IMG/VR virus record: IMGVR_UViG_3300039372_000053
Source of the DNA: a virus
Lineage: Duplodnaviria; Heunggongvirae; Uroviricota; Caudoviricetes
Length of the DNA: 5,483 bases
Reading direction: 5' to 3' (one strand)
Positions 1-5,483 of this stretch are shown piece by piece. Under the pieces are notes generated by a model. That model was not told the DNA's origin and did not search any database. It was given only the letters and a program-made list of their open reading frames with translations. Each line of letters starts with the position of its first letter. Positions within the stretch are counted from its first letter, which is position 1. The translations under genes were made by a program, and so were the position numbers.

Positions 1-436
1 TGAGAGTATTGTCACGATGTTTACGCCCCAGCCATGGAGAAAGTTTTTTCAGGCAGGGAACATCCCGAATCGTCGCCTCCACGTGAGACTTCATAAAATC
101 TTCAGCGGCAGAATCCGTGGGCTGAAAAAGCAGACTGTTTCGGGATTTATGCTCAATAAAATACCCGACCACCCCCAGCAACATCTTTGTATAGCCAACA
201 CGGGCAGATTTAATCAGATTAACAGTCCGGATCTGATCATTCCCCATGCTGTTCATGATGGCGATCTGGAACGGCAGCGTTTTCCATTCTCCCTCACCAT
301 ATGAAGATTCTTTAGGCAGATAATAATTTTGATCAGCCCATTCAACTGGCGTCACCGGCAATGCCCTTATCAGGGGCTGTAATGCTGTTGTGACAGCACT
401 CATCATATTATTCAGTTGTTGCTCTGATATATTCAT
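1..436 (-). CDS. Terminase large subunit (lambda gpA-like), N-terminal ~145 codons only; the gene continues past the window start
   Basis: Not in the ORF track because it has no stop in the window. Reverse-complement translation from ATG at 436..434 gives MNISEQQLNNMMSAVTTALQPLIRALPVTPVEWADQNYYLPKESSYGEGEWKTLPFQIAIMNSMGNDQIRTVNLIKSARVGYTKMLLGVVGYFIEHK..., which aligns closely with the recalled N-terminus of lambda gpA (…VEWADANYYLPKESSYQEGRWETLPFQRAIMNAMGSDYIREVNVVKSARVGYSKMLLGVYAYFIEHK…). It overlaps the 3' end of the small subunit gene by 26 nt, as Nu1/A do in lambda. Confidence 0.9.
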   Translation of the reverse strand, partial: MNISEQQLNNMMSAVTTALQPLIRALPVTPVEWADQNYYLPKESSYGEGEWKTLPFQIAIMNSMGNDQIRTVNLIKSARVGYTKMLLGVVGYFIEHKSRNSLLFQPTDSAAEDFMKSHVEATIRDVPCLKKLSPWLGRKHRDNTL

Positions 437-917
437 CGAGTAAATCCGGTAATTTATCCCCCGCCCGCGCACACTGATTTGCCCCCTTCGCAATAAGGGT
501 TTTCAGATGGTCAAGATGGCGCGGTGTTAAATCAGGAAACTGTCGCTGCATGGATAAAGGGATGGAATCAAGCGTACTGGATAACGCCATTGCCAGCTTG
601 CTGAGAGCAAAAATACAGAACCCGGTATCAATAAGTTTTCCTTTTGACACCTCATTTTTTAACTGCTGTGTAACAGCCTGTTCTGCTGTCAGTTCCCATC
701 TGGCAATAAGCAATTTCTCCTCATAGTCGTCTTCGCTATCGCCATCAGGCACATCGTTTTTACTTCTTCTCAGATACGATATGTAAAAATCGCGCCAGGC
801 ATCCAGATCCAGTTGCCCTCGCTTATTCGATATCGGGGCACCCGGCAATTTCTGCAATCTGCGAAGCTGGCGATCGGTCAGACTTAAATGCCTGGCAACT
901 TCAGTCTGCGTAGCCAC
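408..917 (-). CDS. Terminase small subunit (lambda Nu1-like), 169 aa, GTG start
   Basis: The C-terminal half (…DTGFCIFALSKLAMALSSTLDSIPLSMQRQFPDLTPRHLDHLK…LPDLLDEYIRATTE) aligns with recalled lambda Nu1 (…ETAFCTFVLSRIAGEIASILDGLPLSVQRRFPELENRHVDFLK…IPGLLSEYIEQSG). The N-terminal DNA-binding part is diverged. The first in-frame start after a TGA is GTG at 917..915, preceded by GAGGTGAGGA. The gene sits next to cos and upstream of the large subunit. Confidence 0.9.
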   Translation of the reverse strand: MATQTEVARHLSLTDRQLRRLQKLPGAPISNKRGQLDLDAWRDFYISYLRRSKNDVPDGDSEDDYEEKLLIARWELTAEQAVTQQLKNEVSKGKLIDTGFCIFALSKLAMALSSTLDSIPLSMQRQFPDLTPRHLDHLKTLIAKGANQCARAGDKLPDLLDEYIRATTE

Positions 918-1100
918 TCCTCACCTCGCAAAAACTCTCACTTCACAATCACAACAAAACCGGTCATGTCCGGCTTACATGTCTATTTTTTGTGCATGCC
1001 CGGTTCACAGAAGACCTCTTTTTTTATTTTTCATATAGTTAACTTGAAGAGAAACCGGACATGGTTCCCGGAAAATTTTCATAAATAGCGAAAACCCGCG
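918..1100. promoter_or_regulatory. cosB-like region: candidate terminase small-subunit binding elements and an AT-rich bend segment between cosN and the small-subunit gene
   Basis: Repeated 9-bp motif CCGGACATG in both orientations: 960..973 is the near-palindrome ccggtcatgtccgg, 995..1003 is catgcccgg, and 1055..1064 is ccggacatgg. An A/T-rich stretch lies at about 1017..1048. The position corresponds to lambda cosB (R3-I1-R2-R1), but the repeat sequence differs from the lambda R consensus. Confidence 0.5.
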
Positions 1101-1112
1101 AGGTCGCCGCCC
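1101..1112. other. cosN cohesive-end sequence (12-nt overhang segment, lambda-identical)
   Basis: The plus strand reads aggtcgccgccc, whose reverse complement is GGGCGGCGACCT, the lambda cohesive end. The reverse complement of 1068..1112 reproduces about the first 45 nt of the lambda left end as recalled (GGGCGGCGACCTCGCGGGTTTTCGCTATTTATGAAAATTTTCCGG). The plus strand from 1113 (cgtaacctgtcggatcgccggaaaggacc) matches the reverse complement of the lambda right end with one or two substitutions. Confidence 0.88.
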
Positions 1113-1148
1113 CGTAACCTGTCGGATCGCCGGAAAGGACCCGCAAAA

Positions 1149-1163
1149 TGATAATAATTATCA
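1149..1163. promoter_or_regulatory. 15-bp inverted repeat TGATAAT-a-ATTATCA (operator-like site) between cos and the YlcI-like gene
   Basis: Perfect 7-bp arms (tgataat / attatca) around a single central base. A near-identical element (TGATAATGATTATCA) is recalled at the equivalent position of the lambda right end. No binding factor can be assigned from sequence alone. Confidence 0.4.
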
Positions 1164-1311
1164 TCTATATGTCACAACGTGCATCTACGCCATCAAACCA
1201 CGTCAAATAATCAATTATGACGCAGGTATCGTATTAATTGATCTGCATCAACTTAACGTAAAAACAACTTCAGACAATACAAATCAGCGACACTGAATAC
1301 GGGGCAACCTC

Positions 1312-1545
1312 ATGTCAACGAAGAACAAAACCCGCAGAACAACAACCCGCAACATCCGCTTTCCTAACCAAATGATTGAACAAAGTAACATCGCTCTTGA
1401 TCAAAAAGGGTCCGGGAATTTCTCAGCCTGGGTCATTGAAGCCTGCCGCCGGAGACTGTGCTCAGAAAAAAGAGTTTCTCCTGAAGCAAACAAAGAAAAG
1501 AGTGACATTACTGAATTGCTCAGAAAACAGGTCAGACCAGATTGA
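1312..1545 (+). CDS. Small phage protein, DUF3950 / YlcI-like (77 aa)
   Basis: The N-terminus MSTKNKTRRTTTRNIRFPNQMIEQSNIALDQKGSGNFSAWVIEACRRRL matches my recollection of YlcI-type proteins from E. coli lambdoid prophages (DLP12) and of the unannotated ORF at the lambda right end. It is divergent from the terminase genes, as in DLP12. The Shine-Dalgarno is weak (acgggg). Confidence 0.7.
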   Translation: MSTKNKTRRTTTRNIRFPNQMIEQSNIALDQKGSGNFSAWVIEACRRRLCSEKRVSPEANKEKSDITELLRKQVRPD

Positions 1546-1602
1546 AGCAATTTAGATAATCGTGCAGACTACGCCCCCTCATATCACATGGAAGGTTTAT
1601 CT

Positions 1603-2013
1603 ATGGATCAGGTAGTCATTTTTAAACAAATATTTGATAAAGTTCGAAACGATTTAAACTATCAATGGTTTTATTCTGAGCTAAAACGTCACAATGTCTC
1701 ACATTACATTTACTATTTAGCCACAGAGAATGTTCATATTGTATTAAAAAATGATAATACAGTGTTATTAAAGGGCCTAAAAAACATTGTGTCTGTCAAA
1801 TTTTCAAAGGATAGGCATCTTATAGAAACGACCTCTAATAAGCTGAAATCCAGAGAGATCACATTTCAGGAATACAGAAGAAACCTTGCTAAAGCAGGAG
1901 TTTTTCGGTGGGTTACAAATATCCACGAACAAAAAAGATATTACTATACCTTTGATAATTCATTACTCTTTACTGAAAACATACAGAGCACATCACAAAT
2001 GTTTCCACACTAA
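1603..2013 (+). CDS. AT-rich hypothetical protein, 136 aa (moron); possibly DUF1398 / YbcV-YdfO-like by size and position
   Basis: Clean ORF. The track start at 1588 is probably too early: GGAAGG at 1590..1595 lies 7 nt upstream of ATG 1603, giving 136 aa. The product is rich in K/N/Y/F/I. G+C is visibly much lower than the flanks (about one third versus about half, estimated by eye). It sits between the lysis genes and cos on the strand opposite the late operon, where DLP12/Qin carry DUF1398 genes (from memory). Family membership is not verified. Confidence 0.65.
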
Positions 2014-2315
2014 ACCATAACGTCCGGTTTCTTCTACCCCTGCACCGGACTGGCTGACATGAAGAGCAACCCCGCGTTCAGTTGACGCGTTAATAACCCG
2101 GTGTGCATCGTTTTTGATTATTCCCGCACACTCACGCAGAAGGAATTCCCCGTCGGGCTACGGTCATGGTTAATGCGGGAATACGGCGACGATACAGCGC
2201 ATGATGTGTCAGGCTTGAATACCTTTATCCGTTAAAAGGGATATCAGTTAAGTTATCCCGTGCAGGGTATAAGCCATTATCAATCCCCCCGTAGATAGGC
2301 TTTGTAATGACATCT

Positions 2316-2831
2316 TCAATTAATCAGCAGTTCAGGCTGTGTCACCTGCAAGATGTATTCATGCTCGACAGCCAGGACACGCTTCTCTTTCTTCCGTTCG
2401 TTCATTAACCGACTGCCGATCGTACCTTTCAGCTTTGAGCGTGTTTCTTTGGTGGCGTAGCGGTGCTGCATTTCTTCGCCAATTGCCATGCGGCGGCTCA
2501 GTTGCTCTGCCATCCAGTTGAATGCTGCGATATAGCTCTCCTTGATTGCCGCAGCAGCTTTCCCGGTGAACCCCATCACAACCATGATCCAGCCATCTTT
2601 CGTCAGGCTGTACATCGGGCGAACCTTGCCCTGCTCATCGATATAATCAGCCGACGCAAAATTGCGTTGGCTAAACTCACGCGAGCAATCAGCCTTAACC
2701 TGCTCGATTTTCCTGAGAACATCACCGTGTCGCTTGCCGAAGTACTTGGCAATTTTTCTGGATGTGGTAACGACCTCTCCGTTTTTGGCTTGCACCATTT
2801 CTCGGAAGTCGAAGGCTGGAATAACTGAATG
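2316..2831 (-). CDS. Rha-family phage regulatory protein (Phage_pRha domain); 5' end interrupted by the assembly gap
   Basis: The translation contains the signature N-terminal region …GEVVTTSRKIAKYFGKRHGDVLRKIEQV…, typical of Rha proteins. The track starts at Met 2798, but the frame stays open upstream to the N-run (…HSVIPAFDFRE-MVQAKNGE…), so the true N-terminus probably lies in or beyond the gap. Confidence 0.8.
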   Translation of the reverse strand, partial: HSVIPAFDFREMVQAKNGEVVTTSRKIAKYFGKRHGDVLRKIEQVKADCSREFSQRNFASADYIDEQGKVRPMYSLTKDGWIMVVMGFTGKAAAAIKESYIAAFNWMAEQLSRRMAIGEEMQHRYATKETRSKLKGTIGSRLMNERKKEKRVLAVEHEYILQVTQPELLIN

Positions 2832-2841
2832 NNNNNNNNNN
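2832..2841. other. Assembly gap (run of 10 N)
   Basis: Ten consecutive n characters. The length is not a multiple of three and is probably arbitrary, so contiguity and frame across this point are unknown. Confidence 0.99.
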
Positions 2842-3183
2842 AGCGTCTTTACCTTTTAGAAAGTGAGCCTGTCTCACAGAAAAGCCGCCCGAGAGAGGTC
2901 GCCACCTATAACGGCATTTCTCAGGCTCGCTTACTGAAAGGCTCTCGTTAATATGCGCGTGAGATGCGCTGTGAAATTCAGATATAAAAAGCCCCGCGAA
3001 TGCGAGGCTAAATCCTGGTATTTGTAATGAACTGGCTCTTATCTCAACGCAGCCCCTTACTGCGCGCCAGATGCTCAATATCAAGCATCAGCAATGAGAT
3101 GTTTAATCTGGATTTACTCCAGAAGTGATCACCACCCTGTCTACAGAGCCAGATGTGAAGGATGATGAGTAAAATTATTGCTA

Positions 3184-3651
3184 TCATCGAAGGCATTGCG
3201 TCCTAATGTATTCCTGAAGCGTTCTCAGTGCTGTTTGGTCGCGGATAATTCCGTCCCGGATATCGAGAACGTTTCGTCCAGCAACTGGAGAGAGTTCGAC
3301 GGTGGCATCATTGCCCATGCCGGAGGCGCTGGAGGTTTCGGCTGAGGATGGCACAGGGCATTTTCCTTTGACGAGCACCCTGCCACCATTATCAAGCTTC
3401 CGCAGAAGAGCATCATTTTCAGCTTTCGCATCAGCTAACTCCTTCGTGTATTTTGCATCGAGCGCAGCAACATCACGCTGACGCATCTGCATGTCAGTAA
3501 TTGCCGCGTTCGCCAGCTTCAGTTCTCTGACATTTTTGTCGCGCTGGGCTTTGTAGGTAATGGCGTTATCGCGGTAATGATTAACAGCCCATGACAGGCA
3601 GACGATGGTGCAGATAACCAGAGTATAAATAATCGCTGCGACTCTGCTCAC
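3184..3651 (-). CDS. Rz: Rz i-spanin (inner-membrane spanin subunit), start GTG at 3651..3649
   Basis: From the GTG the protein reads [40 protein letters not shown]…[30 protein letters not shown]…, near-identical in its N-terminal two thirds to recalled lambda Rz ([82 protein letters not shown]…). The track start (TTG at 3666) is 5 codons too long. GTG overlaps the endolysin TGA stop (GTGA), and GGGGGA lies 7 nt upstream. Confidence 0.9.
3225..3431 (-). CDS. Rz1: Rz1 o-spanin (outer-membrane lipoprotein), embedded in the +1 frame of Rz
   Basis: [21 protein letters not shown]… has a lipoprotein signal and lipobox (VAGC), followed by a proline-rich mature part ([11 protein letters not shown]). 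This matches recalled lambda Rz1 (MLKLKMMLCVMMLPLVVVGC…PPPPPAW). It is fully embedded in Rz, and GAAGGAG lies 7 nt upstream of the ATG. Confidence 0.85.
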
Positions 3652-4181
3652 TGATCTATCCCCCAACAGGCTAATGCGCTTTCCTGGTCACGACGAATAA
3701 CCTGTCCATAGCAGTTATTTGAACGTATGCGGCAATCGCGCCCACCATCTTTTATCCACCAGCGAATCGCCTCGCATGCGCCCTTACGATCACCGGCATT
3801 CAGCCGCTTATAAAACGTCGACGGGAAACACTTACCGGGGCCAATGTTATAGGGACAGAATGACGCTATACCCGCTTTCTGTGGTTCGGTCAGTGGTACT
3901 TTAATATTGCGCTCCACCCATGCCAGCGCCTTATCACGTTCAATAGCGTTAACCTGGTCGCATTTTTCCTTCGACAGCCTCATTCCCGGTATGACGGGCT
4001 TACCATCCACCATTGTGGCACCACGACAGATGGTCCATATACCGGAACCATCGCGGTATGCCGTTGTGTGGTTACCTTCTTTTTCATCCAGAAACTGGTC
4101 GAGAATATCAGGCGCAGGCGCACCGACGGCAATCAGTGCCAGAACGGCAGCCGACAGGCCGTATCTGATTTTTGCGTTCAT
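3648..4181 (-). CDS. SAR endolysin (T4-type lysozyme, glycoside hydrolase family 24) with N-terminal signal-anchor-release domain, 177 aa
   Basis: The N-terminus [27 protein letters not shown] is a Gly/Ala-rich weakly hydrophobic segment typical of SAR domains. It is followed by the lysozyme catalytic region [20 protein letters not shown]. The organisation resembles phage 21 R and E. coli prophage lysozymes (RrrD/RrrQ type). It lies between the holin and Rz. Confidence 0.9.
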
Positions 4182-4286
4182 GGATATTTATCAGGATTTA
4201 TCGGTTTCTGAACCCTGGATATGTTTATCTGTCCCGGCCTGTTGAATCAGGCAAGGAATAGTTAAATACAATAGAGAGGATTGTTT

Positions 4287-4559
4287 ATGGACAATAGCAC
4301 CATTTCTCTACAGGAGTTGCTCGACTGCATTTCCAAGCTTCGGGATGATGTAAATGCCCTTACTGTCGCATTTTCATATCTGGCATTCTCAATTCCCAAG
4401 GAACAAATGCAACCAACACTGGCATCGCTCCAGCTTGAATCACTCAACCCCAAATGGTCCCAGCAACAACAAAATTCTTTCAAGTGGCTGGCGGTATTAC
4501 TGGAAGAAAAATATGCTGGTGAAATTACCATTTCGGCGGAGTCTTCAGTGAACCAGTAA
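4287..4559 (+). CDS. Candidate small protein (90 aa) antisense to the late/lysis operon; function unknown
   Basis: ATG at 4287 is preceded by AGAGAGGA (4272..4279) with a 7-nt spacer. The track's TTG start at 4281 is less likely. The translation MDNSTISLQELLDCISKLRDDVNALTVAFSYLAFSIPKEQMQ…WLAVLLEEKYAGEITISAESSVNQ has ordinary helical-protein composition, whereas the competing minus-strand frame is Cys/Ser-rich with rare codons. A weak hairpin plus T4 follows at 4602..4628. Its 3' end overlaps the convergent ORF 4525..4869 by 35 nt. No homolog is recognised. Confidence 0.4.
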   Translation: MDNSTISLQELLDCISKLRDDVNALTVAFSYLAFSIPKEQMQPTLASLQLESLNPKWSQQQQNSFKWLAVLLEEKYAGEITISAESSVNQ

Positions 4560-4869
4560 TTCTTCCCGGCAGTTTTCCTTTGTAGGTTATCCACACACCC
4601 TGCGCCTCTAAAATTATGGGGCGCTTTTCCGGTGACTGCTCATCCCCTTCACATAACCCGGCAGCAACATCCAGGAAGACCTGTCTGATGCTCCTTCTGG
4701 CTGCTGCCTCATAAAACCCCAGCGCGGCACCTTCAACACGGTCCAGCGAGATGTCCAGGTCAAAAATTTCACCGTCAAAGCGTTTTTTGTCCCGTAACGC
4801 TAAAGTTACCGTAACTTTATTCTCAAAATTGCGGATCCCTTTCACAATCAGTTCATAGTTTTGAATCAT
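4525..4869 (-). CDS. Hypothetical protein (114 aa) translationally coupled to the holin; possibly DUF1327 / YdfR-like by size and position
   Basis: ATG at 4869 lies 4 nt after the holin TAA stop (4876..4874). GGGGAGAG lies 7 nt upstream, inside the holin 3' end. The protein is soluble-looking and acidic (MIQNYELIVKGIRNFENKVTVTLALRDKKRFDGEIFDLD…). From memory, the Qin prophage has a DUF1327 gene (ydfR) between its holin and lysozyme; sequence identity is not verified. Confidence 0.7.
   Translation of the reverse strand: MIQNYELIVKGIRNFENKVTVTLALRDKKRFDGEIFDLDISLDRVEGAALGFYEAAARRSIRQVFLDVAAGLCEGDEQSPEKRPIILEAQGVWITYKGKLPGRITGSLKTPPKW
4602..4628 (+). terminator. Weak candidate terminator downstream of the antisense ORF
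   Basis: 5-bp stem gcgcc (4602..4606) pairs with ggcgc (4620..4624) around a 13-nt loop, followed by tttt (4625..4628). The stem is short and the loop long, so this is marginal. Confidence 0.25.
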
Positions 4870-4873
4870 TGAA

Positions 4874-5089
4874 TTACTCTCCCCGCGCAGCCTTACGACG
4901 GTCCTCTCTGATTTTGAAATACAGGTTAGTCAGATATGTCAGGAAGCCCAGAACCAGACTCCCCAGTACACCAATCGCAGCCCACTGTGACGGACTGACC
5001 TGATCAAGCCACTGTAAAAACCAGTAGCCAGCACTGCCTGCGGAGGTGCCGTAGGCAATGCCCGTTGAAATTTTATCCATGGATTTCAT
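4874..5089 (-). CDS. Class II holin, phage 21 S21-type pinholin (71 aa) with dual-start motif
   Basis: [71 protein letters not shown] matches recalled S21 / EssD. It has two transmembrane segments, and Met1-Lys-Ser-Met4 gives the antiholin/holin dual start. GGAGGTGAGG lies immediately upstream. The track's extension to 5188 is an open-frame artefact. Confidence 0.9.
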
Positions 5090-5226
5090 AGCCTCACCTC
5101 CGCAGCGAACGGATGGCGTAGTTATAAGGGGAGCGAAAAAGAAAGAATGCGCGATTGCGCAATATGGTAACGTCAGGGTATTATCCACTGGCTGAATAGA
5201 TCACTTCACGTTTTTTGTTCCTTGCC

Positions 5227-5254
5227 GCCCGTATCCATATGCGGGCTTTTTTTT
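5227..5254 (+). terminator. Rho-independent terminator (plus strand): 8-bp stem, 4-nt loop, T8 tract
   Basis: gcccgtat (5227..5234) pairs with atgcgggc (5239..5246) around loop ccat, including one G-U pair. It is followed by tttttttt (5247..5254). Confidence 0.6.
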
Positions 5255-5260
5255 GCATGT

Positions 5261-5290
5261 AAAAAGGCCCCAACACATGTGCGTGGGGCC
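5261..5290 (-). terminator. Rho-independent terminator (minus strand), candidate late-operon tR'-like terminator upstream of the holin
   Basis: GC-rich stem ggcccca (5266..5272) pairs with tggggcc (5284..5290) around an 11-nt loop. On the minus strand it is followed by TTTTT (5265..5261). It lies about 170 bp upstream of the holin start in the direction of late transcription. Confidence 0.55.
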
Positions 5291-5483
5291 TGAGAGTATA
5301 CATGGTTTCAGTCAACTGCATGGTGCCGGGTGCCTCCCGGTGAATTCAGTACCAGCACCTGAATCCGCGATTATCCCATATACCTACTCGCTGATTGCCC
5401 CTCCGCACAGGGGGATTCACCATGCCAGTTTCTTTTAACAAACTCCCCGCAAACCAGACAACAGTCAACCGCCTGAATTGTGA

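Follow-up and report, generated by a model that had tools for sequence, protein, structure and literature searches.

The 5483-bp stretch of DNA analysed here (the window) carries, at 918..1145, what is very probably the cos site of a lambda-like prophage, either prophage 2 of Escherichia coli CFT073 or its counterpart in a near-identical strain. The main reading, to which we attach a probability of roughly 0.8, is that cosB and the DNA-binding domain of the small terminase subunit (TerS) together make up one exchangeable specificity cassette, joined in this prophage at phage bp 45/46 to a cosQ-cosN of the lambda/Qin type. With similarly high confidence, the cassette and the packaging specificity it would confer form a class of their own, distinct from those of lambda, phage 21 and N15. 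The type of arrangement, a lambda-like complex cos, is already known. The specificity class itself appears uncharacterised, no description of it having been found in the literature.

The Prophage and Its cos Region

The window is the reverse-oriented junction of the right and left ends of a lambdoid prophage, and it matches E. coli CFT073 (NC_004431, ~1,344,160-1,349,640) with two SNPs and a 10-N run replacing 9 nt as the only differences. The phage reads on the minus strand, where all features below lie unless the plus strand is named, and phage coordinates follow from bp = 1113 - window position. In phage orientation an S21-type holin (5092..4874) is followed by a DUF1327 gene, a lysozyme with a hydrophobic N-terminus (4181..3648), Rz (3666..3184) and a Rha-family gene; between the last of these and cos lie ydfO and ynfO, on the strand opposite to the other features. 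Beyond cos come the gene for TerS (408..917), which encodes 169 aa from a GTG start at phage bp 196, and the first 145 codons of the large subunit, TerL (1..436), with a Pfam match to GpA_ATPase and a reading frame that continues past the window edge. A promoter scan of cos gave nothing over background. The CFT073 helper "phage 4" was considered as the source of the window and rejected, phage 4 being the phage 21-like prophage at icd and the window belonging to prophage 2.

This copy, though a site of the proposed kind, could be a non-functional remnant within a defective prophage, but that is unlikely. Deletion of prophage 2 left island transfer unaffected, prophage 4 being the sole acting helper (PMC6092414), and both the partial annotation of the tail-fibre assembly genes at the prophage end and a mismatch in one of the cosB repeats, R2, are in keeping with decay. 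Prophage 2, however, has a full set of head and tail genes, with TerS, TerL, portal, protease, decoration, capsid and tail all annotated as intact; the cos, TerS and ynfO side is 99.8-100% conserved across many lineages; and near-identical TerS and cosB are found in phage genomes deposited as complete. A literature search found no report on the inducibility of prophage 2.

A Sharp Junction between cosN and cosB

The cosQ core GGGTCCT, read from the sequence as the packaging-termination signal, lies at 1136..1142 (1142..1136 in phage orientation) and is present in all relatives, some 20-30 bp upstream of cosN as in other lambda-like complex cos sites. The element CGGGTCCTTTCC is kept in all family loci as well as in lambda, Qin and phage 21, and cosQ is printed as TTTACGGGTCCTTCC in Fig. 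S5 of an earlier study (PMC6092414). In cosN, the 12-nt 5' cohesive end GGGCGGCGACCT (1101..1112; AGGTCGCCGCCC on the plus strand) has the flanking CG of lambda-like ends and is identical to that of lambda, as is the spacer between cosN and cosB (1068..1100, phage bp 13-45), within which TATTTATGAAAATTTT is kept across the family, lambda and phage 21. The initial annotation had reported a cohesive end and about 45 bp identical to lambda, and the identity is indeed exact over phage bp 1-45 (1112..1068), covering the 12-nt end and the 33 bp after it. It ends at bp 46, and from there onward the sequence is unlike lambda.

The same boundary emerges from the other side. Over the cosQ side (1113..1320), identity is 96% to lambda and 99.6% to several lambda-like phages, whose megablast matches all end at window 1068. 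Likewise, the Qin prophage of K-12 is 96% identical to the window across ynfO-ydfO-cosQ-cosN as far as bp 45, after which it continues into a lambda cosB and the lambda-type NohA. Since the Qin and lambda matches both end at bp 45, a mosaic junction can be placed between window 1068 and 1067 (bp 45/46), exactly at the boundary of the cosN spacer and cosB. Database names of the form "prophage Qin ... NU1-like" suggested Qin NohA as the same TerS; this candidate was discarded, NohA being a lambda-type Nu1 with a lambda cosB, and only the ynfO-cosQ-cosN side being common to the two prophages. A search of the literature on nohA and the Qin cos found nothing relevant.

The Repeats of cosB

Past the junction, cosB holds three copies of one repeat and a site resembling those of IHF. 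Non-lambda repeats had been noted at 960..973 (CCGGTCATGTCCGG), 995..1003 (CATGCCCGG) and 1055..1064 (CCGGACATGG), and all three motifs are present, but the repeat units had been drawn wrongly: the true units are 12-mers, giving R3 at 1064..1053, R2 at 994..1005 and R1 at 975..958. R3, the predicted main TerS site, reads CCATGTCCGGTT and occupies phage bp 49-60 (1053..1064). I1, TAACTATATGAAA, lies at phage bp 72-84 (1029..1041) and matches the IHF consensus YAANNNNTTGATW with 2 mismatches, as many as I1 of lambda has, I1 of phage 21 having 1. R2 is an inverted copy of R3 that reads GCATGCCCGGTT on the plus strand (994..1005, phage bp 108-119); its one mismatch to the family consensus makes it a minority one-base variant (CATGcCCGG). 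R1, a third copy reading AACCGGTCATGTCCGGCT on the plus strand (958..975, phage bp 138-155), is a near-palindrome whose perfect reading has the orientation of R2, the orientation of R3 being available only with one mismatch. Thus R2 is inverted with respect to R3, and R3 falls within about bp 48-65, as in lambda-like complex cos sites generally, and R1 departs from that plan in not being oriented as R3. At up to one mismatch, the core CATGTCCGG has 4 matches in the 5483-bp window, all of them within 960..1063, where ~1.03 would be expected per whole window.

It is extremely unlikely that these repeats are chance CCGG palindromes, or weak terminator hairpins upstream of the terminase genes, and not sites for a protein. 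A consensus scan of the phage strand reports terminator-like hairpins at both R1 (976..957) and R3 (1071..1055), and 850..1350 contains 3 where 0.8 would be expected. What is conserved, however, is no local hairpin but two 12-mers in inverted orientation, separated by 59 bp and at a constant distance from cosN; R1, and with it the R1 hairpin, is missing from many relatives; and those relatives that have CAGAGATC or CTGAAACT upstream no longer possess the CCGG...CCGG stem at R3. Further, R3 and R2 change together, and in step with a TerS residue, and the clustering of the repeats is far beyond chance.

The Terminase Subunits

TerS divides into a predicted winged-HTH DNA-binding domain (residues 1-56, 750..917) and a Nu1-like part for oligomerisation and TerL binding (residues ~62-169). 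That the N-terminus differs from Nu1 and the C-terminus is conserved, as the initial annotation had it, is confirmed by several comparisons: the Pfam family Phage_Nu1 (PF07471) matches only residues 49-150 (E = 1e-18), BLASTP aligned only residues 73-164 with lambda Nu1 (46%) and only residues 64-166 with gp1 of phage 21 (40%), and N15 TerS aligns with residues 59-164 only. By hhalign, TerS matches the Nu1 family with a probability of 100%, and the central/C-terminal region of that family is present.

The N-terminal domain is unmatched in Pfam, and a profile HMM of the TerS family hit neither TerS nor Rpp among PDB sequences; its homology to the domain of Nu1 thus rests on fold and on hhalign columns of low confidence. 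The AlphaFold model of residues 1-56 has a pLDDT of 86 and helices at 4-10, 15-22 and 38-55. Foldseek with the full-length TerS model was too weak, and the DNA-binding domain alone was then used. Its leading PDB matches are almost all winged helices of the MerR or excisionase type, every one with an E-value above 0.1, and the domain model has TM-scores of 0.76 to RppC (6HLK), 0.71 to lambda TerS 1-98 (6HN7_B), 0.67 to gpNu1 (1J9I) and 0.62-0.65 to other phage TerS. This result is consistent with a winged-helix fold rather than decisive for it.

Modularity is also evident in the way the two parts of TerS are combined. At least three N-terminal domains unrelated to one another are joined to the C-terminal module of the window, namely MATQ (the window's own), MKVNKK... 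(lambda/21-like; P0063) and MAFLLNKSDM... (P0056, P0060, P0069 and others), and the MATQ domain is found on an unrelated C-terminus as well (P0101). Together with the Qin junction at bp 45/46, these combinations support the earlier proposal of a specificity swap, in which cosB and the TerS domain would be exchanged on a conserved backbone.

The N-terminus of TerL had been described as lambda-like, and residues 1-145 are indeed 66% identical to lambda gpA, but residues 17-145 are closer to gp2 of phage 21, at 78%. If anything, then, the TerL of the window is nearer overall to phage 21 than to lambda and only loosely lambda-like.

Conservation and Prevalence of the Family

Homologues with the same N-terminus (MATQxEVAxHLxLTxRQLRxLQKxPGAP...) are 45-95% identical to the window TerS and come from E. 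coli, E. albertii, Klebsiella, Salmonella, Citrobacter, Enterobacter and other assemblies. Upstream DNA was compared for 13 diverged members and 80 close viral contigs. A scan of viral contigs with the TerS alignment returned as its best 80 loci only TerS that are 99% identical, which are informative for variation within the type only, and a corresponding scan of genome contigs gave 7 loci, mostly C-terminal matches. The proposal had been staked on conservation of the motifs beside the same type of TerS N-terminus, and conserved they are: every MATQ locus with upstream sequence, whether from E. coli, Klebsiella, Salmonella, Citrobacter, Enterobacter or metagenomic contigs, has the motif at bp 49-60. 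Across ~35 distinct cos/TerS combinations from six enterobacterial genera, a MATQ-type TerS always follows a cosB with R3 in place, and in all 33 combinations tabulated R3 sits at bp 49-60 (50-61 in Klebsiella).

The other elements are kept to differing degrees. The inverted copy at bp 108-119 (up to 2 bp beyond in Klebsiella) and the IHF-like site at bp 72-84 occur in all MATQ loci but one, the distant member L109, which has an R3-like site only, a simple architecture like that of N15. Matches of the I1 type to YAANNNNTTGATW, with 0-2 mismatches, lie at bp 72-84 or 73-85, the single exception (L020) being at bp 83. The spacers between sites diverge freely among relatives. R1 is confined to the E. 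coli and E. kobei subgroups, at bp 137-138, and the Klebsiella subgroup, at bp 151-152, so that many relatives are without it; where present, it has the orientation of R2. In contig L102 a deletion has fused R2 and R1, as expected of direct repeats.

The prevalence of the class depends on where it is sought. In 1149 of 5426 complete E. coli genomes (21%), cosB and TerS (408..1067) are covered to at least 80%. The same TerS is found in only 5 of 50,697 phage records, PhiR12_1, PhiR12_2, PhiR12_2_star, PhiR12_4 and PhiR12_5, all deposited as complete genomes with K-12 or E. coli C as listed host; their TerS is 99.4% and their cos region 90.5% identical to those of the window. Apart from these, no phage record reaches 60% identity in TerS. 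A literature search on the PhiR12 phages found nothing relevant.

Co-variation of the R Sites with TerS

R3 and R2 change together, as ATGTCCGG/CCGGACAT, ATTTCCGG/CCGGAAAT or ACTTCCGG/CCGGAAGT; L110 alone combines two different forms, each of them T-type. Moreover, the base at bp 53 tracks residue 20 of TerS, Arg going with G and Asn, Asp or Thr with T, with 0 exceptions among 14 TerS loci that represent 12 distinct recognition-helix sequences. The locus L133 has a helix, LTDRQLRN, one residue off the Arg type, and carries ATTTCCGG; its domain resembles those of Arg type more than those of the main Asn/Asp group. As few as one to three independent events in evolution may lie behind the association. 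Pattern scans for subtypes without G, in viral and metagenome contigs, gave mostly chance matches; five viral contigs had a genuine phage cos, with no counter-example among them, and two metagenome matches were genuine, one of them L211.

Residue 20 lies within helix 15-22 of the three-helix winged domain modelled by AlphaFold, and hhalign sets it, in low-confidence columns, opposite N21 of lambda and R21 of phage 21. The corresponding base of the R site, bp 56, is T in lambda and G in phage 21, the same pairing as in the window class, and bp 56 has been named as a determinant of lambda/21 specificity (PMC4669245). The contact with bp 56 was assigned by Feiss and colleagues to residue 24 (PMC4669245), whose equivalent in the window class, Lys23, is nearly invariant. 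With that contact assigned elsewhere to residue 24 (Lys23 here), the role of residue 20 is one that we infer: within the class, it probably reads the base at bp 53.

A cos Site of the Same Class in a Satellite Island

The class has a second home in CFT073. The pathogenicity island EcCICFT073 spans int (1,377,930) to rpp (1,387,659-1,388,093), starting ~5 kb past the end of the window's prophage, and it has two cos sites, cos1 upstream of rpp and cos2 downstream of rpp and convergent with it. Both are printed in Fig. S5 of Fillol-Salom et al. 2018 (PMC6092414), as "CFT073 cos.1" and "cos.2"; in that study the island cosB is called "completely divergent", cos2 is published as functional with no cognate phage assigned to it, and helper phage 4 is required for transfer of EcCICFT073 (PMC6092414). 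Phage 4 is of the phage 21 type. In cos1, rpp starts at about bp 102 and GGTGACACCACCACC occupies the position of R3. In cos2, which lies 39 kb from the window's cos and has no TerS gene after it, cosB consists of R3 CCATGTCCGGTT, I1 TAACCATATGAAA, R2 AACCGGACATGC and R1 AACCGGACATCG, the same class as in the window; over bp 46-160 it is 92% identical to the cosB of PhiR12_1 and 79% identical to that of the window. The EcCICFT073-type context of cos2 occurs in 41 of 5426 genomes.

The link to cos2 was made through the metagenome contig L211, met in the search for non-G subtypes. It has a cos of the ACTTCCGG type with no TerS after it, and the adjoining 146-aa protein matches RppC (E = 1e-32).

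Across the islands examined, the core motif of cos1 and the N-terminus of Rpp are constant or nearly so, and cos2 belongs to the Arg/G subtype, the ACTTCCGG subtype or the N15/Monarch class, in each case correctly spaced from cosN. L217, L218 and L220 have an N15/Monarch-type cosB at the cos2 position, with GAGGTTGTTGTT exactly at bp 48-59. Among islands whose Rpp proteins do not differ in the 70 N-terminal residues compared, cos2 can be of the window class (L214) or of the N15/Monarch type (L217, L218) with cos1 unchanged; Rpp therefore tracks cos1 and not cos2. Work published in 2019 has Rpp-TerS acting on cos1 and poses as a question why some islands have two cos sites (PMC6739421).

These observations bear on whether the repeats are read by some other protein, such as the island's Rpp-TerS heterodimer or a host factor, in place of the prophage's own TerS. 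The idea draws on the presence of the same cosB in cos2 of EcCICFT073, beside rpp and in an island with no MATQ-type TerS gene, but it is highly improbable given that Rpp follows cos1, that the motif in phages co-varies with the TerS helix, and that RppA strongly stimulated cos1 and made only a p = 0.04 difference for cos2 (PMC6739421). With the phage's own TerS as the reader, a tentative explanation of the two sites, which we put at somewhat short of even odds, is that island cos2 is a copied phage cos cassette that allows direct, Rpp-free packaging by phages with a matching TerS (for EcCICFT073, the prophage 2/PhiR12 class). On this view the cos2 position is exchangeable, and cos1 serves the hijacking, through Rpp, of helpers of the lambda, phi80 and phage 21 type.

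Proposed Mechanism and Implications

From sequence anatomy, conservation, co-variation and fold prediction, we infer how binding, bending and packaging specificity might be brought about, the site working in the manner of lambda cos. A dimer of the N-terminal winged-helix domains of prophage TerS would bind the inverted pair formed by R3 (bp 49-60) and R2 (bp 108-119). A bend induced by IHF at I1 (bp 72-84) would set R3 and R2 face to face, with R1 as a putative accessory site. The Nu1-like C-terminal part of TerS would then hold TerL over the lambda-identical cosN, where TerL would make the staggered nicks, and cosQ would serve termination.

What is known of packaging specificity in lambda-like phages comes from a small number of classes, namely lambda, phage 21 and N15. 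The class in the window is common in E. coli and present in several other enterobacterial genera, but phage collections hardly contain it and it appears unstudied. Its natural subtypes mirror the difference between lambda and phage 21 and so offer a natural experiment on how the winged helix of TerS may read cosB, and the co-variation predicts a specificity switch of one residue and one base. Finally, the class would supply the cognate phage terminase for cos2 of EcCICFT073, which bears on the question of which prophages are able to mobilise virulence-carrying islands in uropathogenic E. coli.

Relation to Known Systems

Lambda and the window have in common the cosQ core GGGTCCT, an identical cosN and bp 13-45, the order and positions of R3, I1, R2, R1 and the TerS start, and the winged-HTH fold predicted for the DNA-binding domain of the window TerS. 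I1 is at bp 74-86 in both lambda and phage 21, and TerS starts at bp 191 in lambda, 189 in phage 21 and 196 in the window. The CGTTTCC R elements and the Nu1 recognition helix that define lambda specificity are nevertheless missing, the core of the R sites being CATGTCCGG in place of CGTTTCC; neither BLAST nor Pfam aligns the N-terminal ~60 residues of TerS, and the window protein has a shorter wing (169 vs 181 aa). In addition, R3 of the window starts 1 bp closer to cosN than that of lambda, which lies at bp 50-65 (PMC9026076), and R1 of the window has the orientation of R2, whereas in lambda and phage 21 it has that of R3 (PMC9026076).

Phage 21 is the classic alternative specificity, and the reading it invites is a plain phage 21-type cos, with diverged R sequences and the packaging specificity of phage 21. 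As annotated in OL657228, phage 21 has R3 at 50-65 (AATCGTGTCGGTACTT), I1 at 74-86, an inverted R2 at 107-122 and R1 at 150-166, with the R core CATGTCGG. In both phages a lambda-type cosN is joined to a non-lambda cosB with the same site order and the same R3/R2 orientation; the window core is that of phage 21 plus one inserted base, and G at the homologous base is paired with Arg. The resemblance of TerL to gp2 and the S21-type holin of the lysis cassette point the same way. The reading is very unlikely all the same. Besides the extra base, the R core is 3 bp nearer cosN, and since lambda tolerates a change of only 1-2 bp in the spacing of cosN and R3 (PMC4669245), the geometry of the complex must differ somewhat. 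A gp1-type helix and CATGTCGG sites at the positions of phage 21 are both lacking: the DNA-binding domain of gp1 is lambda-like (MKVNKKRLAEIF...) and that of the window begins MATQTEVARHL..., alignment of TerS with gp1 beginning only at residue 64. Only the PhiR12 phages reach 60% identity to this TerS, and cosB over bp 46-160 is ~51% identical to phage 21, the same as to lambda and a background level. In CFT073, moreover, it is a separate prophage, at icd, that has the genuine phage 21-type TerS and cosB.

N15/Monarch (PMC4669245) is another natural class of specificity in the lambda-like group and likewise has simple (R3 only) and complex forms; the window class differs from it in the sequence of the R site, GAGGTTGTTGTT in N15/Monarch. 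The Rpp proteins of Gram-negative PICIs, represented by RppC (PDB 6HLK), to which the domain model has its highest TM-score, are similar to the TerS domain in its predicted winged-helix fold and its proposed role in the recognition of cosB. They differ in having neither sequence similarity to that domain nor a TerL-binding C-terminus, and in acting on cos1 as a heterodimer with the TerS of the helper phage.

A Shared cosB Class in Satellite Islands

The cosB class of the window, with its elements R3, I1, R2, and R1, is also present in the published cos2 of EcCICFT073, the rpp-bearing satellite island of E. coli CFT073 that lies approximately 5 kb past the end of the window's prophage. Cos2 occupies 34309-34150 on the minus strand of the island locus L215 (CFT073 record 1,388,309), and cos1 of the same island, at 33559-33660 (CFT073 record 1,387,558), has a short cosB that is unrelated to the window's class. 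The island cosB was termed "completely divergent" by the authors of the original description, who named no cognate phage (Fillol-Salom et al., 2018; PMC6092414). The helper of EcCICFT073, the icd-inserted prophage of CFT073 ("phage 4"; L216 21600-22481, CFT073 1,424,600-1,425,480), encodes a TerS that reads identically to phage 21 gp1; over bp 1-191, which reach from the cohesive end as far as the start codon of TerS, its cos is also identical to that of phage 21.

Among the Rpp islands examined (L211, L214, and L217-L220), cos1 is constant and cos2 varies in phage cosB class. Cos2 of L214 and L219 (the latter at approximately 470-690) is of the window's class, and that of L211, at approximately 5110-4900 on the minus strand, represents the ACTTCCGG subtype. 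Three further islands, L217 and L218 (both at approximately 480-700) and L220 (approximately 740-960), carry a cos2 cosB of the N15/Monarch type, in which bp 48-59 read GAGGTTGTTGTT. Across the 70 N-terminal residues examined, the Rpp sequence is identical in L214, L217, and L218.

Modularity of TerS

The C-terminal module of the window's TerS is joined in other proteins to at least two different N-terminal DNA-binding domains, one of the lambda/21-like MKVNKK type and another of the MAFLLNKSDM type, and the MATQ domain is likewise found on an unrelated 192-aa protein (homologues P0056, P0060, P0063, P0069, P0073, P0087, and P0101). Given that both the C-terminal module and the MATQ domain occur with other partners, domain shuffling of TerS is widespread.

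Additional Features of the Window

On the minus strand, which is the phage strand, two terminator-like hairpins followed by T-rich sequence, at 957-976 and 1055-1071, overlap R1 and R3, respectively. Because neither hairpin is conserved in relatives, both probably arise as a side effect of the CCGG palindromes.

A run of 10 Ns at 2832-2841 stands in place of 9 nt that in CFT073 read ATGAATAAT on the phage strand and make up the first three codons, start codon included, of the Rha-family gene; the window therefore derives from a masked or gapped assembly and not from the CFT073 record, from which it also differs by SNPs at 1385 and 2284. The lysis cassette (3184-5092) is of the phage 21 type: its holin belongs to the S21 family, its lysozyme has a hydrophobic N-terminus, and it also includes Rz. 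Holin and lysozyme are separated by a DUF1327 (YdfR) gene (4525-4869) and, on the opposite strand, a 92-aa ORF at 4281-4559 for which a Pfam search returned no match. The late region also contains, upstream of the holin, a match to the sRNA STnc100 (Rfam; 5255-5454, minus strand), with a score of 139 bits where the gathering score is 47.

Variation of cos within the MATQ Family

A distant family member, L109 (approximately 300-380), has a single R3-like site, GCGCTTCCGGTTCCGGTT, and lacks R2; its TerS, 46% identical and with Thr at residue 20, starts directly after that site. A simple cosB resembling that of N15 is found inside the window's own family. A 30-bp deletion in one contig (L102) fuses R2 with R1. 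Comparison of cos regions (L102, L014, L016, L018, L020, L022, and L024) indicates that the cohesive-end sequence varies across the family, chiefly in its right half, and that cosQ and bp 25-42 are conserved. Feiss has described cosN as functionally asymmetric, and this pattern of variation and conservation agrees with that asymmetry.

Follow-up and report, generated by a model that had tools for sequence, protein, structure and literature searches.

Phage lambda carries bor and lom, lysogenic-conversion genes or ‘morons’, in its late region but outside late-operon function. Both genes are non-essential, deviate in composition and occupy variable slots, and both encode exported envelope proteins with known phenotypes. 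The direct neighbour of bor, in the same orientation, is lambdap78 (47048-47452, complement), a relative of ybcV in DLP12 and of ydfO in the Qin prophage of E. coli K-12. Our literature searches found no functional study of DUF1398, ydfO, ybcV, lambdap78, ynfO/ylcI/DUF3950 or the ydfO product structure 2HH8, and no lysogen phenotype for any DUF1398 gene. What has been published is a dispensability result for lambdap78 and, for the paralogs in cryptic prophages, which are transcribed and respond to stimuli, expression changes and a single overexpression phenotype. In a CRISPRi screen lambdap78 is non-essential and dispensable for plaque formation (PMC10695390). Expression of ydfO rises 116-fold in ionic liquid (PMC4077768), that of ybcV more than 1000-fold upon overproduction of T4 MotB, which copurifies with H-NS (PMC7827196), and that of ybcVW within 5 min of induction of a DNase toxin (PMC12607911); overexpression of ybcV changes glycogen content (PMC2853380). 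Two entries in this record need correction or care. ydfO has been listed among ‘essential’ targets (PMC8229198), yet Qin can be removed from the chromosome in its entirety (PMC3105296). Furthermore, YdfO is stated to raise oxidative-stress resistance (PMC4077768), but the paper cited for this (Wang et al. 2010, PMC3105296) names YfdK, YfdO and YfdS of CPS-53 and never ydfO. The oxidative-stress phenotype is a gene-name mix-up between ydfO and yfdO, and it belongs to yfdO.

Here, we analysed a 5,483-nt stretch of phage DNA (the window, meaning this stretch at its full length), which comes from a lambdoid prophage of E. coli and runs the reverse way relative to the standard lambda map (Table 1). 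Prophages of CFT073 and related ST73 strains match positions 1000-2400 at 99.9% identity, and in CFT073 the counterpart region lies within a prophage that looks complete, having terminase, portal, capsid, tail, lysis and Q genes. The gene for a Rha-family regulator, whose start codon is masked by a run of Ns at 2832-2841 (as seen by alignment across the run), is the downstream limit of the slot between the lysis genes and cos; it lies outside the accessory cassette and is convergent with ydfO.

Table 1 Features of the window, with coordinates, strand and supporting evidence
Feature	Position	Strand	Evidence or remark
Nu1	408-917	-	Pfam
cosN	1101-1112	-	AGGTCGCCGCCC, the reverse complement of the lambda cohesive end GGGCGGCGACCT; right end of the phage chromosome
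cos-proximal 200-bp block	1113-1311	+	Near-identical in window, lambda, Qin and DLP12
ynfO (DUF3950, PF13132)	1312-1545	+	Pfam E 4.1e-19; PHROG 949
PdhR-type box AACAGGTCAGACCAGAT	1526-1542	+	Core GGTnnnACC; within the last ynfO codons
ynfO stop and spacer/ydfO leader	1543-1602	+	TGA 1543-1545, then 57 nt; Shine-Dalgarno GGAAGG 1590-1595
ydfO (DUF1398, PF07166)	1603-2013	+	136 aa; 31.4% G+C
Rha-family regulator (PF09669)	2316-2840	-	Pfam E 1.8e-28; CFT073 annotation
Rz	3184-3651	-	Pfam
Lysozyme	3648-4181	-	Pfam
DUF1327/YdfR	4525-4869	-	Pfam
P21-type holin	4874-5089	-	Pfam

The gene that an initial annotation had singled out for its composition is, with essential certainty, ydfO, a DUF1398 member of the lambdoid accessory cassette between the lysis genes and cos. 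That annotation had guessed the family PF07166 and was right: residues 8-126 of the product match model positions 1-119 of 119, that is, end to end (E 1.5e-46, 157.8 bits, against a gathering threshold of 22 bits). The product is approximately 96% identical to Qin YdfO, for which an NMR structure is available (PDB 2HH8, NESG target ER251), and 78% identical to lambdap78; DLP12 YbcV and lambdap78 are its positional orthologs (77-78% identity). PhiR70_1, a phage that forms plaques, has the gene in this same context, and its protein is 100% identical. At the DNA level, with a copy required to span at least 80% of the gene, 3011 of the 5426 complete E. coli genomes have ydfO, often as multiple copies. 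The ydfO of the window is an already known and very common gene that does not depart from its well-sampled relatives, and the window adds no new kind of element. Nonetheless, ydfO/lambdap78 is among the few phage lambda genes still without a function, although more than half of complete E. coli genomes carry it. Since it is a lambda gene, is widespread and has a fold with no relative in the PDB, a function for it would fill a gap in the best-studied phage. Whereas Qin is a cryptic remnant, the prophage around the window copy is apparently complete, with genes for terminase, head, tail and lysis, and downstream of this copy lies Rha rather than gnsB-ynfN-cspI.

The low G+C content of the gene, which had been estimated by eye, is fully borne out by measurement. 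The remainder of the window has 48.0% G+C and each other gene 44-52%, compared with GC1, GC2 and GC3 values of 38.0, 24.8 and 31.4 in ydfO. Measured against 411-nt windows without overlap with ydfO (minimum 40.6%, mean 48.0%, s.d. 2.7), the gene has a z-score of -6.2 and is clearly distinguishable from its flanks. In a 60-nt profile the trough extends from 1591 to 2010, and the low-G+C stretch therefore coincides with the ORF. The gene also deviates in amino-acid content, with Phe, Tyr, Met, Ile, Asn and Lys making up 39% of the product as against 20-31% in the neighbours. In codon usage, rare codons at 9.6% are only in slight excess of the 3.8-8.8% of neighbouring genes. Hence, what deviates in ydfO is base composition (GC3) and amino-acid content. 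The start codon at 1603 is backed by the GGAAGG motif 7 nt upstream, by the RefSeq annotation of CFT073 and by the same methionine in distant homologs.

The gene does lie on the strand opposite to the late genes: ydfO is on the plus strand and Nu1, Rha, Rz, lysozyme, DUF1327 and holin are all on the minus strand. The description of it as next to cos and divergent from the late operon needs qualification on both counts. Its start is 491 nt from cosN, but it is the second gene from cos because ynfO sits in between, and the term divergent applies with regard to Nu1 and the head genes, whereas ydfO and the Rha and lysis genes converge. The order Nu1/nohA (-), cos, ynfO (+), ydfO (+) is common to the window and Qin. 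In lambda and DLP12 the same DUF3950-DUF1398 pair (ylcI and ybcV/lambdap78) is split by ybcW/lambdap79 on the other strand and is followed by bor, whereas both ybcW and bor are absent from the window. The lambda homolog of ynfO/ylcI is at 48142-48303 (complement), where RefSeq has no annotation. In other respects lambdap78 and ybcV closely resemble the window gene, given that they lie on the strand opposite to the late genes, approximately 1 kb from the right cos end, with approximately 32% G+C, the same leader and a box at -74. The cassette layout is conserved in CFT073, Qin, DLP12, lambda and PhiR70_1. The contents of the lysis-cos slot, in contrast, vary across lambda, DLP12, Qin, CFT073, PhiR70_1 and L007: bor, ybcV and ybcW are found in lambda and DLP12, gnsB...cspI and ydfO in Qin, and Rha and ydfO in the window. 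In other E. coli prophages (L007-type), the same slot, between Nu1/cos and Rz, has on the opposite strand a DUF1398 variant only 26% identical to the window protein (P0333), without a DUF3950 partner.

The DNA between cos and ynfO is highly uniform, with a mean column identity of 93% in the block at 1113-1311 and approximately 195 bp ahead of the ynfO ATG that are identical in the window, lambda, Qin and DLP12. The block contains a perfect 8-nt palindrome (1148-1164) and a 13-nt inverted repeat (1210-1222 / 1230-1242), and any operator or predicted promoter of ynfO must lie within it. A consensus scan of the plus strand around the cassette found no sigma-70-like site and no terminator, and we therefore infer independent transcription of the window ydfO from its paralogs. 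The ynfO product is a basic protein of 77 aa (pI 10.4) of the YlcI/YnfO family, with a conserved part, residues 1-50, and a variable tail. Its gene shares a reading frame with ydfO, and one TGA and 19 sense codons lie between the two. A natural YnfO-YdfO fusion has been catalogued as a protein cluster (P0001, 233 aa, 761 members), but the contig DNA has a TGA at the junction; therefore this DUF3950-DUF1398 fusion is an artefact of gene calling with genetic code 4, in which TGA is read as Trp.

The initial annotation took the low G+C as the signature of horizontal acquisition. As a statement about recent import this does not hold. The ydfO and ybcV/lambdap78 lineages have diverged to a dS of 0.45-0.58, and the copies in lambda, DLP12, Qin and the window nevertheless all have a GC3 of 0.29-0.31. 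Because low GC3 is common to lineages separated by a dS of approximately 0.5, it is an old and maintained family trait and not a mark of fresh import. DUF1398 genes are below their flanks elsewhere too: 54% G+C against 60% in K. pneumoniae, 42.5% against 56% in Pseudocitrobacter, 44% against 54% in a JGI genome, and 38% against 52% for the divergent E. coli prophage variant. Over the same divergence dN/dS is 0.18-0.23, and hence the YdfO protein is under purifying selection.

The family is small. A HMMER scan of 1.84 billion representative proteins gave 196 matches at E ≤ 0.001, and the named members are from Escherichia, Raoultella, Klebsiella, Kluyvera and Pseudocitrobacter. The chromosomal genes, namely ycgX in E. 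coli and the DUF1398 genes of Klebsiella, Raoultella, Kluyvera and Pseudocitrobacter, are single-gene units with G+C below their flanks, and their products share the conserved residues of the family. They differ in being only 25-37% identical to the window protein, away from cos, and without a DUF3950 partner or a PdhR-type box. In K. pneumoniae, where one cluster has 776 member sequences, the orphan lies between tusA and pmp3/gapA; in Pseudocitrobacter it follows an aryl-polyene cluster, in Kluyvera it is beside a cold-shock gene near icd, and on another contig it is beside a MerR gene. No conserved gene partner of non-phage DUF1398 was found in six chromosomal contexts, and lone orphans in such unrelated neighbourhoods indicate that the protein works without a dedicated partner. 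The family alignment has no stretch conserved enough for degenerate-pattern scans of contigs.

YdfO is a soluble, basic and cytoplasmic protein. As the initial annotation had stated, hydropathy gives no transmembrane segment or signal peptide, with a maximum 19-residue Kyte-Doolittle mean of 0.48 (threshold approximately 1.6), a GRAVY of -0.56 and a pI of 9.6. The fold, as in 2HH8, is a tandem alpha-alpha-beta3 duplication, with the first repeat formed by helices 3-17 and 20-29 and strands 32-38, 44-48 and 53-56, and the second by helices 71-82 and 88-97 and strands 102-106, 111-115 and 121-126; the two halves align weakly. This fold is well defined and kept down to 25% identity, and no structural relative of it was found in the PDB. 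In an alignment of 16 sequences reaching down to 21% identity, L27, T41 and G99 are invariant and Y35, N43, A96, W103 and Y114 occur in at least 90%; all of these residues are present in the window copy. Most of the conserved residues are aromatic, aliphatic or small, and no recognisable catalytic set is found among them in the 16-sequence alignment. We therefore consider stoichiometric binding the most likely mode of action: YdfO is most likely a binder rather than an enzyme, judging from the absence of motifs and of structural relatives, which as negative evidence carries little weight.

A pointer to how ydfO may be controlled is the PdhR-type box, which occurs once in the window (0 expected) and lies 73 nt upstream of the ydfO ATG. 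The exact 17-mer AACAGGTCAGACCAGAT is a PdhR gSELEX site in Qin that is bound in vitro, the sole kind of PdhR evidence for ydfO itself, and in a pdhR mutant ybcV mRNA is 10-fold lower (PMC7660256). The core of the box, which is expected by chance approximately once per 3.7 kb, is found at -73/-74 in the window, Qin, DLP12 and lambda, whereas seven other DUF1398 genes lack it in their upstream DNA. The ydfO-type and ybcV-type loci become homologous approximately 77 nt before the ATG, at GGTCAGACC, so that the box is the left boundary of their homology, and the ydfO leader is conserved in lambda and DLP12. The AT-rich DNA of the gene itself may attract H-NS-type silencing in E. coli; the one observation that bears on this is the response of ybcV to MotB, and H-NS binding to ydfO is not reported in the literature searched.

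Taken together, we tentatively favour, at somewhat short of even odds, the reading that ydfO is a moron-type gene under host control outside the late programme and that its product binds a host macromolecule. Several traits of morons are seen here, namely the deviant composition (z = -6.2) and the variable slot, with dispensability taken over from lambdap78 (PMC10695390). By analogy with this non-essential lambda ortholog, and from its variable slot, ydfO appears to be accessory. Lying outside the late operon, it would be transcribed antisense to late transcription from host-controlled signals, which probably include the conserved 77-nt leader starting at the PdhR-type box, and H-NS-like proteins would likely silence the AT-rich ORF as well. 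Host-controlled signals outside the late operon would in turn mean that the protein is made while the phage is a prophage, or in certain host conditions, rather than as a virion or lysis component. The product, small, basic and soluble, with two alpha-alpha-beta3 repeats and no catalytic residues conserved across the family, would most likely work in a stoichiometric way, attaching to a protein or nucleic acid of the host (or phage) and thereby modulating host physiology. In position and composition ydfO resembles bor and lom, with the difference that these encode exported envelope proteins of known phenotype whereas YdfO is cytoplasmic and has no detected promoter or terminator.

The most serious of the other readings, which we nevertheless regard as unlikely, is that ynfO-ydfO acts in anti-defence or at entry, being read at once from incoming unsilenced DNA so as to counter a defence of the host, in the manner of leading-end genes in T7, T5 or conjugative plasmids. 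Lambda DNA enters the cell right end first, which puts the cassette on the part of the chromosome that is first out of the virion; it begins 200 nt from cosN and points inward, and the range of DUF1398 variants in the slot, down to 26% identity, fits the pattern of an arms race. In addition, Vulcan, a defence system, senses the adjacent lambdap79, and lambda-vir escapers exchange the region by recombination with Qin and so gain the arrangement without ybcW (2026 preprint, bioRxiv 10.64898/2026.09.04.749371). However, a dN/dS of approximately 0.2 in the lambda-type clade points to purifying and not diversifying selection, the stable chromosomal orphans in Klebsiella and relatives, including the 776-member K. 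pneumoniae cluster, are hard to square with anti-defence, and such a phenotype is absent from the literature searched, with knockdown of lambdap78 having no effect on plating (PMC10695390). The suggestion of the initial annotation that genes at such positions serve lysogenic conversion, superinfection exclusion or anti-defence found no evidence here: PADLOC-DB 2.0 gave no significant defence match (the only match was Csx23, E 0.013, 13.5 bits), and the literature searched has no phenotype of this kind. Slightly less probable again is that ynfO/ylcI and the DUF1398 gene form a leading-end module, possibly wired to the host pyruvate sensor PdhR, in which YdfO would bind and disarm or reprogram a host defence factor or metabolic regulator in the first minutes of infection and in the lysogen. 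We consider it improbable that the two genes are a toxin-antitoxin or abortive-infection pair, with YnfO as ribbon-helix-helix antitoxin and autorepressor and YdfO as toxin, even though a small basic upstream ORF is followed 57 nt on by another small ORF on the same strand. The strand-helix-Gly-turn-helix pattern of YnfO and its NIRFP motif resembling NLRWP of Arc do suggest a ribbon-helix-helix protein, and the inverted repeats upstream would also fit such a pair. Yet hhalign aligns NIRFP with NLRWP of Arc only weakly (P 0.017, probability 2.7%), no ribbon-helix-helix Pfam family matches YnfO at E ≤ 10, and the AF2 model (pLDDT 62; coil 1-18, helices 19-32 and 34-53) has no Foldseek match in the PDB. 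Furthermore, ybcW splits the pair in lambda and DLP12, and DUF1398 genes stand alone in several genera and in L007-type prophages, so that there is no strict co-occurrence. Nor is YdfO homologous to a known toxin family; E. coli has been used to overproduce it for NMR, and a viable ASKA clone of ybcV exists.

The two remaining alternatives either leave the YdfO protein with little or no function or make it a structural protein. In the first, the ORF counts chiefly as AT-rich DNA, perhaps by nucleating H-NS and so insulating or silencing DNA close to cos or stopping late read-through. This would account for a sharp 31% G+C trough that matches the ORF and is kept across diverged lineages, and the ybcV transcript data are compatible with H-NS-dependent repression (PMC7827196). 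We nonetheless rate it as very improbable, a shade below the toxin-antitoxin pair, given that a dN/dS of 0.18-0.23 reflects amino-acid constraint, that the fold is well defined and kept to 25% identity, and that the Klebsiella copies are retained at 54% G+C. Least credible of all is a structural protein, as in the label ‘head protein’ (PHROG 413, RefSeq lambda) or the older label ‘envelope protein’. Both readings come from database labels only, and the labels are unsupported. ydfO is not part of the head module and runs opposite to the late operon, its lambda ortholog is non-essential (PMC10695390), YdfO has neither signal peptide nor transmembrane segment and no structural similarity to capsid or envelope proteins, and non-phage chromosomal homologs exist. 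The initial annotation held that a match to a structural phage family would speak against its view of the gene. Formally PHROG 413 provides such a label, but we do not count it as a refutation because position, strand, dispensability and non-phage homologs contradict it.

For a host-regulated moron, as we favour, the unit to be tested is defined as the box, the 77-nt leader and the ORF, with ynfO upstream, and PhiR70_1 is a plaque-forming carrier of the identical protein. Rfam has no match within or close to ydfO, and its sole match in the window is STnc100 at 5255-5454.

The flagged AT-rich gene ydfO (DUF1398) and its upstream neighbor ynfO (DUF3950; ylcI family) share one reading frame (window 1312-2013), in which they are separated by only one TGA and 19 sense codons (junction 1543-1602). 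A cluster of 761 protein sequences of 233 aa that carry both DUF3950 and DUF1398 (P0001) corresponds exactly to ynfO-ydfO read through, with the TGA taken as tryptophan. Because the TGA is present in the contigs underlying this cluster, we rejected a natural DUF3950-DUF1398 fusion and attribute it to a gene-calling artefact, in which genetic code 4 was picked on short AT-rich contigs.

A PdhR-type box upstream of the DUF1398 gene is kept in all four lambda-type loci, and in the E. coli K-12 prophages Qin and DLP12 and in lambda it is found at -73/-74 from the DUF1398 ATG. Between ydfO-type and ybcV-type loci (the latter being the lambda and DLP12 form), homology starts exactly at this box. At the sequence level, the conservation of the box and the onset of homology there suggest a mobile unit consisting of box, leader and ORF. 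In other E. coli lambdoid prophages (L007-L009), the ydfO slot from Nu1/cos to Rz is filled, likewise on the opposite strand, by a divergent DUF1398 variant with just 26% identity to the window protein (8001-8534 in L007, 177 aa as called).

Phage lambda (NC_001416) holds a ynfO/ylcI homolog without annotation at 48142-48303, complement (3143-3304, minus strand, in our lambda locus L002), with the right cos end lying approximately 200 bp away. Its residues 1-54 are 93% identical and the frame extends for 64 aa up to the stop. The 200-bp block from cos to ynfO is nearly unchanged across the window prophage, lambda, Qin and DLP12, and the palindrome and inverted repeat inside it could be operators or packaging signals.

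Sequence features of the window
Feature	Position	Strand	Remarks
Perfect 8-nt palindrome	1148-1164		ATGATAAT A ATTATCAT; inside cos-to-ynfO block
13-nt inverted repeat	1210-1242		ATCAATTATGACG / CGTATTAATTGAT; inside cos-to-ynfO block
PdhR-type box	1526-1542		GGTCAGACC
50-aa ORF	3044-3196	-	downstream of Rz; hypothetical in CFT073 annotation
Rz1-type ORF	3225-3431	-	lipobox-like LIMVAGCSS; nested in Rz gene
Second opposite-strand ORF, 90 aa	4287-4559	+	44% G+C; PHROG 2411; within lysis cassette
sRNA family STnc100	5255-5454	-	Rfam, full length, 139 bits vs gathering score 47

The second opposite-strand ORF shares 35 nt with the DUF1327/YdfR gene, at the 3' end of the latter; it had no match in Pfam, is annotated as hypothetical in CFT073 and is a candidate further accessory gene. 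The STnc100 match is positioned upstream of the holin gene, where a Q-dependent late leader would be expected.

Some published statements needed correction. An oxidative-stress phenotype given for YdfO (PMC4077768) was rejected, as it belongs to YfdO of CPS-53 (PMC3105296). A list of ‘essential’ E. coli drug targets includes ydfO (PMC8229198), yet the entire Qin prophage is deletable. The 48,361-bp record MW057783.1, ‘Campylobacter phage CJLB-4’, includes a lambda-type ybcV whose coordinates resemble those in lambda, and YlcI proteins (P0378, P0440, P0363 and P0410) are filed under Staphylococcus aureus, Bacillus and the spider Caerostris extrusa. Contamination of the records of other organisms by DNA from lambda or E. 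coli appears to account for these entries. DUF1398, ynfO and ylcI are also named in a fungal genome paper.

In the window itself, 10 N at 2832-2841 stand in for 9 nt (ATTATTCAT) of CFT073 and mask the Rha-family start codon, so that this gene is shortened to 2316-2798 in the mechanical ORF list.

What the first reader, a model, noticed from the sequence alone, without database searches (positions are those of the whole stretch)
4182..4873. Pinholin and SAR endolysin are split by a ~0.7 kb inserted module
In phage 21 the pinholin S21 and SAR endolysin R21 are adjacent and act as a pair. Here a 114-aa gene coupled to the holin and a further 343 bp holding a convergent antisense ORF lie between them. 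The 114-aa gene would be co-expressed with the holin from the late promoter, making it a candidate lysis modulator or late-expressed accessory protein. A similar but shorter arrangement (one DUF1327 gene) is recalled for the Qin prophage; the extra antisense ORF appears to be additional.
Basis: partly seen in the sequence, partly recalled or inferred. Interest (0 to 1): 0.65.

Follow-up and report, generated by a model that had tools for sequence, protein, structure and literature searches.

The report
Two passenger genes inside prophage lysis cassette
The DNA that separates the hole-forming and wall-degrading genes of this E. coli prophage holds two common, already annotated passenger genes of unknown function: one probably acts on RNA turnover, not on lysis, and the other is a separately transcribed small gene on the opposite strand.

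Summary
A phage-21-type pinholin gene (4874-5089, minus) and an R21-like SAR lysozyme gene (3648-4181, minus) are 692 bp apart. Between them lie a 114-aa gene coupled to the holin and a convergent 90-aa ORF on the plus strand.

The arrangement is not rare. The 114-aa gene is ydfR (DUF1327), found in about 80% of complete E. coli genomes. The two-gene arrangement occurs in about 1,125-1,200 of 5,426 genomes, including CFT073 and BL21. RefSeq annotates it as "YdfR family protein | hypothetical protein".

YdfR is a soluble protein with no membrane segment. A 2026 paper shows that its Qin homologue binds the catalytic half of RNase E, co-purifies RNA and is not toxic. A role in lysis timing is therefore unsupported.

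The 90-aa ORF ("gene B", phrog_2411) is a real gene. It encodes an acidic three-helix protein restricted to Enterobacterales and has solitary chromosomal orthologues between dinI and bssS in Serratia-type genomes.

One thing is new. In six different prophage contexts, B lies convergent to a late-strand gene ending in the same beta-hairpin motif, and in E. coli it sits between two copies of that tail-coding segment.

Neither gene's function is established. Interest is modest.

The parts
5255..5454 (-). STnc100-type small RNA, the leader of the late transcript upstream of the lysis genes. It sets the direction of late transcription.
   Evidence: Rfam RF02076, 139 bits against a gathering score of 47, E=1.2e-31. 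In CFT073 the antiterminator gene lies further upstream on the same strand.
4874..5089 (-). Phage-21-type class II holin (pinholin), 71 aa, with an MKSM dual start.
   Evidence: PF04971, E=8.6e-36. phrog_9876/phrog_20 holin. RefSeq calls it 'class II holin family protein'.
4525..4869 (-). ydfR, a DUF1327 family gene of 114 aa, translationally coupled to the holin gene. Its N-terminal domain has three strands then a helix (residues 1-73). A beta-rich C-terminal tail follows.
   Evidence: PF07041, E=9.4e-41. phrog_406. AlphaFold model strands E5-14, E18-27, E34-43 and helix H50-73, pLDDT 63-87 per 10-residue block over residues 1-70, below 50 from residue 71. 78% identity to Qin YdfR over residues 1-74.
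4525..4578 (-). Beta-hairpin tail of YdfR, GKLPGRITGSLKTPPKW*. The same motif ends every late-strand partner of gene B in other prophages. The last 35 bp overlap the 3' end of gene B.
   Evidence: A motif search over 600 kb of loci in six frames hits only next to gene B homologues, plus one remnant. Codons differ synonymously between loci (ATT ACT GGT TCA CTG / ATT ACG GGA TCG TTA / ATT ACT GGT TCG TTA; read).
4287..4559 (+). Gene B, 90 aa: an acidic (pI 4.4) soluble three-helix protein of the orphan family phrog_2411, transcribed against the late operon.
   Evidence: phrog_2411, E=4.3e-59. No Pfam, NCBIfam, PADLOC or PDB match. Conservation and selection. AlphaFold: three helices, mean pLDDT 82. 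Charge and hydropathy.
4242..4280 (+). Candidate expression signals of gene B: TTGAAT (4242-4247), a 19-nt spacer, TACAAT (4267-4272), then Shine-Dalgarno GAGAGG (4274-4279) 7 nt before the ATG.
   Evidence: Read from the sequence. ACAAT and GAGGATT are conserved in the diverged copies of 783R2 and L085. The consensus scan did not call it because the spacer is 19 nt. Inferred, not shown.
4256..4528 (.). A 273-bp presence/absence segment relative to phages that have ydfR but not gene B. It is AT-rich (41.8% GC against about 52% in the flanking lysis genes).
   Evidence: Alignment with vB_EcoS-611R1. Composition.
4178..4234 (-). Decayed second copy of the hairpin-tail coding segment (...[18 protein letters not shown]). 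Its stop codon overlaps the lysozyme ATG (CCATGA). It is a relic of an older arrangement in which the upstream gene ended on the lysozyme start, as ydfR/rrrQ do in Qin.
   Evidence: Frame translations. An intact 24-aa version, [24 protein letters not shown], exists in L095. DNA alignment including the K-12 ydfR 3' end.
4602..4628 (+). Possible weak intrinsic terminator for the gene B transcript: a 7-bp stem GCGCCUC/GGGGCGC, a 9-nt loop, then UUUU, about 45 nt after the stop and inside ydfR on the other strand.
   Evidence: RNA fold. The z-score of the region is only -1.18, and the terminator scan did not call it. Weak.
3648..4181 (-). R21/RrrD-type lysozyme, 177 aa, with an N-terminal signal-anchor-release-like segment.
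   Evidence: PF00959, E=1.3e-24. PDB 3HDE/3HDF and 4ZPU (RrrD) at E about 1e-16. Hydrophobic peak at residue 9.
3184..3666 (-). Rz spanin gene with the embedded Rz1 lipoprotein gene (3225-3431). Together they complete the lysis cassette.
   Evidence: PF03245, E=6.7e-31, and PF06085, E=3e-20.

Best explanation
The 692 bp between the pinholin and the SAR endolysin genes is two nested layers of accessory DNA, both widespread in E. coli prophages. It is not a lysis-control module.

Layer 1, ydfR:
- It is read from the Q-dependent late mRNA by translational coupling to the holin gene.
- Its product is a soluble, mildly basic protein: a three-strand-plus-helix domain followed by a basic beta-hairpin tail.
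- By homology with Qin YdfR, it binds the catalytic half of RNase E and RNA.
- I infer that it acts on RNA turnover in the cytoplasm late in infection, not on membrane hole formation.

Layer 2, gene B:
- It is a 273-bp AT-rich insertion carrying a 90-aa gene on the opposite strand. It has its own ribosome-binding site and a -10-like element, which makes it a 'moron'.
- No upstream gene shares its strand. If it is expressed at all, it must therefore be transcribed from the 105-bp spacer.
- Late transcription runs antisense through the whole gene. I infer that B is made in the lysogen and shut down after induction.
- B is an acidic three-helix protein of an Enterobacterales-only orphan family.

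Relation between B and its partner: in prophages B always travels with the hairpin-tail coding segment of a convergent late gene. Most likely B acts on or together with hairpin-bearing proteins such as YdfR. The tail segment also serves as the homology through which the cassette recombines into new sites.

Shown: the gene identities, the coupling geometry, conservation and selection, the distribution, and the cassette architecture.
Inferred: the expression timing of B, any contact between B and the tail, and the RNase E role for this particular YdfR allele.
For: Identities.

ydfR:
- It is ubiquitous, with 8,603 places in 4,348 of 5,426 genomes.
- It also occurs without B (Qin; 611R1).
- It has no membrane segment.
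- It is 78% identical to Qin YdfR over the region sufficient for RNase E binding (PMC13232886).

Gene B:
- It is a real gene.
- It is a presence/absence indel with low GC.
- It is found in 1,221 of 5,426 genomes.
- Its orientation is opposite to all neighbours in 85 of 85 E. coli-type loci.
- Stand-alone chromosomal orthologues lie after the dinI terminator in Serratia-type genomes.

Cassette:
- There is a convergent partner with motif G-x-[ILV]-..-[IL]-[TFS]-G-[SED]-[LI] in six unrelated prophage positions.
- A duplicated tail remnant lies upstream of the lysozyme start.
- The same holin-ydfR-B block is joined to a different lysis cassette in an Stx2k phage.
Against: - No transcription data for gene B were found. 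The promoter guess has a 19-nt spacer and was not called by the scan, and one diverged copy has GACAAT instead of TACAAT.
- Three of 20 E. coli sequence variants of B carry premature stops. Many frameshifted protein clusters also exist. Selection on B is therefore not strong everywhere.
- Most ydfR loci lack B, and chromosomal B genes lack a hairpin partner. Neither strictly needs the other.
- The tail part of the YdfR model has low confidence (pLDDT below 50).
- RNase E binding was shown only for the Qin allele, which has a different C-terminus. Overproducing it changed few transcripts.
- A genetic screen cited in that paper linked ydfR to envelope integrity. That leaves some room for a lysis-related role.
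Confidence: 0.55

Rival explanations
1. YdfR is a lysis modulator made together with the pinholin, for example a timing regulator or an accessory factor for the pinholin/SAR endolysin pair. The module tunes the lysis clock.
For: - Its position between S and R is fixed, and it is tightly coupled to the holin stop codon.
- The arrangement is kept in thousands of prophages.
- In Qin its stop overlaps the lysozyme start.
- A screen cited in PMC13232886 lists ydfR among genes important for envelope integrity.
Against: - There is no membrane segment or signal peptide (max KD19 0.69). It therefore cannot act as an antiholin-type membrane protein.
- Overproduction of Qin YdfR causes no growth defect.
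- The protein binds RNase E and RNA.
- Many S21-type cassettes, such as H-19B and many Stx phages, have S and R adjacent without it.
- In phiSTEC1575-Stx2k the block sits in front of a quite different holin and endolysin set.
Confidence: 0.15
2. Gene B is a selfish or neutral passenger with no role linked to YdfR. It is always found next to a hairpin tail only because the tail-coding DNA is the homology patch through which the cassette recombines between phages.
For: - B is flanked by two direct copies of the tail segment, one of them decayed.
- Crossovers map to the cassette edges.
- B is lost by a clean deletion in many lineages.
- Premature stops and frameshifts are frequent.
- B and ydfR each occur without the other.
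Against: - The tail motif is kept at the protein level with little DNA identity between distant cassettes. It would therefore be a poor substrate for homologous recombination across genera.
- B itself is under purifying selection, with pN/pS 0.32. It is also kept as a stable chromosomal gene across Serratia and relatives.
Confidence: 0.2
3. The pair is a toxin-antitoxin, abortive-infection or superinfection-exclusion cassette. The late-strand hairpin protein would be the effector, and B the lysogen-expressed antidote or sensor.
For: - The convergent two-gene architecture with 3' overlap is conserved in six prophage contexts.
- The charges are opposite: B is -5.5 and the YdfR tail +4.8.
- Neighbouring prophage regions are rich in such accessory systems, for example HicAB and an ADP-ribosyltransferase toxin gene in the Citrobacter locus.
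Against: - There is no PADLOC hit for either protein.
- YdfR overproduction is not toxic.
- About 84% of ydfR places have no B: 8,603 against 1,354 places. That is incompatible with an obligatory antidote.
- Other partners' tails are not basic.
Confidence: 0.07
4. The functional product is the plus-strand RNA, not the protein. A transcript started upstream of B runs antisense into ydfR and the holin gene and damps leaky late-gene expression in the lysogen.
For: - The transcription is convergent and the genes overlap at their 3' ends.
- Only a weak terminator-like hairpin follows B.
- A strong plus-strand terminator lies just beyond the holin start at 5227-5246.
Against: - The reading frame, not just the DNA, is conserved down to about 25-40% protein identity and in non-prophage loci.
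- Codon position 2 is the least variable.
- The 5227-5246 terminator is also present in a phage that lacks B, and absent from most B-bearing loci.
Confidence: 0.05

Closest known systems
essQ-ydfR-rrrQ-rzpQ lysis cassette of the cryptic prophage Qin (E. coli K-12)
   Same: It has the same S21-type holin, then a DUF1327 gene 4 nt after the holin stop, then an RrrD/R21-type lysozyme and spanins. The YdfR N-terminal domains are 78% identical.
   Different: Qin YdfR is 103 aa, lacks the GKLPGRITGSLKTPPKW tail, and ends on the lysozyme start codon. Qin has no gene B and no 343-bp spacer.
Phage 21 lysis cassette (S21 pinholin, R21 SAR endolysin, Rz/Rz1)
   Same: The holin family is the same (PF04971) with a dual start, and the lysozyme is homologous to the solved R21 structures. 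Gene order and strand are the same.
   Different: From established knowledge, S21 and R21 are adjacent in phage 21. Here two accessory genes lie between them.
Lambdoid 'morons' such as lambda bor
   Same: From established knowledge, bor is an accessory gene beside the lysis genes, on the strand opposite to late transcription, and expressed from the prophage. Gene B likewise is a small gene of lower GC content, present or absent between otherwise collinear phages, and lies beside the lysis genes against the late operon.
   Different: A promoter and terminator are not demonstrated for B. B is cytoplasmic and acidic, not a lipoprotein. It overlaps the 3' end of a late gene and travels with a piece of that gene's coding sequence. 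That last feature is not part of the usual moron picture.
176/183-aa YdfR variants with an antisense phrog_2572 gene (for example L095)
   Same: The slot and the architecture are the same. The ydfR 3' end is overlapped by a convergent small helical-protein gene that lies between ydfR and the lysozyme gene.
   Different: The antisense gene is unrelated to B (hhalign probability 0.2%). This YdfR carries an extra helical C-terminal extension after the hairpin.
phiKZ Dip (gp37), a phage inhibitor of the RNA degradosome
   Different: There is no sequence similarity, the match is weak and rests on a low-confidence model, and Dip is much larger. From established knowledge, Dip binds the RNase E scaffold region, whereas Qin YdfR binds the catalytic half.

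Membership tests
Phage 21 class II holin (pinholin), PF04971 | Sequence match to the family profile above the curated threshold | tested here: met
   122.2 bits against a cut-off of 26, E=8.6e-36.
Phage 21 class II holin (pinholin), PF04971 | Dual translational start (Met1 and Met4) and two hydrophobic segments in about 70 aa | tested here: met
   The sequence starts MKSMDK.... The hydrophobic peak is KD19 1.72 at residue 36. The first, weaker segment was read by eye.
Phage 21 class II holin (pinholin), PF04971 | Forms small heptameric pinholes that depolarise the membrane but do not release a folded endolysin | not testable with these tools
   Needs experiments.
SAR endolysin of the R21 / RrrD type | Homology to the phage 21 lysozyme catalytic domain | tested here: met
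   PF00959, E=1.3e-24. PDB 3HDE/3HDF at E 3e-16 and 4ZPU (RrrD) at E 6.5e-16.
SAR endolysin of the R21 / RrrD type | N-terminal weakly hydrophobic, Gly/Ala-rich signal-anchor-release segment | tested here: met
   Residues about 8-25, [17 protein letters not shown]. KD19 maximum 1.87 at residue 9. Release from the membrane was not tested.
YdfR / DUF1327 (PF07041) | Sequence match to the family profile above the curated threshold | tested here: met
   138.4 bits against a cut-off of 25. phrog_406, E=1.6e-66. RefSeq names the identical arrangement 'YdfR family protein'.
YdfR / DUF1327 (PF07041) | Binding to the RNase E N-terminal half and to RNA, reported for Qin YdfR residues 1-72 | not testable with these tools
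   Only homology could be checked: 78% identity over residues 1-74. The experiments are in PMC13232886.
Antiholin or membrane-bound lysis regulator | A membrane segment, or a periplasmic domain with an export signal | tested here: not met
   YdfR has a max KD19 of 0.69, and gene B 0.88. Neither has a signal-peptide-like N-terminus.
Moron (autonomous accessory gene in a lambdoid late region) | Present or absent between otherwise collinear phages, with composition different from the flanks | tested here: met
   A 273-bp indel against 611R1. GC 41.8% against about 52%.
Moron (autonomous accessory gene in a lambdoid late region) | Own promoter and own terminator | tested here: inconclusive
   TTGAAT, 19 nt, TACAAT was read by eye and not called by the scan. 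The hairpin plus UUUU at 4602-4628 is weak. No expression data were found.
Toxin-antitoxin pair | The two genes are kept together, and one product is toxic without the other | tested here: not met
   ydfR is at 8,603 places and B at 1,354. B is solitary in chromosomes. Qin YdfR overproduction gives no growth defect.
Known anti-phage defence systems (PADLOC) | Profile match of either protein | tested here: not met
   No hits for YdfR, for B, for the phrog_2572 protein or for three of the four partner proteins. The 85-aa coiled-coil partner gave only weak low-score matches at E<=1.

The most novel reading that the evidence does not exclude
Gene B and the hairpin tail of its convergent partner form a previously undescribed mobile two-part cassette of enterobacterial prophages. 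It would work as follows. A lysogen-expressed acidic three-helix protein binds or antagonises late proteins that carry the G-x-[ILV]-..-I-T-G-S-L hairpin, here the RNase E-binding YdfR. Expression of the two is made mutually exclusive by complete antisense overlap of B with the late transcript. That would be a new prophage switch that connects lysogeny or induction with control of host RNA decay. It would also have a domesticated chromosomal relative in the dinI-bssS stress locus of Serratia.
Probability: 0.12. Interest if true: 0.6.

Novelty: new member of a known kind. Interest (0 to 1): 0.3.

Why it matters
The main result is negative. The split between pinholin and SAR endolysin is a common, annotated arrangement, present in CFT073, BL21 and about a fifth of complete E. 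coli genomes. It gives no sign of a new lysis mechanism.

Two points could still be useful:
- ydfR is one of the most widespread prophage genes of E. coli. It now has a published link to RNase E. Its fixed place in the late operon next to the holin suggests a testable role in late mRNA stability.
- The orphan family of gene B always accompanies a conserved hairpin tail in prophages. It also has a stable chromosomal orthologue between dinI and bssS in Serratia-type genomes. This gives a concrete handle on a gene family with no known function.

Tried and rejected
Searches on gene B that found nothing:
- Pfam, NCBIfam, PADLOC and PDB sequence searches, including per-member Pfam scans of the alignment at E up to 10 and a profile search of the PDB at the same limit.
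- An exhaustive HMMER profile search of 1.84 billion representatives. It gave only 20 hits, all small proteins of the same family or noise.

Weak result on YdfR:

Ideas tested and dropped:
- The antisense 110-aa ORF (4262-4594, minus) as the real gene. It has an even lower pN/pS (0.19) because its wobble positions coincide with those of B. I rejected it because it is broken in 783R2 and Citrobacter while B is intact, and because codon position 2 of B is the least variable.
- Homology between B and the alternative antisense gene phrog_2572: none.
- A LexA box upstream of B or of its Serratia orthologues: none seen by eye.
- The plus-strand terminator at 5227-5246 as the end of a B antisense transcript. 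It also occurs in a phage without B and is absent from other B loci.

Other dead ends:
- Searches with distant B homologues P0066 and P0072 in viral contigs found nothing. The alignment was too diverse for a metagenome scan.
- Literature searches for the protein accessions and PHROG numbers found nothing.
- A complex prediction of B with YdfR was not possible with the tools.
Full report
**What is in the sequence**

The lysis genes lie on the minus strand. Along the direction of late transcription the order is as follows.
- An STnc100-type leader RNA at 5255-5454 (Rfam, 139 bits).
- A 71-aa holin at 4874-5089. It matches the phage 21 holin family PF04971 at E=8.6e-36 and starts MKSM.
- A 114-aa ORF at 4525-4869. 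Its ATG follows the holin stop by 4 nt, and a GGGGAGAG ribosome-binding site lies inside the holin 3' end.
- A 343-bp stretch (4182-4524).
- A 177-aa lysozyme at 3648-4181. It matches PF00959 and is homologous to the solved phage 21 lysozyme 3HDE/3HDF and to RrrD. Its N-terminus is hydrophobic.
- Rz with embedded Rz1.

A plus-strand ORF lies inside the 343-bp stretch. It runs 4287-4559 from its ATG (90 aa) and overlaps the last 35 bp of the 114-aa gene.

**How common it is**

The arrangement is ordinary.
- A megablast of 4100-4950 against 5,426 complete E. coli genomes finds the whole arrangement, at 80% coverage or more, in 1,125 of them. These include CFT073. RefSeq lists 'class II holin family protein | YdfR family protein | hypothetical protein | lysozyme'.
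- The segment specific to the plus-strand ORF is found in 1,221 genomes, including BL21.
- The N-terminal half of the 114-aa gene is found at 8,603 places in 4,348 genomes.
- Three deposited phages carry the plus-strand ORF: Chlobot, vB_EcoS-783R2 and phiSTEC1575-Stx2k.

**The 114-aa gene is ydfR**

It matches DUF1327 (PF07041) at 138 bits and phrog_406. That version is essQ, then a 103-aa ydfR, then rrrQ, with the ydfR stop overlapping the rrrQ start.

The two proteins are 78% identical over residues 1-74 and then diverge completely. The AlphaFold model gives three strands and a long helix for residues 1-73 at moderate confidence. Three further strands at 83-109 have low confidence.

The protein has no membrane segment (max KD19 0.69) and is mildly basic.

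The only functional study found is a 2026 paper on Qin YdfR (PMC13232886). It reports the following.
- Qin YdfR was recovered in bacterial two-hybrid screens for RNase E/RNase G interactors.
- Its first 72 residues are sufficient for the interaction.
- It co-purifies with the RNase E N-terminal half.
- It brings down DNase-resistant nucleic acid.
- It is not expressed in K-12 under standard conditions.
- It causes no growth defect when overproduced.

I conclude that YdfR is a late-expressed cytoplasmic protein. It more probably acts on RNA metabolism than on the lysis clock. A lysis role is not excluded, because the same paper cites an envelope-integrity screen that picked up ydfR.

**The plus-strand ORF (gene B) is a real gene**

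- It matches phrog_2411 end to end at E=4e-59.
- Close homologues occur in Escherichia, Shigella and E. albertii.
- A profile search extends the family to Citrobacter, Atlantibacter, Yersinia, Serratia, Sodalis, Brenneria and relatives. It yields 119 clusters, all Enterobacterales apart from two records whose source names (Pseudomonas) look mis-assigned.
- An exhaustive HMMER search of 1.84 billion representatives finds only 20 proteins.
- Among 16 intact distinct E. coli sequences, pN/pS is 0.32. Variable sites fall 14/7/24 on codon positions 1/2/3.

A 110-aa ORF on the minus strand (4262-4594) shares the wobble positions and scores even lower (0.19). However, it is interrupted in 783R2 and in Citrobacter, where gene B stays intact. 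It also makes position 2 more variable than position 1. B is therefore the coding frame.

B has a GAGAGG ribosome-binding site 7 nt before the ATG. It is acidic (pI 4.4), has no membrane segment, and is predicted as a three-helix bundle with mean pLDDT 82. No Pfam, NCBIfam, PADLOC, PDB-sequence or fold match gives a function.

**Two layers, not one module**

An alignment with vB_EcoS-611R1 shows a 273-bp indel (window about 4256-4528). It removes B except its last ten codons, which are also the last codons of ydfR on the other strand. The indel has 41.8% GC against about 52% in the lysis genes.

The 60 bp just upstream of the lysozyme ATG (4178-4234, minus strand) read '...[18 protein letters not shown]', with the stop overlapping the ATG. 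In loci with the 176-aa YdfR variant, the same place holds an intact 24-aa frame, [24 protein letters not shown]. The K-12 ydfR 3' end (…HHKYL*) aligns there too.

B therefore sits between two direct copies of a 'hairpin tail' coding segment: a live one that now ends ydfR, and a decayed one still attached to the lysozyme start. This suggests the following order of events, which is my inference.
1. An older arrangement like Qin, in which the upstream gene ended on the lysozyme start.
2. Insertion of a tail-plus-B cassette.
3. In many lineages, deletion of B (the 611R1 type).

The same slot can hold a different antisense gene, phrog_2572, together with a different YdfR C-terminal extension. In phiSTEC1575-Stx2k the holin-ydfR-B block is joined, exactly at the lysozyme ATG, to a different set of two holins and an M15 peptidase.

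**A conserved convergent cassette**

Outside the E. coli lysis cassette, B homologues occur in five other prophage positions.
- Upstream of a lambda-S-type holin in Citrobacter.
- Between gpM-like and gpL-like tail genes.
- Between gpI and gpJ in Yersinia.
- Between gpI and gpJ in a second phage.
- Near a CI-like repressor.

In each case a late-strand gene converges on B and overlaps its 3' end. That gene carries the motif seen at the end of YdfR. Its remaining sequence is unrelated between loci: a 238-aa protein, or coiled coils of 52-85 aa.

| Locus | Motif |
|---|---|
| window (YdfR) | GKLPGRITGSL |
| Citrobacter | GKIRNEKITGSL |
| L088/L089 (M/L tail genes) | GNIFS(D/E)QIFG(D/E)L |
| Yersinia and L099 (I/J tail genes) | GELYSE(R/K)ITGSL |
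| L097 (near CI) | GNVFTEQLSGEI |

A regular-expression scan of all 104 loci (600 kb, six frames) finds the motif only at these places, plus the remnant mentioned above.

The codons differ synonymously between loci, and overall DNA identity is low. The peptide, not the DNA, is therefore conserved. In the tail-module and Stx2k-phage contexts examined (L088/L089, L092, L099, L103), a late-strand intrinsic terminator follows the cassette.

By contrast, chromosomal B genes are solitary.
- In Serratia-type genomes B lies in a fixed locus, rne-pyrC-dinI-B-bssS-solA, after the dinI terminator.
- In Sodalis and in an E. coli island next to an autotransporter gene it has other neighbours.

**Likely mechanism**

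Shown:
- ydfR is coupled to the holin gene in the late operon.
- B is a conserved protein gene on the opposite strand, with no upstream gene on its strand.
- The late transcript must run antisense through all of B.
- B and hairpin-bearing genes co-occur in prophages.

Inferred:
- B is transcribed from the 105-bp AT-rich spacer. A candidate promoter is TTGAAT, 19 nt, TACAAT at 4242-4272. It was not called by the scan, but its ACAAT core is conserved.
- B is made in the lysogen and is silenced by convergent late transcription after induction.
- Its product acts on or with hairpin-bearing late proteins.
- YdfR acts through RNase E and RNA.

The main alternative for the association is that the tail segment is simply the recombination handle of a selfish cassette. 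Three observations keep that rival alive: the duplicated tail, the frequent loss of B, and the fact that about 84% of ydfR places lack B. A toxin-antitoxin reading fails on the co-occurrence numbers and on the lack of YdfR toxicity. An RNA-only reading fails on protein-level conservation.

**Verdict**

The lysis-modulator interpretation is not supported. The arrangement is a new member of a known kind: accessory 'moron' genes in lambdoid late regions, here already annotated in more than a thousand genomes.

The convergent B/hairpin cassette and the chromosomal dinI-bssS orthologue are, as far as I could find, undescribed. They are worth a small experiment, but nothing here points to a new principle. 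Interest 0.3.

Noticed in passing
window 5255-5454 (minus): Full-length match to the Rfam small RNA STnc100 (139 bits). It lies where the short leader of the late transcript is expected. It is followed on the same strand by a hairpin, GGCCCCA...TGGGGCC, plus a T-run that the terminator scan missed.
   Followed up: partly
window 5227-5246 (plus): Strong plus-strand intrinsic terminator (8-bp stem, T8) pointing out of the lysis genes, just beyond the holin start. It is also present in phage 611R1, which lacks gene B, and absent from the other loci, so it is not tied to B. Its purpose is unexplained.
   Followed up: partly
window 2832-2841: A run of 10 N interrupts the sequence between the Rha-family gene (2316-2798, minus) and the region downstream of Rz. 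ORFs that cross it are unreliable.
   Followed up: no
window 4178-4234 (minus); L095 3282-3356: A decayed copy of the YdfR-type hairpin tail, ending ...KPINPDKYP*, whose stop overlaps the lysozyme ATG. An intact 24-aa version exists in prophages with the 176-aa YdfR. The lysozyme gene itself has no obvious Shine-Dalgarno sequence, so it may have depended on coupling to this lost frame.
   Followed up: partly
L103 (phage phiSTEC1575-Stx2k, OQ243220.1) 1285-3303: An S21-type pinholin, ydfR and gene B are followed not by a SAR lysozyme but by two other holin genes and an M15 peptidase. This is a pinholin without its usual SAR endolysin partner, downstream of stx2k and iraM.
   Followed up: no
L095 2979-3239 (minus): Prophages with the 176/183-aa YdfR variants carry a different convergent 86-aa gene (phrog_2572, helical, function unknown) in the same slot between ydfR and the lysozyme gene. 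It overlaps the ydfR 3' end by 53 nt.
   Followed up: partly
L090, L100, L101, L102 (Serratia-type chromosomes): Homologues of gene B occupy a fixed chromosomal position between dinI and bssS, near rne and pyrC, as stand-alone genes. E. coli has no gene at that position as far as I recall.
   Followed up: partly
L006 (Citrobacter meridianamericanus) 4087-5847: Just upstream of the cassette in the Citrobacter prophage lie a HicA/HicB toxin-antitoxin pair and a pertussis-toxin-S1-like ADP-ribosyltransferase gene. This is the position where Stx phages carry stx.
   Followed up: no
window 4262-4594 (minus): A 110-aa antisense ORF covering all of gene B stays open in almost all E. coli copies, and its pN/pS is 0.19. 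This is an artefact of shared wobble positions, since the ORF is broken in 783R2 and Citrobacter. It is a reminder that pN/pS alone cannot pick the strand.
   Followed up: yes
window 3044-3196 (minus) and 1312-2013 (plus): A 50-aa hydrophobic ORF lies downstream of Rz and is annotated as hypothetical in CFT073. The ynfO and ydfO (DUF1398) genes lie on the plus strand between the lysis genes and the terminase small subunit gene, as in Qin.
   Followed up: no

Follow-up and report, generated by a model that had tools for sequence, protein, structure and literature searches.

Lysis regions are general hot spots for cargo genes such as lambda bor and stx, and bor itself is a small gene that lies in the lambdoid lysis region and is oriented against the late operon. 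The genes called morons, among them HK97 gp15, lambda bor and lom, are additional DNA inserted where related phages have neighboring or overlapping genes, and they are described as obvious additions with a different GC content and their own promoter and terminator that are expressed from the repressed prophage (Cumby et al. 2012, PMC3594210, where a role of Bor in serum resistance is also cited).

The window, that is, the whole stretch of 5,483 nucleotides analyzed here (IMG/VR virus record IMGVR_UViG_3300039372_000053), contains, in minus-strand orientation, the late region of a lambdoid E. coli prophage of the P21/Qin type. The evidence argues, with a probability of roughly 0.8, that the plus-strand open reading frame at 4287..4559 genuinely encodes a protein, a member of the Ybl58 / PHROG 2411 family, and is carried on a moron-type accessory unit that stands reversed in the lysis operon. 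On this reading, ybl58 is an ordinary moron, already annotated and uncharacterized, and no new kind of element or system.

As far as sequence features can tell, the ybl58 unit matches the published moron description, with a putative promoter and a putative terminator. Comparison with the K-12 prophage Qin and with two further prophages (L003 and L004) identifies it as an obvious addition to related genomes, and its GC content differs from that of its neighbors (42.5% in the insert and 41.1% in the left flank vs. 52.1% in the lysozyme gene, 51.1% in Rz and 51.4% in the holin gene). As with other morons, it consists of one small gene that has translation signals of its own and is followed by a hairpin, and it occurs in many otherwise different prophages and also outside prophages. 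However, the unit does not lie neatly between two genes, as the other strand of its 3' end and terminator belongs to the code for the YdfR tail; moreover, its promoter and its expression in the lysogen are putative.

The likeness to lambda bor concerns size, location in a lambdoid lysis region and orientation against the late operon. In contrast, Bor is a lipoprotein of the outer membrane and has a signal peptide and a lipobox, whereas Ybl58 is acidic, predicted to be cytoplasmic and devoid of a signal peptide, and neither the lipobox signal peptide nor the Bor domain of the lambda Bor family is found in it. The bor gene is located downstream of Rz, while ybl58 lies between the holin-side gene ydfR and the endolysin gene, and no sequence or fold relationship links the two proteins.

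An annotated gene opposite the lysis operon

A near-identical stretch is found in E. coli SCU-105, with the same annotation gene by gene (Table 1). The plus-strand frame has its ATG at 4287 and its TAA at 4557-4559, and a Shine–Dalgarno sequence, GAGAGGA, is placed 6 nt upstream of the ATG at 4274-4280, with an AGGA core (4277-4280) that is identical across 36 haplotypes. It overlaps the 3' end of ydfR tail to tail by exactly 35 nt (4525-4559). Both features had been described beforehand and are reproduced here. The length of the frame is no better than expected by chance, as the window contains other shadow ORFs of 110-120 aa; the case for its being more than a chance frame is comparative.

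Table 1. Position and strand of the features of the window, with the evidence for each.
Feature	Position	Strand	Evidence
Nu1/NohD-like small terminase	408-917	-	
YnfO (DUF3950)	1312-1545	+	
YdfO (DUF1398)	1588-2013	+	
Rha, 5' end cut by an N-run at 2832-2841	2316-2798	-	
Rz	3184-3666	-	
Rz1, embedded	3225-3431	-	
Lysozyme (R/rrrQ-type), downstream neighbor in the late operon	3648-4181	-	Pfam Phage_lysozyme, E 1e-24; RefSeq 'lysozyme'
Upstream region co-travelling with the gene, presumed promoter region	4182..4286	+	Shine–Dalgarno 4274-4280; -10-like TACAAT 4267-4272
Segment absent from empty-site prophages such as L003; Shine–Dalgarno and codons 1 to ~81	4238..4529	.	Alignment with L003, L004 and K-12 Qin
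Shadow ORF of 110 aa (GTG start) or 89 aa (ATG at 4531)	4262..4594	-	Judged not to be a gene
ybl58 CDS, 90 aa, acidic three-helix protein (predicted)	4287..4559	+	RefSeq, phrog_2411, UniRef, homologues, AlphaFold2, plus-frame selection
3' UTR and probable intrinsic terminator, inside the ydfR CDS	4560..4630	+	Hairpin 4602-4624; UUUUCC 4625-4630
YdfR (DUF1327, 114 aa), between holin and lysozyme	4525-4869	-	Pfam DUF1327, E 9e-41
Class II (P21-type) holin, first gene of the lysis cassette	4874-5089	-	Pfam Phage_holin_2_1, E 9e-36; RefSeq

The preliminary description had considered this gene to be unannotated, which is not the case. RefSeq/PGAP places WP_000370546.1, a 'hypothetical protein', at exactly the equivalents of 4287..4559 in E. 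coli SCU-105 and REL606, and the product of the window is identical in sequence to it; a CDS is also present in the record of phage Chlobot. phrog_2411 is matched at full length (positions 1-90 of 90, E 4.3e-59), and Ybl58 is the UniRef name of this exact protein sequence, which is present on at least 1000 contigs. Thus, Ybl58, PHROG 2411 and WP_000370546.1 designate the same protein without any difference, and the RefSeq accessions of the family include WP_000369850.1 and WP_000370415.1 as well. Each of the 39 rows sampled with coverage of most of the insert has a plus-strand hypothetical protein annotated in it, without a pseudogene flag in any of them, and no mention of Ybl58 or of its WP accessions was found in the literature. 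The earlier interpretation is partly supported: comparative evidence favors its genuine plus-strand gene, which runs against the late operon in a position resembling that of bor, but the gene had already been annotated.

The coding strand

A minus-strand ORF, 4262..4594, lies opposite the gene, and its internal ATG at 4531 overlaps the ydfR stop codon (aaATGgTAA), as the preliminary description had pointed out when naming it as the competing frame. If this were the real gene, read from ATG 4531, it would be a lysis-operon gene translationally coupled to ydfR, and the plus frame would be its shadow. The sequence aaATGgTAA resembles a coupling site and the orientation is that of the operon. A programmed frameshift joining YdfR to this ORF was rejected upon inspection, with no slippery heptamer at CCGCCGAAATGG and with the frame broken in relatives.

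The variable sites of the locus show a 3-base periodicity, which cannot tell the plus ORF from the minus ORF because their third codon positions fall on the same bases. Pooled Nei–Gojobori (NG86) estimates of dN/dS, obtained from 35 haplotypes over the part of the gene that does not overlap ydfR (4287-4524), amounted to 0.354 in the plus frame, 0.224 in the minus frame and ~0.8-1.0 in the remaining four frames. The lower value of the minus frame, which on its face speaks for a minus-strand gene, is a mirror artefact of the wobble positions common to both ORFs, and both periodicity and pooled dN/dS were consequently dropped as tests of the frame. The conservation check that had been proposed earlier thus gives a split answer, since pooled dN/dS favors the minus frame (0.22 vs. 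0.35), whereas stop codons, changes at first and second codon positions and the character of the replacements favor the plus frame.

Parsimony on the tree placed 27 events at the first plus-frame codon position, 19 at the second and 50 at the shared third position. Read as a minus-strand gene, the locus would thus vary more at the second codon position than at the first, so that constraint at the non-wobble sites would be lowest at the second position, the reverse of what would be expected. Events that are synonymous in one frame only number 11 for the minus and 8 for the plus frame, and the apparent advantage of the minus frame stems from those 11 events, 7 of which are conservative K<->R changes of the plus frame (AAG<->AGG) that read as Leu TTG<->CTG on the minus strand. 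Missense changes in the plus frame are conservative (mean BLOSUM62 +0.55 vs. -0.36 under the mutational null, P=0.0001), while those in the minus frame are more radical than chance (-1.16 vs. -0.54, P=0.004) and include W>S, G>D, L>W and M>R.

The integrity of the two frames in diverged lineages points in the same direction. Among lineages sampled through their proteins, the minus-strand ATG is lost in E. albertii (L087-89), and minus-frame stops occur in L090-92 (one), L093-95 (two) and L096 (one); furthermore, the stop codon of the minus ORF itself is not conserved. Three loci sampled through DNA, and thus without bias towards an intact plus ORF, carry one minus-frame stop in the ST131 type EC958 (L098, 86% identity, which stands for the largest identity band of 628 records), two in MLI106K3 (L100) and four in a copy located in the iha island of strain F11 (L099, 75% nucleotide identity), with an intact plus ORF of 90 codons in all of them. 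Hence, only the clade of the window has an open minus ORF, whereas the plus ORF is intact in all diverged lineages and its stops are confined to three singleton haplotypes. The minus-strand product has an odd composition, with 7 Cys and 18 Ser in 89 aa, and found no family match in profile searches, distant homologues existing for the plus-frame protein only. Together, these comparisons indicate that the plus frame is the coding one and that the minus ORF is a shadow ORF, and they render a coupled minus-strand gene scarcely credible. More generally, periodicity and pooled dN/dS cannot separate antisense ORFs that share their wobble positions and may even favor the shadow; in the present case, the frame was resolved by stops in diverged lineages, by first- vs. 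second-position changes and by the conservativeness of replacements.

Family, predicted structure and genomic settings of Ybl58

A search for homologues beyond E. coli had been suggested in the preliminary description, and relatives were indeed reached by profile searches in several genera of Enterobacterales. Searching 1.8 billion representatives with a profile, and then running a second, word-indexed search, yielded relatives with 26-40% identity in Citrobacter, many Serratia species, Sodalis, Chania, Gibbsiella, Chimaeribacter, Acerihabitans and others, which display the motif ELL..I..LR..VN.L..AFSYL.FS..E.L..TI.AL.FES.N...Q..F with invariant Y31, L32 and E51. All members of the family are acidic (with a median pI of 5.05, and with pI 4.4 and a net charge of -5.5 for the protein of the window), and no signal peptide or membrane segment was detected in them; the N-terminus of Ybl58, MDNSTISLQELLD, is acidic and contains no hydrophobic signal segment. 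AlphaFold2 with a 42-sequence alignment, which replaced an earlier run on a shallow 20-sequence alignment (pLDDT 70, helix 1 split), models an acidic three-helix bundle (pLDDT 84.3, pTM 0.60) with helices at residues 8-35, 38-52 and 59-76 and with pLDDT <50 for residues 83-90. Neither Pfam nor the PADLOC defense models contain a match at E<=0.1, NCBIfam likewise gives none, and, no solved relative being available, fold comparison returned generic helical matches only. On the basis of these predictions, Ybl58 is a small, acidic, soluble, cytoplasmic three-helix protein.

The same data bear on the idea that the plus ORF is a chance or decaying frame without function, annotated merely for being open. 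No promoter was recognizable by scan, the frame is frequently lost via deletion or IS insertion, and its three nonsense haplotypes might be seen as signs of decay. However, homologues with a conserved motif and length in several genera, a confident AlphaFold2 fold, replacements as conservative as described above, an invariant Shine–Dalgarno core and an intact frame at 75% nucleotide identity in another genomic context make such an origin extremely improbable.

When searched as DNA, the insert alone was found in 1221 of 5426 complete E. coli genomes (22%), and carriers of ybl58 include REL606, the BL21 derivative Rosetta2-DE3, CFT073, O55:H7, the ST131 strain EC958 and Stx prophages. A scan of species-representative genomes returned a single locus, in E. 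ruysiae, a result attributable to the exact peptide patterns used, the other genera having been reached by the profile searches. Within E. coli Stx prophages (L090, L092), ybl58 is accompanied by RIP and SLT_beta genes upstream of the holin gene; in L093-95, it stands beside ParDE; and the further copy in strain F11 adjoins the adhesin gene iha, with no lysis gene present. In Citrobacter (L108), the homologue is located immediately upstream of a holin–lysozyme pair and divergent from it, while the Sodalis chromosome carries it as a solitary gene.

The Serratia orthologue (X) belongs to the core chromosome, with the gene order pyrC-dinI-X-bssS-solA, where it forms a separate transcription unit after the dinI terminator. 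Control by the SOS response was considered and rejected, since no LexA box was found upstream of either ybl58 or the Serratia orthologue, only dinI itself having one. The products of these genes (e.g., WP_073528586.1) share 30-39% identity, similar length, acidity and predicted helices with Ybl58, as well as the single-gene organization of the unit. However, they carry ~7-13 extra N-terminal residues, and their genes are co-oriented with their neighbors on the core chromosome, with neither adjoining lysis genes nor an antisense overlap.

History, transcription signals and possible role of the unit

Alignment with an 'empty' prophage (L003) delimits the extra DNA of the window to 4238-4529, the homology extending up to 4237 and resuming from 4530. 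The K-12 prophage Qin is devoid of all of 4192-4663, its ydfR and rrrQ overlapping by 4 nt, and a Qin-like prophage (L004) harbors in the same slot a cargo with a strong terminator of its own (phrog_2572), which is unrelated to Ybl58 (hhalign probability 0.3%). Other rearranged loci reveal how much DNA has been kept with the gene. In L091, where another lysis cassette stands in place of the lysozyme gene, the ORF has kept the ~105 nt that precede it, with homology from 4171; where ydfR is mostly deleted (L093), ~90 nt downstream are retained, with homology to 4652; and in the iha island (L099), homology spans ~4163 to ~4636, ending just past the hairpin. These boundaries suggest an accessory unit of ~470 bp (roughly 4165-4636), comprising ~105 nt of upstream sequence, the Shine–Dalgarno sequence, the ORF, a 42-nt 3' UTR and a hairpin terminator, that is wedged, pointing the other way, between ydfR and the lysozyme gene within a lysis cassette of the P21/Qin type. 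As both ends of the unit are preserved in L003, deletion scars are the simplest reading of 'empty' sites, and frequent losses through such scars and through IS insertions (an IS3 insertion in L101 and a larger deletion in L102) indicate that ybl58 is dispensable for the prophage.

The last ~9 codons of ybl58 and its TAA lie in ydfR-antisense sequence that is present even in prophages without the gene body, so that the overlap is better explained by history than by design. The ORF would run from its own body into this sequence and end at the first stop, leaving the 35-nt overlap as a by-product; the corresponding residues ~80-90 of Ybl58 are poorly conserved, and 83-90 are modelled as disordered. 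In turn, the stop codon of ydfR is supplied in the window by the insert, and the protein, which ends in ..TPPKW in the window and in ..TPPESQP in L003, differs again in K-12. This variable C-terminal tail of YdfR is encoded opposite the 3' end, 3' UTR and terminator of ybl58, and falls outside residues 1-72, which in the K-12 protein bind the catalytic N-terminal half of RNase E; it has also been proposed that YdfR may bind RNA (PMC13232886). In Citrobacter, an unrelated minus-strand ORF of 63 aa that overlaps the homologue ends in a YdfR-like tail, ...ITGSLRAPIKL (one-to-one blastp, E 8e-4), which suggests that the tail-to-tail arrangement is older than the E. coli configuration.

A promoter in 4182..4286, whose prediction had been recommended in the preliminary description, was not found in a scan of this region for the sigma-70 consensus, although a conserved -10-like hexamer adjoins the Shine–Dalgarno sequence (4267-4272; TACAAT in the window, TATAAT in L099 and GACAAT in L100). 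It sits 1 nt upstream of the Shine–Dalgarno sequence and would start transcription inside it, and a -35-like TTGAAT at a spacing of 19 nt is not conserved; for these reasons, it is treated as a candidate promoter element only. A weaker candidate, TTTATC-17-TATGTT, is recognizable by eye at 4197-4225.

The downstream hairpin with a T tract that had been suspected was located at 4602-4624, where GCGCCUC and GGGGCGC enclose a 9-nt loop and are followed by UUUUCC. Its folding energy of -16.4 kcal/mol (z = -2.6) is reached by 6 of 200 shuffles, and the structure is modest (7 bp stem, 9-nt loop and U4), lies within the ydfR coding sequence and does not pass the stricter terminator criteria of the scan. 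Its occurrence in empty-site prophages (L003) and its location within ydfR mean that its conservation could partly reflect that gene. Nevertheless, the stem has 8 bp in L099, where a U.G pair is changed to U.A, and 10 bp in Citrobacter L108 (by inspection of the sequence), where the minus-strand reading frame across it differs (KSTSAKEE vs. EKRPIILE); this difference points to conservation of the hairpin itself rather than of the minus-strand peptide. Moreover, it would stop plus-strand transcripts only, because its minus-strand version is devoid of a U-tract. The hairpin and its U-tract thus look like a probable intrinsic terminator of ybl58.

A weak promoter of its own would free ybl58 from the Q-dependent transcription of the late operon and could allow its expression in the lysogen. 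Its product would serve as a small regulator or adaptor that binds to a protein partner and would have no part in lysis, an idea suggested by the Serratia relatives, which are ordinary genes of the chromosome, flanked by the small regulators dinI and bssS. Ybl58 may, thus, with low confidence, be viewed as a small acidic cytoplasmic protein that binds another protein and has been taken from the host as cargo of prophages.

Two other roles have to be weighed against this proposal. Ybl58 could be an accessory factor of the lytic cycle, for instance one that modulates the timing of lysis or interacts with YdfR or the holin, rather than the product of a conversion gene expressed in the lysogen. 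Its recurrent association with genes for holin and endolysin in prophages of Escherichia and Citrobacter, its position next to a second, unrelated lysis cassette in L091/L092 and its co-travelling with the ...ITGSLxxP tail module of YdfR would fit such a factor. Alternatively, the unit could be mainly an antisense or convergent-transcription device against the late operon, with a secondary role for the protein. A transcript running from upstream of the Shine–Dalgarno sequence to ~4630 would pair with the ydfR-R junction of the late mRNA, or its synthesis would collide with late transcription, thereby tuning the expression of lysozyme and spanin or damping leaky lysis genes in the lysogen. In agreement with this, the unit is convergent with the late operon, a transcript ending at the hairpin would be antisense to ~105 nt of ydfR, a terminator of this kind would act on plus-strand transcripts only, and the family is opposed to the adjoining lysis cassette in two slots, in E. 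coli and in Citrobacter L108.

However, both roles are weakened by copies that have no lysis genes nearby, namely the chromosomal orthologues of Serratia and Sodalis and the intact iha-island copy, which persists, on at least 1000 contigs, with no lysis cassette to serve or regulate. A lytic factor is further at odds with an orientation against the Q-dependent late transcript, and the lack of any membrane segment or signal peptide makes Ybl58 unlike a holin, an antiholin or a spanin; this role is, on balance, unlikely. For the antisense device, which is quite unlikely, the clear purifying selection on the protein and the depth of a family with non-phage chromosomal members are difficult to accommodate, and the general frequency of cargo genes in lysis regions, such as lambda bor and stx, offers another account of its location.

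The protein-based reading of ybl58 leaves room for a further proposal, according to which the unit and the C-terminal tail of YdfR form a conserved sense–antisense pair; its anatomy is supported, while the regulation is conjectural, and the proposal as a whole is a long shot. In such a pair, the last codons, 3' UTR and hairpin of ybl58 would double as the code for a modular '...ITGSLxxP' tail, attached either to the RNase E-binding YdfR in E. coli or to the unrelated 63-aa ORF in Citrobacter. If this were true, a lysogen-expressed gene and the transcription of the lysis operon would be physically coupled, and an RNA duplex at the ydfR-R junction, cut by RNase III or RNase E, could set the S:R ratio or, alternatively, silence leaky lysis genes.

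The most useful outcome of this analysis is methodological, namely that wobble-aligned antisense ORFs mimic each other's dN/dS. As for the biology of these prophages, Ybl58 is a very common accessory gene and a reasonable small target for functional work on prophage cargo.

Late-operon leader and architecture of the window

Upstream of the class II holin gene, and thus in the late-operon leader, the window gives a strong full-length Rfam match to the STnc100 sRNA family (RF02076; 139 bits, E 1e-31), adjoined by a terminator-like hairpin that is followed by T8. A run of Ns breaks the Rha-family gene near its start; this gene measures 525 bp in RefSeq relatives and is shortened at its 5' end in the window, indicating that the window derives from a gapped or scaffolded assembly. 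Since the strands opposite the lysozyme, Rha and Rz genes also hold several long ORFs (up to 112–121 aa), ORF length by itself is no evidence of a gene in this region.

Coordinates of the features in the window and the comparison loci
Sequence	Feature	Position	Strand
Window	Shortened Rha-family ORF	2316-2798	
Window	Run of 10 N	2832-2841	
Window	Long antisense ORF (others in other frames)	3907-4245	+
Window	C-terminal tail of YdfR	4530-4663	-
Window	Terminator-like hairpin	5227-5246	+
Window	STnc100 match	5255-5454	-
L004, Qin-like prophage, E. coli UTAK-6	ydfR/lysozyme slot, with its phrog_2572 ORF	1646-2070	+
L090 and L092, Shiga-toxin prophages	RIP A-subunit and SLT_beta genes	4080-5273	
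L093-L095, prophages	ParE/ParD-like pair	1089-1623	
L099, E. coli F11 (NZ_CP184143.1)	Ybl58 copy beside iha	1517-1789	
L103-L106, Serratia chromosomes	Ybl58 orthologue	5001-5285	
L108, Citrobacter prophage	63-aa ORF	5239-5430	-

The YdfR tail and other cargo in the same slot

On sequence comparison, the last ~40 residues of the "long" YdfR encoded in the window look like a separable module. The YdfR of K-12, with 103 aa, does not carry this tail; an unrelated 63-aa ORF in the Citrobacter prophage, overlapping the Ybl58 homologue, ends in a YdfR-like tail (...ITGSLRAPIKL). In L004, ydfR, which is flagged as truncated by PGAP, appears to read on into a long C-terminal extension. The ydfR/lysozyme slot of this prophage is occupied not by Ybl58 but by a different ORF of 86 aa (phrog_2572), with a strong terminator (AAAACGCCGC...GCGGCGTTTTTTTT) on its 3' side.

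Ybl58 genes in prophages, islands and the Serratia chromosome

Variants of the Ybl58 gene occur in two Shiga-toxin prophages, where the RIP A-subunit and SLT_beta genes lie immediately upstream of the holin gene, and in one of them (L090) an IS66 element abuts the Ybl58 gene, ~43 nt upstream of its ATG. In L093-L095, a ParE/ParD-like toxin–antitoxin pair separates the lysozyme gene from the Rha-family gene, with no Rz called there. The copy of E. coli F11 is intact and 75% identical (WP_000370415.1, a protein found on at least 1000 contigs); it adjoins the adhesin/siderophore-receptor gene iha, with IS remnants around it, and the lysis cassette is reduced to ~20 nt from the 5' end of the lysozyme gene plus the ydfR-tail hairpin.

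A DNA search with the AT-rich window insert as query found no Ybl58 copy in ~78% of complete E. coli genomes. Every E. coli copy examined lies on a prophage or an island. In Serratia marcescens and S. odorifera, the Ybl58 orthologue is chromosomal and conserved; it lies between dinI, which bears a LexA box and a terminator of its own, and bssS, in the order rne ... pyrC-dinI-X-bssS-solA, with X being the orthologue.

Follow-up and report, generated by a model that had tools for sequence, protein, structure and literature searches.

A 5,483-nt stretch of DNA from the virus record IMGVR_UViG_3300039372_000053, which we refer to here as the window, carries two hairpins that face one another on opposite strands just upstream of a holin gene. 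An earlier note on this DNA described them as a pair of back-to-back intrinsic terminators, and suggested that the one on the minus strand is positioned like the lambdoid tR' on which the Q antiterminator acts, and that the one on the plus strand stops transcription running antisense through the holin region. The question that this locus raises is which transcripts the two hairpins end. We propose that the locus very probably consists of two convergent sRNA genes at a 'moron' site between the phage tRNA genes and the holin gene, and that each of the terminators is the 3' end of one of these sRNAs. The features concerned are collected in Table 1.

Table 1. Features of the window discussed in the text (positions are those of the window)
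Feature	Position	Strand	Details and basis
Phage lysozyme gene	3648-4181	-	
YdfR/DUF1327 gene	4525-4869	-	
S21-type class II holin gene, dual start MKSM	4874-5089	-	Pfam PF04971 E = 8.6e-36; RefSeq annotation
Recombination joint, holin module / sRNA-pair module	5126-5149	.	Homology breakpoints in other phages and relatives
Promoter-like site	5155-5184	+	-35 TTGCGC 5155-5160, 18-nt spacer, -10 TATTAT 5179-5184; register with AgvB/AsxR
Predicted ~65-nt sRNA, EcOnc08/21/42 family (EPEC E2348C_1409.E2348C_1408.IGR)	5190-5254	+	Model match; antisense to late operon
Conserved ACUUCACG box (5203-5210) and U-rich stretch (5211-5219) in sRNA body	5203-5219	+	Variant alignment
Seed CCUUGCC, immediately 5' of terminator stem	5220-5226	+	Alignment of 12 variants
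Intrinsic terminator of plus-strand sRNA	5227-5254	+	8-bp stem and 4-nt loop 5227-5246, U8 5247-5254
6-bp spacer GCATGT between T8 and A5 runs	5255-5260	.	Direct sequence reading
STnc100 sRNA gene (EHEC EcOnc05/EcOnc06 type)	5255-5454	-	Rfam RF02076 covariance-model match
STnc100 intrinsic terminator	5261-5290	-	Interrupted GC stem 5290->5266, U5 5265->5261

Two facing hairpins upstream of the holin gene

Both hairpins are found where the earlier note had placed them, with T8 following the stem on the plus strand and T5 following the GC stem on the minus strand. When folded as RNA, the plus-strand stem-loop (GCCCGTAT-CCAT-ATGCGGGC, 5227-5246) reaches -12.8 kcal/mol (z = -2.8), and only one of 200 shuffled sequences folds as well, while the minus-strand hairpin (GGCCCCACGCACAUGUGUUGGGGCC, 5290->5266) reaches -19.1 kcal/mol (z = -4.85), which is equalled by none of 200 shuffles. 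The geometry is somewhat different from that described, however, as the distance from stem to stem is 19 bp (5247-5265) rather than 12 bp, and the two hairpins do not share a central A/T tract, GCATGT separating the T8 run from the A5 run.

Neither hairpin has a U tract when the opposite strand is read, and each is a terminator for one strand alone. Read on the minus strand, the plus-strand hairpin folds at -8.6 kcal/mol (z = -0.8) and is followed by GGCAAGG; read on the plus strand, the minus-strand hairpin folds at -16.1 kcal/mol (z = -3.0) and is followed by UGAGAG. A bidirectional intrinsic terminator, in which one hairpin serves both strands, is therefore rejected in favor of two hairpins, each with a U tract on one strand.

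A simple scan of the window for terminators returns nine terminator-like sites, as against 5.6 +/- 2.7 in shuffled sequences. The plus-strand hairpin is among these sites, and the minus-strand hairpin is overlooked because its stem is interrupted. From the densities of sites in the scan we estimate, roughly, that a facing pair within about 40 bp would arise by chance in about one window in 10. The terminator pattern alone is weak evidence, and the case rests on homology and conservation. We judge the pair to be real because the minus-strand hairpin is the terminal helix of an Rfam family and the plus-strand hairpin is conserved in relatives, as described below. Both hairpins are retained, with differing stems, in all 17 distinct EcOnc08-type variants.

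A candidate third terminator on the minus strand, at 5148-5161, is not counted, as it folds at -7.5 kcal/mol (z = -1.6) and the EHEC copy of the same site folds no better than shuffled sequences. The site is a palindrome (GCGC-N4-GCGC) with a T-rich run after it on the minus strand; it overlaps the -35 hexamer of the plus-strand sRNA, is conserved in relatives and might be a protein-binding site.

The minus-strand hairpin and STnc100

Judged by its match to a covariance model, the minus-strand terminator forms the end of STnc100, a known prophage sRNA that is encoded here downstream of the phage tRNA genes. The Rfam model RF02076 is matched over its full length (model positions 1-206 of 206) with 139 bits (E = 1.2e-31), far above the gathering score of 47 bits, and the match is oriented in the sense of the late operon. 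The hairpin (5266-5290) corresponds to the last helix of the RF02076 model, after which the consensus reads UUUaUaugc; UUUUU is aligned at 5261-5265. A full-length match, a terminal terminator helix and a context in the late region of a prophage are thus all features that the window copy shares with the family. It differs in its terminator stem, which is GGCCCCA.../...UGGGGCC in the window and commonly GCCCCUC/GAGGGGC elsewhere. The stems of minus-strand terminators in relatives likewise differ in sequence and all of them pair (AGCCCCUC/GAGGGGCU, GGCUCCU/AGGAGCC and UACCCCUC/GAGGGGUA).

The northern probes for EcOnc05 and EcOnc06 (Tree 2014) match the STnc100 stretch of the window, and the sizes of these EHEC homologues on northern blots are about 222 nt for EcOnc05 and about 177 nt for EcOnc06 (PMC4104026). 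In Stx2 phages STnc100 sits 75 nt downstream of stx2 (PMC12370729), and a relationship to PasD has been reported (Zhu, Shabalina and Storz 2026; bioRxiv 10.64898/2026.05.13.724894).

A TTGACT hexamer is situated on the minus strand at 5463-5468, 8 nt upstream of the start of the Rfam match. If this hexamer were a -35 element, STnc100 would start near 5435 and would be about 177 nt long, as reported for EcOnc06; a good -10 element is not apparent. STnc100 also occurs in tandem copies in some prophages and viral contigs, with four copies in L017 (2265-3380) and two in CE10 (L006, 2619-3296). In EPEC prophage PP6 (E2348/69; L008, 612-2297) the 5' part of STnc100 is cut by ISEc13, leaving a match of 75.5 bits, and the partner sRNA detected by RIL-seq is intact.

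The late operon and the position of tR'

On its minus strand the window carries the late gene region of a lambdoid prophage of E. coli. The S21-type holin is the first lysis gene downstream of the terminator pair, and Rz/Rz1, a Rha-type gene and the small terminase are found further along the late operon on the same strand. Between the Rha-type gene and the Rz region there is a run of N (masked bases) at about 2829-2860. The segment 5000-5483 is present at 100% identity in several E. coli chromosomes, and is 99.4% identical in phage PhiR49_2 and 98.6% identical in phage vB_EcoS-611R1; over 4801-5483, PhiR49_2 and the window are 99.3% identical. Past the right end of the window these matching records carry two to three tRNA genes and then the Q antiterminator gene.

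The boundary between the holin and the sRNA pair bears the marks of recombination. The holin module (5000-5126) is 96% identical to other phages, with divergence beyond 5126, and homology to esterase-carrying relatives begins at 5142-5149. On the evidence of these breakpoints, the window is a compact recombinant that lacks the esterase gene usual at this place and has the sRNA pair next to the S21-type holin.

Late transcription has to pass the minus-strand terminator, which lies in the sense of the late operon upstream of the holin, and to this extent the comparison with tR' holds. The position is nevertheless not that of tR', as the hairpin ends STnc100 beyond the tRNA genes, about 1 kb downstream of Q, and is not the first terminator after PR'. 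Phage Nil3 has its annotated tR' immediately behind q, ahead of the tRNAs. In PhiR49_2 (L002) the Q stop at 5252 is followed by a terminator-like site (5163-5183), the tRNAs (4532-4781), a terminator (4500-4517) and STnc100 (4256-4455). The first of these sites, AAACCCGCCGCGAGCGGGTTT + T4 on the minus strand, is 69 nt after the Q stop and is likely to be tR'; the second, GGCTCGCTTTTGCGGGCC + T8 on the minus strand, is strongly terminator-like and situated directly after the last tRNA-Arg, before STnc100. Because separate terminator-like sites follow Q and the tRNAs in the same prophage type, we reject the identification of the minus-strand hairpin as tR'. In Stx phages the end of the short RNA from PR' has been mapped 258 nt from PR', and a separate start appears to drive the tRNAs (Sy et al. 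2020, PMC7547250).

There is nonetheless a likeness to lambda tR' and its 6S RNA, and to StxS (PMC7547250), in that the STnc100 terminator would also be a late-operon intrinsic terminator that Q-modified polymerase must override and that ends a short Hfq-associated RNA made in lysogens. Unlike these, it is preceded by at least two terminator-like sites as well as by the tRNA genes.

The proposal that the plus-strand terminator is a stop for antisense transcription through the holin region is not required by the arrangement, as the hairpin closes a self-contained sRNA gene (see below). The predicted promoter and start of this gene (5155-5184 and about 5190) are situated between the holin start codon at 5089 and the terminator, and transcription would therefore start there rather than traverse the holin. 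The candidate source of antisense transcripts is an ORF of 92 aa on the plus strand (4281-4559) that overlaps the 3' end of ydfR. The product matches the phage protein family phrog_2411 (unknown function; E = 4.7e-59) and has no match in Pfam, and CFT073 carries the ORF as an annotated hypothetical protein. As the scan finds no plus-strand terminator-like site between this ORF and 5227, read-through from it would also stop at the plus-strand terminator; nothing requires such read-through. In relatives, moreover, no holin is close to the pair, which precedes an esterase gene or follows stx2B, and the plus-strand hairpin is for this reason tied to the sRNA module and not to the holin. Taking these observations together with the positions of tR' in Nil3 and PhiR49_2, we consider it very unlikely that the minus-strand hairpin is a tR' acted on by Q and the plus-strand hairpin a stop for regulated antisense transcription through the lysis genes, notwithstanding the passage of late transcription through the former and the annotated ORF behind the latter.

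The plus-strand RNA and its relatives

Our preferred reading, in which the plus-strand terminator is the end of an sRNA, depends on the identity of the sequence that precedes it. The similarities described here identify this RNA as a divergent member of a family that has been reported but not characterised, EcOnc08/21/42 of EHEC, with which the EPEC RNA E2348C_1409.E2348C_1408.IGR has been equated by its authors (PMC8550237). A model made from EHEC-type copies matches 5191-5253 of the window with 57.7 bits (E = 4.5e-11), and the stretch of the predicted ~65-nt RNA folds at -22.7 kcal/mol (z = -4.9). The family is not represented among the Rfam models. The 3' part of the EPEC sRNA as printed (CACGUUUUGUUGUUAAUCCUUGCGCCCGCGUCUCCCUGCGCGGGCUUUUUUU; PMC8550237, fig. 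S5) differs very little from the copies in E2348/69 and EHEC to which the window aligns, and is the same element. By blastn with 5092-5256, the exact sequence is found in 97 of 5426 complete E. coli genomes (~2%), and a version of 5142/5149-5253 that is 72-77% identical is found in about 865 further records, including O157:H7.

The window and the EHEC and EPEC RNAs share the boxes GCUGAA, ACUUCACGUUUU and UUCCUUGCC, the seed, the terminator with its U tract, the promoter-like block and convergence with STnc100. They differ over the RNA body, where identity is about 75%, and in the stem, which has 8 bp and a 4-nt loop in the window and 8 bp and a 6-nt loop in the EHEC type. Among 12 aligned variants CCTTGCC is identical in 10, the exceptions being L097, which has CTTGCCA in this place and CCTTGCC 3 bases upstream, and L017, which has TGTGCAG; CTTCAC is unchanged in all 12. 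The seed CCUUGCC is the complement of GGCAAGG, the target motif from RIL-seq in EPEC, where this motif occurs in cfa, tir, pcm and the yagU IGR, with GGCAGGG in emrA (PMC8550237). In the same data the homologue is always the second RNA in chimeras, its partners being cfa, dppA, emrA, tir and others, with which it pairs by way of motifs like GGCAAGG (PMC8550237).

Binding of Hfq by the EcOnc08/21/42 family has been reported from crosslinking in EHEC (PMC4104026) and from RIL-seq in EPEC (PMC8550237). In Sakai Sp4, the Hfq crosslinking peaks of EcOnc05 (+, 1179806-1179914) and EcOnc08 (-, 1179938-1180010) are back to back (PMC4104026). The first of these peaks coincides with STnc100 at 1179745-1179935, and the second with the homologue of window 5191-5253 at 1179936-1180004. 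The U-rich stretch next to the plus-strand terminator would fit the usual Hfq-binding module.

The plus-strand hairpin itself is conserved in relatives. In a model-guided alignment of 28 hits comprising 11 distinct sequences, a small sample for which the alignment was fitted to the model, pairing is kept in 98.8% of cells compared with 91.5% in shuffles, a value that none of 500 shuffles reaches. Two pairs have compensatory changes on both sides, the covariation score is 0.248 as against 0.104, and pairing falls to 24-59% when the partner columns are slid. The pair counts are taken from this alignment instead of one made with MAFFT, in which the window's hairpin had its 3' arm misaligned.

Promoter-like site and length of the plus-strand RNA

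The plus-strand RNA has been reported to be about 271 nt long in EHEC, by northern blotting (PMC4104026), and 182 nt, by estimate, in EPEC (PMC8550237). The window cannot encode this long form (182-271 nt), as the sequence shared with relatives of the esterase type begins at 5142-5149, no more than 106-113 nt from the 3' end.

A plausible start for a shorter RNA comes from comparison with AgvB and AsxR, the 5' ends of which have been mapped as primary by RACE (Tree et al. 2014, PMC4104026). Over the 70 nt that precede them, AgvB, AsxR and the EcOnc08-type RNAs can be aligned in register, with a common block up to and including TTGCGC, 18 nt and then a -10 element that is TAAAAT in AgvB and AsxR and TATTAT in the EcOnc08 type and the window, followed by 5-6 nt to the RNA start. 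By position, we infer that the plus-strand RNA starts near 5190 and is about 65 nt long. The promoter hexamers are weak, with three of six consensus matches in TTGCGC, and in a consensus promoter scan the site at 5155-5184 is below threshold and goes unreported.

It is possible, although we put this forward as a tentative proposal, that the plus-strand RNA is a ~65-nt primary transcript from a promoter block of the AgvB/AsxR type and not only the 3' end of a 182-271-nt RNA, and that the slot adjacent to STnc100 is a modular cassette site; the proposal includes that a head-on promoter close to the holin could affect lysis timing and that the RNA could imitate one Spot 42 seed. If so, RNAs in the slot by STnc100 would have their promoter and their convergent partner in common, while their bodies, seeds and terminators could be exchanged, and the promoter of the esterase-less variant would lie about 70-95 bp from the holin start codon, head-on with respect to Q-dependent late transcription. 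The observations on this locus also suggest that RNAs of the EcOnc08/42 type could exist in a short primary form, transcribed from a promoter like that of AgvB.

The absence of the long form also raises the alternative that the plus-strand element is a dead remnant, in which the true promoter and two thirds of a ~271-nt RNA, from its 5' end, were lost with the esterase gene in a deletion that left an inert terminator and tail. The probe that gave the ~271-nt northern signal in EHEC is positioned upstream of the predicted start of the short RNA, and this, the end of esterase-type homology at 5142-5149 and the restriction of the exact arrangement to the 97 genomes given above are what speaks for a remnant. 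However, everything from the -35 element through U8 is retained with the seed and boxes intact, and the changes in the hairpin relative to the EHEC type are compensatory and not disruptive. The EcOnc08 Hfq peak fits the short form, and the variant is at least 98.6% identical in PhiR49_2 and vB_EcoS-611R1. A dead remnant is on balance very unlikely.

Several positions of the plus-strand stem are G-U pairs on the plus strand, the equivalents of which on the minus strand are C-A mismatches, and these point to the plus strand as the functional strand of the hairpin. Together with the weak fold on the minus strand and the lack of a U tract there, they make it scarcely credible that the hairpin serves the late mRNA of the minus strand, for instance in its processing or stability, instead of acting as a plus-strand terminator, even though it is situated inside the late transcript, 138 nt upstream of the holin start.

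Convergent sRNA pairs and other sRNAs in related prophages

The convergent arrangement of the two sRNA genes has already been described for lambdoid prophages of pathogenic E. coli and is mostly an ordinary feature. According to Tree et al. 2014 (Mol Cell), the sequence that follows the Q-antiterminated PR' 'carried convergent sRNA genes' in Sp3, 4, 5, 9, 10, 11, 15 and 17, their example being AsxR/EcOnc27, 3' of stx2B (PMC4104026). The window resembles these pairs in the slot, which follows Q, PR' and the tRNAs or a moron and precedes the next gene of the late operon, and in having one sRNA in the late sense and one antisense, with the terminators back to back; in EHEC both RNAs of such pairs are Hfq-bound. 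It differs in that the esterase/DUF6645 ORF is absent and the pair directly adjoins the S21-type holin, and the stems and part of the body of the plus-strand sRNA differ from the EHEC copies. In the relatives compared, what differs is the neighbor of the pair on the low-coordinate side; the terminator pair is located between STnc100 and a SASA/DUF6645 esterase gene (EC4115, CE10, E2348/69 PP6 and Sakai Sp4), and in others the facing terminators are downstream of stx2B. Counted by motif among 133 STnc100-core sites, nearly all of them in viral contigs fetched with the STnc100 core, 33 have a partner of the EcOnc08 type and 7 one of the AgvB/AsxR type. In CFT073 (L130, 3747-4297) the antisense slot by the STnc100 terminator is occupied not by an sRNA but by a protein gene, iraM (an anti-adapter), and no plus-strand terminator is obvious there.

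Three other sRNA groups were compared with the plus-strand RNA. AgvB (L115, 1734-1795) and AsxR (L124, 5808-5860) adjoin STnc100 on the opposite strand, as located by the Rfam models (L115, 1541-1733, and L124, 5862-6067, respectively). These RNAs (RF02702, RF02703) share with the window RNA the slot against STnc100, an upstream block with TTGCGC and its spacing, and a similar predicted length of about 55-65 nt, but their bodies and terminators are unrelated to it. Membership is rejected, as the AgvB model gives 11.9 bits against a threshold of 56 (E = 4.2) and the AsxR model gives no match; nothing in this analysis points to sponge activity of the window RNA.

PasA and PasC are EPEC sRNAs that are antisense and just upstream of a holin (PMC8550237). 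Kinship with them is also rejected, as comparison of the PasA locus (E2348/69, L004) with the window matches only the holin and a PasD/STnc100-like piece, and no match runs across PasA. By this comparison PasA and PasC are positional analogues of the plus-strand sRNA and not its kin.

The third comparison is with Spot 42, with which the plus-strand sRNA family shares (UU)ACUUCACGU, a match of 11 nt for the EHEC type and of 9 nt for the window (5203-5211), the window variant additionally sharing GGCUGAAUA (5190-5198, +). The local alignment of the EHEC type to Spot 42 beats 500 of 500 shuffles. Allowing for about 100 sRNAs, however, we estimate roughly p = 0.2 for an 11-mer shared with some E. 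coli sRNA, and the Rfam Spot 42 model, run on 113-296 nt, gives no match at E <= 10. Homology to Spot 42 is rejected on these grounds, and the sharing of words could be seed mimicry or chance.

Model and implications for annotation

In the model that we favor, STnc100 would end on the minus strand at the GC hairpin and U5, and on the plus strand an RNA of ~65 nt of the EcOnc08/21/42 type would start near 5190, bear CCUUGCC and end at the hairpin and U8. A hairpin with a U tract is a typical module of Hfq-dependent sRNAs (Otaka 2011, cited in PMC4104026), and in each of the two sRNAs it may double as the Hfq-binding 3' module. By analogy with other lambdoid phages, the paired terminators would in the lysogen hold two constitutive transcripts apart, presumably including those of the copy in the window, and would keep STnc100 transcription out of the holin and lysozyme genes. 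On induction, Q-modified RNA polymerase from PR' would read through tR', the tRNA terminator and the STnc100 terminator into the lysis genes. Because terminator-like sites after Q and after tRNA-Arg precede that of STnc100, the lysis genes in these phages may lie behind at least three terminators for Q to override.

The main bearing of these observations is on annotation, and will be no surprise to a specialist in phage sRNAs. The stretch between the tRNA genes and the holin comprises two genes for sRNAs of the Hfq type and not a plain regulatory spacer or tR', and the convergent sRNA pair of EHEC and EPEC is extended to a compact variant present in about 2% of complete E. coli genomes and two sequenced phages. 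Genome records miss both sRNA genes or overwrite them with spurious ORFs. PhiR49_2 has a 46-aa 'hypothetical protein' annotated over both terminators (window 5181-5321, minus strand), and RefSeq has a pseudo-ORF inside STnc100 on the plus strand (window ~5277-5435); both look spurious.
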